The notes: a model not told the origin generated them from the letters alone. A stretch of DNA of 64,000 bases from a bacterium (GCA_965240335.1 CBDEKM010000008.1:46403-110402), one strand, 5' to 3'. Shown: positions 1 to 64,000, numbered from the stretch's first letter. Numbers and translations are program-made.

Positions 1-292
1 GCTGACCGTGACACGGACCATGATAGAAGAAACCGGCGCGTTGTCATCGGACACGAGCGGGTTCGTGGATACGACCATGACCATAGCCGGAACTAAAATC
101 GGGATCATATTCGTGGAATCCGAAGACGGAACGGTCCAGATCAGTTTACGGTCCCGGCGCGATACGGACGTCAACCAGATTGCCGTCGGCCTGGGCGGCG
201 GCGGCCACAGGAATGCTTCCGGCGCCGTGTTCAACGGTTCGCTCGAGCAAGCCGTCAAGACCGTCACAGAAGCTGCTGTCACCGCGCTGTAG
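1..292 (+). CDS. DHH/DHHA1 family phosphoesterase (NrnA-like), C-terminal part, truncated at window edge
   Basis: ISLRSR...GGGGHRNASG DHHA1 signature. Confidence 0.85.
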   Translation, partial: LTVTRTMIEETGALSSDTSGFVDTTMTIAGTKIGIIFVESEDGTVQISLRSRRDTDVNQIAVGLGGGGHRNASGAVFNGSLEQAVKTVTEAAVTAL

Positions 293-352
293 CCCGGCAG
301 ACTTTCCCCTCAAAACCCCACCGGCCGTAGACCGGCCGAACCAATCGAACGC

Positions 353-1165
353 ATGATGTTCCTGACTCGAAAAGCCCGGTTCTCGGCAGCGCACCTGTGC
401 CGCAACCCGGATTGGTCGGAAGCCACAAACAGGCGGATCTACGGGACCTGCGCCTCCGGCGGCCATGGCCACGACTACTTGGGCGAGTTCACCTTCGGGG
501 GACCCGTCGACCCCCGGACCGGCGTCGTCCTGAACCTGTCCGAAGTCAAGGAATTGCTTGGCGCCGTTATCGAACCGCTGGACCTGAGCCATCTGAACCA
601 TGACCACGCGGCCCTGGGTGAACCGGCTCCTACCACTGAAATGCTGGCCAGGTATCTCTGGCAGGCGCTTGAAAGCGGTACCGGGCCGTGCAGACTCACG
701 GGTATACGGCTGCATGAAAGCCGCACGAGACATATCGAATTCACCGGAGACGACAGCATGGTTTACGTCACGAGAAGTGTCGAGTTCAACGCCGCACACC
801 GTCTTCACAGTATAAGGTTGAGTGACGAAGAAAACGTGCGTATATTCGGTAAGTGCAACAATCCCCACGGTCATGGCCACAATTACGACCTGGCAGTTAC
901 GGTCCGTGGTCCCGTGGACGAAACGACCGGCATGGTGATCGACATGGGACGTTTCGATGAAATACTCCGAAAGGAAGTCGTGGATCGCTACGATCACCGG
1001 CACCTGAACCACGACCTGGAGGAATTCAGGACGGTCAATCCGACTTCAGAGGAGCTGCTGAGGGTAATCTGGAAACGGCTTGTCCCTTTTTTCGAAAAGC
1101 CTTCGCTCTACAGGATTCGCCTGGTGGAAACTTCCAAAAATGCTTTCGAGTACTTCGGAGAATAG
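353..1165 (+). CDS. Tandem-domain 6-pyruvoyl-tetrahydropterin synthase (PTPS/QueD family)
   Basis: Two T-fold repeats: FSAAH...C..GHGHDY and FNAAHRL...[12 protein letters not shown], with PT(T/S)E motifs; directly upstream of folE. Confidence 0.9.
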
Positions 1166-1179
1166 GAGCGACAGCCACG

Positions 1180-1743
1180 ATGGATCCGATCGAGGGATTG
1201 ACGAGGTCGCTGCTCTCGGAATTAGGCGAGAATCCGGACCGGGACGGCCTGAAGCGGACTCCGCATCGCGTGGCCCAGTCCCTGCGGTTTCTGACCCAGG
1301 GTTACGAGAAAAGCATTGAAACCGTCATCAATAACGCTATCTATGAAGAAGACTACGATGAGATGGTGCTGGTGAAGGACATCGAGTTCTTTTCGCTGTG
1401 CGAGCATCATCTTCTACCGTTTTTCGGTCAGTGCCATATCGCTTATATTCCCAACGGCAAGATCATCGGGCTGGGCAAGATACCCCGAATCGTGGATGTT
1501 TTCTCCCGGCGTCTGCAATTGCAGGAACGCCTGACCAGTCAGATCGCCCAGACCCTTCAGGATTACCTCGATCCCCAGGGGGTGGCCGTTGTCATGGAAG
1601 CGGGTCATCTCTGCATGATGATGCGCGGTGTGGAAAAACAGCATTCAAAGGCGACGACGAGCGCCATGCTCGGCGTGTTCCGGGACGATCGCAGCACGCG
1701 GATGGAATTTCTCGGATTGACCAAATCCAAGGACAGCGGGTAA
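1180..1743 (+). CDS. folE: GTP cyclohydrolase I
   Basis: [40 protein letters not shown] motifs. Confidence 0.97.
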
Positions 1744-1795
1744 AACCGCGTCAGGCAGGGCGGCTATTGCCAAAGAGACCGCCTCGGAAGAGTCT

Positions 1796-3241
1796 ATGAA
1801 TAAAGACCAACTAGTCGATCAACTTGTGGCTGTTCTGGGCCGCGAAAACGTCATCGACGCGCCGGATCAGCTGATCGTTTACGAATGCGACGGGCTGACC
1901 ATCGACCGGAACGCGCCCCATGCCGTGGTTTTACCGACCACGACCGAGGACGTGGCGGCCGTGGTCCGGATCCTCCACGAAGCGCGCATACCCTTCGTGG
2001 CGCGCGGAGCCGGCACCGGGCTGAGCGGCGGCAGTCTTCCCCCGGACGGCGGAGTCATGATCGCGCTCACCAGGATGAACCGCATCGTGGAGGTCGACTT
2101 CCGAAATCAGCGCGCTCTTGTGGAGGCCGGTGTGGTCAACCTGCACCTGTCGAAGGAAGTCGGACGGCAGGGGTATCATTTCGTACCGGATCCTTCCAGC
2201 CAGTACGCCTGCACCATCGGTGGCAACATCGCCGAAAACTCAGGCGGCCCCCACACCTTGAAGTACGGGGTCACGACCAACCATACCCTGGGCGTGGAGG
2301 TGGTCATGCCCGACGGACAGATCACATGGTTCGGCGGCAAGGCGGACGACTCGGTAGGTTACGACCTGCGCGGTCTCCTGATCGGATCCGAGGGCATGCT
2401 GGGCATCGTCACGCGGGCGTGGGTCAAATTGACCCGCCTACCGCAGGCCTGGCGGACATTCCTGGTGGTCTTCGACACCGTGGAGGACGCGTCCCACGCG
2501 GTCGCCGGCGTCATATCACTCGGGATCGTCCCATCGGCCCTCGAAATGGTGGACAAAGTCGCCATCGGAGCCATCGAGGAAGCCTATCATTTCGGTTTTC
2601 CCTTGGACGCGGAAGCCGTGCTGATCATCGAACTGGAAGGGCATGAGGCCGGCCTGGACACCCAGGCCGAAGAGGTAGCCGCGGTTTGCCGGGAGAACCT
2701 GGCCCGGGATATCCGGACGGCGCAAGACGAGAAAGAACGCGCCTTGTTGTGGAAGAGCCGCAAACGGGCCTTCGGCGCCATGGGACGCCTGAGTCCGAGC
2801 TACTACGTGCAGGACGGGGTGGTTCCCCGCACGAAAATCCCTGACATCATGCGGGTCATCAAGACGACGGCCTTGAAGTACGAACTCCTGATCGGCAACG
2901 TTTTCCACGCCGGCGACGGCAACATACATCCCTGTATCGCCTATGACGACCGGGACAAGGAACAGGCGCGGAAGACCGTGGAAGCCAGCAACGAGATTCT
3001 GCGAGCCTGTGTCGACCTGGGAGGTTCCATAACCGGTGAACACGGGATCGGGTATGAGAAAGTCGACCTGATGCCCTTGATTTTCGACGAACCGGATATC
3101 CAGGCCATGGAAACGGTCAAAGAGGTTTTCGACGAAAACAATCTCAGCAATCCCGGCAAGATGTTTCCCACGAACCGTTCCTGTATCGGATGCGGAACCG
3201 TGGAACTGAAATACACCAATCGCCAGGCTGCGCTGCTGTAG
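1796..3241 (+). CDS. glcD: FAD-linked glycolate/2-hydroxyacid oxidase subunit GlcD
   Basis: RGAGTGLSGG, PDPSSQ..CTIGGNIAENSGGPH, FHAGDGNIHP, GEHGIG. Confidence 0.88.
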   Translation: MNKDQLVDQLVAVLGRENVIDAPDQLIVYECDGLTIDRNAPHAVVLPTTTEDVAAVVRILHEARIPFVARGAGTGLSGGSLPPDGGVMIALTRMNRIVEVDFRNQRALVEAGVVNLHLSKEVGRQGYHFVPDPSSQYACTIGGNIAENSGGPHTLKYGVTTNHTLGVEVVMPDGQITWFGGKADDSVGYDLRGLLIGSEGMLGIVTRAWVKLTRLPQAWRTFLVVFDTVEDASHAVAGVISLGIVPSALEMVDKVAIGAIEEAYHFGFPLDAEAVLIIELEGHEAGLDTQAEEVAAVCRENLARDIRTAQDEKERALLWKSRKRAFGAMGRLSPSYYVQDGVVPRTKIPDIMRVIKTTALKYELLIGNVFHAGDGNIHPCIAYDDRDKEQARKTVEASNEILRACVDLGGSITGEHGIGYEKVDLMPLIFDEPDIQAMETVKEVFDENNLSNPGKMFPTNRSCIGCGTVELKYTNRQAALL

Positions 3242-3265
3242 ATACGATGGAGCACAGGTCCGCCC

Positions 3266-4647
3266 ATGCCCGAAGAGGTGCTGCACAGCAGGCTCGGATC
3301 CCTGGTGGACGACTATGTCCCCGCGAGCGGAGATGTGCTGGCGACCCATGCCGTGGACGGGATCATTCCCGTGGCCGTCGTTGCGCCGGAGAGCCTGGAA
3401 TCCCTATCGGCCACCGTCAAAATGGCCTCGGAACAGGGATATGCCGTGATTCCGCGAGGCGGCGGCACCAAGATGGATTTCGGACTTCCGCCATCACGCG
3501 CGGACATCGTGGTGTCCCTGGAGCGGCTGAACCGGATCGTCTCCCACGAACCCGCCGACCAGACGGCCACGGCGGAGGCGGGCATCACCATGGCCGGTCT
3601 GCAGGCCGGTCTGGGAGATCGGGGTCAGTACCTGCCCCTGGATCCTCCCCACGGCCACGCCGGCACCCTGGGCGGCGTACTCGCCACCAACACATCCGGC
3701 GTCCTGCGGACCTCTTACGGCACGGCCAGGGACATGGTCATCGGGGCCCGGGTCGTCCAGGCGGATGGCACCATCGTCAAATCCGGGGGACAGGTCGTGA
3801 AGAACGTGGCGGGTTACGACATGAACAAGATGTACATCGGATCGCTCGGCACGCTCGGCATACTGGCGGAGGTGACCCTGAAACTCCAGCCGCTGCCGGC
3901 AGAAGGAAAAATGGTCGTAGGTAGCATGCCGGGCATATCGACTGCGACCGAGTGCGCCTTACGTATCATGGATTCGGAGATCATGCCATCCTTCCTGGAA
4001 CTGGCGAATCCCGTATCTTACTCGATGTTGGCACGGCATGCCGGCGGGGGACGGAGCGACGATACCCGGGGCGAATCGGGCTTTCCGCTCTTTGCGGGCA
4101 TGATCGGTCCTGAAGAAACGGTTGACTGGCAGGTCGAGGCTTGCGAGGAAATCTTCCACGACATGGGAGCGGCCGAAGTCATTCACCTGACCGGGGACGA
4201 ATACAGCCAGTGGCTTGAATCCATGCGGGAGTTTCCCGCGGGCCGGCTCATACCCCCGGGTATGCGTCCCGGTGTGACCTGCCGGGCCAGCGTAACCCCG
4301 GACGAGGTCGGTAACCTGTATCAACTGGCCGAAGACCGCTGCCGGCGGTTGTCCATCGGCTGCGGCATGCTTTCGCATTTCACCAGTGGCCATGTCGCCT
4401 TCGTCTTCTACCGGGAACAGCCTTTCCAGGAGGCGGATTCGGAAATACTGGCGAGCCTGGTCTCGGATTTGCGCAACGCCGCGGAGAAGCACGGCGCCTT
4501 CGTCGTGGAACATGCCCCGACCGTCCTGAAAAAAAGGTCGATGTCTGGGGCTCTTCCCGCGGAAACCAGCACGTCATGGAAATGCTCAAGTACCGGTTTG
4601 ATCCAAAAGGCACGTTGAATCCCGGACGGTTTGTCGGCGGAATCTGA
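3266..4647 (+). CDS. glcE: FAD-binding oxidoreductase GlcE-like; 1-nt indel in the A-run at ~4529-4535
   Basis: GGQVVKNVAGYDM, GSLGTLG; correcting the A-run gives the canonical end VDVWG...FDPKGTLNPGRFVGGI* (TGA 4645-4647). Confidence 0.8.
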
Positions 4648-4712
4648 AGGAACCCGTCGTTGCGCCGCGCCTGGATATACCACACATCGCCAGGTAAATC
4701 GAGGGAACCCAC

Positions 4713-5972
4713 ATGAAGCTGCCTGAATTCACGAAGATACGTCAGCGGTTCGACGCACCATTCGTCGAGGACCTTTCCGGGACGACCGAAGGTGAGGTCT
4801 CTCGCATGATCGAAGAGACGGGTATGCGTCCCGGTTCGACGGTGGCCGTCGCGGCGGGAAGCCGGGGCATCGGCAACATCGCGACTATCGTTAAGCACGT
4901 CGTTTCCGCACTCGAGAAGGCCGATCTGAAACCCTTTGTCGTGCCGGCCATGGGCAGTCACGGCGGTGCGACATCTGAAGGGCAGCGGCGGGTCCTGGAG
5001 AATTACGGGATCAGCGAATCGACGACCGGGTGTCCCATACGCTCAGACATCGAGCCGGCGAGTCTCGGCGAGACCGCGGACGGGCTGCCCGTATACCTGG
5101 ACCGGAACGCCCTTGGCGCCGATCATATCGTGATGGTAAACCGCGTTAAACCCCACACGGACTTCAAGGGATCGGTCGGAAGCGGCCTGATGAAGATGCT
5201 GGCCATTGGACTGGGCAAGCAGAAGGGCGCCAGCTACTACCACGGCGCGGTCTTCGAGTACGGATTCGAACACATGATCACGACCGTGTCGCAGCACGTA
5301 TTGCGGCACGCTCCCGTGGCCTTCGGACTGGCCATTATCGAAAACGCCTACGATCAGACCGCCCACATCGTCGGCGTTCCGGCGAACGTCCTGGAGACGG
5401 AAGAACGCCGGTTATTTCAGGAAGCGCAGCGCCTGATGCCGCGACTGCCGTCCGACGACATCGACATACTGATCGTCGACGAGATGGGCAAGAATATCAG
5501 CGGAACCGGCATGGACACGAATATTATCGGCCGACGCATGCAGAATTTCGAGACGGAACCCCAGAATCCGCGGATCCTGCGTATCATCGTCCGCGACCTG
5601 ACCCCGGAAAGCGAAGGCAACGCGGTGGGCATCGGACTGGCCGATTTCACCACCCGCCGCCTGGTGGACAAGATCAATCACCAGTATACCTACATCAATT
5701 CCATCACGGGCATGAGCCCGCAGAAATCCCGCATCCCCGTGTATCTGGATTCGGACCGCGAAGTCATCGAAGCCGCCTTTTCCACCATCGGCATGAAATC
5801 GCCTGGGGACGGACGCGCCGTTCGGATCAAGAATACATTGTCGCTCGGACAGGTCGCGATTTCCGATGCGCTGGTGGAGGAAATGGCCGAACGGGAAGAC
5901 ATCGAAATCGCCGACCGCCGGAGCCCGCTAGCCTTCGACGACCGCGGTACGCTGGCTTCCCTACCGGGCTGA
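4713..5972 (+). CDS. Lactate racemase (LarA) N-terminal domain / DUF2088-like protein
   Basis: AVAAGSRGI, PAMGSHGGAT, NRVKPHTDF, GKNISGTGMDTNIIGR motifs. Confidence 0.7.
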   Translation: MKLPEFTKIRQRFDAPFVEDLSGTTEGEVSRMIEETGMRPGSTVAVAAGSRGIGNIATIVKHVVSALEKADLKPFVVPAMGSHGGATSEGQRRVLENYGISESTTGCPIRSDIEPASLGETADGLPVYLDRNALGADHIVMVNRVKPHTDFKGSVGSGLMKMLAIGLGKQKGASYYHGAVFEYGFEHMITTVSQHVLRHAPVAFGLAIIENAYDQTAHIVGVPANVLETEERRLFQEAQRLMPRLPSDDIDILIVDEMGKNISGTGMDTNIIGRRMQNFETEPQNPRILRIIVRDLTPESEGNAVGIGLADFTTRRLVDKINHQYTYINSITGMSPQKSRIPVYLDSDREVIEAAFSTIGMKSPGDGRAVRIKNTLSLGQVAISDALVEEMAEREDIEIADRRSPLAFDDRGTLASLPG

Positions 5973-6008
5973 CCCGCCCACCTCGCCACCCCACTAGTCT
6001 ATTTTTTG

Positions 6009-6036
6009 TTGACAAAACACCCAGGTTTTGTATATT
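6009..6036 (+). promoter_or_regulatory. Sigma70-type promoter for the sigma factor gene
   Basis: TTGACA(6009-6014)-N16-TATATT(6031-6036); overlaps inverted repeat ACAAAAC/GTTTTGT. Confidence 0.65.
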
Positions 6037-6143
6037 AGTCAGCTGCCGGTTTTTTGGCGAGGTACGCCAGAAAGCCGTAACCGGCAGGAAGTGTCGAGTA
6101 AAGGGGACGGAAACATCCCCGATGTCAAACTGTAAACCAGGAG

Positions 6144-7016
6144 TTGTCGCAGAACGTGCGTACCTTAACAAAATCCCATTCGATGGCGTCAGAAGACCGT
6201 TCCCTCGATCTTTACCTGCAGGAGATCGGCAACGTACCACTGTTAATGGCCGAAGAAGAAACCGAACTGGCCCGGTCGGTCCGCGCCGGAGACCAGAAGG
6301 CGCTGGAGAAGCTGACGGCGTCCAATCTCCGTTTCGTGGTCAGCGTGGCCAAGCAGTACCAGAACCAGGGTCTCTCCCTGTCCGACCTGATCAATGAAGG
6401 CAATATCGGATTGATCAAGGCGGCCAAACGATTCGACGAAACCAAGGGCTTCAAGTTCATATCCTACGCGGTGTGGTGGATACGGCAGTCCATTCTCCAG
6501 GCCCTCGCAGAGCAGTCCCGGATTGTCCGGTTGCCCCTGAGCCGCGTGGGTACGCTCCACAAAATCGGCAGGTTGTCCAGCGAATTCGAACAGGAATTCG
6601 GACGTGAACCCAGCACCGAGGAAATCGCGCAGGAGCTGGAAATGAATCCCGGCGACGTGAAAGACACGATGCGCATCGCGAGCCGCCACGTGTCGCTGGA
6701 CGCGCCGCTCAAGGCCGGGGAAGACAACCGGTTGCTGGACCTCTTGGAGGATGACGATCAGGACGCGCCCGATGAAGCCCTCATGGTGGATTCGCTGAAG
6801 GAAGAGATATTCAAGGCGCTCGGTTCTCTGACCAAAAGGGAAGCGGCGGTGGTCGCGTTGTACTTCGGCATCAACATGGAAAAATCCTACACCCTGGAGG
6901 AGATCGGTTCGCGTTTCAGTCTGACACGGGAACGCGTACGGCAGATCAAGGAAAAGGCGCTTCGCAGGCTGCGCCACGTCTCCAGGAGCCAGAAGCTTCG
7001 GGCCTATCTGAACTGA
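6144..7016 (+). CDS. RNA polymerase sigma-70 factor, RpoD/SigA family lacking region 1.1 (exact start uncertain)
   Basis: [41 protein letters not shown]...TRERVRQI. Confidence 0.93.
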
Positions 7017-7116
7017 TCGATCCCCATTCCGAGCCAAGGCGGGACCCTCCCAGGACAACCCGCCGTGCATCGTCCTCCCCGGAGGACGCACCGACCGCCG
7101 GACCACGGAGGCGGAT

Positions 7117-8034
7117 ATGCCATTGCGCAGATTCATATCGCTCATACATCTACCAGGTCGCTCCCACGTCGGTCCCAGGGCATTCGGCGGCTGGTCGTTC
7201 CTGGCCGGCATCACCGTTTTAGTGCTCCTGTTGCTTGTTGGATGGCATTTCGGCACACCATATCTACTTACCTTGCTGGACAACGGATCACTGGCCGAAC
7301 GGGAGGCGGAGAACGCCCGTTTGAGCGAACAGCTGCGGGCCCTTCATCAACTCGATGGCAGTCTTGAAACGCAGATCCGGACTTTATCTGAACGGGCGGT
7401 GGACATAAGTACGATCGTTCACGGGTCGAACACACCCGGTCCGGTTGGCGGTACGGGCGGTCCGTCCGCTTCCGCTTCGTCCATGTCGACCACAGAAGCC
7501 TACAGTTCGCCCGGAGAGGCGGTGCGCGAGATCGGTGGAAGGATAGACCGGTTGCTGATCGAAGCCCGCGAAGAACTGGCCAGCCTGCGATCTGTCGAAG
7601 CACAATCCAGGGAGAACGAGACATACTGGCACGGTATCCCCGTCGTGTCGCCGGTGCGCGGTCCCGTTTCCAGATACTTCGGTTCGTCGCGCAACCTGCT
7701 GAGCGACGAGCCACGCGTACATGGCGGACTGGATATCGCTGCACCCAGGGACGAGCCGGTTCGGGCGACAGCCGACGGCGTTGTTTCTCGCACCGGCGTA
7801 AACACGAGCCTCGGCCGGTACGTGGACATCACCCATCAGAACGGGTACACGACGCGATACGGCCATCTATCGGAAGTGCTTGTCGCAAGAGGGAAGCGGA
7901 TGAAACGGGGAGAGATCATCGGACTGGTCGGCAAGACCGGCAAGACCAATGGATACCATATCCACTACGAGATTCACCACGAGGGCCGCATTCTCGATCC
8001 GTCTACCTCCTTTTTCCCGGCTCAGGGACTGTAA
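7117..8034 (+). CDS. M23 family metallopeptidase, membrane anchored
   Basis: TM helix, coiled coil, HGGLD...YGHL...HIHYE zinc motifs. Confidence 0.9.
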   Translation: MPLRRFISLIHLPGRSHVGPRAFGGWSFLAGITVLVLLLLVGWHFGTPYLLTLLDNGSLAEREAENARLSEQLRALHQLDGSLETQIRTLSERAVDISTIVHGSNTPGPVGGTGGPSASASSMSTTEAYSSPGEAVREIGGRIDRLLIEAREELASLRSVEAQSRENETYWHGIPVVSPVRGPVSRYFGSSRNLLSDEPRVHGGLDIAAPRDEPVRATADGVVSRTGVNTSLGRYVDITHQNGYTTRYGHLSEVLVARGKRMKRGEIIGLVGKTGKTNGYHIHYEIHHEGRILDPSTSFFPAQGL

Positions 8035-8177
8035 TATCGCCAGTCCGTAGACGCTAGATTGCAAAAAAAGTTTGACACGCATGCCAAATCTATTCATTTT
8101 GAACTTTATATGTTTGGGTAACTGGTTTACGCGCTAAGACAAAGGTGGATTTGTAACCCGTTTCAGGATCAACAGCT

Positions 8178-9056
8178 TTGAGAAAAAACCGACTGCCGAC
8201 CTGGCTCATGGTCTTGCATTTTGGGGATCGGTCGATACGTATCCCCAGCCTGCTGATCCCTGTAATGCTGGGCGCGCTGTTAATGGTAACAGGCGTCTTG
8301 TACTCTGGCGCGCGATCGATACTCGCGGAGTACAGGCATGTAAGTTATCACGAAGAAATCAGGATACTGGAACAGTCGAGCCGGTCGAACAAGGCCAGGC
8401 TGGACGCGCTCATCGTATCCGAGGAATCGGCCCGCCTGATATCGGGCCTGCCCATGATCCACCCGGATGTGCGGCTGGTCGGTGTGGGTGGAAGCGCCGA
8501 GATTCCAGCGCCGCGGTTCAATATAGATTCTCCCTATTACCGGGTATCCAGACTGCACTCCGAGATGGAAACCTCGAAACGCATGTCGAGTCTTTCGCTC
8601 AGGAGCATGGAAGATATCGAGCAACAGGTCCGGGAGATAGACGACCGCTGGCAGTTCGTACCCTCAATTACACCGGTGACGGGCGTGATTACCAGTCGGT
8701 ATGGACCGCGGAACGACCCCTTTTCGGGTCTCTACACCATGCACCGCGGGATCGATATCGCCGCGGCTCCGGGCACGCCGGTGAAATCTCCGGCCAACGG
8801 TATTGTGGTCAAGACCGGCGTGGGCGCCCGGTACGGCCTGCATATCGACGTGGACCACCAGAACGGATTCAAGACCCGTTTCGGACATCTCTCCGCGATC
8901 ATGGTCAAAAAGGGTATGGAACTGAAGCGCGGCGACGTCATCGGCCAGGTTGGGATGACAGGAAGAGCCAACGGGTACCACCTGCACTACGAGATTCAGA
9001 AGGACCGGCGACGGGTCAATCCCATCAAGTACATCTGGTCGGAAAACGACTGCTGA
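8178..9056 (+). CDS. M23 family metallopeptidase (paralog)
   Basis: HRGID, FGHL, HLHYE motifs; candidate TTGACA at 8072. Confidence 0.9.
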   Translation: MRKNRLPTWLMVLHFGDRSIRIPSLLIPVMLGALLMVTGVLYSGARSILAEYRHVSYHEEIRILEQSSRSNKARLDALIVSEESARLISGLPMIHPDVRLVGVGGSAEIPAPRFNIDSPYYRVSRLHSEMETSKRMSSLSLRSMEDIEQQVREIDDRWQFVPSITPVTGVITSRYGPRNDPFSGLYTMHRGIDIAAAPGTPVKSPANGIVVKTGVGARYGLHIDVDHQNGFKTRFGHLSAIMVKKGMELKRGDVIGQVGMTGRANGYHLHYEIQKDRRRVNPIKYIWSENDC

Positions 9057-9081
9057 TCCGTTCAGACCGCTAAGCATGAGT

Positions 9082-9122
9082 AAAGGCAGGGGGTGTGGTT
9101 TCCTCCCTGCCTTTTCTATTTT
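9082..9122 (+). terminator. Rho-independent terminator after the M23 pair
   Basis: AAAGGCAGGG(9082-9091)/CCCTGCCTTT(9105-9114) stem followed by T-rich tract. Confidence 0.75.
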
Positions 9123-9185
9123 ATGCTGCTGCTGATCCCCGGAATGATCTCCTCTTATATATCTACATTCCCAGAGGTTGGCTGA

Positions 9186-9356
9186 ATGTCTCGTATCGTC
9201 GTCGGCAGTTCGAGTACGGACAAGGTCATTTTGGCGCTTCGGATTCCAGTGCCCGGGGAGACCATCCTCGGAGGACGGTTCATGCCCGCCGCGGTCTCGG
9301 TGACCCGGCGGGGCGCCCGGCCGTTTCTGCCGACCCGGGAAAAAGTGGAGGATTAG
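9186..9356 (+). pseudogene. Internally deleted ribokinase (PfkB/RbsK) remnant, 56 codons
   Basis: MSRIVVGSSSTDKVILALRIPVPGETILGGRFM (RbsK N-terminus-like) fused in frame to AAVSVTRRGARPFLPTREKVED (RbsK C-terminus-like); below the 60-aa ORF-track cutoff. Confidence 0.65.
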
Positions 9357-9360
9357 ATCG

Positions 9361-10086
9361 ATGTTTCGACAGGACTACATCATGAGAACCATCCGCGTTT
9401 TCATCGATGCCATGATCCTGCTGATCCGGTCCCGGCGCGACCAGGACTTCCACCGGGCCCGTTCTATCATCACGCAGACCTGGGAGGACATCTTCGGATT
9501 GTCAACCGCCTCCGTGATGGCGCTCTCGGAGCGAACCCTGCTGTCCATGCTGATGAAACGGAGCGGCGGGGCGGTAGACACGGCCCTCATGGCCGCACGC
9601 CTGTTCAAGGAGGACGGCGCGCTGGCCATGGTTGACGGACAGGAGGAAGACGGACGGCGGCTTTTTCGCAAGGCGCTCAACTGTTACCTGGAAATCGCCG
9701 TGGAACCGTCCATCGGCACGGAAGGTTTTCGCTGGATCAGCGAAGAAATAAACGCCACGAGTCTCGTGACGGACCCCCACGAAGCGATCGGTGAATTGCT
9801 GGATCTCCTGGAGGATGAGGAACTGCCCATGTCGACCTCGATGCTGTTGTTCAGGTACTATGAACGGTACGGTCACTTTGCCCGGGCCGAAGACATCCTC
9901 TTCCACATACTGGACGACTACCCCGCCGAGCCCGAAATCGCCAGGCTCGGACTGGGATTCTACGAACGGCTCGAATCCATGGCGAACGACCGCCTGGAAA
10001 GGGGTGGGCTGCCCCGCGGAGAGGTCTTGGAAGGACTGGATCAACTGCGGTCGCGGATACGGCGGTACGGGTTTGTTTTTGATTGA
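9361..10086 (+). CDS. DUF6483-like hypothetical protein
   Basis: MF.QDYIMR.I start; LFRYYE..GHFARAED.LF and LERGGLPRGEV.EGL end. Confidence 0.7.
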   Translation: MFRQDYIMRTIRVFIDAMILLIRSRRDQDFHRARSIITQTWEDIFGLSTASVMALSERTLLSMLMKRSGGAVDTALMAARLFKEDGALAMVDGQEEDGRRLFRKALNCYLEIAVEPSIGTEGFRWISEEINATSLVTDPHEAIGELLDLLEDEELPMSTSMLLFRYYERYGHFARAEDILFHILDDYPAEPEIARLGLGFYERLESMANDRLERGGLPRGEVLEGLDQLRSRIRRYGFVFD

Positions 10087-10111
10087 CGATACCTCGCAGG
10101 TTCTATAGATT
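10083..10111 (+). promoter_or_regulatory. Sigma70-type promoter for miaB
   Basis: TTGACG-N17-TAGATT; implies the miaB start lies downstream (ATG 10149 or later). Confidence 0.6.
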
Positions 10112-10148
10112 AGCGCGAACTGAAAACACGCGAAAAAACGGGGCAGTA

Positions 10149-11555
10149 ATGGTTACGGACTGCATGGGCAGCATGGATATCATGGACAATACGGACCGGA
10201 CAGTTTTGGAACCGCCGGAGGCCCCTTCCGCGATACAGGCACGCTCCCTGTACGTGGAGACCTACGGATGCCAGATGAACAAGGCGGATTCCGAGTTGAT
10301 CGTGGGTCTGCTGGCCAGCGAGGGATACCGGATCACCGACCGGGTCGACCGGGCCGACGTAATCCTGGTGAACACCTGCGCCATCCGGGAAAACGCGGAG
10401 CAGCGCGTGCTCGGACGCATGTCCGAATTGAACCGGTACAAGACGGTTAATCCCGATCTGATCCTGGGACTCTGCGGATGCATGTCTCAGCATCTCGGCG
10501 ACCGGATCATCGAGAAGGCGCCTTATATAGACCTGGTCGCGGGTCCAGACAGCTACCGGCGTCTACCTGCCATGCTTCAGGCCCTGGACACCGGCAACGA
10601 ACCGGCGCTGAACCTGACCTGGGACCGGGCGGAGCATTACCTCGATATCGATCCCGTGCGGGAAGCGGGGGTGAACGGCTGGGTCACGATCATGCGCGGG
10701 TGCGACAAGATGTGCTCCTTCTGCATCGTGCCTTTCGTTCGCGGCCGGGAGCGTAGTACGCCCCACGACGAAGTGCTGCGCCAGATCGAGCACCTCGCGG
10801 CGGAAGGATACCGGGAAGTAACGTTGCTCGGCCAGACGGTGAACAAGTACCAGGACGGCGAAGTCGAATTCGCGAACTTGCTTTCCCGCGCGGCGGAAGT
10901 GGAAGGTATCGAGCGTATCCGCTTCACTTCACCGCACCCGGCGCATTTCCCGGACCGGTTGATCGAAGTCATGGCGGCCTCTCCGAAGATATGCCCCCAC
11001 ACGCACCTCCCGCTGCAATCGGGCGCGCCGACGACCCTATCCCGTATGCGACGCGATTACACTCCGGAGGTTTTCCTCGACGTCGTCCGTCGGCTCCGGG
11101 AGAATATACCCGGTATTGCCCTGACGACGGACATCATCGTGGGCTTCTGCGGCGAAACGGATGAAGAGTTCGAGGCGACCCGTGAGATGATGCGAACCGT
11201 ACAGTTCGACAGCGCCTTCATGTTCAAGTATTCTCCACGGCCCGGCACGGCTTCCCATAGACGGCTGGCCGACGACGTGCCCGAAGAAGTGAAGGCCGGT
11301 AGACTGACGGCCATCATCGACATGCAGAAATCGATCTCCGAAACCAGGAACCAGGCGTTCAGGGGACGTACCGTGAACGTGCTCGTCGAGGGCCAGTCCA
11401 AGCGCGACGCCCATAAGCTCTTCGGCAAGACGGGCACCTTCAAGACCGTGGTATTTCCCAGGCGGCCTGGCATTGAATCCAATATGATCGTTCCCGTACG
11501 CGTCAACGGTTCCACGCCCTTCACCCTGTTCGGAGATATCGTGCCGCCGGAGTAG
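10149..11555 (+). CDS. miaB: tRNA-i6A37 methylthiotransferase (start approximate)
   Basis: TYGCQMN, NTCAIRENAE, radical SAM CDKMCSFC, RGRERS, C-terminal TRAM domain. Confidence 0.95.
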   Translation: MVTDCMGSMDIMDNTDRTVLEPPEAPSAIQARSLYVETYGCQMNKADSELIVGLLASEGYRITDRVDRADVILVNTCAIRENAEQRVLGRMSELNRYKTVNPDLILGLCGCMSQHLGDRIIEKAPYIDLVAGPDSYRRLPAMLQALDTGNEPALNLTWDRAEHYLDIDPVREAGVNGWVTIMRGCDKMCSFCIVPFVRGRERSTPHDEVLRQIEHLAAEGYREVTLLGQTVNKYQDGEVEFANLLSRAAEVEGIERIRFTSPHPAHFPDRLIEVMAASPKICPHTHLPLQSGAPTTLSRMRRDYTPEVFLDVVRRLRENIPGIALTTDIIVGFCGETDEEFEATREMMRTVQFDSAFMFKYSPRPGTASHRRLADDVPEEVKAGRLTAIIDMQKSISETRNQAFRGRTVNVLVEGQSKRDAHKLFGKTGTFKTVVFPRRPGIESNMIVPVRVNGSTPFTLFGDIVPPE

Positions 11556-11622
11556 CAGTTACGCGCCGTCGCCGTGAGATCACCGGCAGGTTGCAGGTAA
11601 CCATGAAGGGATTATCTACAAT

Positions 11623-12420
11623 ATGAAATCATCAGCGCTTGACGGCGATATTTCTGGTAACGCATTGGAATCGCATTCCGATGTCGACGGGACCGGCTCC
11701 GGCCTGTCCCGCCGCGGTTTTCTTGGTCGAATAACAGGCGGCGCCCTGGCCGGTCTGGCCGGTACCGCGATTCTCAACAGTTGTGCGGATTCATCCCCAA
11801 AGGAGAGTATCATGTCTTTCACGCTGCCCGCCTTGCCCTATGCCCATGACGCGCTCGAGCCACACATCGACACGCGCACGATGGAAATCCATCACGGCAA
11901 GCATCACAACACCTACATAACAAACCTGAACAACGCCCTCGCGGACCACGGCGATCTGACGGGAAAGAGCCTGGACGAATTGCTGGCGGACAATTGCGCC
12001 ATCGTTCCTGACGCCATCAAGACGGCCGTGCGCAACAACGGCGGCGGCCATGCCAATCACACGCAGTTCTGGACGATCATGAGCGGTAGCGGCGGCGGGA
12101 ATCCCACGGGCAACCTGGCCGCGGCGATCGACGGCGCGTTCGGCGGTCTGGACGCGATGAAAGAACAGTTCGCGGCCGCGGGAGCGACACGCTTCGGTTC
12201 CGGCTGGGCCTGGCTCGCCAAAGACGGCGCGGGTAACCTCGAGGTCTATTCCACGGCCAATCAGGACAGCCCGACCATGGAAGGGAAAACGGCGATACTC
12301 GGCCTGGACGTATGGGAACACGCCTACTACCTGAATTATCAGAATCTGCGCCCTGCTTACATTGGAGCGTGGTGGAACGTCGTGGACTGGGCGGAGGCGG
12401 AAAGACGCTTCAACGGCTGA
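11623..12420 (+). CDS. sodA: Mn-type superoxide dismutase with N-terminal Tat/lipoprotein leader; alternative internal start at 11812
   Basis: [36 protein letters not shown]; leader SRRGFL...LNSC; AAGGAG at 11800-11805 before ATG 11812. Confidence 0.9.
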
Positions 12421-12503
12421 GGGTAATAACCGCCTGGAAATACTGCGGTGATTACTAAAGTGGTTGTTTAGCCGGAGCGGTTTAAAGTAAACCTGGAGGC
12501 AAG

Positions 12504-13631
12504 ATGGCGCGAACGGGAAGAGCGGCGATCCTGAACGAGGAAAAGGGTACCTTCACCGTCGGCGAGGCGGTGGTCCCGGACCCGGGTCCGGGCGAGGTGC
12601 TCGTCAGGCAGTCCATGTGCGGTGTATGCGGCACGGACGTACATATTTACAACGGCCACATGCGGCGTAAAGCCTTCCCGTTGGTACTGGGCCATGAGAT
12701 CGTCGGCGTTATCGAGAAGATGGGATCCGGCGTCGACACGGACGCGATGAACAAGCCCGTGAAAGAGGGCGATCTCATTGCCATCATTCCGGGACAGCAG
12801 TGCGGTACCTGCTATTTCTGCGCGGTGGTCCGGGAGCCGGGGCTTTGTCCCAACGTGCTGGCCTACGGATTCCGGCCCTACGCCGACGTCAAACCCCATT
12901 TCCAGGGTGGGTACGCGGACTACGTACTGCTGAACATACCCCACAGCAAGTTCCTCAAGGTACAAAGCCCGCCTGAAATCGCGGTGCTGCTCGAACCCTT
13001 TACCGTCGGTCTCCATTTCGCCGAAAAGGCCCAGATGAAACTCGGGTCCACGGCCGTGATCCAGGGCGCCGGCGCCATCGGACTGTTCAGCCTGGCGGCG
13101 GCCCGCGAGGCCGGCGCGCACCGCACCATCGTCGTAGGCGCACCCGCGTCCCGGCTGGAGCTGGCGAAGGCTTTCGGTGCCGATGTGACCATCAATATCG
13201 AAGAAGTGCCGGATGCGCAGGAACGTATCGAACTGGTCAAGGCGGAAACGCCGGGTGGTTACGGCGCCGACGTGGTATTCGAATGCACGGGCGTTCCACC
13301 GGCCATCCCGGAGGGCGTGGAAATGCTGCGCCGGGGCGGCACCTACGTGGAAGGCGGACACTTCACCGACGCGGGCGACGTCCGCATGAACCCCTTCAAC
13401 CACTTCGTGTTCCGCCACATCACCCTTGTCGGCGTCTGGGCCAGCACTATCTCGCACTTCGTCCGCGGTCTTCCCATACTCGAATCGGGTCGCTATCCCT
13501 TCGAAGAAATGGTTTCTCACACCCTGCCGCTGAGCCGGGTCGGCGAAGCCATAGACGCCCTTTCGACCGATTACCGGCTCGACGGAGAAGAGGTACGGAA
13601 GATCGCTATTTCGGGTGAAGTGGCCGGGTAA
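12504..13631 (+). CDS. Zinc-dependent medium-chain alcohol dehydrogenase
   Basis: CGTDVH, GHE, CGTCYFC...C structural Zn site, GAGAIG. Confidence 0.92.
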   Translation: MARTGRAAILNEEKGTFTVGEAVVPDPGPGEVLVRQSMCGVCGTDVHIYNGHMRRKAFPLVLGHEIVGVIEKMGSGVDTDAMNKPVKEGDLIAIIPGQQCGTCYFCAVVREPGLCPNVLAYGFRPYADVKPHFQGGYADYVLLNIPHSKFLKVQSPPEIAVLLEPFTVGLHFAEKAQMKLGSTAVIQGAGAIGLFSLAAAREAGAHRTIVVGAPASRLELAKAFGADVTINIEEVPDAQERIELVKAETPGGYGADVVFECTGVPPAIPEGVEMLRRGGTYVEGGHFTDAGDVRMNPFNHFVFRHITLVGVWASTISHFVRGLPILESGRYPFEEMVSHTLPLSRVGEAIDALSTDYRLDGEEVRKIAISGEVAG

Positions 13632-14400
13632 GGGAGTTCCTTTGGCATTCAAACTGGGATACAGCGGACTACGGTGGGCCACCCCTGACCTGGACCGCAT
13701 ACTGGGACAATTGAAGGAGACCGGATGGGACGGCTGGGAGATCCGCCAGTCGCTGGACTGGCTGGGTTCGGCCAGGCGGGTTAAGACCATATCTGACCGG
13801 GCCGGCGTCCCGGTCGCCGTGGTTTGCGGTACCGGCATCACGCTCGACGGAGACCAAGAGATGCTGGAGCGCAACAGGCGCCGCATCGATTTCGCCGCAG
13901 ACGTGGAGGCGGACACCTATATGTTCATGGGCGCCCATCGTCCCTACGGCCGTTCCTCGACACGTGACGACATCCGGGCCCTGGCGGACCTGTCGGACGA
14001 ACTCGCCGATTACGCGTCCCAATACGACCTGGACGTCTGCTACCACATCCATACCAGCACCACAGTCGATTCCCGCGAGGAATGGGAACTCCTCATGAGC
14101 CTGATGAAACGGGCGCAGCTCTGCATCGACGTTTCCCATTCGGCTTTCTGGCACTACGATCCCGCCGAGTCCATCCGGGATTTCAAGGAACGGCTGGTGT
14201 ACGTACACCTGCAGGACTACAAGGATTACCGTTTCGTCGAACTCGGTGAAGGTGGTTTGCTCGATTTCGGCGCTTCCATGAAGGCGCTGGAGGAGATCGG
14301 CTACGATCGGTGGGTGACCGTGTGTCCCAGCCAGTCGGATTTTCCCGACGAGGAAAAGATGCGGCGGGACCGCGCCTATCTACGAAAACTGGGGTATTGA
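13615..14400 (+). CDS. Sugar phosphate isomerase/epimerase (xylose isomerase-like TIM barrel)
   Basis: YHIH, DVSH, YVHLQD, ELGEG.LDF, IGYDRW. Confidence 0.8.
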   Translation: MKWPGKGVPLAFKLGYSGLRWATPDLDRILGQLKETGWDGWEIRQSLDWLGSARRVKTISDRAGVPVAVVCGTGITLDGDQEMLERNRRRIDFAADVEADTYMFMGAHRPYGRSSTRDDIRALADLSDELADYASQYDLDVCYHIHTSTTVDSREEWELLMSLMKRAQLCIDVSHSAFWHYDPAESIRDFKERLVYVHLQDYKDYRFVELGEGGLLDFGASMKALEEIGYDRWVTVCPSQSDFPDEEKMRRDRAYLRKLGY

Positions 14401-14407
14401 ACTTCCG

Positions 14408-15754
14408 CTACTTGCCCCGGGATCTTTCCAATACGGCCAGTGCGATATCCGTGACCCGCTCCGGGTCGCTTGCGATGACCCGAATCATGGGTTCCTTCCC
14501 CTCGTCGCCCAGGTCGTAGACTACATCCGGCACGTATCCCTGTTCATCGATGACTCTGGCCGTTCCCCATTCGAGGGACGAGCCTTCACGCGTCTTCGAC
14601 TCGAGGGGTTCCTCGTGCCGGTCGAAAGATGCGACCGAGAGACCCAGGCTTCGGCAGGCGCCCAGGATAGATTCGTCGAATCGGATGTTCATCACGGATC
14701 GTTTGGCCGGATCCTGCCGCATGGCGGTGAGTATGATCCGGGCAACGTGCGATGACGCCCCGAATTCAGGTGGCGCCACGGAGCGGATCTCCCGGCGCAC
14801 GCGGATGAGCCGGCCGGGGAAGGCCGCCACGTCGTCGGCTGACCGCGCGTCGGCCAGCCCCATGCCCAGGTTGCATTGTACTTCCGGGACAAGCTCCCCC
14901 GCATGGGCGCGCTCGAGGCGCTGCGCCGCGGCCGACAACTGGTCGAGGACCGCGATGCGGTCGGCGTCGCGGTAGAGGTTGTGGAAGTGATGGACCGGTC
15001 CGTGTCCCCCACCCATGGGGACGGCGTGAAGCAGGGCACCGGTGAGGTAGGTCTTGGCATCGCTTACGGCATCGGCGACGCTGGCGCCTTTCGCCAGTCC
15101 GGCGGTGATCGCCGAGGCGAAGGTGCAACCGGTGCCGTGGGTACTCTTCGTGTCGACGCGTTCGGCCTCGAGATTCGTAAATTGCGTACCGTCGTAAAGT
15201 ACGTCCACGGCCGGCCCTTCCAGATGTCCGCCTTTGACGACCACGTTGCGCGGACCCATTTCATGGAGCCTTTGCGCGATGGCCCGCATTCCTTCCACGT
15301 CCGAAGCTTCGATACCCGTCAGCGTCTTCGCCTCGTCCAGGTTAGGCGTAATGACGGCCGCCAAGGGAAATAGCCGTTCGATCAGCGTGGAAACGGCCGC
15401 CGTTTCCAGCAGCGTGTCGCCGCTCTTGGCGATCATCACCGGGTCAACGACGAGCGGGATATCCGGATAGCCCCGCAGCGCATCCGCCACGGCCGCGATG
15501 ATCTCCGCGTTGGCGAGCATGCCTGTCTTGATCGCCTGGGCGCCAATATCCGACAGGACGGATTCGATCTGAGCCGCAACGGCTTCGGGCGGCATATTAT
15601 GGACGCCCTGCACGCCGACGGTATTCTGGGCTGTGACCGATGTAACGGCAGACATACCGTACACGCCATTGGCCGAGAAGGTCTTCAGGTCCGCCTGGAT
15701 ACCGGCTCCGCCTCCGGAGTCCGATCCTGCGATGGTGAGCGCTACCGGGATCAT
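14408..15754 (-). CDS. thiD: Hydroxymethylpyrimidine/phosphomethylpyrimidine kinase fused to ThiN thiamine-phosphate synthase domain (ThiDN)
   Basis: [24 protein letters not shown]; C-terminal [20 protein letters not shown]. Confidence 0.9.
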
Positions 15755-15779
15755 GTGAGATGTTTCGCTTGGAAGATCG

Positions 15780-17291
15780 TCAGGTGGTCTTTGTCTGGTT
15801 CTCGTAGAACTTCTTGATCAGGCGGTCCAGGTATTCGGCTGGGTTCCGTATGGCCTCTTCCGTGATTTTCAGTTCCTTCGCCTGGATCAGCTTCAACCCG
15901 TGAACGTAATCCTTGAACAGCTCCAGCCCCATATCTTCGATGGTTCTGCCCTGCTGCTCCGCCACTTCTTCCAACGCCGCGGCCGCGGACGGGTCCAGCG
16001 TGAGTGTTATGTCGTGTTCCTCGAAATACACCTGTTTTTCTTCTGCGCGTTCGGGGGGCGCTTCGGCAAGAATCCGCTCGAGTTCCGTTTCCGGGTGCTC
16101 CACCAACGCTGCCGTCACGTTAAACTGTGTCACGGTGCTGGAAGGCAGTTTCTTCTCGAACTTGATCAGAATCCGTTCCATCGCGCCGATGAGACCCCGC
16201 GCGCCCGTACCCGACTGGTGGGCTCTTTCCGCGATCAGTTGCAGCGATTCCTCGTCGAAATCGACGTCGATGCCATAGGCCTTGAAATCCAGTTTCTTGG
16301 AGATGATGACCGGACCGTTCGGGTTCTGAAGTATCTGGAACAGGTCGTCGATCCCGAGCCTGTGGAGTACGGCGGTTACCGGGAGACGGCCAATGAATTC
16401 CGATTCGAATCCATACTCGATCAGGTCCTCCGCCGTAACATTGGGCAACCATTCACCGTCCTCCGGTTTTTCCGACTCATCGCCCGGTTCGAATCCCATG
16501 GACTGTACGCTCATGCGTTTTTTGATGATCTCTTCCAGGTTGGCGAAAGCGCCGCTGACGATGAACAGGATGTTGCGCGTATTGATCCGCTTTTTTTCCA
16601 CCTTGCCCGTTTTCTGGAACTGGAGGGCGTTCTCCATCTGGGATGCCAGATCGTGTGGCGCCTGCAGGTCCACATCCGTTTCCTCCATCAACTTGAGAAG
16701 CGTGCGCTGGACCCCGGTCCGCGACACGTCGGGCCCGACGGTGTTTCCCGACGAAGCGATCTTGTCGATCTCATCGATATAGATGATGCCGTGTTCCGCA
16801 AGCTTGATATTGCCATCTGCTTCGTGAACCAGTGAGCGGACCAGTTCGTCTACATCCCCTCCAACATAGCCCGTTTCACTGAAACGTGTGGCGTCGCCCT
16901 TGACGAAGGGTACGCCGATCCGGTTGGCGATGAGCTTGATGAGGTAGGTCTTTCCCACGCCGGTCGGTCCGATGAGGATGATGTTGTTCTTGATATTGCC
17001 GACCGGTTCCTGCTCTTCCTGGAGCCTGATTCGGTTGAAATGGGTGCAGATCTTGGTGGCCAGGATCTCCTTCGCCTCGTGCTGGCGGATGACATACTCG
17101 TCCAGATAGGCTTCCAGTCCCTCCGGTTTCATATCGAACCGGATCTCAGGCAGCGGAGCCTCCTCGGCGGGTGGATCGGAGGGGACGCCCTCCTTTTCCG
17201 GCTGGGCGAACTGCACCTGCGCACCGTACTTGTTCGAAAAGAACTCCTTCAAATCCTTCTGCATTTCACCCATGTCAGGGGGTTTGGACAT
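15780..17291 (-). CDS. ClpX-like AAA+ unfoldase lacking the N-terminal zinc-binding domain
   Basis: GPTGVGKT, DATRFSETGYVG, IDEIDKI, DVSRTGVQ, MGF loop, TGARGL. Confidence 0.85.
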   Translation of the reverse strand: MSKPPDMGEMQKDLKEFFSNKYGAQVQFAQPEKEGVPSDPPAEEAPLPEIRFDMKPEGLEAYLDEYVIRQHEAKEILATKICTHFNRIRLQEEQEPVGNIKNNIILIGPTGVGKTYLIKLIANRIGVPFVKGDATRFSETGYVGGDVDELVRSLVHEADGNIKLAEHGIIYIDEIDKIASSGNTVGPDVSRTGVQRTLLKLMEETDVDLQAPHDLASQMENALQFQKTGKVEKKRINTRNILFIVSGAFANLEEIIKKRMSVQSMGFEPGDESEKPEDGEWLPNVTAEDLIEYGFESEFIGRLPVTAVLHRLGIDDLFQILQNPNGPVIISKKLDFKAYGIDVDFDEESLQLIAERAHQSGTGARGLIGAMERILIKFEKKLPSSTVTQFNVTAALVEHPETELERILAEAPPERAEEKQVYFEEHDITLTLDPSAAAALEEVAEQQGRTIEDMGLELFKDYVHGLKLIQAKELKITEEAIRNPAEYLDRLIKKFYENQTKTT

Positions 17292-17493
17292 AACGGGGTA
17301 ATCCTTGGAATTCGTATTTTCTACCCGGACCGCCAGGCGGTTTGCCGGGGGAAATACTGATGAAACGTATCGCATCCGCCCTTTGCAGATGGCGTTACAG
17401 CCCGATAATATAGCCCATTCCCAGTCTCCGGGCAATCGTATTTGACAGGAAACCGCATTGTGAATTGATTAGGGAGTACCATGCTCCAATGAG

Positions 17494-18036
17494 ATGTATG
17501 ACTTGATCCTGTGTTTCAACTGTCCCTGTGTCAGGGAAGACAGTATCCCGCCGGGTGATCAAACAGGATTCGATGTAAAGGCAGGTCGGGTCACCCGTAA
17601 TGAACGCTACAGCATACCGGTATCTTCTTCAATCGAAACCTTTTTCAAGTTCGCCGTCACCGGTCTGTCCGGGGTATTCGTCAACCTGGGTTCTTTTCAG
17701 TTATTCATCGGGCTGGGGGTACATCGTCTGCTGGCTTCGCCCGTGGCAATCGAACTGTCCATCCTGTCGAACTTCCTGATCAACAATTACTGGACCTTTC
17801 GCGATCGTACCATGGTGGGTGGAAAGCGGATACGCGGTATGAAATACCACCTCGTTTCGCTCGGCACGCTGGGCCTGAGTTATGGTACGTTTCTCGTTCT
17901 GAACTGGATATGGCCACTAGTCCCCCCCGTTTACCTGCAGGGCTGCGCCATCGTTCCGGCGGTCCTGTTCAATTACGTCATCAATTCCGCATGGACTTTT
18001 AAGGCCAATTCAAAAGAGGATACGCCTGTTATCTGA
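17494..18036 (+). CDS. GtrA family membrane protein (putative lipid-sugar flippase); start may be downstream
   Basis: FFKFAVTG..GVFVN, SILSNFLINNYWTF, NYVINSAWTF. Confidence 0.8.
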   Translation: MYDLILCFNCPCVREDSIPPGDQTGFDVKAGRVTRNERYSIPVSSSIETFFKFAVTGLSGVFVNLGSFQLFIGLGVHRLLASPVAIELSILSNFLINNYWTFRDRTMVGGKRIRGMKYHLVSLGTLGLSYGTFLVLNWIWPLVPPVYLQGCAIVPAVLFNYVINSAWTFKANSKEDTPVI

Positions 18037-18516
18037 AGACGGGTTATGTGATCGTGGAGGAAGACTTGAAGAAAGCTGCTGGAAGACATCGTCGAGATAG
18101 TGGCAATACGCGCAACGAAACCGCACGGGCGAAGACCGGACGAACCGCGGACCCTTCTATGACGCAGGATCGGGAAGCTTGATTAACACTGGTCTGGAAA
18201 ATACCATTTCTTCTGTAAGCCACATTATCGCCGATATCCCCAACTTGACTATTCCTGGGTTTTCGTTAGAAAGAAGTTTTGGCAATGTGCAACTGTTGAG
18301 GAGGGACGAAAACGATACCCCGTCCGGAACTGGAAGGAGTTCACACCGGCCATTGTTTATGAAATGAGCCAAATCGTAGAAAAGATTGACCCCGATGCAC
18401 CTGGTCCTCCGCCAGACGATGGGATCAGGTTTTCTGGTGAGCCGATGGAATAGAAATACCGGCATGAAAGCTGGTTGTTTCCTGTATGCGTCTTCGAGCC
18501 TGGCCTGGAAACCTCT

Positions 18517-20784
18517 ATGTCAAAAAGCAGGAACCGTCAAAACGCGCCTGGTGTTGGCGGCACCTCTTCAAGAACCGGAATACGAGTGGTCGCAGGTCTG
18601 TTTCGTGGCAAGGACGCGATCTACCTGCTGGCGCTTTGCCTTGCGGTGATCGTCCCCTACATTCCCGCGATGCAGGCCGGTTTCGTATGGGACGACCGGA
18701 TATTCCTGGAGGCCGAGGCGATACGCGACGTTTCCGGAATCTGGCAGATCTGGTTCTCTCCGAGTGTGATCGAGAATGAAAGTCACTACTGGCCCCTCGT
18801 ATATACCACGTTCTGGCTCGAGCACAAGCTGTGGGGTTTCGAACCCCTGGGATTCCACCTGGTCAACATCGCCCTGCACCTGGTTAACACGCTGCTGGTC
18901 TGGCGGCTTGTAATCAGGTTGGCCGTTCCGGGGGCATGGCTGATCGCCGCCGTTTTCGCGGTGCACCCGCTTCATGTCGAGTCGGTCGCCTGGGTGATGG
19001 AACGCAAGGACCTGCTTTCCACCCTTTTCTACCTGACCGCCTTCTGGACCTATATCCGTTTCACCAAAATTCATCGGAAGGGTAACTACGTCCTCTCCCT
19101 GGTGCTTTTCGGCGCCGGCATGCTCTGCAAATCGATCGTGGTCACCCTGCCCGCGGTGTTGTTGCTGTGGCACTGGTGGACGAGCGGCCGGGTAACCCGT
19201 AAAGACGTGCTGCACGTGCTGCCGTTCTTCCTGCTCGCGCTGAGCGTCGCCATGGCGGACGTGGCGTTCTCCAGGATCAGGGAACCCATTTCCTTCGATT
19301 ATACCCTCGTGGAACGGGCGCTTATCGCCTCTCACGCCCTGTGGTTCTACGTGGGCAAACTGTTCTGGCCATTCGACCTCGCGGTTATCTATCCCCATTG
19401 GAAAGTCGACCAGGCGGATTTCGTTTCCTGGCTGTACCTGATCGGCGCCGTGGCGGTACCGGTCTTTCTGTGGATGTATCGAGGTCGAACCGGCAGGGGA
19501 CCGCTGGCCTGTGTCGTGTTCTTTGCGGTGACGCTTTCTCCCGTACTCGGGTTCATTGATTACGGTTACATGCAGTACTCCTTCGTCGCCGAACGTTACC
19601 AGTACCTGGCCGGTCTCGGTATCATCATCCTTGTTGTCGTTGCGGGAACAATTCTCGTGAACAATCTGCCGGGTGCGGGGCGGTCGGTCAGTCAGGTCTT
19701 GGTCGTGTTCCTACTGGTGCTCATGGGTACGTTGAGCTGGCGCCATGCCAATATCTACCGGGACGTCATCACTTTCAACAGCCATATCCTGGAACTGAAT
19801 CCGGCGGCGCGGTTCGCCCACGTGAACCTCGCCAAGGGTCTGTTCGATCTCGGCCGCCTGGACGAGGCGCTTGACGCCGCGCAGACAGCAGTCGAGAAAG
19901 GCGCTGTGCCTGCCGAGGCGCATACCGCGTTAGGCGCGGCCCTGGCGGAACTGGATCGATTCGAGGAGGCCGAGGGACATCTGCTACGGGCCGTGAAACT
20001 CAAACCGGGTTTCAAAACGCCCTTGCATAACCTGATTGAAATGTACAGGCGACAGGGCCGCTTCGAGGACGGACTCGAGACTGCGCTGGTCGTCATCGAA
20101 CAGGACCCGGGATCCTTCGAGGGGCAGTCTAGCGCTGGCCTGATGCTCCTGCAGTTGCGCCGGTTGGAGGAGGCGGAGGTCTATCTGCGTCGTGCCGTGG
20201 AACTAGACCGCTTACATGCTACAAATCTACAGAACCTCGCGGAAGCCCTCAGAAGGCAGCAGCGATACGAGGAAGCAATCCAATGGTATAGAAGGGTTAT
20301 CGATGCCGATCCCGGACTCGCCCAGGCCTATGCCGCGATGGCGGATACGTATATCACACTGCAGCGATTCGACGAGGCCGTGTCGGTCCTGCAAAGCGGA
20401 CTGGCACGAACCACGGATTCCACCTGGAAGGCTTCGCTGCACAATCTCATGGGCATGGCCGAAGAAGGCCGGAAACAGTTCGAGGCCGCGGCGGAACAGT
20501 ACCTGCTCGCCTATCGATCGAATCCTGAATTCGAAGAAGCCGTCACGCGCCTGGCCGCGCTGCATTTTGGACAGGACCGTTACGAGGAAGCGTTGCGATA
20601 TTTCAGGGAAGCGACCAGGATCAATCCAGACAATGCCCAGACCTGGACAAATATAGGCGCCGTGCTGCACCGCATGGGTCGGGATGAAGAGGCGGTAGCC
20701 AGTTTCGAACATGCGCTCGTCGTGAATCCACTTCACGAACAGGCGCGGAACTTTCTGCAGCAGGTGCGGCAAGGAATGCGGTAG
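18517..20784 (+). CDS. TMTC-like GT-C glycosyltransferase with C-terminal TPR array
   Basis: GFVWDD loop, YWPL, FHLVNIALH, FAVHPLHVESVAW, AERYQY, multiple TPRs. Confidence 0.88.
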   Translation: MSKSRNRQNAPGVGGTSSRTGIRVVAGLFRGKDAIYLLALCLAVIVPYIPAMQAGFVWDDRIFLEAEAIRDVSGIWQIWFSPSVIENESHYWPLVYTTFWLEHKLWGFEPLGFHLVNIALHLVNTLLVWRLVIRLAVPGAWLIAAVFAVHPLHVESVAWVMERKDLLSTLFYLTAFWTYIRFTKIHRKGNYVLSLVLFGAGMLCKSIVVTLPAVLLLWHWWTSGRVTRKDVLHVLPFFLLALSVAMADVAFSRIREPISFDYTLVERALIASHALWFYVGKLFWPFDLAVIYPHWKVDQADFVSWLYLIGAVAVPVFLWMYRGRTGRGPLACVVFFAVTLSPVLGFIDYGYMQYSFVAERYQYLAGLGIIILVVVAGTILVNNLPGAGRSVSQVLVVFLLVLMGTLSWRHANIYRDVITFNSHILELNPAARFAHVNLAKGLFDLGRLDEALDAAQTAVEKGAVPAEAHTALGAALAELDRFEEAEGHLLRAVKLKPGFKTPLHNLIEMYRRQGRFEDGLETALVVIEQDPGSFEGQSSAGLMLLQLRRLEEAEVYLRRAVELDRLHATNLQNLAEALRRQQRYEEAIQWYRRVIDADPGLAQAYAAMADTYITLQRFDEAVSVLQSGLARTTDSTWKASLHNLMGMAEEGRKQFEAAAEQYLLAYRSNPEFEEAVTRLAALHFGQDRYEEALRYFREATRINPDNAQTWTNIGAVLHRMGRDEEAVASFEHALVVNPLHEQARNFLQQVRQGMR

Positions 20785-20848
20785 GACGGCACGGATCGTG
20801 TGTGGCAGATGCGGTAGGGCAGCACGGATCGTGTGCGGCAGATGCGGT
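20776..20848. repeat. 33-bp tandem repeat (2 full copies + partial) with internal CACG-GAT-CGTG palindrome
   Basis: ATGCGGTAGG.. units start at 20776, 20809 and 20842. Confidence 0.85.
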
Positions 20849-20922
20849 GAGCAATTTGGAAAGGTTGGTTCGGGTGCAGGTGCGCCGGGCGTTAAGATCG
20901 CCGCCCACTACTAATGGGGTTC

Positions 20923-22899
20923 TTATTCCCGGGATCCTTCTTCGATCCAGGCGATAACCTGCCGCATGTCGGCGGGACCGTTCTGGACCCTGAGCCGGTC
21001 TATGGCGTCGGCCGCACGGTACGCCGATTCCATTTCGTCGGCTTGGAACTTCGCGCCGGTGTTATGCAGATACAACTCGGCAGGCGTTGCCAGGGCAGCA
21101 GCCGAGGCCAGTCCCCCCAGTCGTCGGAGCACGGGTATGAACAGCTTCTCCTCGTACTCCCCATCGCTGTCCGTATCGAATTGATCGATATCGATCACGG
21201 CCCGAACGACCTGGGGACAGAGTCCGCAGGCCAAGAGGCACCAGGGTCCGGCCGCGCCGATGCCCATGAGCGACACGGAAGGACGTCCACTGGAACGCCG
21301 TAGCCAGGTCACGGCCGTAAGGATGTCCTGGACGCGGTGGGCGGTTACGGTTCGGTTGTAGGTGGAGAAATAGGCGTGTTTCCCAGTGTCCACTTCACCG
21401 ACCGCATTACCCGATTGGAAGACTTCCGCCACGAGTACCACCCGGCCATTTCCCAGCAGATGCTGAATCAATGGCAATGGGTCCAGCCCGTTTTTCTGGG
21501 TCAGGCCCGACACGCCGTCGGGATGGACGAGGAGCACGGCGCCTCGCGGCGTTCCGGATGGCCGAAACTCGGTAATGGGTACCCGGTCCCCATTGGACTT
21601 CCACCCGATGAAACCGGATTGCGTGGTACAGGAATCGGATTGGATCCTCCCCTGCAAGGTCACGACCAGATCGTTGTCCCGTGTGTCCGGCATGCCCACG
21701 ATCGAACGAAAACCGGCCGACATGACCTGCCGGTACCTGCGCAGAGACTTGGCGTCCACGGGTTTCATCTTATCCAGTTGTTTTCGGGCCCGTTCGATCC
21801 AACCGGTCGTCAGTCCTTCCTCGTCGACCCAGATATCCGGTGTAGCGTCAGGCGTAACCGCCAGCATGGTCTCCGTGGTTTCCACCTCAACGGGTTCATC
21901 TGCAAGCCGATCGCCGCTGTCCTTCCCCAGTACCCATCTGCCGAACCAGGTGTACACGGCCTCCCGGCTTGCCGCATTGTAATTGTGCCCAGCATCAATC
22001 TGCACTTCCTCCAGGTGTTCCTCGGCATCGTAGAGCGAATACACGGCCCGGATGGCCGGATACTCCAGTACGGGCGTATTGACCGTCCAGTCCCCGGTGG
22101 CCGATACCAGCAGCAGGGGCCGCGGCGCGGCAAGGGCGGCGATTTCCATGTTGTTCGTCTCGATTCGCAGATTGGGACCGTTTTCACAGATGCATCCACC
22201 CTGCATGTGACCGGAAACCATGTTGACCGGCGCTGCGGCCATCACCCGGTCGTCCACGGCGGTCAGCATAAACGTCTGGGTGCCGCCGCCGGAGGCGCCC
22301 GTACAGGCGATGCGGCCTGGGTCCACATCAGGCAGCGACACCAGAAAGTCGACTGAACGGATGCTGTTCCAGAGCTGCAGTCCCATGAGGCTGAGTCCCC
22401 AGAGCAGTTTCCGGTTATCGCCGAAGGACCGGTGCGCCAGTTGCGTACTGTCGTTGTAACCGGCCATGGACCAGGCGAATGCCACGTAACCCTGCCGGGC
22501 GAAATTAATGCACCGGGCCGGTATCGACCCCGCGGGTTCGTGGTTAAGACGTCCCTCCTGCCAGTGACCGTGGGGGTTCAGTATAGCGGGACCGGGCGCT
22601 GTCGCTCCGAGGGGACGGTACAGGTTGCCGGTCACGTAGAATCCGGGCAGGCTCTGGAATCGTATGTTTTCGATGCTGTAACCATTTCGCTCGACTCGAT
22701 GGGTTATCTCCGCGTTCAACGCGGTTTTTGAGGGGTTCGGCCAGAGCCCCATGCTGACCAGGATATGTTCCCGGAGCGCCCGTGCCCGTTTCTCCCATGC
22801 TTCCTTCGTGGCCGGGGCGACGAATTCGCAAGGGAGGTCCAGGTGGCGGATTTCCGTCCTGCGACGATCGACAGGCGGCAGGGGGTCGAGACTGAACAT
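20923..22899 (-). CDS. Two-domain alpha/beta hydrolase (acetylxylan esterase-like)
   Basis: FYVTGNLYRP, PHGHW, GASGGG nucleophile elbow, CICEN. Confidence 0.8.
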   Translation of the reverse strand: MFSLDPLPPVDRRRTEIRHLDLPCEFVAPATKEAWEKRARALREHILVSMGLWPNPSKTALNAEITHRVERNGYSIENIRFQSLPGFYVTGNLYRPLGATAPGPAILNPHGHWQEGRLNHEPAGSIPARCINFARQGYVAFAWSMAGYNDSTQLAHRSFGDNRKLLWGLSLMGLQLWNSIRSVDFLVSLPDVDPGRIACTGASGGGTQTFMLTAVDDRVMAAAPVNMVSGHMQGGCICENGPNLRIETNNMEIAALAAPRPLLLVSATGDWTVNTPVLEYPAIRAVYSLYDAEEHLEEVQIDAGHNYNAASREAVYTWFGRWVLGKDSGDRLADEPVEVETTETMLAVTPDATPDIWVDEEGLTTGWIERARKQLDKMKPVDAKSLRRYRQVMSAGFRSIVGMPDTRDNDLVVTLQGRIQSDSCTTQSGFIGWKSNGDRVPITEFRPSGTPRGAVLLVHPDGVSGLTQKNGLDPLPLIQHLLGNGRVVLVAEVFQSGNAVGEVDTGKHAYFSTYNRTVTAHRVQDILTAVTWLRRSSGRPSVSLMGIGAAGPWCLLACGLCPQVVRAVIDIDQFDTDSDGEYEEKLFIPVLRRLGGLASAAALATPAELYLHNTGAKFQADEMESAYRAADAIDRLRVQNGPADMRQVIAWIEEGSRE

Positions 22900-22960
22900 G
22901 GCGGGCTCCGTTAAGACAGCAGAATTTCGATTCCACAAGGGTGGGAAGTCTATTTGATGG

Positions 22961-23891
22961 TCAAGACACGATCCAGGGAGCGGACGGCTGCTGATAGTCC
23001 GCGCCAGCGGGCGGCAAGAACTGCCTGAGGTGCCGGCCTCCGAGGGCGAAACCGGCCAGGCCGGGCATGCCCCGGTCTTCGTTCTCGACGCAGAGGACGT
23101 AGTCGTAGCCTGATTCCACCAGGGCGCCGATGACGGTCCCCCAGTTAAGTTGTCCGCGTCCCGGGACCCGGTACTGCCACCACGAGTTTCCAATGATCCC
23201 CTGGCGGAACAGCATGTGCCTGCTTACCTCGGCATCCTTCACGTCCGCGTACACCCACTTGCCCGCGAACATGCGGATGGCGTCCTCGGCGGGCAGGATC
23301 ATCATCCAGAGCCAGTGGGACGGATCGCAGGAGAGACCGAGATGATCGGATGGGACGGCGTCCAATACCCGCTTCCCACATCTCCGGGTTGCATGCTATG
23401 TTGCCCATGCGTACCGCGCCGTCCAGGGCGATGGTGACGCCCCGGTCTTCAGCCAGTCTCACGATGGGTTCGAAGCGCTCCCTGAACCGGTCCACCAGTT
23501 CCAGTGACCGGTCGCCCGGGTTGCCGGGCGGTGACGAATACTGTCCGTAGAAATGCCAGCCAACCGGACTGCCGGCGTGGGTGACGACCACCGGCGCGCC
23601 GAGCACCGAGGCCGCCATGATGGACTTGCGCAGGCGGTCTTCCCCGGCGTCCGCCAGTTCAGGGTCGTCGTCCAGGAGATTGTTGTGGGCCGACAGTGCG
23701 GCGAGATAGATGCCGTATTTCTTCAGGGTGGCGCTTACCGCATCGGGTCCTTCCGCGAGCACCCGGTCCGGATCGACGGCGCCGCCGGCCGAAAGCCGTA
23801 CGGCGTCGAAACCGTTTTCCTTCGCCCACCGGGCACACTCATCCAGGGACCAGGCATCCCCTCCCGCGCTCGTGAAGAAACTTATGTCCAT
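22961..23891 (-). CDS. Sugar phosphate isomerase/epimerase, frameshift near 23370
   Basis: ORFs 23145..23891 and 22961..23365 join: DPSH.LW, VKD, YRVPGRG.LNW, VENED. Confidence 0.75.
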
Positions 23892-23899
23892 GCGGTGCC

Positions 23900-24262
23900 C
23901 TACCCTGTCGCAGTATCGTAACGATCCGTCGGTGTTTTTACCAGATGCAGGGAGGGGATGTAACCTTCCTTCTCGACGTAGTAGTGCGCGGTCTCATGGC
24001 ATCCAGGCGCCTTGGTACCATCGAAGACATTGATCGTGAAGTCGTCGCTGTTCGGACCATCGCTGCCGTGTTCGTACCCCGCGGGAATCATCCAGACGTC
24101 TCCCGCTTCCAGTACGAATTCCTCCCGGTTTCCGTCGTGGTCCACCCAGTAGGAAGTACCAGTGCCCTCTAGGATCAACCAGGTTTCGTCATGGTCGTGA
24201 AAGTGCTTCTCGCAGGTGGGCAGGGCGAAGCCGCTTTTAAAAAGGGCCTTGTGGAGGGCCAT
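23900..24262 (-). CDS. Cupin domain protein
   Basis: HFHDHDE.W.ILEG and GDVWMIPAGYEH cupin motifs. Confidence 0.8.
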   Translation of the reverse strand: MALHKALFKSGFALPTCEKHFHDHDETWLILEGTGTSYWVDHDGNREEFVLEAGDVWMIPAGYEHGSDGPNSDDFTINVFDGTKAPGCHETAHYYVEKEGYIPSLHLVKTPTDRYDTATG

Positions 24263-24986
24263 TCGGGGAGTCCTTTCATTGGGGCTGGTCTGTGCTTGGG
24301 TCTACATTGTGACGTTTTCCACAATTAATCTATCGATGGAGTACATACGTCACAATGAAACCGTATGGAATATGCCGTTAATGGGTTGAATTCGTGCTAA
24401 CAGTCCGGTATACTTGGGAGTACATTCCAAGTGAAATGGACATTAACCGTGGTTAATTAAGGTCCGGATAATCCCAAAGGATCGTATTGCGTCATTACGA
24501 ACGAAGTTTTGATATCCTCCTTGAAATTTAACCAGCACAGTACTTGAGTCCATCGTCCGAACTCTCGATCAGAAAGATACCAATAGATGCGTTTGTTTCC
24601 TACAGTAGTGTGTTGCTTTAATAGAATGAAGATACTAAGGAAAAAGATGAACAATCAACCTGTAAAATCGATCGATACCTCGACTGTTTATTAGAGGACA
24701 GCTCGTACTGCGACGATCTGCAAGCATAACAATACCCTACTAGAGCCAGACAAGAACTGTCTCAAGAATCTAATCATTCTCTGTTAGATTGATGTTTGAG
24801 TAGCAGTGTGCAAGACTAACAAGATAGTACCGTATCGATGTATAGCCATATTAGTCTTTCGTCGTAATGTACATCGCACGCCAGTTCGGTGTTTATAAGG
24901 TAAAGCGCTTTTTGGTTAGATCATTGAAGAGAACTTTTCTCACGACCAATTGAAATTCCTTAAGTGTACTTGAAACACACTAACAA

Positions 24987-26105
24987 ATGGGGGATTTAAA
25001 GATGGTTGACCCCACAGAGGGTACCGACAGGGGCGATCGGTTTGTCAATCCCGCGGAACTCCATTTGGATTTGAGCAATCCTCGGGTTACTGAGTCCGAT
25101 TTCGTGGATGAGGATGCAGTACTAGAATACCTTATCGATCATGTAGACATAGACGAATTGATACAGTCTATCCTGGGCTCAGGTTGGCTGGATTACGAGC
25201 CGTTGATTGTTTTAGAAGGCACCAATGTCGTCTTGGAAGGGAATCGTCGATTAGCCGCACTTCGGATTCTCTCCGATCACGGGCTACGCGAAAGGCTTAA
25301 GATCGACATCCCTTCCAAACCTAGCTTGGATTCACTACCACAACAAATCCGCGTACATCACGTCAAATCGCGAGAAGAGGCACGTAGTTTTATCGGTTTT
25401 AAGCATATCAATGGACCGTATAAATGGGATGCATTGGCAAAAGCAAAATATGCAGTAGAGTGGCTGGATGACGGAGAAGATATCAAGCAGATCAGCCGTC
25501 GGTTGGGGGACAATCACAATACAGTAATTCGATTGGTAAACGGCTGGCGTGTATTGTCCCAGAGTTACACTACTGGTTTTGATCGATCCGAAACGACAAA
25601 GAAGTCCTTTCCCTTTTCACACCTCTACACTGCTCTAGCTCGTCCAAATGTTCGGCGGTACCTTCAATTGCCTGAGACTGACAGGTCCGAGGTTTTGACA
25701 AGAAACCCTGTACCGTCAGATGCCACCCAGAATCTGCGACGCTTGATGTCATGGCTATACGGTCAGAAGGACGAACCCTCGGTAATAACAAGCCAGAATC
25801 CGGATTTGAATCACCTTGTAGAAGTCCTTGGGCACGAGACAGCGCGAACGATGCTTGAAGCTAGGCGGGATTTAAATACTGCATATAGCGAAGTAGAAGA
25901 CAAAACCTTAAAGTTTGGTCACTCGTTAATGCTGACAATAGCGCAAGCCGAAGAAACCTTGAAGTTGGTAGGAAACTTTGATCGTCGTGCAGATCTCATG
26001 ATAGCAGTAGACAACCTTCGTCGTACCATATTGTCACTTCACGGCGCAATGAAAGCGGAAATTGAACGTGCCGAGGAAGGAGACACGGGCGATGCCGATC
26101 AATAG
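24987..26105 (+). CDS. ParB/Srx-like N-terminal domain protein
   Basis: LDLSNPR, EPLIV...VVLEGNRRLAAL core, followed by HTH-like segment (IKQISRRLG). Confidence 0.75.
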   Translation: MGDLKMVDPTEGTDRGDRFVNPAELHLDLSNPRVTESDFVDEDAVLEYLIDHVDIDELIQSILGSGWLDYEPLIVLEGTNVVLEGNRRLAALRILSDHGLRERLKIDIPSKPSLDSLPQQIRVHHVKSREEARSFIGFKHINGPYKWDALAKAKYAVEWLDDGEDIKQISRRLGDNHNTVIRLVNGWRVLSQSYTTGFDRSETTKKSFPFSHLYTALARPNVRRYLQLPETDRSEVLTRNPVPSDATQNLRRLMSWLYGQKDEPSVITSQNPDLNHLVEVLGHETARTMLEARRDLNTAYSEVEDKTLKFGHSLMLTIAQAEETLKLVGNFDRRADLMIAVDNLRRTILSLHGAMKAEIERAEEGDTGDADQ

Positions 26106-27144
26106 CCCGCAGATAAGTGACACCCGCAGTCGGCTCGCAGATTGGATTGAGATTCGAAGCCTCATCAAATCTAGACAGGTGGCAACTCGGGCGGACTTCG
26201 GCGGCCTGTGGGATATTCTCGACGACAATGGTCGTGCAGTCGAAGTCGAGCCGGAAACCGGAGAAAGTTTGGAAACCGAGATACTTGAATATGAGCGTTT
26301 CCTATCAACTGATCAGGTCATTGATGAGTTGGAGTTTAGAGCAGATGTGCTGAAAGACCATTACCCCTTTGAGCTTAACGTAAAGGGCCAAGATTGGAGC
26401 TTGTCACCCGCTCCGGATACACATGATCCGGTAACCGAGGCGGCCCGGCTATCTTATCAATTTTGTCTATTGATCAGTGCGATCCGAGATGGCAGACTAC
26501 CCGCTGATGACCCAACCACATTAAGAAATGCGATTCCTCACCTATTTCAGCTGATTTCGGCCACAGCAGCTGGTGGTGTGCTTGGAGGACAAGTTGTATC
26601 CTTTGGTTGGCCGAGGCAAGACGGGTCGGCGTTCCTTTCAGCATTGGCTGAGGTAAGTAAGAAACTAAGATTAGGTAAACCATTGACGATAGTTCCCCTC
26701 TGGTCGACGGGACAAGAGAAGGATGCTGGCATTGACGTCATCGCTTGGAGTGATTTTGCCGATAAACGGCCGGGTAAGTTCGTACTATTCGGTCAGGTGG
26801 CTTCAGGAAATGACTGGACCGAGAAGACCGTAAAGAACGCTATGCCACGCTTTCTAAATTGGTTCTCGGAACGCCCAACGGAACATTTTATCCATGCCAT
26901 ATTCATTCCCTTCCCACAACATCACGACTGCGCGGGGCGTCGTGATAAGGCCTTTGAGAGTATTGCTGTTGCCGAAGCTTGGTCCAGAGAGCAGGAGTTC
27001 GGGCTTGTGATCGACCGTCTGCGCTTAGTAGGTGCTGTCGCACAGCGGCTCGTTAATTTTAAGCACCCAGATGGAGATGAAACACTGGCTACTGTGAAAG
27101 ATTGGATTTCAGATGCACTCACTGTGGCAAGGGCACAGGCATGA
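26092..27144 (+). CDS. Hypothetical protein with putative PD-(D/E)XK restriction-endonuclease-like motif
   Basis: KDAGIDVIAW...FGQVASG.DW resembles a D...D...QxK-type nuclease core; GAAGGAG RBS, overlaps the previous stop. Confidence 0.55.
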   Translation: MPINSPQISDTRSRLADWIEIRSLIKSRQVATRADFGGLWDILDDNGRAVEVEPETGESLETEILEYERFLSTDQVIDELEFRADVLKDHYPFELNVKGQDWSLSPAPDTHDPVTEAARLSYQFCLLISAIRDGRLPADDPTTLRNAIPHLFQLISATAAGGVLGGQVVSFGWPRQDGSAFLSALAEVSKKLRLGKPLTIVPLWSTGQEKDAGIDVIAWSDFADKRPGKFVLFGQVASGNDWTEKTVKNAMPRFLNWFSERPTEHFIHAIFIPFPQHHDCAGRRDKAFESIAVAEAWSREQEFGLVIDRLRLVGAVAQRLVNFKHPDGDETLATVKDWISDALTVARAQA

Positions 27145-28255
27145 GCAGACGACATCCTTTCCATTCGATCTGTCCATACTTTGCGATGTTCCCAGAACAG
27201 TTCGTGGAACAGCAACTCCTGAATTTCACATCTCAAGGCGACCTAGTCTTCGATCCGTTCTGCGGGAGAGGAACGACAGTGTTCGAAAGCTTGTTGAAGG
27301 GTCGAAGGGCTGTAGGTTCCGACGTCAATCCAGTCGCGGTGTGTGTTTCGTCGGCTAAGGCAGCAGCTCCTAAGCTAACCGACATTGCCACAAGGATCGA
27401 TACATTGAAAGAAGAGTTCCACAGCGATGCGGAAGATCGAGGTGTTCCCACTTCATTTTTTGAGGTGTGCTTTGAGAGAAAAACCCTTGAAGAGATACTT
27501 TTCCTTAGGGATGCATTGAATTGGCGGGCCAACGCAGTCGACTGCTTTATCGCAGCAGTCATGCTAGGGATCCTACACGGTGAACCCGAATCGTTCGAGT
27601 TATTGTCTTAGCAATCGAATGCCGCGAACTATCAGCACCAAGCCGAACTACTCAGTGCGCTGGTGGAATCAAAGAAGTCTTATACCGCCTAGGCGCCCGG
27701 TTTTCGATACGCTTCGGCGAGCTATAGCGTTTCGTTATAGACTTCCACCCGCAGAAACCAAAGGTGTCGTTCGGCTTTCGGATGCACGCGAAGCAGCTTC
27801 GACTTTTAGTGAGTTTGCAGGCCAAGTACAGCTTGTTGTCACGTCGCCGCCATACCTCAATACCACTGATTACGCCGAGGATCAATGGTTAAGGTTGTGG
27901 TTCTTGGGCGGCAAGCCTCGACCTGAATTGCGCAGAAATCGAGATGACCGGCTTACTCGAACTGAGGAATATCGGGCATTCTTGGAGGGGTCTTGGTCCG
28001 GTATTGCTTCGCTATTGGCCGACGACGCAACCATCGTGATTCGCATCGGAGGGTACAAAGCTGTCCAAGAAAGAACTGTTCACAATGGTGACTTTCACCT
28101 TATGTGCGGCCTTTAATGTCCATGTTGTAGATCCTTTGCATGAGGGTTTAACATCGACTATTCGTCCCGGCGAAACTGCTGCTTTTCGATCTGCTCCGCC
28201 ACATCCTAGGGTCGAGCACGACTTTGTTTACCGGTTGTCAAGGCGTAAAGGCTAG
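27141..28255 (+). CDS. N4-cytosine/N6-adenine DNA methyltransferase (two indels, ~27585 and ~28052)
   Basis: YFAMFP, motif I DPFCGRGTT, motif IV TSPPY; ATGA overlap with upstream gene; frame-corrected end ...EHDFVYRLSRRKG*. Confidence 0.8.
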
Positions 28256-28586
28256 TTTCCTGACGATCAATGTTCTAATACCGCTGGTAAAGTCTGGTGC
28301 AATGCGTTATCGATACAGACCAACCTGTACCTAATTCTGCATTCACTAGAAGACAGATTTACACCGAAGTAACTGGATGCAGTCTGGCTGCAGACATTAT
28401 CTTCCTAAACAAAACTCCTTAAGATAAAGTTGTTTACGTCATTCGGGTTTACTGTCATCAAGGTCTGAACAACCGCATAACTTCGATTAGAGTTGCCGAA
28501 AGAATCCCGTATACTTACCATGCCACGCCTGTAGAATTCTGTGGCTACAACCCACACCGCAGGATGGTGTTGACTGGAGCCAAGAA

Positions 28587-29531
28587 ATGCCAGACGCCTT
28601 TACACTACGTATGTTCGTGCCAGATGGTGACCCAGGAGGAGTAAGGTTCATCGACCGAATGAATTGGACAGGTCTAGGTATCGTATTCCCACGATCGAAG
28701 TGGTCCGAGGTTAAGAGTCGGGTTGAATTCGCTCGAACGGGCGTTTACATCTTGACTGGCTACAGCGAGGGAGACGATGAACTCCTCACGGTTTATGTGG
28801 GTCAAGCAGACGGTATCAAAAACCGGATTGATTCCCACGCATTAAATAAAGATTTCTGGGATACGGGGATTGTATTCGTATCAAACAGCGGCGGTGGGCT
28901 CAATCGAGCACATGTGACATGGTTAGAGTATGCACTGGTTGCCCGGGCACACGAAATGAAGCGCTGTAAAATCGGTAATGGCAATGCCCCACAGGAACCC
29001 GCTTTAAGCGAAGCAGAGAAGGCGGACATTCAAGCATTCCTGCGTGAAATCTTGCAGATACTGCCGCTGGTTGGACTCAGGGTGTTTGATGTGCCTCGCG
29101 CGGTGGCTACACCAACAGTGTCGACCAAGTCGACACTAAAGCAGAAGGGCCTTTTGAATACGGTCGTTGTGCCGGCCCAGCAAGAAGGATTTGAAAACGT
29201 GTTCTTGGAAAAGGATTGCTGGTACGCGATTCGAATTTCTGGCGGCATGTTGGACAAGATCGAGTACGTAGCCGCCTATCAAACGAATCCTGTATCAGCA
29301 ATCACACACTATGCACCTGTCAGTCACATTGAGCCTTATGGAGAGAGTGGAAAGTACAGGTTGGTATTCTCTGAGAAGGCTAAAGCGGTCGGCCCGATTA
29401 AATACGGTAATTCGCCTAAGGGAACGATGCAAGGTCCGAGATACACAACAATAGATCGATTGTTGAAGTCCAAAACACTAAGTGAGCTTTTTGTGAAGAA
29501 AACGTCGACTACAGTCAACGGCAGCAATTAG
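28587..29531 (+). CDS. GIY-YIG nuclease with C-terminal aromatic beta-rich accessory domain
   Basis: GVYIL...VYVGQ..(R), KDFW, HVTWLE; C-terminal WYAIRI..YVAAYQ..ITHYA. Confidence 0.8.
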   Translation: MPDAFTLRMFVPDGDPGGVRFIDRMNWTGLGIVFPRSKWSEVKSRVEFARTGVYILTGYSEGDDELLTVYVGQADGIKNRIDSHALNKDFWDTGIVFVSNSGGGLNRAHVTWLEYALVARAHEMKRCKIGNGNAPQEPALSEAEKADIQAFLREILQILPLVGLRVFDVPRAVATPTVSTKSTLKQKGLLNTVVVPAQQEGFENVFLEKDCWYAIRISGGMLDKIEYVAAYQTNPVSAITHYAPVSHIEPYGESGKYRLVFSEKAKAVGPIKYGNSPKGTMQGPRYTTIDRLLKSKTLSELFVKKTSTTVNGSN

Positions 29532-29992
29532 TTACCTTCTACAGAAGTTACTCCGTATAGTTCTTACAGGAAATTCGTGAAGGATTCCCAATTAAATGTG
29601 ACTTAATCATCAGATAATGAAAGATCCCCTACGAAAGTGGAATCGCCTTTACACACCAACTGAGCTACCCTTGGTTTTATCATGAGCAAGCTACAGTTCG
29701 TTTAGTAAACAGATTAGATGAATACCTTAGATTGGAGCCACGTTTTCTCGTTTAACAGACCGTGCATGTATCGTTCACATAGAAGTAGAGAATACAGTTA
29801 GCAGACTGGATGACACTACTCTCCTCATGTTTACACCTCGCATCTCGGGTTCAGTTAAATTACGAGGCGGAACTCGTAAGAACTTGTGATGTTAGGACTG
29901 GGTTCGGACCCGGTGGGTGTATATAGGAAGTTGAGAATACTCTATGCCATTCGTTTAAGCAGTCTAATGACGTAAAATCCATATCCGAATCA

Positions 29993-32504
29993 ATGTCATT
30001 TGACCGGAATACCCCACCCATGGCAGACTACCAACCCCTTGACCTGTCGACATTGTGTAATGCAGGGCTTGAAGTCCTGAGCGAAAAGACCAACGCCCCC
30101 ATTGGTGAACAGTCCTTTCGCGGTCTGCCATTCCGGATAAACGACGAAAGTTCGAACTGCTTCATCGCGCTAGATGGGGCTTCGGGCAGTGTGACTATCC
30201 CCATCAACAGTTCCGCAACGGGATTGATTATTGCCCATCGCCTGCTGGAATCCGACCTGATGGAAGGCGGACCGCTGGGGATCCCCGTCGCGGATTACGT
30301 ATTCCGCATAGAGGGAGGCGATGAGATCCGCGTTCCCATCCGCGAACGGTTCGAAATTGCCCACATATCTTTGGGTGGAAAGCCTTTCGTCGCGCTCCCG
30401 GACCACGGTCAACTGCTGATGCGGCGTTACGAGGGGCATTGGTCCAACATGGGCCGGCGTCAGACGGAAGTTACGGGAGACTATTCCAAGGGATACTTCC
30501 TCTGGGCCTGGCGGAACCCTCACCCGGACCGCGAGATCGAATCGCTTGAGGTTGTTCCGGCCGGTCCGGCCGGCCCCCGATTCATCATCGCAGGGCTCAC
30601 TATTTCCCATGCGAACGAACATCCCTTCGTGCGCCAGGGGAAGCGCGAAGCGCGCCTGGTGCTCACCGATCCCGAAGACGCGGAAAAACCCTTTGACCTG
30701 AGTGTGAAGGTGGACCGGGGAACGGCGACCTATGTGCATCCCCTGCCCGAGGCTTCGGCCGATGATTTCGTCGACGATGATTTCGCCGGCTGGGGAGAAG
30801 CCCAGAATCCGAAGTCGAGCCCGGCCTACGTGGAGGTGGCTGCCATTCCGTCCGCGACGGTTACGGTAAAGCAGGGCGAGGAAAAAGTCGGCGAGGTCAA
30901 GTGGGGAGACGTCGAGCAGAAGAAGGTGGTCGAAACCCCTCGCATGCGCATTGAACTCCTCGACCGGGGCCGAAACTGGGTGAACGTCAACGTCCTCGAC
31001 GACGACACCGGCCGACCCGTGCCCTGCCGCGTCCATTTTCGCTCACCGGAAGGCATTCCCTACCAGCCCTATGGTCATCACAACCAGGTCAACTCCAACC
31101 TGGATACCTGGCATGTCGACATCGGCGGGGATCTTCGGCTTGGCCAGATCACCTACGCCTACATCGACGGTAAGTGCCAGGGGTGGCTGCCGCGCGGCGA
31201 GGTCATTGTCGACGTGGCACGGGGATTCGAGTACGAGCCGCTGCGGACCAGGGTGAAGATCGAACCGGGACAGCAGGAATTGAACCTTCGCCTGAAGCGC
31301 TGGGTCAACATGAACGCGCAGGGTTGGTATAGCGGAGATTCACACGTACATTTCCTCTCGACCCAGGGCAGCCATACGGAATCCCAGGGAGAGGACCTCA
31401 ACGTCGTGAACCTGCTCCCTTCGCAGTGGGGGAATCTCTTCACGAATACGGAGGATTTCACGGGCCGGCCGAGTATCTCGCAGGACGGGAACAACATCGT
31501 GTACGTGGGCCAGGAGAACCGGCAGCACTTCCTGGGCCATCTGATCCTCTGGGGCCTAAAGGAGCCGGTGATGCCATGGTGCAGCGACGGCCCGGGTGAA
31601 TCCGAGATGGGGCGGGACGCTGGAAATCACGATGAGCGACTGGGCGGACCAGTGCCACGCGCAGGGTGGCTCGGTCATCATCCCCCATCTGCCGAACCCG
31701 AACGGCGAACCCGCGGCACTGATCGCCACCGGCCGCGTCGACGGGGTGGAGATGTTGCGTCACGCTCCGTTCAATCATACCGAATACTACCGCTACCTCA
31801 ACTGCGGCTACAAGTTGCCGCTGGTGGGCGGCACGGACAAGATGAGCAGCGACGTGCCCGTAGGTCTCTACCGAACCTACGCCTACATGCCCGACCAGGA
31901 ATTCACCTATGACAACTGGTGCAAGAGTGTCGCGCAGGGGCGGACCTTCCACAGCGGCGGTCCCATCATCCATCTGAACGTGGAAGGACATCAAGTCGGC
32001 GATACCGTGCAACTGTCGGGTGCCGGTACGGTGGAAGTCGAAGCCTGGTCGGAGAGTATCTTCCCGATCCATACCCTGGAGATCGTCCAGGGAGGGCGGG
32101 TCGTGGCCTCCACGGAAGACCGCAACGGCACGCGGCGGCTTGAATTGAAGGCCCACGTGCGTGTCGACGGGCACACCTGGCTGGCCGCGAGATGCGCGGG
32201 TCCGGATTATACCAGCGTACCCCATCACGATGGCTGGGGACGGGGGATATTCGCCCACACCTCGCCGATTTACATCGCCTGCGGCGGCGAGTGGTGGATG
32301 TTCGATTCGGATGCCGCCCAGTACATGCTCACCCTCATCGACGGCGACCTGCAGTACATCCGCCGGACCGCGGCGAGGCACGAACCGGGCACGGCGACGC
32401 ACCACCACGGCGAGGAAGATCATCTCGCCTACCTGGAGCGTCCCTTCATAGAAGCGCAGAAAGCGATTCATCAAAGGATGCATCAACTGGGTATACCGCA
32501 TTAG
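29993..32504 (+). CDS. CehA/McbA family PHP-like metallohydrolase, frameshift near 31610
   Basis: GWYSGDSHVH, YYRYLNCG..LP.VGGTD, AHTSPIY; two overlapping ORFs join. Confidence 0.75.
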
Positions 32505-32539
32505 CCCATTCAATATCTGAAGAACCTGGGGAGAAAACT

Positions 32540-33403
32540 ATGAAGACCAAAAGAGAAGTACGCATCGGTTGCGTTCAGACGCCTGCGCTGCCGACCTTCG
32601 ACGACGCCATCGAGGTCGCGTGTCGCCTGGCCGGAGAAGCTGTTGCGGAGGGCGCCGAGTTGGTGTGCCTGCCCGAGTACTGCTGCGGCCTCAAAACCGA
32701 CAAGGGAGTATTCCGTCCCCCGGCGGCGCCGGAGGCGAGTCATCCCGTGCTCGCGGCCCTGCGCGAATTCACCCGGAACGCCGGTGTGTGGACGCTTATC
32801 GGTTCCGTGGCGGTGGAAGGACTCGATGACCGCCTCATCAACCGTGGTTACTTGGTGGACGACCAGGGGGAGATCCGCGCGCGGTATGACAAGATCCATC
32901 TGTTCGACGTGAATCTATCCGAGACCGAGATATACCGCGAATCGGACGTGGTTTCCCCTGGCGACCTGGCCGTAGTGACCGAGACTCCCTGGGGTGGCCT
33001 CGGCATGACCACCTGCTACGACCTGCGATTTCCTCATCTCTACCGTTCTCTTGCGCAGGCCGGAGCCGAGATGCTCGCGGTGCCCGCGGCGTTCACGAAG
33101 ACGTCGGGGCAGGCTCACTGGCATGTGCTCAACCGTGCGCGGGCCATCGAGAACGGCGCCGTGGTCGTGGCTCCCTGCGCCGTGGGATCCGTTCCCGGCG
33201 GCGGTGAGGTCTTCGGCCATTCGCTTATCATATCTCCGTGGGGTGAAGTCATCGCCGACGGCGGCGACGGCGTAGGTACCATCGTTGCCTCGGTGGACAT
33301 GGAAAGCGTCGCCTCCTCCCGCAAGCGCGTGCCGAGTCTCCGACACGACCGGCCGTTCAGTGATCCTGGCCAGGCGAAACCCGGCCGCCGTTCGGTTGCC
33401 TGA
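32540..33403 (+). CDS. Carbon-nitrogen hydrolase (Nit1/deaminated glutathione amidase-like)
   Basis: LPE, YDKIHLFDV, CYDLRFP catalytic E-K-C, AHWHVL.RARAIEN. Confidence 0.9.
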   Translation: MKTKREVRIGCVQTPALPTFDDAIEVACRLAGEAVAEGAELVCLPEYCCGLKTDKGVFRPPAAPEASHPVLAALREFTRNAGVWTLIGSVAVEGLDDRLINRGYLVDDQGEIRARYDKIHLFDVNLSETEIYRESDVVSPGDLAVVTETPWGGLGMTTCYDLRFPHLYRSLAQAGAEMLAVPAAFTKTSGQAHWHVLNRARAIENGAVVVAPCAVGSVPGGGEVFGHSLIISPWGEVIADGGDGVGTIVASVDMESVASSRKRVPSLRHDRPFSDPGQAKPGRRSVA

Positions 33404-33443
33404 GCCGAAGTACCGACACTTTCGTGCATGAGGATGCTTTACG

Positions 33444-33944
33444 GTGAAAAACCTGATCCTGGTGCGACACGCCAAGTCGAGCTGGAACGATTCCTCGCTC
33501 GATGATCATGAGCGAACGCTGAACGCGCGCGGGAAGCGGGACGCCCCGGAGATGGGCGACCGGCTGGCGCGGCGTGGGTGTGATCCGCACCTGCTCATAT
33601 CAAGTTCCGCGGTACGGGCCCTCGAGACGGCAAGGACCATTGCTAAAAAACTCGGTTATCCTCGTGAAAGCATCCGGGTGGAGGAGCGTCTCTACCTTGC
33701 CAGCATCGACGAATTGCTCGAAGTGATTCGCGGCGTGGATGAGTTGATGGCCACGTTGATGCTTGTCGGACACAACCCTGGATTTACAGCATTGGCGAAC
33801 GTACTCGGACCTCGCGATATCTTCAATATGCCCACCTGCGGCGTGCTCCAACTGCGCTTTGGGACAGACGCATGGGCAGCCGTGGGAGCATTGCGCGGTG
33901 TAGAAGTGCTGTACGACTATCCGAAGAGCTTATGCTGCGATTGA
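33444..33944 (+). CDS. Histidine phosphatase SixA family
   Basis: LVRHAKSSW, SSSAVRA..T, VGHNP. Confidence 0.88.
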   Translation: MKNLILVRHAKSSWNDSSLDDHERTLNARGKRDAPEMGDRLARRGCDPHLLISSSAVRALETARTIAKKLGYPRESIRVEERLYLASIDELLEVIRGVDELMATLMLVGHNPGFTALANVLGPRDIFNMPTCGVLQLRFGTDAWAAVGALRGVEVLYDYPKSLCCD

Positions 33945-34024
33945 GCCACGGTATAGCTAGGCGCACCATGCCCCGACTCACTCAATACGAGCAGTCTTCA
34001 CCGATTTCTGCAAGGAGTTTTGAG

Positions 34025-34648
34025 ATGAACCGGTCTTCTGGAAGATCATTCACATCAGCGATAGCGCTCTCCCTCCTTATTGGGTTCACTTGCTTGGCCA
34101 GCGGCGCGGCGATTGGCGTCAGTTGGAACTATACGCAGGTAACCGCTGTGGCTATCGTCGAACCAGGAATCGGTGGGTTTGTACCGATCGGTATAAATGC
34201 ATCGGGATATAAGTGGACGAAAGCCGAAGTTACTCCAGTAGTACTGGTCAAGCCGGAAATCGGAGGTTTCGTTCCGCGGGAAGGGATCTCCATAGGCAAT
34301 CAGTGGCGCAAGGATGACGTGAACCCCGTAGCGCTGGTAGAACCCTTGAATGCCACCTTCGTCCCTTACCGTACTATTACTACGGCGGTTTCGTCCACTG
34401 CCGGTCGCTTGACGTCCTATCCAAGCGCTGGTCCCGTCATCGAGACACGAACCATGGGAGCTTTCAACGGCTGGGAAGGTGAAACAATCGTCCGGCTTGC
34501 GAATGGGCAGATATGGCAGCAGACCGAATTCTATTACCAATATCACTATGCCTTCAGGCCGGAAGTCTTGATCTACAAATCCGGCGGTTCTTTCAAGATG
34601 AAGGTCGATAGCGTAAGCAAGGCGGTCCGCGTCCGGCGTTTGAAGTAA
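34025..34648 (+). CDS. Secreted hypothetical protein with three 30-aa repeats and a C-terminal FNGW.GET..L.NGQ.WQQ domain
   Basis: AAGGAG RBS, signal peptide, Trp codons at 34124/34214/34304 (90-nt period). Confidence 0.7.
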   Translation: MNRSSGRSFTSAIALSLLIGFTCLASGAAIGVSWNYTQVTAVAIVEPGIGGFVPIGINASGYKWTKAEVTPVVLVKPEIGGFVPREGISIGNQWRKDDVNPVALVEPLNATFVPYRTITTAVSSTAGRLTSYPSAGPVIETRTMGAFNGWEGETIVRLANGQIWQQTEFYYQYHYAFRPEVLIYKSGGSFKMKVDSVSKAVRVRRLK

Positions 34649-34660
34649 TAGGAGACTTTA

Positions 34661-35329
34661 ATGTCCACGGAAACAGCGGAATTGAAGTTCACTGCAACTG
34701 ATGAAAAGGGCGAGGTTTCGGCCATCGTGGCCAGCCCGGACGATGCGAATGCCCTGATGGTGCTCGGACACGGGGCGGGTACGAATATGCGCCATCGATT
34801 CATGGAGGAGCTGAGCGACGCGCTGAACGAAGCTGGAGTCGCCACCTTCCGTTTCAATTACCCTTATTCCGAGAAGGGTGGCGGCATGGATGGCGAGAAG
34901 GTTCGCCTGGCCACGGTGCGAGCGGCCATTGAGACTGCGAAGTGGGAACCAGGTGACCTTCCGGTGTTCGCCGGCGGACATTCTATGAGCGGCCGCATGG
35001 TGTCGATGGCGTGCTCCAGCGAACCCGTCGAAGGGCTGCGGGGCATCGTGTTTTTCGCCTTTCCACTCCATTCGAGCAAGAAGAACACAGAGCGTGCTGA
35101 ACACTTGAAGGCGGTAGAGGCGCCCTTGCTGTTCCTGTCCGGCCAGCGGGACTCGATGGCGGATCTGGAACTGTTGCGGCCGGTCGTGGATAACCTGGAT
35201 AACGCGACGCTGCACGTCGTGGATACCGCGGATCACGGATTCAAGGTGCTCAAGAGGCGGAATACCAATGAACCCGTCATGGGGGAACTGGCCAGGATCG
35301 CGGCGGAGTGGATGCAGACGCGGAGTTGA
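34661..35329 (+). CDS. Alpha/beta hydrolase (KANL3/Tex30-like)
   Basis: HGAG, RFNYPY, GGHSMSGR, ADHGF. Confidence 0.85.
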   Translation: MSTETAELKFTATDEKGEVSAIVASPDDANALMVLGHGAGTNMRHRFMEELSDALNEAGVATFRFNYPYSEKGGGMDGEKVRLATVRAAIETAKWEPGDLPVFAGGHSMSGRMVSMACSSEPVEGLRGIVFFAFPLHSSKKNTERAEHLKAVEAPLLFLSGQRDSMADLELLRPVVDNLDNATLHVVDTADHGFKVLKRRNTNEPVMGELARIAAEWMQTRS

Positions 35330-35425
35330 ATATTCGCTTCGTCTTACTCATTCCCAACTCGCCCTCAGTTACTTCCTCTTGGATAGAAACCGAGTCCTGA
35401 TTGATTGTATTTGGAAAGAACCCAT

Positions 35426-36722
35426 ATGTCCCTGATCAAATTCGTACACGCGGCCGACCTTCACTTGGACAGTCCTTTCCGCGGAATTGGAAGCGAAGTG
35501 CCGGACTATGTCTTGGAGACGCTTCAGGAGGCAACGTTCGAAGCGTATGACCGGACCATTGAATTCTGCATTTCGGAGGAAGTCGACGCATTCCTAGTAG
35601 CCGGAGATGTCTACGACGGCGCGGACCGCAGTCTTCGGGCTCAGGTGAGGTTTGTCAACGGACTCAATCGCCTTGATGCTGCTGGGGTGCGATCCTTCGT
35701 CTGTCACGGGAATCATGACCCGATGGACGGATGGGAAGCGAGGCTATCCCTTCCGCCCAGTTTGCGTCCGGTACGGTGCGGAGGTCGAGGCTGAACCCGT
35801 GTTCCCAGACGACCCGGATCGTGCGGTTGTTCACGGGATCAGTTTTTCCACCGGTGTGGTGAAGGAGAATCTGGCTCTTCGGTTCCAGAACCTGGCCACT
35901 ACGGGTACCACTCTCAGCGGGAAATTCAACATTGGCCTGTTGCACGCGAACGTTGGAGGAAATTCTGTCCACCAGAGCTATGCGCCTTGCACCGTTGAGG
36001 ATCTGGTCAATACCGCTGTCGACTACTGGGCGCTTGGTCATGTACATACTCGCCAGGTCCTGCGAGACGAACGGCCGGCAATCGTGTATCCTGGTAACCC
36101 GCAAGGACGCCATCCCCGGGAGACCGGTAAGCACGGCGTTTACTTGGTCGAGGTAGGCGATGACAGATCGCCCCGGCTTGAGTTTATCGAAACCGACGTG
36201 GTACGATGGGAAATGCTGACGCTGGATATTGACACCATTGAAACTGAGCAGGAGCTGATGGATACCATGGATGGTATTGTGGCCACGAGCGCGAAGGCAG
36301 TGGACGGTCGGCCGTTAGTGTGCAGGCTGGACCTTTTTGGCCGCGGGCCGCTCCACCGTTGGCTTTCGCTTCCAGAAACCTCCAAAGATCTTCAAACATG
36401 GCTCAATGACCTTTATTCCGACCGAAGCCCTTGGATGTGGTGCGAACGCATCAACGTACGCACCGGGACACCATTGGACCGGGAACGTGCGGCCCAGCGA
36501 GATGATTTCGTTGGGGACTTGCTTCGTACGGGATCGGCGTTCCGGGACGACCCGGAACAACTGTCTGAACTGCAATCCTCATTAAGGCCCCTGTACGTCA
36601 CTTCCAGTGCTGGCTCCTATCTGCGCGGCTTCCTACCCTCACTCGAGGAAATCAGGTCGCTATTGACCGAAGCGGAGGATCAGTGCCTGGACGTGCTCAC
36701 AGAGGAACAGGAGCTGAAATGA
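35426..36722 (+). CDS. SbcD/Mre11-like metallophosphoesterase nuclease (YhaO-like), frameshift near 35760
   Basis: HAADLHLDSPF, AGDVYD, GNHD, YWALGHVH, YPGNPQGR. Confidence 0.85.
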
Positions 36723-39700
36723 GAATCCAGGAGATGCATGTTGAAAGTTTCGGACATTTCCACCAGCGCACATTCGATCCGGTTCCCAGTCCGGTAACCG
36801 TCTACTACGGTCCCAATGAGGCGGGTAAGAGCACCCTTCTCGCCTTTATTCGTGCCATTCTCTTCGGTTTTCCGCATAGATACAACCAGTACTACCCTCC
36901 GGTAACCGGAGGCCGACACGGTGGTAAAATCACGATTTGCGACGGTACCGGCGCGTCTTCTGTCGTGGAGCGGTTTGCAGGAGCTAGGGGAGGGCTGAAA
37001 GTCACTACTCCTCAGGGACCGGCGTCGAACGCCGAAGCGGTCCTGCAGCGCCTTACCGGCAGTGCCACCTCGGATTTATTCGGCAATGTATTCGCCTTTA
37101 GTCTGGACGAATTGCAGGAAGCATCATCGCTGGAGGATTCGAGCGGAGTAATCTACAGTGCCGGACAGGGCACTCCGAGTCTTCTTGGACTGAAGAAGAA
37201 TCTGAGCGACCGAAAACGGGCTATCTACCTGTACAAAGGCAACAATCAGGAAGTACCAAGGTTGTTGTCCGTATTGAAGGAACTAGACGAGAAACTTCGG
37301 GTTATCGCAACGCATTCCGGCAGATACGGCGAACTGACCCAGAGGAGATCGGAGATCGCCGACGAACTAGCGGATGCTGAATTGGAAATCACCGACCTTA
37401 ACAAACAGATAGCGAAAATCGACCGCCAAAAAAGTGGCTGGGAGGACTGGGTAGCGCTGTGCGAGTGCGAGTCGAAGCTAGTGGAGGTACCGGAATACGC
37501 AGAATTCCCGGAATCGGCCGTGACCCGTCTGGAGAATATCGAAGAAGGCATCAGACATGCTCGTGAAGAGTACGAATCAGTTGAGGAACTTCTGCGTCAG
37601 GCGGAGGAATCGGCGAATCTGGAGATACCGGACGAGGCCATGCTGGAGGACCGCACGCCCGTCGAAGTGATTCGCCGGTCCCGCGGAAGTTATGACGGAT
37701 CTAAGCGCGACCTGCCAAAACGACAGACTGAACTCAAAGCTCTCAACGACGAGTTTTCCGAGGCGTTGAACGATTTGGGCCAAGACTGGGACGAGGCCGA
37801 ACTGGAAGCTTTCGATACGTCCCTTGTGCTCCGTAACCAGGTCGACACTTGGAAATCTCGCTTCGATCAGGCAGAAGAAATAAACCGGCAGATGCGAGAC
37901 CGACTGGCGCAGGAAAGGCGAAGTCTTAAGGACCGTGAAGCTGAGACCCAGGAAGCCAAGGACACGCTTCCGGACAAGCCCCCTCGGTCTGAAGTAGAAG
38001 GGATAGCTGAGCGACAGGACGCAATTCGCGTGGCCAGACGGAGGCTTGAAGAATACGAGCGAAAAAAGCAGGCATTCGACAGCCTCAAGCAACAACTCAC
38101 GCAACTTGCGGTCCACCAAGAGACATTGAGCGGCGCTTCGGGCAAGGTGGGCACGAAACCAGTCATCTCACTCGTCATCATTGGACTGGCCTTTGTCGTG
38201 ACAGGCTGGATGGTCGGGGAGGTAGCGTGGCTCTTCGGTGTTGCCGCCGGGCTGATGATGCTGGGAATCGCGGCTTATCTTTGGCGTAAAGGTTCGTCCA
38301 ATGTTTCCACCGATTCACCGCTGGTGTCCGTGACGTTGCAGCGCCAGGTGGAAAACGCAGAAAGGGAGACTGAAGAGGCCCTGGATTCTTTGATGGATGC
38401 TGGAAGGATGCTGGGGCTGGAGGAACAGCCGGACTCCGATTTGCTGGACAAAGAATCGAAACAGCTAGAAACCGATCTGGTCGCACTAGACCGATGGACC
38501 GCCGCCAGTAACCGCATTCACGAGGCTGACCGGAAGCAGCAGATGCAGTTGCTGCGCCTAGAAAGCAACAAAGAGGAACTTGCCGAAGCGGACGGAGTAG
38601 CGGAGACCATGCACGAGGAGTGGCGTGCTTGGCTCGCCGATCAAGGATTAAAGAACGCCCTGACACCTGATGGGATGACCACTTTACTGGTCCAAGTGGA
38701 GGCCGTACGCGGGAAATCGACGCAGGTCCAGCGGATGGTAAAGCGAATTGAGGACATCGAGCGAGATATCCAAGAATTTAGTAACTTGGTGCAACCCCTT
38801 GCGTTACGCCATGGACTGACTACGGATGGCCAGGATGCGAATGAATCAGGGTTCCTGGCAGACGAGATTCTCCGACGATTTGAACAAGCCCAGACTGCGT
38901 TTCACCAGCGGCGGCAGGCCGAGAAGGCGGCCGAGGGAAACCGTCGTTCCGCAGAACGTGTCCTTGATCGACTCAGGGAACAGGAGAAGAAGATTGATGA
39001 TCTTCTTGCCGCGGGTAGCTCGGATGATTCCGAGTCGTTTCTCCGCAAGGCGCGGGAACACAAGCATCGGCAGGATCTGATGCGCAAAAGAGATGAACAT
39101 CGGCGCAATTTAGAAAAGTTGAGTGGTCCGGGCCCCAGATTTGAGTCCTTTCTCCTGTCATTTGATGGCGTTGATCCGCTCAGCCTTGACGTACAATCCA
39201 TCGAACTTGCGGACCACCGAGATAGAATACGGACCCAGTGCAACCTTCTTCGGGAGGAGACCGGCGGCATCGAAACGGAATTGGCGCAACTTTCAGGTGA
39301 AGAGGAATCGTCCGCCCTACGGATCCGGAAACATGCCTTGGAGGAGCAACTGAAGGACCATGCCAGCGACTGGGCGCGGCTCGTCGTCGCCGAAGCGCTC
39401 CTTGAACGGACGCAGCAGTTATTCGAACAGGAGCGTCAGCCAAAGGTCATCCAGCATGCCCAGCGTTGTTTTTCCTCTATCACTTCCGGGCGATACCCCC
39501 GGCTGTTCGCACCAATTGGGAAGGAAACAATTACCGTTGTCGACTCAGACGGTACCAACAGAGAGCCTAATGAGTTGAGTCGGGGTACACGCGAACAGTT
39601 GTATCTGGCGTTGCGCTTCGGCCTGATCAGGGAGTTTGGAGAACACGCCGAAGCCCTTCCCGTGGTTGTGGACGAAGCACTGGTCAACTTCGATCCAGCC

Positions 39701-39835
39701 CGCACCCGGGTTGCTGCGGAGGCTTTCACTTCCCTATCTGAAACCAACCAGGTACTGGTATTTACCTGCCATCCCCATGTTTGCGACGTTTTCGCCGAAG
39801 TCGCCGATGCCAACGTGGTGAACATTGGTGGATAG
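36719..39835 (+). CDS. SbcC/Rad50-like SMC ATPase with central transmembrane hairpin (YhaN/AAA_27-like)
   Basis: YGPNEAGKSTL, long coiled coils, TM pair, LSRGTREQLYLALR, VDEALVNFD, FTCH; ATGA overlap with yhaO-like gene. Confidence 0.88.
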   Translation: MRIQEMHVESFGHFHQRTFDPVPSPVTVYYGPNEAGKSTLLAFIRAILFGFPHRYNQYYPPVTGGRHGGKITICDGTGASSVVERFAGARGGLKVTTPQGPASNAEAVLQRLTGSATSDLFGNVFAFSLDELQEASSLEDSSGVIYSAGQGTPSLLGLKKNLSDRKRAIYLYKGNNQEVPRLLSVLKELDEKLRVIATHSGRYGELTQRRSEIADELADAELEITDLNKQIAKIDRQKSGWEDWVALCECESKLVEVPEYAEFPESAVTRLENIEEGIRHAREEYESVEELLRQAEESANLEIPDEAMLEDRTPVEVIRRSRGSYDGSKRDLPKRQTELKALNDEFSEALNDLGQDWDEAELEAFDTSLVLRNQVDTWKSRFDQAEEINRQMRDRLAQERRSLKDREAETQEAKDTLPDKPPRSEVEGIAERQDAIRVARRRLEEYERKKQAFDSLKQQLTQLAVHQETLSGASGKVGTKPVISLVIIGLAFVVTGWMVGEVAWLFGVAAGLMMLGIAAYLWRKGSSNVSTDSPLVSVTLQRQVENAERETEEALDSLMDAGRMLGLEEQPDSDLLDKESKQLETDLVALDRWTAASNRIHEADRKQQMQLLRLESNKEELAEADGVAETMHEEWRAWLADQGLKNALTPDGMTTLLVQVEAVRGKSTQVQRMVKRIEDIERDIQEFSNLVQPLALRHGLTTDGQDANESGFLADEILRRFEQAQTAFHQRRQAEKAAEGNRRSAERVLDRLREQEKKIDDLLAAGSSDDSESFLRKAREHKHRQDLMRKRDEHRRNLEKLSGPGPRFESFLLSFDGVDPLSLDVQSIELADHRDRIRTQCNLLREETGGIETELAQLSGEEESSALRIRKHALEEQLKDHASDWARLVVAEALLERTQQLFEQERQPKVIQHAQRCFSSITSGRYPRLFAPIGKETITVVDSDGTNREPNELSRGTREQLYLALRFGLIREFGEHAEALPVVVDEALVNFDPARTRVAAEAFTSLSETNQVLVFTCHPHVCDVFAEVADANVVNIGG

Positions 39836-40206
39836 GCAGGCCCCGTACACGTATCGGATTGTCCACCATTCCTATGGGTTCTGTCTGACAGGGTTCTGCT
39901 CTATATGCGTCCGTGAGTTCCGTTCGGCCCGGATGGCAACAATCCAAAGGTCTTGATTTCGGAAGGCCTCGTGCTTTCCAATAAGCCACACATCCGCGAC
40001 CTTTGACACGGCCTGATGGCGTTATGGGGATTTCAGCGGGATCGGCACGTAGTGGGTGACAGACCGCGTGAGCGATGGGAATCTATTTAGAAATAGATGT
40101 CGGTTCCGATCACCAAGTGATGCTTTGCAGAGCCAATACTATATATCGCTAGAATGGTGACGGTTTGGTTCGCTATCGAACACCAGTCGCCGATTGCAGA
40201 GAATGA

Positions 40207-40375
40207 TTGAAACGATTATATTGGACCCTTGGTTTATCCAGATAGAGGTACAGGTACGGCGAACAGTTGTTCGACTGACATGAACCGATACTGGCAAAAT
40301 TGGACGACCCTCGTCGCTTCGTCGTTCTCATGAAGAAAATAGTGGACGAACCGCGGCGACATACGCACCGAAAAA
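40207..40375 (+). pseudogene. Possible decayed IS1595 transposase C-terminal remnant
   Basis: Frame from 40207 reads LKR...*RYRYGEQLFD*...DDPRRFVVLMKKIV, loosely like the IS1595 tail LKR..RYxDEQxFRxN..DxxRF...IVGKRLTY. Confidence 0.25.
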
Positions 40376-40424
40376 ACAAGAGATTTCAACAAGAGCCAAT
40401 CATCAAGACGGGATTGACAACCGA

Positions 40425-41990
40425 ATGAAACACACCGATCAACAGGACAGGGAAGAACTACACCGTACTATCTGGCAGATTGCAAACGAACTGCGTGGCA
40501 GTGTTGATGGTTGGGATTTCAAGCAATACGTGCTGGGGATGCTGTTCTACCGATTCATCAGTGAGAATCTCACCTCCTACATCAACGAGGACGAACGACG
40601 AGGAGGAATCCCAGATTTTGACTACACAAACCTACCGGACGAAAAAGCGGAGTTGGGACGCGACGAAACTGTGAAGGAAAAAGGTTTTTACATCCTGCCT
40701 TCTGAGTTGTTTGCAAATTTGGCCGATCGAGCTCGCCACGACCAAGACTTGAATGAAACGCTGGCAAGGGTCTTTGAAAATATAGAAAAATCGGCAAAAG
40801 GCACTGCGAGCGAGGACAATCTTAAGGGTCTTTTCGATGATCTCGACATAAACTCGCCGAAACTTGGCTCCACGGTAGAACAGCGGAATCGGAAGTTGGT
40901 GAGACTTTTCGACGCCATCGCAAGCCTTCGCTTCCGAGATTATGCCGGTTCTGCAATAGACGCATTCGGTGATGCCTATGAATTCCTGATGACAATGTAT
41001 GCATCACATGCGGGCAAGTCCGGTGGTGAGTTTTTCACCCCACAGGAGGTGAGTGAACTGCTCGCGGAAATCACGACTGTCGACCGGGACGAGGTGAATA
41101 AGGTGTACGATCCGGCATGTGGTTCGGGTTCGCTGCTCTTGAAGTTCTCAAAGGTGATCGGGAAGGAAAAGGTACGCCAAGGGTTCTTTGGACAGGAGAT
41201 CAACCTCACGACCTACAACCTCTGCCGTATCAACATGTTCCTGCATGACATCAATTACGAGAGTTTCGATATCGCCCTTGGCGACACACTCGCCGATCCG
41301 GCACACTGGGACGATGAACCGTTTGACGCAATTGTCTCCAATCCGCCGTATTCTATCAAGTGGGATGGCGACGCGAATCCGATCCTAATAAACGATCCAC
41401 GCTTTTCTCCGGCAGGTGTGCTAGCGCCAAAGAGCAAGGCCGATCTAGCATTCGTCATGCACATGCTTTCGTGGCTTTCCACTAATGGAACAGCAGCCAT
41501 CGTCGAGTTCCCTGGCGTGCTGTATCGCGGTGGAGCGGAAATGAAGATCCGGCGATACCTCATCGAGAACAACTACATTGACACGGTGATTCAGTTGCCG
41601 GCCGATCTCTTTTTCGGTACCGGCATCGCCACCTGCATCATGGTGCTCAAAAAGAGTAAGGCGGACAATAAAACGCTTTTCATCGATGCATCCGCCGAAT
41701 TTGTCCGAGCAAGCACCAAGAACAAGTTGGATGAGACAAACCGTGCGAAAATCCTTAAGGCGTTTACCGACCGCGCCACCGTTGAGCACTTTGCCGCGCT
41801 CGTCGACAACAAGGATATAGCTCATAACAACTACAATATCTCGATTGCAAGCTACGTTGAGGGCGAGGACACCCGCGAGGAGGTCGATATCACGGCGCTC
41901 AATGCGGAGATTGACCGGATTGTAGCGCGCCAGCGAGAACTGCGCACGGCCATCAACGACATTGTAATGAAAATAGAAAGAACGGAATGA
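40425..41990 (+). CDS. hsdM: Type I (IC-like) R-M methyltransferase subunit
   Basis: LRGSVDGWDFKQY, GEFFTP, YDPACGSGSLL, NPPY. Confidence 0.96.
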   Translation: MKHTDQQDREELHRTIWQIANELRGSVDGWDFKQYVLGMLFYRFISENLTSYINEDERRGGIPDFDYTNLPDEKAELGRDETVKEKGFYILPSELFANLADRARHDQDLNETLARVFENIEKSAKGTASEDNLKGLFDDLDINSPKLGSTVEQRNRKLVRLFDAIASLRFRDYAGSAIDAFGDAYEFLMTMYASHAGKSGGEFFTPQEVSELLAEITTVDRDEVNKVYDPACGSGSLLLKFSKVIGKEKVRQGFFGQEINLTTYNLCRINMFLHDINYESFDIALGDTLADPAHWDDEPFDAIVSNPPYSIKWDGDANPILINDPRFSPAGVLAPKSKADLAFVMHMLSWLSTNGTAAIVEFPGVLYRGGAEMKIRRYLIENNYIDTVIQLPADLFFGTGIATCIMVLKKSKADNKTLFIDASAEFVRASTKNKLDETNRAKILKAFTDRATVEHFAALVDNKDIAHNNYNISIASYVEGEDTREEVDITALNAEIDRIVARQRELRTAINDIVMKIERTE

Positions 41991-42586
41991 AAATGCACAT
42001 GGGTCGAATTGAGCAACTGATATCAAAGTTGTGCCCGAAAGGGGTGGAGTATAGGGAGTTGGACGAACTTTTTGAAGTCAAAAACGGATACACCCCTTCA
42101 AAATCAAAGCCGGAATACTGGACGGACGGATCAATCCCATGGTTCAGAATGGAGGATATAAGGCAAAATGGAAGAGTCCTCAATGATTCAATTCAACACG
42201 TGACACTTGAAGCCGTAAAGGGTGGAAAACTGTTTCCAGCGAATTCTATCATAATTGCCACGTCGGCTACCATTGGTGAACACGCACTGATAACCGTTGA
42301 TTCGCTTGCTAATCAACGGTTCACTTTTTTGACCCCAAAAGTGAACAGTTCAAATGAAATCGACATGAAGTTCATGTTCTATTACGGATTCGTTTTGTGC
42401 GAGTGGTGCAAAAATAACATCAACGCCTCAAGCTTTGCATCTGTCGATATGAGCAGATTCAAAAGGTTCAGAATCCCAATTCCCCCCTTGCCTATCCAGG
42501 CGGAAATCGTTAAAAATCTGGACGTTTTTAAAGAGCTGGAAACAGAGCTGGAAACAGAGCTGGAAACAAGAAAAAAGCGTACATAG
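41987..42586 (+). pseudogene. hsdS: HsdS N-terminal half (TRD1 plus part of the central conserved region), truncated by the IS
   Basis: LCPKGVEYREL, IPIPPLPIQ.EIV..LD.F, ELET repeats; stop codon TAG supplied by the IS left end. Confidence 0.9.
42533..42568 (+). repeat. 3 x 12-bp in-frame repeat GAGCTGGAAACA (ELET x3), equivalent to the type IC TAEL spacer repeats
   Basis: Exact copies at 42533, 42545 and 42557. Confidence 0.92.
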
Positions 42587-42597
42587 TATTTTCAGGC

Positions 42598-42626
42598 TTG
42601 ACGGTCCAACGGGGCTGCTCTATCTT
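42598..42626 (+). promoter_or_regulatory. Inward promoter from the left TIR driving the cargo ORF at 42711
   Basis: TTGACG-N17-TATCTT; AAGGAGG RBS before ATG 42711. Confidence 0.6.
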
Positions 42627-42710
42627 GGTTGTTGTTCAAGGTCATGCGTCCCGAGTCGGGCCGCTTGCCGAAGACTCAGAACTCCAGCGGACCAATTACA
42701 AGGAGGACTT

Positions 42711-43143
42711 ATGCCGAGAAAGCCGAAGGTGACAGATGACGATTTGTTCGTCATTGCCACCTATTTGTCAAATCCAAGAACCGAGCCCGAATTCCATGCC
42801 GAGATGAAGGGCGAAAACCGTGGACGTTTTGAAGAAGAGTACCTTCAGGCTACAAGGGGGGTTCACCCGCCCGTTCCCAAGAGCAGTGCTCCTTACCTGA
42901 TCCTCCCTACGACATCGAACAAACAGGGGAATCCAGCTGCGGGTTTACTTCAATGAAGCGCCTCCGGTTCCTTCCGTTGTCGCGGATCTGATCACAGACA
43001 GGGGTAAATGGCACGGACGTCCGGATGATGCTCGTATTAATCACAGCAATTTGATGTTTCAACTGTTCGAGTGCGGGTTTCTGCTTGGGGAAAATCAGGA
43101 CAGAAACAGAATCAGTAGGATGATCAAGGAGCGGTTTTCCTGA
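42711..43143 (+). CDS. Unknown cargo protein (~143 aa after removing one G at 42926-42929); candidate restriction/DNA-binding partner
   Basis: Strong RBS; corrected frame continues NKQGIQLRVYF...RINHSNLMFQLFECGFLLG...ERFS*; convergent 20-bp overlap with the MTase. Confidence 0.6.
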
Positions 43144-43913
43144 AGACCAGCAAATACTCGTGTACCTTGTTGATGATGAACTTGTAGGGATAACCTAATG
43201 GTCGCATAGAGTTGTATTCAATCTGGCGGTCCCAAATGATGATGTCTTCAAGCGACATTGCTCCGCCCTCTAAGATGACCTGCGAAGCGTCATGGTGAAG
43301 CGGGTAGAAATCCCCGTTCTTCCTTATATCCATGACGTTCAAGATGTAGTATCCGTTCACCTTCAATACTTCCGAAATTCGACCTGAGACATCCCGAAGT
43401 GCATCCAGGAACGATTCATATTCCGAGATGTTTCCAAGGTCGTCAGGATTGTCGGTATAGGGTATCGCCTCTTTTGAGTCTGCGCCTTCTTCGCCTCGAC
43501 AGTATGTCCCAATATGGTGGAGACGTGATGCATGTGTTGATGGTCTCCGCTTCGACTTTCCGCCTGATTCGTCGTGCGTCTTCGATGTGGTAACTCCACT
43601 TCGCTGTATCAGGGACATCGAACATTCGCAAACGCTCTTCGAAAATCCCACGATAAGAATGATTAAGATCGAACCCTATCGCAGTCCTGCCTGTTGAGAG
43701 TGCGGCAATCAACGTTGACCCTGAACCTGCGAACGGATCAAGTACAACTCCGCGGTGATCGGGATCGAAACAATCCAACAACTTGAGCGCGAGAGATACA
43801 GGGTAAGGCGCCGGGTGATGTCCATTTCCGGTATCCTTCCTTATATCCCGCCAGATACTGAACGAGTTTTTCAGCCAGTCTGAACCTGAGAGAGTATTTG
43901 CTCGTCGTGCCAT
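43124..43913 (-). CDS. SPPY-type (probably N4-cytosine) DNA methyltransferase, frameshift near 43490
   Basis: HPAPYP, motif I DPFAGSGST, motif IV TSPPYW, IIIWD, HEYLLVFRK. Confidence 0.85.
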
Positions 43914-44462
43914 TCTACTTCGTTTCCCCATGCATCGAACCCGGGATGTAGCCTTCGGGCGAAGACGTCAAGCTTAGGACCATCAAAGTACCGGTTGATG
44001 TTCTCATAAAGGCAGCTGGGTTTTTCGCTGTGTCGTGACACGGATGCATAGAACTCTGTTTTCATCTTGCCCAACGATGATTTCGGGAACGCGCATCGGC
44101 CCTTGTATCCGAACAGGCAATGTTCCGTCGTTATCTGATATGGGCCGAATGGACAGGGGCCTGTCGCTTTGTTCCAAGTGAGGCACGTATAATACGTGAA
44201 GCCCCAATGTTCCATCAGTTCGAATGCCTGTACGAGTATAGGCCGACGACTTGATCTGGACCGACTGTTGGTCGCCCAAAATCCAGATGAATGAATCTTG
44301 ATCAGACCATTCATCTATAGGTAGGGATGCGATTTCGCTATAAGTCATCGTGGGGTAGTCGAGCGTTGTATTCTGCTTGGGCCTGACCGCTCGCTTCCCC
44401 GTCTTGCCCTGATCCCATGGGGGATCAATCACGATGCATTTGTAGCGTTGGTGGATGAGCAT
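43871..44462 (-). CDS. MT-A70 family N6-adenine methyltransferase, frameshift near 44280
   Basis: IDPPW, YPTM, WATN, WGF.Y, W.K, TEHCL, HSEKP, DVFAR, WGNE. Confidence 0.88.
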
Positions 44463-44471
44463 TGCAAAGTT

Positions 44472-44500
44472 ATTTTACATGGCCGACTTGACCATGTAAA
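44472..44500 (-). promoter_or_regulatory. Near-leaderless promoter for the MTase pair, embedded in a 9-bp inverted repeat
   Basis: Minus strand TTTACA-N17-TAAAAT, 9 nt before ATG; TTTACATGG/CCATGTAAA palindrome 44474-44500. Confidence 0.6.
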
Positions 44501-44532
44501 CATATTTTTATTTTTAACTTACGCAATACCCA

Positions 44533-45408
44533 CTACGCGAACACGCTTTCCATGAACGTATCCCACGGCCGGGCGTCCTTGCGGTGGTTGTACTTCCACG
44601 CGGCTTCGGCGACGAACAACGGCATGAACTGGGTCGTATATCTGTGATGCGTACCGTACCACGCCCGTTTCAGTAAACTCCAAAAGCCTTCAATCGTATT
44701 CGTATGGAACGGGCCGCGTACGTATTCGTACTGGTGGTTTACCACGCCGTGTGGCATGAGATTTCTGACGGATCGATACGCCCTGTTTTCGTCCGTTATG
44801 AGGATTTTTGCGTCCGGCCTTACCGTGTTCATGACGAAGTTTAGCACGCTCTTACCTGTCGTATCTTCTGCAACCTGCGCGATCACGTTGCCGTCTCTTT
44901 CGACCGCGCCGATCACCGGTGTCTTGTCCGATTTACCCTGCCCGCCGCGCCGGTCGTCATCCCGCTTGTTCCGCTTCCTGGGCTTGCCACCCACGTAGGT
45001 TTCGTCGGCTTCGATGATACCGGCAAGCATCGGGGCTTGATCCGACGCCATAGCGGCCCGGATGCGTTGTTGCATGTACCACGCCGTTTTCTGGTTCAAT
45101 TCCAAATCGCGGGACAACTGGGGCGAGGACAGGGACTTCTTTGCATTGACAACAAGGGCGATAGCCGCGAACCATTTCTGCAAAGGTACGTGCGTTCCCT
45201 GCATGACCGTGCCGGACAGGACGTTGAAACTGGATTTGCAATCATGGCAATTCCACCGGCCAACCAGATCGCTTTCCTTCTTACGCTTGACGTTCTCGGT
45301 ACTGCCGCATAACGGGCAATACGTGCCGTTCTTGAACCGGATGTCTTCAAGGTGATCGATGCAGGACTGTTGATCGGGGAAGCGGCGGATGATCTCGAAC
45401 AGATTCAT
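44533..45408 (-). CDS. IS1595 family (ISXO2-like) DDE transposase
   Basis: Zn ribbon CPLCG...CHDC, IEADETYVGG, LITDE, HTNTIEGFWSLLKR. Confidence 0.95.
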   Translation of the reverse strand: MNLFEIIRRFPDQQSCIDHLEDIRFKNGTYCPLCGSTENVKRKKESDLVGRWNCHDCKSSFNVLSGTVMQGTHVPLQKWFAAIALVVNAKKSLSSPQLSRDLELNQKTAWYMQQRIRAAMASDQAPMLAGIIEADETYVGGKPRKRNKRDDDRRGGQGKSDKTPVIGAVERDGNVIAQVAEDTTGKSVLNFVMNTVRPDAKILITDENRAYRSVRNLMPHGVVNHQYEYVRGPFHTNTIEGFWSLLKRAWYGTHHRYTTQFMPLFVAEAAWKYNHRKDARPWDTFMESVFA

Positions 45409-45455
45409 GGTGTATCTCCGTAGCAGTAAAAGGTTTATCTCTCTTAACTACTACC

Positions 45456-45484
45456 AATATACACTATGCCGATCTACTTGTCAA
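45456..45484 (-). promoter_or_regulatory. Transposase promoter using the -35 inside the right TIR
   Basis: Minus strand TTGACA-N17-TATATT; GGAG RBS before the transposase ATG. Confidence 0.7.
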
Positions 45485-45512
45485 GCCTGAAACTACTAAT
45501 TGCGGAAAAAAG

Positions 45513-46169
45513 CAGTATGAGTTTTACAGGGACAAGTTGTTGTCGTTTGGCGATGGAATTACTCGCATGAAGCTCGAGGAAGCGTGCCAGAAAATCCGTG
45601 CAGGAGGCGACTTGCCGGATAGCTATCGCAAAGATCAGAAAACACCATCGCCGGAGTTTCCATTTCCAATCTTCTCGAATGGTTCCGGAGAAAAAGCACT
45701 TTACGGATATGCGGATAGTTACGCCGTTGCTGAGACGGCCGTTACTGTCTCTGCGAGAGGCACCATAGGATATCATGCCATTCGAGAAAGGTATTTCACA
45801 CCGATTGTACGTCTTATAACTCTTGTGCCTGACCTTGAGGTGATTTCTCCATCCTACCTAAATTACGTGCTGGATATCACAAAAATCGGTCACAGTAAAG
45901 GAAGTATTGCGCAACTGACAGTGCCCAATATAAAAAAGATCAAAATACCCGTCCCGCCCATCGGCGAGCAGAACCGCATCGTTGCCATCCTAGACCGGTT
46001 CGACGCGCTCGTGAATGATATTACGATCGGGTTGCCGGCTGAACTGGTCGCGCGTCGGAAACAGTACGAGTATTATAGGGACAGGCTTCTGACGTTCAAG
46101 CACATGCCCGAATCGGGGGACAACTGCGAAGCACTACCTGATTTTTCTACTGGCGTTTCGGTATCATAG
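45513..46169 (+). pseudogene. hsdS: HsdS C-terminal half (TRD2 plus distal conserved region)
   Basis: QYEFYRDKLLSF continuation; IPVPPIGEQNRIVAILDRFD...GLPAELVARRKQYEYYRDRLLTF. Confidence 0.9.
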
Positions 46170-46189
46170 GTCGGGCTTTGGCGCTGGTG

Positions 46190-47917
46190 TCAGGCCTTTC
46201 GACCTGAATCCGCGTCCGTCGTTGCGATAGCGTCCAGCACGCGGACAATCTCGGGATCAATTTCCTGATCGGGAATGAAATCCACCAGTTTGTGGTAACT
46301 GCTTTTATTCATCAGATTGGGGATTTTCAGCCGATTGAAGTAAGCGGAGAAGAGCGGGTTCAGAAATTCATCGCTGACCTTGGAGCTGGCGTCCCAGGGG
46401 GATCCCCGACCCAAGGTACTCATCGCCGTTGAAACTTCTTGAATGGCAGTCCGCATGGCGGCCAAACGTCTTTCGGTCTCGGTGTATTCGAAGAGCGGTC
46501 CGACCGCTTCCGATCTTCCGCTTGATGCAGCGAAGGCCTCCAGCGTCGCTTGCGTGCAAAGGTAGTTTTCGATTTCCCGCCGCTGCCATACGATGCAAGA
46601 CAGCCCGTCGGCGGGCTGATCCCTCGTGATCTCGTCCAAGACGGCAATGCCTCGCAGCGCGGGCAGGGCTTCCCTTAGACCGTGATAGTGGCTTTCCGCC
46701 TTCGCCAGCCGGTTTCCAATATAGTGGACGAAGGGACGTTCGAGTGCGTGCATCGCCTCGAGATGGTCCAGCCGTTTCGCGAAGGCCTGCAGAATCGCGA
46801 GGTCTGTCGACCCCTCCAGATACAGCACCCAGCCGGTCTGGCCGGCTTGTGTATACTGTTCGAAACCGATCTCACGTAACGCCTTGAGCGCTTGGCTGCC
46901 ACGGTCGTCGATCCGGTGTGGGTTCCCGATGAAGGCGACGACCGTATCCTTGCCCGCTGCTTCGTTCAGCAGGACTTCGGAGTGGCTGGCCACGATGACC
47001 TGACAACCGTTTTCCACCGCCTCCTCGGAGATCATGCGGTAGATCTGCCGTTGCCGAAGGATTTCGAGATGGGCGTCGGGCTCGTCGAGCAGGACGACCG
47101 CGCCAGGATTGGCGTGCATGTACGCGAGGAGAAGCAGCGTCTGCTGCATTCCTCGCCCGCTGGAGGATAGGTCAAGACTTACACCATTCTCCCGATATGT
47201 CATGGTGACCTCGCCCCGTTCGACCAGATATTTCGGTGGGTCGATTTCAGCGCCGAATAGCCGGTCTATCCGCGCCACAATGGCCTCCCAGCGACAGGGA
47301 TCTCCTTCGGAGACCTGAAAGCAAAGGTTGCGCAAAACCTCCGCGGTCCGGCCTTCCCCCACGCGTACGTAGACCGCACCCGGATCCAGCCGCGTTTCGG
47401 TGGCTGCAAGCCCGGACATGGGGGGTAGGAAGGCGACCTCCACAGCACCAGCCTCGGGGGGAACGACCATGCGGGAGTCTGCGTCTTCATCGGTACGCAG
47501 GGGCCGACAGTAAATCGATTCCTCGTTGGCATAATCGAATTCCAGTCCACAATTCCATTCGCCCTGCTTCCCGACTCCGCAGACTATCACGTCAATGCGG
47601 ATATTGGATGTCTTCGGCCCGCTGATTGTTTGTCGAACGTTCCGCGTGCGAAGCGCTCGCCAGAGCATATTGGCCGATGGAACGGGCATGGCGATCAGGT
47701 CGCGGCGGTTAACCGTTACCCCGGGTCGGCGCTCCGGTGCCGGCGATCTGGAACGGCGCTCGATCCATCGCTTCAGGCCGGTGTTCCAGAGCGCCAGCGC
47801 CTGCATTGCCGACGTTTTCCCGGAGTTGTTCGGACCGATGAACACGACGGGATTGGCGAGTTCTATGCGAACGTCATCGAAAGGCTTGAAATTCCGCACG
47901 GTTAATTCTGTCAACAA
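46190..47917 (-). CDS. OLD-like ABC ATPase with C-terminal TOPRIM-like domain
   Basis: Walker A GPNNSGKT, signature SSSGRG, LLDEPDAHL, ASHS H-loop, LEGSTD...VLDE, RREIENYL. Confidence 0.75.
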   Translation of the reverse strand: MLTELTVRNFKPFDDVRIELANPVVFIGPNNSGKTSAMQALALWNTGLKRWIERRSRSPAPERRPGVTVNRRDLIAMPVPSANMLWRALRTRNVRQTISGPKTSNIRIDVIVCGVGKQGEWNCGLEFDYANEESIYCRPLRTDEDADSRMVVPPEAGAVEVAFLPPMSGLAATETRLDPGAVYVRVGEGRTAEVLRNLCFQVSEGDPCRWEAIVARIDRLFGAEIDPPKYLVERGEVTMTYRENGVSLDLSSSGRGMQQTLLLLAYMHANPGAVVLLDEPDAHLEILRQRQIYRMISEEAVENGCQVIVASHSEVLLNEAAGKDTVVAFIGNPHRIDDRGSQALKALREIGFEQYTQAGQTGWVLYLEGSTDLAILQAFAKRLDHLEAMHALERPFVHYIGNRLAKAESHYHGLREALPALRGIAVLDEITRDQPADGLSCIVWQRREIENYLCTQATLEAFAASSGRSEAVGPLFEYTETERRLAAMRTAIQEVSTAMSTLGRGSPWDASSKVSDEFLNPLFSAYFNRLKIPNLMNKSSYHKLVDFIPDQEIDPEIVRVLDAIATTDADSGRKA

Positions 47918-48093
47918 GACATCGATTCCTTTACATGGAAAGTTGCCCCGCCGTCTGGTTACAAGAAGCCGTATGGCATTCTATACCTAGGGATGGCGTT
48001 AGTCAAAGCGTAAAACACCTTCTCGGAGACCGCCCGCCCGGGACCTCTTCCCCCTGGGGGCGGCTGTAGTGCCGGAAAGGACTCCAAGCCGCC

Positions 48094-48122
48094 TTGACAG
48101 TGATCTGAACGTAAGGTAATTT
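48094..48122 (+). promoter_or_regulatory. Candidate hsdR promoter
   Basis: TTGACA-N17-TAATTT. Confidence 0.55.
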
Positions 48123-48206
48123 GTCCGCCGGTGGAACCTCTGTTCTGTACGTGCCATACCACCAACAATTTTGTGTAATAGCATCCGAATCGTGCGGGAG
48201 TCATAA

Positions 48207-51200
48207 ATGAGTGAAACCCCTACCTATAACCTAGTCGCCGAGCAGGTGCAGAGTACCGTCGTGGCGGAATACGCGCCGGGGCAGTACCGCGCCGAAAACT
48301 ACCAGACCGAAGCTGATCTCGAAGGTGCATTCATTGAACAGCTCGAATCGCAGGCGTACCAGTATTTCCAGATCGGCGACGAAGCCGGTATGATTGCGAA
48401 TCTACGAGTTCGGCTGGAGGAACTCAATGACTACCGTTTCAGCGACAGTGAATGGGAGCAGTTCTTCACTGCCGCATTGGCTAACCAAAACGACGGTATC
48501 GAAGAAAAGACCGCGACGATTCAGGAAGATTACGTCAAGATTCTTACCCGCGATGATGGTTCGAAGAAGAACATTTATCTCCTCCGCAAAGACAACATCC
48601 ACGATAACAAACTGCAGGTCATCAGCCAGTACGCAACCGACAGTGGGCTGTACGCAAACCGATACGACGTTACCGTTCTAGTAAACGGCTTGCCGCTCGT
48701 GCATGTCGAACTCAAACGACGCGGCGTTCCGATACGAGAGGCATTCAACCAGATCAATCGCTATCAGCGCGAGAGTTTCTGGGCGTCAGCTGGACTGTAC
48801 GAGTACATTCAGCTTTTCGTCATTTCGAATGGCACCAACACGAAGTACTACAGCAATACGACCCGTAATCAGCATGTGAAGGAAGCCCACCACGGATCGG
48901 TGAAGTACGTCAAGCGATCGAGTAACAGCTTCGAATTTACGAGTTGGTGGGCCGATTCGGTCAATAAGCCCATCATGGATCTGATGGATTTCTCGCGGAC
49001 TTTTTTCGCAAAGCACACACTGCTGAATGTCCTGACACAATACTGCGTATTCACAACCGACCGGCAACTGCTCGTCATGAGACCGTACCAGATTGTTGCG
49101 ACGGAACGTATACTGAATCGAATTGAAATCAGTACCAACCACAGGAAACTGGGCTCGGTCGAGGCCGGCGGATACATATGGCATACCACAGGCTCTGGCA
49201 AGACCCTGACGAGTTTCAAGACGGCGCAGTTGGCAAGCAGACTAGAGTTCGTCGACAAGGTGCTGTTCGTGGTAGACCGGAAGGACTTGGACTATCAGAC
49301 CATGAAGGAGTACGACAAGTTCGAGAAAGGCGCTGCGAACAGCAACACCAGCACGGCGATACTGCAAAAGCAGATCGAAGACCCAAACGCACGCATCATC
49401 ATAACGACGATTCAAAAGCTGGATCGATTTGTAAGGCGAAACCGCGAACATTCGATTTTCAAACAACATGTGGTCCTCATATTCGATGAGTGCCATCGTT
49501 CGCAATTCGGCGAAATGCACGCCGCAATAACGAAGTCATTCTCGAAATACCATTTGTTTGGATTTACCGGCACGCCGATCTTTGCGGCCAACGCCGCTTC
49601 CGGCGGCCGGCCTGACCTGAAGACCACAGAACAAGCATTCGGCGAGAAGGCACACACCTACACGATCGCAGATGCTATCGAGGACAAGAACGTACTTCCT
49701 TTCAAGGTGGATTACGTCTCAACGGTCAAAGAAGCAGAGGATATCGAGGACGAGCAGGTAGCCGATATAGATCGCAAGGCGGCATTGGCCTCTCCGGAAC
49801 GGGTAGCGAATATCGTGCGCTACATCTGCGAGCACTTCGACCAGAAAACCAAACGAAACAGTTTTTACAAGTTGAAGGACCGGCGGCTGGCCGGATTCAA
49901 TTCGATTTTTGCCGTAGCCTCTATCGAAATGGCCAGGCAGTATTACACTGAATTCAAACGGCAATTATCGGATGCACCGAGCGACAGAAAACTGAAGGTG
50001 GCTCTGATCTACAGCTTCGGCATGAACGATGAAGACTTAGACGGAATGGTGGACGAAAATCCGGATGACACGAGCGGACTTGACGCGAGTTCACGGCACT
50101 TCCTAGAAGGAGCGATCAAGGATTACAATGCCATGTTCGGAACGTCTTACGGTACTTCATCCGACAAGTTTCAGAATTACTACAAGGATGTAAGCGAGCG
50201 GGTAAAGAACCGTGAAATCGACGTACTCGTCGTGGTCAACATGTTCCTGACGGGCTTCGATGCAACGACGGTGAATACACTATGGGTAGACAGGAATCTT
50301 CGTCTGCACGGATTGCTGCAGGCGTTTTCACGCACTAACCGCATTCTCAACAGCATAAAGACATTTGGCAACATCGTCTGCTTTCGAAATCTGGAGACGG
50401 CCACGAACGAATCAATCGCGCTTTTCGGCAACCGGGAAGCAGGTGGGCTTGTACTCCTGAAAACCTACGGAGATTACTACTACGGTTATCTGGAAGGCGA
50501 CAAAGTGGTGCGCGGGTACGCGGACCTGTTGGACGAACTGCTGGAGAAGTATTCTGTCGGCGCTCCTATCATTAGCGAGCAGTCCCAGCGGGATTTCATC
50601 AGGCTATACGGTACCATTCTGCGGGTCCGGAATATCCTCACGACCTTCGATGAGTTCAAGGGCAGTGAGATCCTTTCGCCGCGCGATCAACAGGACTACC
50701 ACAGCATGTACATTGATCTGTACAATGATTTTCGACCAGGTGGTGACGGGGAAAGCCAGAACATCAACGATGATTTGGTTTTTGAAATGGAGCTGATAAA
50801 GCAGATCGAGATCAACATCGACTACATCCTGGAACTCGTGAAAAAGTATCACGAGGGCCACCGTAAGGACGGCGAGGTGTTGATCGATATAGAGAAAGCC
50901 GTGGACTCAAGCGTTGAGCTGCGGAACAAGAAAGACCTTATCCAGCAGTTCATCGCTTCGCTTGGGGACCATACCGACGTGGATCGTGACTGGCAACAAT
51001 ATGTCGAGGAACGAAAGAAGGACGAACTTGAGCAGATTCATATCGAGCGAGAACGTTGATCGAGACGCGACGTTTCGTTTTATGCGCAATGCGTTTTCGC
51101 GACGGGGGCGTTCCAACTACCGGCACGGCTCTTTCCACTGTCCTGCCCCCGGGGGGACGATTCTCGCCCAGCGGCGAACGTGCAAGAAAGAAAGAGCGCA

Positions 51201-51286
51201 TATTGGTCAAACTTACCAGATTCTACGACCGGTTCTTCGGTATTTCCAATACTAAACTCGATACTCAAAATCAGGCAGATGCCTAA
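48207..51286 (+). CDS. hsdR: Type I restriction endonuclease subunit R (indels near 51040-51095)
   Basis: RYDVTVLVNGLPLVHVELKR, WHTTGSGKT, DECHRSQFG, MFLTGFD, QAFSRTNR. Confidence 0.95.
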
Positions 51287-51413
51287 CCGAAATCCAAGAG
51301 GAGGCATTGGACTGTGCGCGATAAAGCCCAATTGGTACGACTGTGTTCACGACATACGTCGGATCCCGGGATCGGTTCAATGCTAAAATCGCGGACATGA
51401 GCTAGGCTCCTTC

Positions 51414-52304
51414 CTACCACGTCCTTTCCTTCAACATGTCCTGAATGGCTTCCTTGGGGATCGGCAGTTCGTCCATGCGGCCCTCCAGCCATTCGGAGAA
51501 ATCCGCCTCCATCCCGTCCGTCCACCGGTCGTCGATCTGGCCGGGCGTATACTTTCCTTCCCGCAGCCGCTGCATGCCGAACATGTCCCTGAGCTGGATC
51601 AGTTCGGAGGTCTTCACCACGGTCTCTGCTAGGTGGGGCGGAATGAACACGACCCCCTCCCGTTTGCCCAGCACCACGTCACCGGGCATGACGGTGGCCT
51701 GTCCGATGCGCACCGCGGTGTTGACGCCGAGGAGCATGATGGTCGGCGAGGCAAAGGAAGGATGCCAGCCCCGGACGAAGCAGGCGAAGTCGGGCATTTC
51801 CTCGATCCCTTCGAGGTCGCGCACCGACCCGTCGAAAACGACCCCGTTTCCGGAATTGGCAAAGATCGCAGTGGCCAGGTTGTCGCCGATGATGGGACCC
51901 TCGTCCACCTTGCCGTAGGTGTCGGCCACGTAGACGTCCCCAGGCACCAGCATGTCGATGGGCCAGGAGATCTGATCGCCGATACAGCCCTGGGCAGCTC
52001 CTTTCGCCTCCATGACCGTGCGCATGGCGGGTCTGCGGGGCATGTACATCGCCGTCAGCGCCCTGCCTGCGAGCGTCTTGCCGGGATGCGTCCGTTCCCA
52101 TTCCCCCTCGTACTGGTGTTTGTACCCCGCGCCGCGCAGAACGCCCCAGGCCTGGGTGATGGATACGTTCTTCATCCTTTCGATGATAGCGTCCGGCACT
52201 TTCGGGCGGCCATCGGGAAAGCGCTCGCCGTCCCAGTCCGGCGTATACTCGATGAGTTCCTCCGGGGACAGGTTAAGCGGGCAGAACTTGTCTGACATGT
52301 CCAC
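51414..52304 (-). CDS. RraA/HMG-aldolase-like family protein
   Basis: GRALT..YMP.R, IIGDNLA, DGSVRD, VMPGDVVLG..EGVVFIP. Confidence 0.8.
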   Translation of the reverse strand: MDMSDKFCPLNLSPEELIEYTPDWDGERFPDGRPKVPDAIIERMKNVSITQAWGVLRGAGYKHQYEGEWERTHPGKTLAGRALTAMYMPRRPAMRTVMEAKGAAQGCIGDQISWPIDMLVPGDVYVADTYGKVDEGPIIGDNLATAIFANSGNGVVFDGSVRDLEGIEEMPDFACFVRGWHPSFASPTIMLLGVNTAVRIGQATVMPGDVVLGKREGVVFIPPHLAETVVKTSELIQLRDMFGMQRLREGKYTPGQIDDRWTDGMEADFSEWLEGRMDELPIPKEAIQDMLKERTW

Positions 52305-52311
52305 TCCTTGT

Positions 52312-53091
52312 TCATTCGAATTGCTCGTGGTCCCACTGCCAGCGGTCGAAGCGAACGCCTATTCCCTTCACCGCCAATGCCCCCACGTAATCCGGCCCGG
52401 GGTCAATGGAGGCCATGGTCCACCGCGCTACGTCGGATGGATCCCAGCGCGTTGCCAGCAGTTCGGCGGTGTCATCGGGGTCGACGGTGACGTCAAACTG
52501 GTCGAGGGGGCAGGAAAGGCCCTGCCCGATAGCCTTTACGAAGGCTTCTTTCCGGGTCCAGCATGCCAGGAAAGCGTGATCGCGCCGGTTTCGTGGCAAC
52601 GACGCCAGCGTGTTGTATTCCCGGTCGGAAAAAAAACGGTGGGCGATCTTCAAACGGTCCACGGTCGACCGCCGAAAAAGGTATTCCAGGTCAACCCCCA
52701 CCGGATGATCGCTGGTCAACGCGTAAAGGGCCAGGTCGTGGGAATGGGATACGTTGAATTCGATGGACGTCGCGGGGTATTCGAGTGCGGGTTTGCCATG
52801 TTCGGCGTAGCTGAAGCGCAGGTCTTCCGGCCCGCAGGAAACGTACCTTGCCAGGATATTGCGAAGTACGGCCCGGGCGATGATATACCGGTTCCTTGCC
52901 CTGTCTACGACGAACCGGGCGGCCCGCGCGCGTTCATCCGAGCTTATTACGGATTCCAGCGCTCGGATACGGGAAGCCGGGAGAACCAGGTTCGCACGCC
53001 ACAGGTGCACTTTATCTTCTGACAGCCGCCACCGTGTACCGGATGGTGCTGCCAGCCAGTTCCCGTCGCCGCTCATCACGTCACCGCTCAT
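52312..53091 (-). CDS. Sfp-type 4'-phosphopantetheinyl transferase
   Basis: [31 protein letters not shown]. Confidence 0.9.
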
Positions 53092-54771
53092 AGACGACTG
53101 AACCGCCGACGACCGTGAGGTCGACCCTGGCATCCCGAATTTCCTCGGGAGGTATGGTGGTCAGATCCCGATCCAGGATCACGAAATCCGCGAGCTTGCC
53201 CGGTTCCAGCGATCCCTTTACATCCTCTTCAAAAGACGCGTACGCGGCGTCGAGCGTATAACCGCGGAGGGCTTCCTCCACGGTGATCTTCTGTTCCGGT
53301 ACCCACCCGTCCGGGTTCCTGTCGTCCAGTGTGCGGCGGGTCACCGCGGCGTAGATGCCTTCGAGGGGCGTCGCCGGTGCCACCGACCAGTCGCTGCCCA
53401 GGGCGAGCCGGGCGCCTGCGTCCAGCAGCGAGCGGAAGGCATAGGTCGTCTTGATCCGTTCGGGACCAATCACCCGTTCGGCCCAGCGGCCGTCGTCGAT
53501 GGCGTGGTATGGCTGCATGCTGGGGATGATGTCGAGGGCGGCGAACCGGGGTAGATCCGCCGGCGCGATGTGCTGGGCGTGTTCGATCCGGAAGCGGCGG
53601 TCACGGGGACCGTTCTCCTCGGTCACGCGCTCGAACAGGTCCAACTGCATGTTTATGGCCCGGTCCCCGATGGCGTGAACCATCACGTGCAGCCGGCCTT
53701 ATCGGCCCCGGAAGTCCATTGGTACAGGTCATCTTCCGTGGTGATGAGCAATCCCGTATCGTCCGGCGCGTCGGTGAAAGGCTCCATGAAGGCGGCCGTG
53801 TGTGAACCCAGCGATCCATCCACGAATCCCTTCAGTCCGCCCAGGCGAACCCACTCGTCCCCTTGACCGTCGGATGCGATTCTCTTTTCGAGGCTCTCCC
53901 AGTCATAGAGCGGGATGGCGGCATACAGGCGGGTTTTCATCCGGCCGGCTGCACGGGCCCGTTCGAAGACCGCCACGTCACCCCATGAACCCATGTTGTG
54001 AACCGACGCGACTCCTCGTTCAGTCAGGTATGCCATCGCGGCATCCAGGGCCCGGTCCTTCATCTCGTCAGAAGGATCCGGGATGACGCTGGAGACATAA
54101 TACATTGCGTTGTCTTTGAGTATGCCGGCAGGTTCTCCGTCGGTTCCACGGACGATGGTGCCGCCGTCAACCTCTTCGGTTTCCCTCGTCACGCCCGCCG
54201 CCTTCAACGCGGCCGTATTCGCCAGTGCCATGTGTCCGTCAAGACGATTGACCCAGACGGGATTGTCCGTAGTAACCGAATCGATCCAGTCCCGCCGGGG
54301 TAACTCGCCGCCCCACTGTTCGTGATCCCAGTCACCCTCGGTGATCCATGTCCCCGGCTCCGCCGCGCTCGCAAATTCGGCGATACGATCTATGAACTCC
54401 TGGGGAGTGGATGCGTCCCGCAACTGCACGGAAGAAAGACCGAATCCGCTCGACATCATATGTACGTGGGTATCGATAAACCCCGGCGTCACCAGCCGTC
54501 CCTCGCCTTCGATTATGTGCGTCTGATCGGAAATCAGCGCTTCGATATCGCCATTGGTGCCTACCGCCAGTATACGGTCTCCCGCGACGGCCACGGCCTC
54601 GGTCCAGGGACTGGAGGGCTGCCCGGTCCACACGCGGGCGTCCCGGACGACCAGCGAGGCTGTTTCCGATGAACCTGAACAACCCGCCATCACCGCGAGA
54701 ATGGACAGACCGAACATCGCTGCAATCAAGGATCTGAACATGCCCGTTTCCTTTTCTGGTTTCATGATCAT
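53081..54771 (-). CDS. Amidohydrolase (YtcJ-like) with lipoprotein signal, frameshift near 53690
   Basis: [47 protein letters not shown]. Confidence 0.85.
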
Positions 54772-54814
54772 TAACCGTTTTCTGCCAGTCGCTGCGTTTC
54801 GTTTGCCAGCCCGC

Positions 54815-55954
54815 TTACCAGTCCGCGACGCTGCCGTCTGTATCGTAGAAATGCTCGCCGCCCAGTTCTTCCTGGTACGGAACCCGGTTGTTCATTTCAG
54901 TTTCGTCGATCTCGATACCCAGTCCGGGTTTGTCGGGCAGCTCGACATGCCCGTCGACGACCTGCCAGCGCTCGGTCAATATCCCGGCGCCCAGCGCCTG
55001 GTCTACCTGTTCCTGCGCGAGAAAATTGGGAATCACGGCGTCCACGTGTATGCAGGATGTGAAGGCAACCGGACCGATGGCGCAATGGGGCAGGACGTGG
55101 ATGTAGTAGGCCTCCGCCATGTTGGCGATCTTCTTCAATTCCGTGATGCCGCCGGCGTGGGAACAATCCGGCTGGATGTAGGCCGCCGCCTGCTTCTCGA
55201 AGACCTGGCGGAATTCCCACCGGTTCAGCAACCGTTCACCCGTGGCAATGGGGAAGGTGACGTGGTCTGTCACGAGCTTCAGGGCGTCGATGTTCTCCTG
55301 CGGCACCGGCTCCTCCACGAACATGGGCCGCATGTCCTTGATCTCGTGGCAAATCTCGATGGCCAGGGCGGGGGTCATCTTCCCGTGAAAATCGAAGGCG
55401 AGTTCCACGTCCGGTCCCACCCACTCCCGCATGAGAAAAGCACATTCGACGAACTGGTCGATGACGGCCGGCGGCTCATGGCCCCGCCATTTTCCGCCGG
55501 GACCCGACTTGAAGGCCGTATAACCGCTTTTAAGGAGCATGTCGAGCCGTTCCCTGGCGGCGGCCAGGCTTTCATCGGAAAGTCCGCCGATGCCCCAGTG
55601 GCCGTAGACACGGATGCGGTCACGCACGGCGCCACCAAGAAGCTTGTAGACGGGAACGCCGTAGTGTTTCCCAGCGATATCCCAGAGCGCCTGGTCAACG
55701 CCGGATATGGCGGTCATGAGGATGGCGCCGCCTCGGAAGAAGGCCGACCGGTACATGTGCTGCCAGTGGTGCTCGATGCGCAGAGGATCCTTGCCGACCA
55801 GGTAGTCAGCGAGTTCCCGTACCGCGCTTTCCACGCTCTCGGGCTTTCCTTCGAGGGTAGTTTCACCCCAGCCCGATAGACCCGTGTCCGTGGTGATCTT
55901 GACGAGCCGGGTGCGATGGCGGGGAAAGAACTGTTCGACGGATGCGATTTTCAC
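54815..55954 (-). CDS. dgoD: Galactonate dehydratase-like (mandelate racemase superfamily)
   Basis: GWGE, FFRGG, DQALWDI.GK, DFHG, VEEP, ATGER, QPD.SHAGGITE. Confidence 0.8.
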   Translation of the reverse strand: MKIASVEQFFPRHRTRLVKITTDTGLSGWGETTLEGKPESVESAVRELADYLVGKDPLRIEHHWQHMYRSAFFRGGAILMTAISGVDQALWDIAGKHYGVPVYKLLGGAVRDRIRVYGHWGIGGLSDESLAAARERLDMLLKSGYTAFKSGPGGKWRGHEPPAVIDQFVECAFLMREWVGPDVELAFDFHGKMTPALAIEICHEIKDMRPMFVEEPVPQENIDALKLVTDHVTFPIATGERLLNRWEFRQVFEKQAAAYIQPDCSHAGGITELKKIANMAEAYYIHVLPHCAIGPVAFTSCIHVDAVIPNFLAQEQVDQALGAGILTERWQVVDGHVELPDKPGLGIEIDETEMNNRVPYQEELGGEHFYDTDGSVADW

Positions 55955-55966
55955 TGCTGCTCCGGA

Positions 55967-56668
55967 TCATCTGCCGAAGAGCCGATTCGTATCGAGGGTT
56001 TCGATGGCGTATCCGGCCGGGACGGCGAAGATGGATGGATCGACTTCCTGTCGTTTCACCTCGGTTACGATCAGGGTCATGGTCATGGGCATACCGGGGA
56101 ACGACGTGGTGATTTTGAGCGGGAAGCCGGTCAGGCCCTCGGTCCAGAAAGGCATGCTATCCTTCAAAACGCCGCCGAACGACGTGGCCAGGTCCAGTTG
56201 GATCGCGTCGGTGACCCACATGTGCTGAATCATCATACCCGACGGATTGTTGCGGGTAATCCTGTATTTCCTGCATTCGTAACCGGCTATGACGATCGTT
56301 TCGTTTTCGTCCACGATGACCGGCGGCGCCCGTTCTTTCAGGTTTGGATCCGCCGTGATCTCGTAGGCGGTGTCGTTTATGTGGCTGATGACGTATCCGC
56401 GGCCCGTCGACCCGTCGATCACGACCTCGCCCATCATCATCCCGATCATGCCGCCCCGCATGTGGACCTTCGTCTGGTTGCCCTTGATGTAGAGCCGGTA
56501 GGATTCCGGTACCATCATGGCCACCTGCGCCCTGTCCTTTAAATCACCGCCATTGAATTCCACGTTGAAACGAAGACTTCCCTCGAAGGCGTTTTCAACA
56601 GGAAGGGCCGGGGAGGATAGCGCCAGGACAGGGGCCAGAAGTGCTAGAATTACCGCGTATCTCGTCAT
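55967..56668 (-). CDS. Secreted DUF4412-like protein
   Basis: Signal peptide, FEG, E.I.IAGYECRKY, GFPLK, F.VPAGY. Confidence 0.7.
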   Translation of the reverse strand: MTRYAVILALLAPVLALSSPALPVENAFEGSLRFNVEFNGGDLKDRAQVAMMVPESYRLYIKGNQTKVHMRGGMIGMMMGEVVIDGSTGRGYVISHINDTAYEITADPNLKERAPPVIVDENETIVIAGYECRKYRITRNNPSGMMIQHMWVTDAIQLDLATSFGGVLKDSMPFWTEGLTGFPLKITTSFPGMPMTMTLIVTEVKRQEVDPSIFAVPAGYAIETLDTNRLFGR

Positions 56669-56797
56669 GGTCTATTGACCCCGGATGCTACCAGGTTTTG
56701 GCGGTGGGTTTGGATCCGCTGTTCGGGGAGGCGAGGTATCCTGGCCCTTCGCAGTTGGTGGTTTAGCGTGCGGACGCTGCGCGGCCCGAGTCTACCT

Positions 56798-57169
56798 TTA
56801 GTCTTCGGAAATGATAGCGAGTTCCCCGGCGTGACAGGTGTAACAGGTAACGGGTTGCAGGTCTGCCTTGTTCATGACGTTCGTGTTGATGGACGCCACC
56901 TGCTCGTTGATCTGTTCGACGAGTCTTATAAACTCGCGGCCGATCAGTTTCGTTTCCTTTTCGTCGCTGGAATAGTCTTTCAAATTGTGACAGTAGACAC
57001 ATTTCTCCCCGATCCCGCTGCTGACCGACTTCATGAAGTCACGGATTTCCCGGGTAGAAAGATCCGTCAGAACCTGGACGTTCTTGGGTGCGCGCTGGGC
57101 GTCTACGCTCGCGTCAACCAGGACCGTCAGCACGAAACATGCGGCAATAACCGGTAAGATCCGTTTCAT
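56798..57169 (-). CDS. Periplasmic diheme c-type cytochrome (PufC-like fold fragment)
   Basis: Signal peptide, KNVQVL, CVYCH and CYTCH. Confidence 0.8.
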   Translation of the reverse strand: MKRILPVIAACFVLTVLVDASVDAQRAPKNVQVLTDLSTREIRDFMKSVSSGIGEKCVYCHNLKDYSSDEKETKLIGREFIRLVEQINEQVASINTNVMNKADLQPVTCYTCHAGELAIISED

Positions 57170-57251
57170 CGCGACTCCTTTCGTCGTGGGCGTTACGGGG
57201 TTTCAAAACACGTCACCGGGTTCGATTATACCCAGGCAGTGCGGTTCGAAA

Positions 57252-57280
57252 AACTTAGGTACGCACCGATGTGGTGTCAA
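57252..57280 (-). promoter_or_regulatory. Candidate promoter for the cytochrome c gene
   Basis: Minus strand TTGACA-N17-TAAGTT. Confidence 0.5.
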
Positions 57281-57547
57281 GACCTTTCAGCGTTGGTTCG
57301 CCGCCCTTCGTTACCCATGGTTTCGGTTGGAATCCCGGCATGGAGAAGCGCTGTATGGACCCACGCCGTCCCTCCTGTATCAAGCCGGCCGGAGGCCTTA
57401 TTTGTATTGACAGTACCCTGCGTTATCCGTTTCAATAGCGGAGGACCGGTCCGGTTCCGAAACCGTCCGGTCGAGGTTTTCCCGGAATAGTCGAACCGGA
57501 CGGCCCGCCGAATCCCGGTTATAAAGAAATCCCACCTGGTATCCGCC

Positions 57548-59835
57548 GTGATAGATACGTTACTTCGAACGCTCGGTTTGATCGGAGTGTCCGAGCACCT
57601 GGCTTTCAAAACCCCGACCCCATTGTGGATCATCGCCCTTTTGGCCCTGGTTGTGGCAGGGCTCGTGATCCTGTTCTACCGCCGTATGCCCGTGGCAACC
57701 TCACCGGGGATGAAAGGCGTGTTTACCGCGCTGAAGATCCTGCCCCTCCTGCTGGTCGTATTCTGTCTCCTGGAACCCGTCATCGTTACATCCAGGGTCA
57801 CGCCCCGGCAAGGGTTCCTTCTGCTGATGTTCGACGACCTCCCGGAGCATGGGCATACAGGACGGCGGGCAGGGCATGTCCCGCGTGGAAGCGGTCAAGC
57901 GCCGGTTCGGCGAAGATGGACTGCTCGAGGACCTCGGCAGCCGGTTCAGGGTGAGAACCTACCGTTTCGCGGAGCGTACGGAACGGGTTGACGGTATCGC
58001 TAAACTGGACGCGTCGGGTAGCGCAACGGATATATTCTGGAGCCCTCAATCAGGCGGCCGGAGAGTTCAGGGATCTGCCCGTGGCAGGTGTCGTACTCGT
58101 TACGGACGGTGCGGACAATACGAGCACGGGAACAGACAATCTGGCGAACGCGACGGCATACCTCGAATCGCAGAACACGCCGGTCTATTCCGTGGGCGTA
58201 GGCGAGGAAACAGATTGCGCGGGATGTCGAGATACTCAAGGTGGCCGCGTCCGACAGGGTGACGGAGGGTACGATAACCGACCTTTTCGTAACCCTGAGA
58301 AGTTTCGGCTATGCCGGCCGATCGATCGACCTGAACATCAAGGAAGGCGGTCGCGTCGTTCAGACGGTACCGGTTCGCCTGGGCCGGGACGGGGACATGC
58401 AGCGCGTCCGTGTGTTTCTTTCGCCCGAATCACCGGGCATTCTCGAATACACGGCGGAAGTCGCCCCGCAAAACTCCGAGACGATCGCGGAGAACAATGC
58501 GCGGCCCTTCCTGCTGGATAACCGATCGAAGACGGGACGGGTGCTGTACGTGGAAGGATATCCTCGCAGGGAGTTCAAGTTCATCCGGCGGGCCCTGGAC
58601 GAAGACCCCCGTATCGACATGATCTCGATGGTCAGGATCGCCCCCGACGGGAGGATCTACCGGCAGGGCATCCGGGACCCGAAGCAGGAACTGTCAGAGG
58701 GATATCCACGGAGCAGGGCGGAACTGTTTGCATACGACGCCGTCGTGTTCGGCGATATAGAGGCGGCCTGGTTTACACCCGGGCAACTTCGGCTCACCGA
58801 GGAATTCGTGAGCGAACGCGGTGGTGGTTTCCTGATGTTAGGCGGACTGAACGCCTTCAGGGAGGGCGGTTACGCGGGAACGCCGATCGAAGACTTGCTC
58901 CCGGTTCAACTCACCGGTGACAACTGGGCCATGGGGATCGTCGACCATACCTTTCTCCTGGAACCGGCCGAGGAAGGCATCCATCATCCCCTGCTGCGTT
59001 TCGGGTCGACCCCGGAGGAAAACCGGGCAATCTGGGATAGCCTGCCGGAACTGATCGGATACAACCGGGTCGGCGGCGTCAAGCCCGGCGCCGCCGTGCT
59101 GGCGGTCGACCCCGGTGTAGACGTGCTCGAAGGGTCTAACGTGCTCCTGGCCGTACAGCGTTACGGAAGAGGTCGATCCATGGCCTTTACGGGTTTCAGC
59201 ACGTGGCGCTGGCAGATGCATCTGCCGTCGGAAGATCAGTCGCACGAACGATTCTGGCGGCAGATGATCCGCTGGATCGCCCTGTATGCCCCCGGACGGG
59301 TTGCCGTCGCCACGGACAAGACGAATTACGGTGGACACGAGTCGGTTATCATCGAAAGCCGTGTGTTCGACCGGGACTACGAACCGGTCGACGGCGCGAC
59401 CGTATGGGCCCATGTAACGGGACCTGCCGGCCAGCCGAGGGCTGTTCAACTCGAAAGAGCACTCGGGAACGAAGGTATGTACCGCGCAGAATACCGGCCT
59501 GAACTGGGCGGTGTGCACAAGGTCGAGGTGTCCGTCCGTTCCGAGGAGGAGGCGCCGTTGCGCGACCAGACCGGGTTTACCGTGGCCCCCTCGGCCACTG
59601 AATTTACGAATGCGGGACTTCACGCTGAAGACCTGGCCAGGCTTGCCGAATCCACGGGCGGCGCATACCTGCCTTTGTCAGAGGCGGGCCAGTTGACGGA
59701 AATGATCCGGCCCGTCGAGGATTCGGCCACGTCGACCCGCGAAAGAGACTTGCGTGACACGCCCTTCCTCTTCGCGGCCATTCTATTCTTCCTGGGTACC
59801 GAGTGGTTTCTGAGACGCCAGAAAGGACTGTCGTG

Positions 59836-59836
<1 letters not shown>
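57548..59836 (+). CDS. Membrane protein with vWA-like and glutamine-amidotransferase-like domains (several indels)
   Basis: D.S.SM-like MIDAS region, VTDG, RVLYVEG.PR.EFKF, FV.ERGGG.LMLGG, G.GRS, EW.LRR..GL; joins four ORFs. Confidence 0.7.
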
Positions 59837-62312
<2,476 letters not shown>

Positions 62313-62327
62313 CCGGAGCGTTGTACC

Positions 62328-62741
62328 ATGGCCAATTTGAAACCCACTCAAACCACGGACGGCGCCGGTTCCGATAACAGACGGCGCAGGCGAACCGGAA
62401 AGAGAAACCGGTTGAGGTGGATTGTCCTCGGTGTGATCGCCATCGTGTTCGGTTATCTCTTCATCGGCGGAAACTACGGCTGGCACAACATGTGGAAACT
62501 CAGAGAACAGAAGGACCAACTGCAGGCTGAGCTGAAGGAGCTGGAATCCCGGAAGCGCGAACTGACCGGCGAACTGGAACTGCTGGAGGGCGACTCCGAG
62601 TCAGATGAACGGACGCGCTTCGAGCTGGAAAGACTGGCCCGGGAGGAACACGGCATGGCCCGGGAAGACGAGTTGATATACAGGTTTCCCGCGGAAGAAG
62701 AGGATACGACCGAAGTCAAGGCATCGGACCTCGATCCGTGA
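62328..62741 (+). CDS. ftsB: Septum formation initiator FtsB/DivIC
   Basis: TM helix, coiled coil, LERLAREEHGM...E.IY; position after eno. Confidence 0.8.
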   Translation: MANLKPTQTTDGAGSDNRRRRRTGKRNRLRWIVLGVIAIVFGYLFIGGNYGWHNMWKLREQKDQLQAELKELESRKRELTGELELLEGDSESDERTRFELERLAREEHGMAREDELIYRFPAEEEDTTEVKASDLDP

Positions 62742-62774
62742 AGCAATAACCCCCCGGAACCACTGGGCCTGTCC

Positions 62775-63560
62775 ATGGCCATTCAATCCACGGAAGCCAT
62801 CGTCCTCAACCGAATCCCGCTGGGGGATACCAGTCTCCTGGTCACGGTGTATGCGCGCGTTTTCGGCAAGGTCAAACTCGTTGCCCGCGGAGCGCGTCGT
62901 CCAAAAAGCAAAATGGTATCCTCCCTGCAACCGTTCTGCGTGATCACCGTAACGTTCAACCGCCGTGAAAACCGCGAACTGCAAAACCTGTCGAGGGTCG
63001 AGGCTGGACCGTTCTTCAGATATATTGGAGAAGACCTTACAAAGGTGGGCTATGCCAGCGCCGTATGTGAACTGGTGAACAGGCTGGTCCTCGGCGAAGA
63101 GCCCGGCGAACAGCTCTTCGGACTGATCATCCGTACACTGAGTTCGATTGACCAGCTATCTGCCGAATCGTGCGAAGTGCTGTTCTGGCGGTTTCAACTC
63201 GAATTCGCCGACATATACGGCACGGGACCGGAGTTTTCAACCTGCGTGGGATGCGGAAAGAATCCGGAGGAGGCGTCGGTCCGTTTCAGTCCGGCCCTGG
63301 GCGGCATCCTGTGCCGGGACTGCCAGGTTCAGGACAGCGAGGCGATGCAACTGTCCCTGGGAACCACGCGGTTGCTATCCCGCGTGCGCGAGATGCCGCT
63401 GGAGCTTCTACCCAGGCTGAAACCCGTCAGGTCGTCCCGGCAGGAGATACAACGGGCCATCCGGGCCTTCTACCTGTACCAGATGGACGACGGACGGGAG
63501 TTGAAATCGCTGAAGTTCCTGGAGTCGATCGAGGGAGAGGGTAAGGAGAATCACCGATGA
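62775..63560 (+). CDS. recO: DNA repair protein RecO
   Basis: TEAIVL, GKV.LVARGARRPKS, CVGC...GGILCRDC zinc finger. Confidence 0.9.
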   Translation: MAIQSTEAIVLNRIPLGDTSLLVTVYARVFGKVKLVARGARRPKSKMVSSLQPFCVITVTFNRRENRELQNLSRVEAGPFFRYIGEDLTKVGYASAVCELVNRLVLGEEPGEQLFGLIIRTLSSIDQLSAESCEVLFWRFQLEFADIYGTGPEFSTCVGCGKNPEEASVRFSPALGGILCRDCQVQDSEAMQLSLGTTRLLSRVREMPLELLPRLKPVRSSRQEIQRAIRAFYLYQMDDGRELKSLKFLESIEGEGKENHR

Positions 63561-64000
63561 CGAACGATAGGGGCATGTACGACGTCGTGGCCTGGGGCGA
63601 GGGATTCCTGCGCCTTTCCCCGAAGGGACAGGAACGATTCGAGCAGGCCGGGGGGTTCGACATAGCCGTAGCCGGCGGCGCGCTGGAAACGGCGGTAGGG
63701 CTTGCCAGGCTTGGCCACCGGACGGCATGGCTGTCCGTGGTGGGAGACACGCCCCTGGGCATGAAGGTGGTCAACAAGGTTCGGGAGCACGGGGTGGACA
63801 CGGGATACGTGGAACGGGTACCCGACGGACGCACCGGGCTGTGTTACACCGAGGCGGGCAGCGCGCCCAGGTCGACCCGATCGTGGTACGACATGGGCGA
63901 TACCGCTTTTCGTACAACTTCTCCCGGCGGGATGGACTGGTCTTCAGCCAGCGAGACGGCCATCATTCACCTGGACCTCACGGGCCCCATGATCGATCCC
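63557..64000 (+). CDS. PfkB family sugar kinase (KdgK-like), truncated at window end
   Basis: ATGA overlap with recO; DVVAWGEGFLRLS, GGALETAVGLARLG, GDTPLG, HGVDT, RTGL. Confidence 0.8.
   Translation, partial: MTNDRGMYDVVAWGEGFLRLSPKGQERFEQAGGFDIAVAGGALETAVGLARLGHRTAWLSVVGDTPLGMKVVNKVREHGVDTGYVERVPDGRTGLCYTEAGSAPRSTRSWYDMGDTAFRTTSPGGMDWSSASETAIIHLDLTGPMIDP

Follow-up and report, generated by a model that had tools for sequence, protein, structure and literature searches.

The 64,000-nt bacterial window analysed here (GCA_965240335.1 CBDEKM010000008.1:46403-110402; all coordinates are window positions) contains a transporter insertion sequence (tIS) of the IS1595 family that interrupts the hsdS gene of a resident restriction system. 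We hold with considerable confidence that this system is of type IC and that the element carries a solitary methylation module together with a presumed DNA-binding partner. The kind of element is already known, and the case is a new example of it and not a complete swap of defence systems, the role assigned to it in an earlier note on this DNA. The features are collected in Table 1.

Table 1. Features of the tIS and of the surrounding type I restriction locus, in window order.
Feature	Positions	Strand	Details
hsdM, resident type IC system	40425..41990	+	521 aa, intact; PF02384 374 bits, PF12161
hsdS N-terminal half (TRD1 and most of the central coiled coil)	41987..42586	+	PF01420 122.7 bits
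12-nt unit AGAGCTGGAAAC, 3 tandem copies (L-E-T-E x3)	42532..42568	+	repeat search, 100% identity
Left 8-bp target-site duplication, GAAAAAAG	42570..42577		from sequence
Whole transporter IS	42578..45504	-	2,927 bp, GC 0.51
Terminal inverted repeat, cargo side	42578..42602	+	holds start of inward promoter-like site
Third cargo gene, orf3	42711..43143	+	143 aa with one G omitted from the G4 run 42926-42929
N4/N6 DNA methylase, TSPPY, permuted motif order	43124..43931	-	PF01555 on both fragments
MT-A70 family methylase, DPPW	43871..44462	-	PF05063 on both fragments
Promoter-like TTTACA-17-TAAAAT, upstream of the methylase genes	44472..44500	-	10/12, consensus match only
IS1595-family DDE transposase	44533..45408	-	291 aa, uninterrupted
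Terminal inverted repeat, transposase side	45480..45504	-	holds promoter-like TTGACA
Right 8-bp target-site duplication, GAAAAAAG again	45505..45512		from sequence
hsdS C-terminal half (end of central helix, TRD2, C-terminal helix)	45513..46169	+	PF01420 73.6 bits
hsdR, type IC	48207..51059	+	950 aa, intact; PF12008 EcoR124_C

The boundaries of the element and its 8-bp target-site duplication (TSD) are exactly as first described, and 8 bp is the duplication length of the IS1595 family (ISfinder value). The 25-bp terminal inverted repeats (TIRs) reported in the earlier note are there but imperfect, the outer nucleotides of both ends agreeing at 21 of 25 positions (mismatches at 3, 5, 6 and 12). 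A 19-nt TIR core is identical at 18 positions and, allowing up to two mismatches, occurs twice in the 64-kb window against zero occurrences expected from 100 shuffles. The transposase, also said to be intact, has no internal stop and matches the IS1595 profile NF033547 (186.8 bits, cut-off 75) as well as PF12762 (133.6 bits, cut-off 27) and PF12760 (35.4 bits). The three cargo genes are placed between the left TIR and the transposase, and the TSD and the restoration of hsdS on excision bracket the complete element. With family matches, TIRs, TSD and internal cargo all present, this is an IS1595-family tIS with passenger genes, as had been proposed. By consensus match only, a promoter-like site faces the small cargo gene (TTGACG-17-TATCTT, 42598-42626, 9/12) and another is found in the transposase-side end (TTGACA-17-TATATT, from 45484 to 45456, 11/12), while the site upstream of the methylase genes sits within a hairpin with a 9-bp stem, between the transposase stop and the MT-A70 start.

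The pair of methylase genes claimed for the cargo, MT-A70 (DPPW) plus TSPPY, is indeed there and the motifs DPPW, TSPPY and FxGxG are all found in the sequence, but each gene is split across two frames of the assembly by one frameshift. The MT-A70 gene is split at an A4 run (44278-44281), giving 196 aa when one A is omitted, and its product shows 74% identity over 176 aa to the homologue at locus L031. The N4/N6 methylase gene is split at a CC run (43485-43486), giving 268 aa with one C omitted, and has homologues of ~262 aa with 58-60% identity; its permutation is seen in the profile, positions 133-219 of PF01555 matching the N-terminal fragment and 9-107 the C-terminal one. MT-A70 is predicted to produce m6A and the permuted SPPY enzyme m4C. 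The third gene, orf3, has the opposite orientation. It had been taken for a convergent ORF of its own; the inversion is real, but the 81 aa then recognised are only the front of a frameshifted gene of ~143 aa that forms one conserved module with the methylases. Orf3 is homologous to a conserved family of ~145-aa proteins and to the N-terminal domain of HNH restriction enzymes. It contains no HNH domain and has no match in Pfam or NCBIfam, and no other ORF with a nuclease domain was found within the element.

The same arrangement exists elsewhere. The MT-A70 gene lies directly upstream of an N4/N6 methylase gene in 11 of 80 related loci, and there, unlike in the window, the third gene runs in the direction of the methylases. 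The third gene is long and ends in an HNH domain (PF13391/PF01844) in five of these loci (L022 and L025-L028) and short (123-148 aa) in another five, and the closest relatives of the window cargo have, like the window, a third gene without HNH domain. A near comparison is offered by type IIS-like restriction-modification (R-M) systems in which two methylases accompany an HNH nuclease, e.g. MnlI or Eco31I. The five HNH-bearing loci would share with them methylases of different classes beside a nuclease with a non-catalytic N-terminal part and a C-terminal HNH domain, whereas the window orf3 corresponds to the N-terminal domain only. The company of an HNH nuclease in the sister loci agrees with the earlier idea that the methylase pair suits an asymmetric site. 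Since orf3 is without the HNH domain of its long relatives, no restriction component is recognisable; the designation as a mobile R-M system finds no support, and the cargo is most likely a solitary methylation module with a presumed DNA-binding partner and no restriction system. Furthermore, the same three-gene cargo was found inside an unrelated IS1595 element of a Rhodothermales MAG (L023, 3036-7340; transposase 36-38% identical, 28-nt TIRs, 8-bp TSD TTTGAAAT), and a limited literature search found no paper describing this cargo on an IS1595 element.

The short form of orf3 constitutes a family of 71 clusters, mostly of 143-153 aa and with 45-72% identity. A search for longer relatives found none, a weak negative because the long form exists at L022. 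The structure of orf3 was predicted with a pLDDT of 93. The model had no match in the PDB at E<=0.001 (Foldseek) and no usable one in the ESM Atlas. In a wide structure search the top seven rows were LAGLIDADG domains (rmsd 3.6-4.5 A, 85-95 residues aligned) with Z of 3.0-5.0, below the stated chance level. That fold has an alpha-beta-beta-alpha-beta-beta-alpha core and a LAGLIDADG helix motif, and no LAGLIDADG sequence motif was noted in orf3.

Whether the cargo could work depends on the nature of its frameshifts, which probably are consensus errors. When one base is dropped from each of the three short runs, the reading frames become continuous (143, 268 and 196 aa) and match intact homologues along their full length; every gene has one lesion, always an extra base in a run of 2-4 nt, with neither stop codons nor truncation. 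Frameshifts are frequent in the assembly, for which reason those of the cargo may be errors: of 111 conserved genes with 300 aa or more, 11 are broken across frames (20 events in ~166 kb, ~1 per 8 kb of conserved genes), and in three of the 111 there are three events. The stretch is present in one public run alone, in the form of contigs at a word depth of ~2; no joint, and with it no trace of an empty allele, was listed there, which carries no weight at such a depth. All ten internal contig ends among those listed fall in homopolymer runs, three of them exactly at the three cargo frameshift sites; this is a hint only, 43 more contig pieces exist beyond those listed and holes in coverage prove nothing. 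Against this, the cargo has three frameshifts in 1.85 kb where 0.22 were expected, ~13 times the assembly mean, and the neighbouring hsdM, hsdS, hsdR, ATPase and transposase genes have none in ~8.2 kb. The small gene is inverted with respect to every related locus and may thereby have lost its coupling to the operon, and the nuclease domain is already gone. All this would fit a cargo that has truly decayed, with real frameshifts and inert passengers in what would be an oversized IS disrupting hsdS, a reading that we find doubtful although it is the strongest of the alternatives. Phase variation at these sites was rejected because the runs are just 2-4 bases long. The claim that the element installs its own methylation finds no backing in an error-prone assembly where all three cargo genes are frameshifted.

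The host locus is assigned, by sequence similarity, to the type IC (EcoR124-like) systems because HsdR matches EcoR124 HsdR (2w00_A, E 2.1e-240 over residues 9-829), the N half of HsdS matches EcoR124II HsdS (7bst_A, E 2.5e-21), HsdR carries PF12008 and hsdS has the threefold 12-nt repeat. This repeat is located in the central conserved region of hsdS, ends 2 nt before the target duplication and is the counterpart of the TAEL repeat of type IC HsdS, which fixes spacer length according to the part of PMC3874165 that deals with it; the unit is TAEL in the type IC reference systems and LETE here. In the N half, residues 1-197 are host-encoded and the final two codons plus the stop are supplied by the element, while the C half is in frame and without stop. 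Excision in silico (41987-42577 joined to 45513-46169) gives a single ORF of 415 aa with no internal stop, whose residues 1-395 align with the 418-aa HsdS of a congener. The earlier view of a one-unit insertion that excision can undo is therefore sustained by the rebuilt HsdS.

That the insertion disabled the resident specificity, as the same note had it, is unsupported because the halves of a type IC HsdS can remain functional. In the sections of PMC3874165 on truncated subunits, transposon truncation of a type IC HsdS leads to a new palindromic specificity (Tn5-truncated EcoDXXI HsdS; EcoR124I delta-50), and co-expression of N- and C-truncated S genes brings the wild-type specificity back. 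The insertion may accordingly have altered, and not abolished, the type I specificity, the N half acting as a homodimeric half-S with a palindromic site or both halves reassembling. These precedents, the type IC matches and the fact that both hsdS halves are open and undamaged speak for it, but the N half loses the final ~13 residues of the D1 helix and all the promoter-like sites found in the element point inward, with no promoter or start seen for the hsdS C half, and we consider it unlikely. Both in the window and in the EcoDXXI and EcoR124I HsdS(delta50) cases an element breaks a type IC hsdS near the central region with its 12-bp repeat; there the break is in the C-TRD and the truncated S is a proven homodimer, here the break is inside D1 and the half-subunit is a putative one.

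Considerably less probable is a functional compact mobile R-M or epigenetic module that would knock out the type I specificity and install methylation of an asymmetric site, the R-M swap originally put forward. Two methylases of different classes are neighbours, an arrangement known from type IIS-like systems, an HNH nuclease partners the pair in sister loci, hsdS is physically broken, and apparently complete R-M genes (Eco29kI) travel on the same IS lineage (C16 and L152). However, the nuclease domain is unrecognisable in orf3, none of the three cargo genes is in frame in the assembly, both hsdM and hsdR are intact and, going by the same parts of PMC3874165, the type IC HsdS halves may keep their function. 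Finally, an assembler that mis-joined the element into hsdS is a very remote prospect even in an error-prone draft genome with related IS copies elsewhere, since a mis-join would not be expected to leave a perfect 8-bp duplication or an hsdS that is restored in frame, the other IS copies are too diverged (72-78% DNA identity) to cause repeat collapse, and both junctions are bridged by contigs of the public run (42526-42810 and 45360-46100, at least 52 letters each side), although these are not independent support because the run may be the source sample.

The searches for further copies and empty sites suggested in the earlier note gave nothing. The element is single-copy in its own genome, none of 29 other genomes of the family contained the cargo DNA, and no empty or orthologous hsdS allele was found, relatives of the HsdS N half being present in six of these 29 genomes with a best identity of 39%. 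Of two metagenome scans, the one with a 21-nt TIR pattern had 0 matches and the one with a fragment of the MT-A70 gene found 44 loci, all at <=39% identity and none a near-identical copy. No second instance of the cargo between these TIRs was seen either, and because the exact element is single-copy the mobility of this combination of cargo and IS rests on its own TSD.

The IS lineage, on the other hand, is represented by many relatives. The same genome has one of 2,940 bp with an Eco29kI nuclease and a 284-aa gene (C16:48349-51288, TSD GATTAAAC) and one of 3,082 bp with an N6_N4 methylase-HNH fusion (C14:274079-277160, TSD AATTTCTA). The transposase-side end motif CGCAAT...CTTGAC is common to both and to the window element, and the three elements of this genome all have 8-bp TSDs; an ORF of 171/190 aa common to C14 and C16 was not found in the window element or in 14 other loci. 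Among congeners, perfect 8-bp TSDs were found in seven of eight elements with paired ends, and a methylase (PF01555/PF05063) or nuclease (PF09517) gene is located at the 3' side of the transposase in 13 of 16 loci of the genus examined. In the complete genome G016 a cargo-bearing element is present twice, at different sites and with different TSDs, the copies being identical except for a poly-C tract of 19 or 29 C that puts the methylase in or out of frame; two near-identical copies with different TSDs in one genome imply that such cargo-bearing units transpose. The cargo types of the lineage include plain N4/N6 methylases, methylase-HNH and methylase-Mrr-like fusions, Eco29kI systems and the MT-A70/SPPY/orf3 set. 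Plasmid-borne IS1595 transposases were at most 40% identical to that of the window, with no annotated methylase beside the transposase in the two plasmid relatives inspected, and no close transposase relative outside the genus was found among 33 genomes of the phylum.

Transporter ISs of the IS1595 family were reportedly described by Siguier, Gagnevin & Chandler in 2009. The window element shares with them the zinc-ribbon DDE transposase, short imperfect TIRs, the 8-bp duplication and passengers between the transposase and one end, and differs in its cargo of MT-A70, permuted N4/N6 methylase and nuclease-less partner. Passages of PMC3129680 and PMC9330008 set out the tIS concept, and a portion of PMC2853133 refers to the 2009 IS1595 paper where it speaks of IS elements on either side of R-M systems and solitary M genes. 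The compact R-M or M units of Furuta, Abe & Kobayashi 2010 (PMC2853133, in the portions on these units) also have imperfect inverted repeats and 8-bp direct repeats at their borders, and one in N. gonorrhoeae holds a transposase-like gene (COG3677). In those excerpts the units have R-M genes and a doubtful or absent transposase, whereas here the transposase is intact, the nuclease is missing and the insertion target, unlike theirs, is the specificity gene of another R-M system.

Putting these elements together, the transposase would be expressed from the promoter-like site in its own terminal repeat, would recognise the two imperfect 25-bp inverted ends and would move everything between them as one unit, duplicating 8 bp at an AT-rich target. 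Insertion in the central coiled-coil (D1) region of the type IC hsdS has produced the N and C halves of HsdS. The cargo is a module of three genes that at other loci makes up a predicted type II system for an asymmetric site; the third protein, which in full systems is the N-terminal domain fused to an HNH nuclease, here has the widespread nuclease-less form of ~145 aa.

The mobility of R-M genes is known as such, yet there are few clear cases where methylase genes are enclosed by defined ends and a target duplication together with an intact transposase; this locus and a dozen sister elements add such a case, landed in the specificity gene of another defence system. Its ~145-aa partner belongs to an uncharacterised family that accompanies a widespread pair of methylases. 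With a dead cargo, this would be no more than an ordinary IS disruption. If the cargo is active, the locus bears on the diversification of methylomes within the genus, on the spread of solitary methylases and on the evolution of type I specificity by transposition. We tentatively suggest, as a possibility short of an even chance, that this IS1595 lineage is specialised in methylase and restriction cassettes which, if active, would be hopping and sometimes phase-variable epigenetic or defence modules, the partner being a new DNA-recognition or regulatory component of solitary methylase pairs. If this were true, the modules of the lineage could rewrite the methylome and could also re-cut the resident type IC specificity subunit into half-subunits.

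The element is inserted in the hsdS gene of a host type I locus and its limits are well defined. The 8-bp target duplication GAAAAAAG at 42570-42577 is repeated at 45505-45512, and the two element ends (25 nt each) are inverted copies of each other with 21/25 identical positions, so the 25-bp inverted repeats described in an earlier note are present at both ends, though imperfect. Their 19-nt core is identical at 18 of 19 positions and, allowing up to two mismatches, occurs twice in the 64-kb window and never in 100 shuffles. In silico excision (41987-42577 joined to 45513-46169) produced one 415-aa ORF with two PF01420 halves, of which residues 1-395 align with the 418-aa HsdS of a congener. 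With the duplicated target, the transposase profile matches and this restored ORF, the structure previously proposed (coordinates, duplication, inverted ends, IS1595 transposase and hsdS restoration) holds. Both element/hsdS junctions are bridged by contigs of the sole public run holding this stretch, which may be the source sample. The duplication, the inverted ends, the intact transposase, the restoration of hsdS and the bridging contigs together make a mis-assembly very unlikely.

Coordinates of the element, its cargo, the host type I locus and related elements (window positions unless a contig or locus is named)
Feature	Position	Strand	Size	Target duplication	Remarks
IS1595-family transporter element	42578-45504		2,927 bp		length between the duplications
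Third cargo gene (orf3)	42711-43143	+			
N4/N6 methylase	43124-43931	-			
MT-A70 methylase	43871-44462	-			
IS1595-family transposase	44533-45408	-	291 aa		uninterrupted; PF12762, PF12760 and NF033547 all above cut-off
hsdM	40425-41990				part of type I locus with split hsdS, AAA ATPase gene and hsdR
AAA_15/AAA_21 ATPase gene	46190-47917	-	575 aa		between hsdS and hsdR
hsdR	48207-51059				EcoR124 HsdR match, E 2e-240 over residues 9-829
Sister element, contig C14	C14:274079-277160 (L011 580-3661)		3,082 bp	AATTTCTA	
Sister element, contig C16	C16:48349-51288 (L006 1001-3940)		2,940 bp	GATTAAAC	intact transposase
Rhodothermales element	L023 3036-7340		4.3 kb	TTTGAAAT	28-nt terminal inverted repeats

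In MT-A70 enzymes the DPPW motif is associated with methylation of adenine at N6; SPPY is associated with that of cytosine at N4. Each of the two methylase genes is divided over two frames in the assembly. Homologues of the N4/N6 methylase are ~262 aa long (best identity 58-60% among 599 matches), and their alignment places its frame break directly after TSPPYWDIL. The Pfam profile matches this protein in permuted order, and the C-terminal parts of solved beta-class enzymes match just its first ~110 residues. The 81-aa unknown ORF of the earlier note is indeed convergent with the methylases, but it is not a standalone gene: it is the front part of the third cargo gene, which runs on in a second frame as far as 43143. 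A gene found beside related methylases exists in a short and a long form; the third cargo gene aligns with all of the former and with the N-terminal domain of the latter.

We scanned one genome per species for the N4/N6 methylase and obtained 80 loci, in 11 of which an MT-A70 gene (54-78% identical to that of the window) is located directly upstream on the same strand. The third gene comes next, also on the same strand, as a short form (123-148 aa) in L020, L023, L024, L031 and L030, the last one without MT-A70. In L022 and L025-L028 it has a long form (270-338 aa) that carries an HNH domain at its C-terminus. At L029 it was a tblastn match only, with no called ORF, and at L021 no third gene was found. 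The methylase pair and HNH nuclease of these sister loci fit an asymmetric site methylated on both strands; the third gene of the window contains no HNH domain. The short form comprises 71 clusters, mostly of 143-153 aa and 45-72% identical, which by sequence is a real protein family, with no Pfam or NCBIfam name. Its predicted structure in the window is of high confidence (pLDDT 93) and had no clear structural match; in a wide structure search the top seven rows were all LAGLIDADG homing-endonuclease domains, at just Z 3.0-5.0. The third gene is co-directional with the methylases in all related loci, whereas in the window it is inverted, the 3' ends overlapping by 20 nt (43124-43143), and this junction is spanned by a run contig (42927-43485). 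L030:4855-8070, from a Cytophagia MAG, is a variant of the module in which a D12-class methylase and an N4/N6 methylase are fused into one 641-aa protein. After it come a 123-aa orf3 homologue and a distinct 303-aa protein that matches no Pfam family; there, the small protein may have a partner encoded by its own gene.

The same three-gene cargo was found within a quite different IS1595 element of a Rhodothermales MAG (OZ253559.1, L023), whose transposase is 36-38% identical; among the 80 loci no other has a transposase of this kind. The transposase is broken into two parts (3150-3731 and 4434-4946), with ~700 nt of unexplained sequence between them, and a 119-aa ORF lies between transposase and MT-A70.

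The frameshifts of the cargo could be consensus errors or real decay. Omission of one base at G4 42926-42929, CC 43485-43486 and A4 44278-44281 gave uninterrupted ORFs of 143, 268 and 196 aa that match the intact L031 proteins over their whole length (48, 59 and 74% identity), and therefore each cargo gene is damaged at a single point and nowhere else. The error control consisted of 165 ORFs, each 300 aa or longer, in 400 kb of sequence from a complete congener, 119 of which had an orthologue at least 55% identical in the genome of the window: 100 were intact, 11 frame-split and 8 otherwise partial. They contained 20 frame changes over about 166 kb, ten in each direction (~1 per 8 kb), often at short homopolymers; 11/111 conserved genes of this size are frame-split relative to the congener. 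The three frameshifts in 1.85 kb of cargo compare with 0.22 expected at the assembly mean, although clustering is not unheard of in this assembly, where three control genes had three events each. All ten internal contig ends listed for the public run stop within a homopolymer, one base before its far end, and three coincide exactly with the cargo frameshift sites. That reads disagree at these sites is no more than hinted at by this pattern, since holes prove nothing and there are 43 further pieces beyond those listed. Real decay, favored by the local excess, is the less probable reading, and the three frameshifts are probably consensus errors. Pseudogene calls anywhere in this genome need read-level confirmation.

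The host locus also bears on the effect of the insertion. HsdR matches EcoR124 HsdR and the HsdS half matches EcoR124II HsdS; the system is of type IC. Three exact 12-nt units encoding LETE (42532-42568), ending 2 bases before the target duplication, correspond, in the hsdS central helix, to the TAEL repeats that set the EcoR124I/II spacer by their copy number; slippage at these units might change specificity. In type IC systems the spacer of the recognition site is set by a 12-bp repeat (TAEL) in this helix (PMC3874165). The same source describes Tn5-truncated EcoDXXI HsdS and EcoR124I delta-50 as functional homodimers with palindromic specificity, and the wild type as regenerated by co-expressed N and C halves of HsdS. 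Because truncated and split type IC HsdS are known to work, loss of specificity cannot be assumed here. The "R-M swap" by transposition suggested earlier is thus not supported, the third gene having no HNH domain and the interruption of a type IC HsdS not necessarily abolishing specificity. The GC of locus and element (0.43-0.51) is low compared to the genome (0.589). The ATPase gene, lying within the type I locus, may serve in defence; its first ~50 residues alone resemble defence ATPases (MADS3 and PtuA, NCBIfam), far below cut-offs. A third, partial PF01420 (HsdS-type) match is at C12:75109-75438 of the same genome.

A search for further copies found two cargo-bearing relatives in the same genome, but with transposase DNA just 78% and 72% identical. 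These C14 and C16 elements have the end motif CGCAAT...CTTGAC in common and their own 8-bp duplications. The first contains a frameshifted transposase, a 190-aa ORF common to the C16 element only, and a 403-aa fusion of N4/N6 methylase and HNH nuclease. The second contains a 171-aa ORF and an Eco29kI-family nuclease (190 bits) adjoining a 284-aa gene that faintly matches methylases; with these genes the IS may carry an entire type II R-M system. A fourth transposase, in contig C1, has no recognised cargo. Further similar terminal repeats lie near contig ends (C12:78261-78286 and C20:662-687), and more elements of the lineage may be hidden at assembly breaks.

Transposase relatives (E<=1e-20) were present in 15 of 29 other genomes of the family, all of the same genus, and no close ones were found outside it among 33 genomes of the phylum. 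Plasmid relatives were at most 40% identical, and the two inspected had no annotated methylase beside them. We took 12 of the 36 places listed outside the genome of the window, namely the top eleven distinct loci plus one of 45% identity. Paired ends were found in 8/12, with perfect 8-bp duplications in seven of these eight and lengths from 1,715 to 4,298 bp. Adding the four own-genome loci, a PF01555/PF05063 methylase or PF09517 nuclease gene is located at the transposase 3' side in 13/16; the other three are an IS3-family-interrupted copy, a copy with truncated transposase and the C1 copy. The interrupted one (L159:4141-8438, genome G028, duplication CACAAGAG) is a nested insertion, its IS1595 transposase being split by an IS3-family (rve) transposase gene, and its remaining ORFs have no Pfam match. 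The duplicated targets (n=11) are 75% A+T against 41% for the genome. The complete congener G016 has a 2.46-kb element in two places (L156:3495-5950 and L157:5031-7496), with differing 8-bp duplications. Over 2,456 aligned columns the two copies differ solely in a poly-C tract, 19 long in one and 29 in the other. This tract is inside a gene for an N4/N6 methylase with an Mrr-like part and puts it in or out of frame: one copy has the gene in two pieces (192+272 aa), the other as a single 412-aa ORF, a picture suggestive of a phase-variable methylase carried by a mobile element.

By consensus match only, the right end has a promoter-like TTGACA-17-TATATT directed at the transposase gene, a second such site is upstream of the methylase genes and a weaker third in the left end faces the inverted small gene; their number in the element is not above chance. 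The transposase would carry the entire unit into AT-rich targets, duplicating 8 bp there; the small protein possibly binds the site and, without nuclease, the module would be capable of methylation only. Transporter ISs were defined on the IS1595 family (PMC3129680, PMC9330008), and Furuta et al. (PMC2853133) reported R-M units that have inverted repeats and 8-bp duplications, a transposase-like gene being present in one of them, and cite the IS1595 paper for ISs that flank R-M genes and solitary M genes. This kind of element is therefore already known, and the present one is a new, well-bounded member of it, with a cargo unreported in the literature searched and a notable target.
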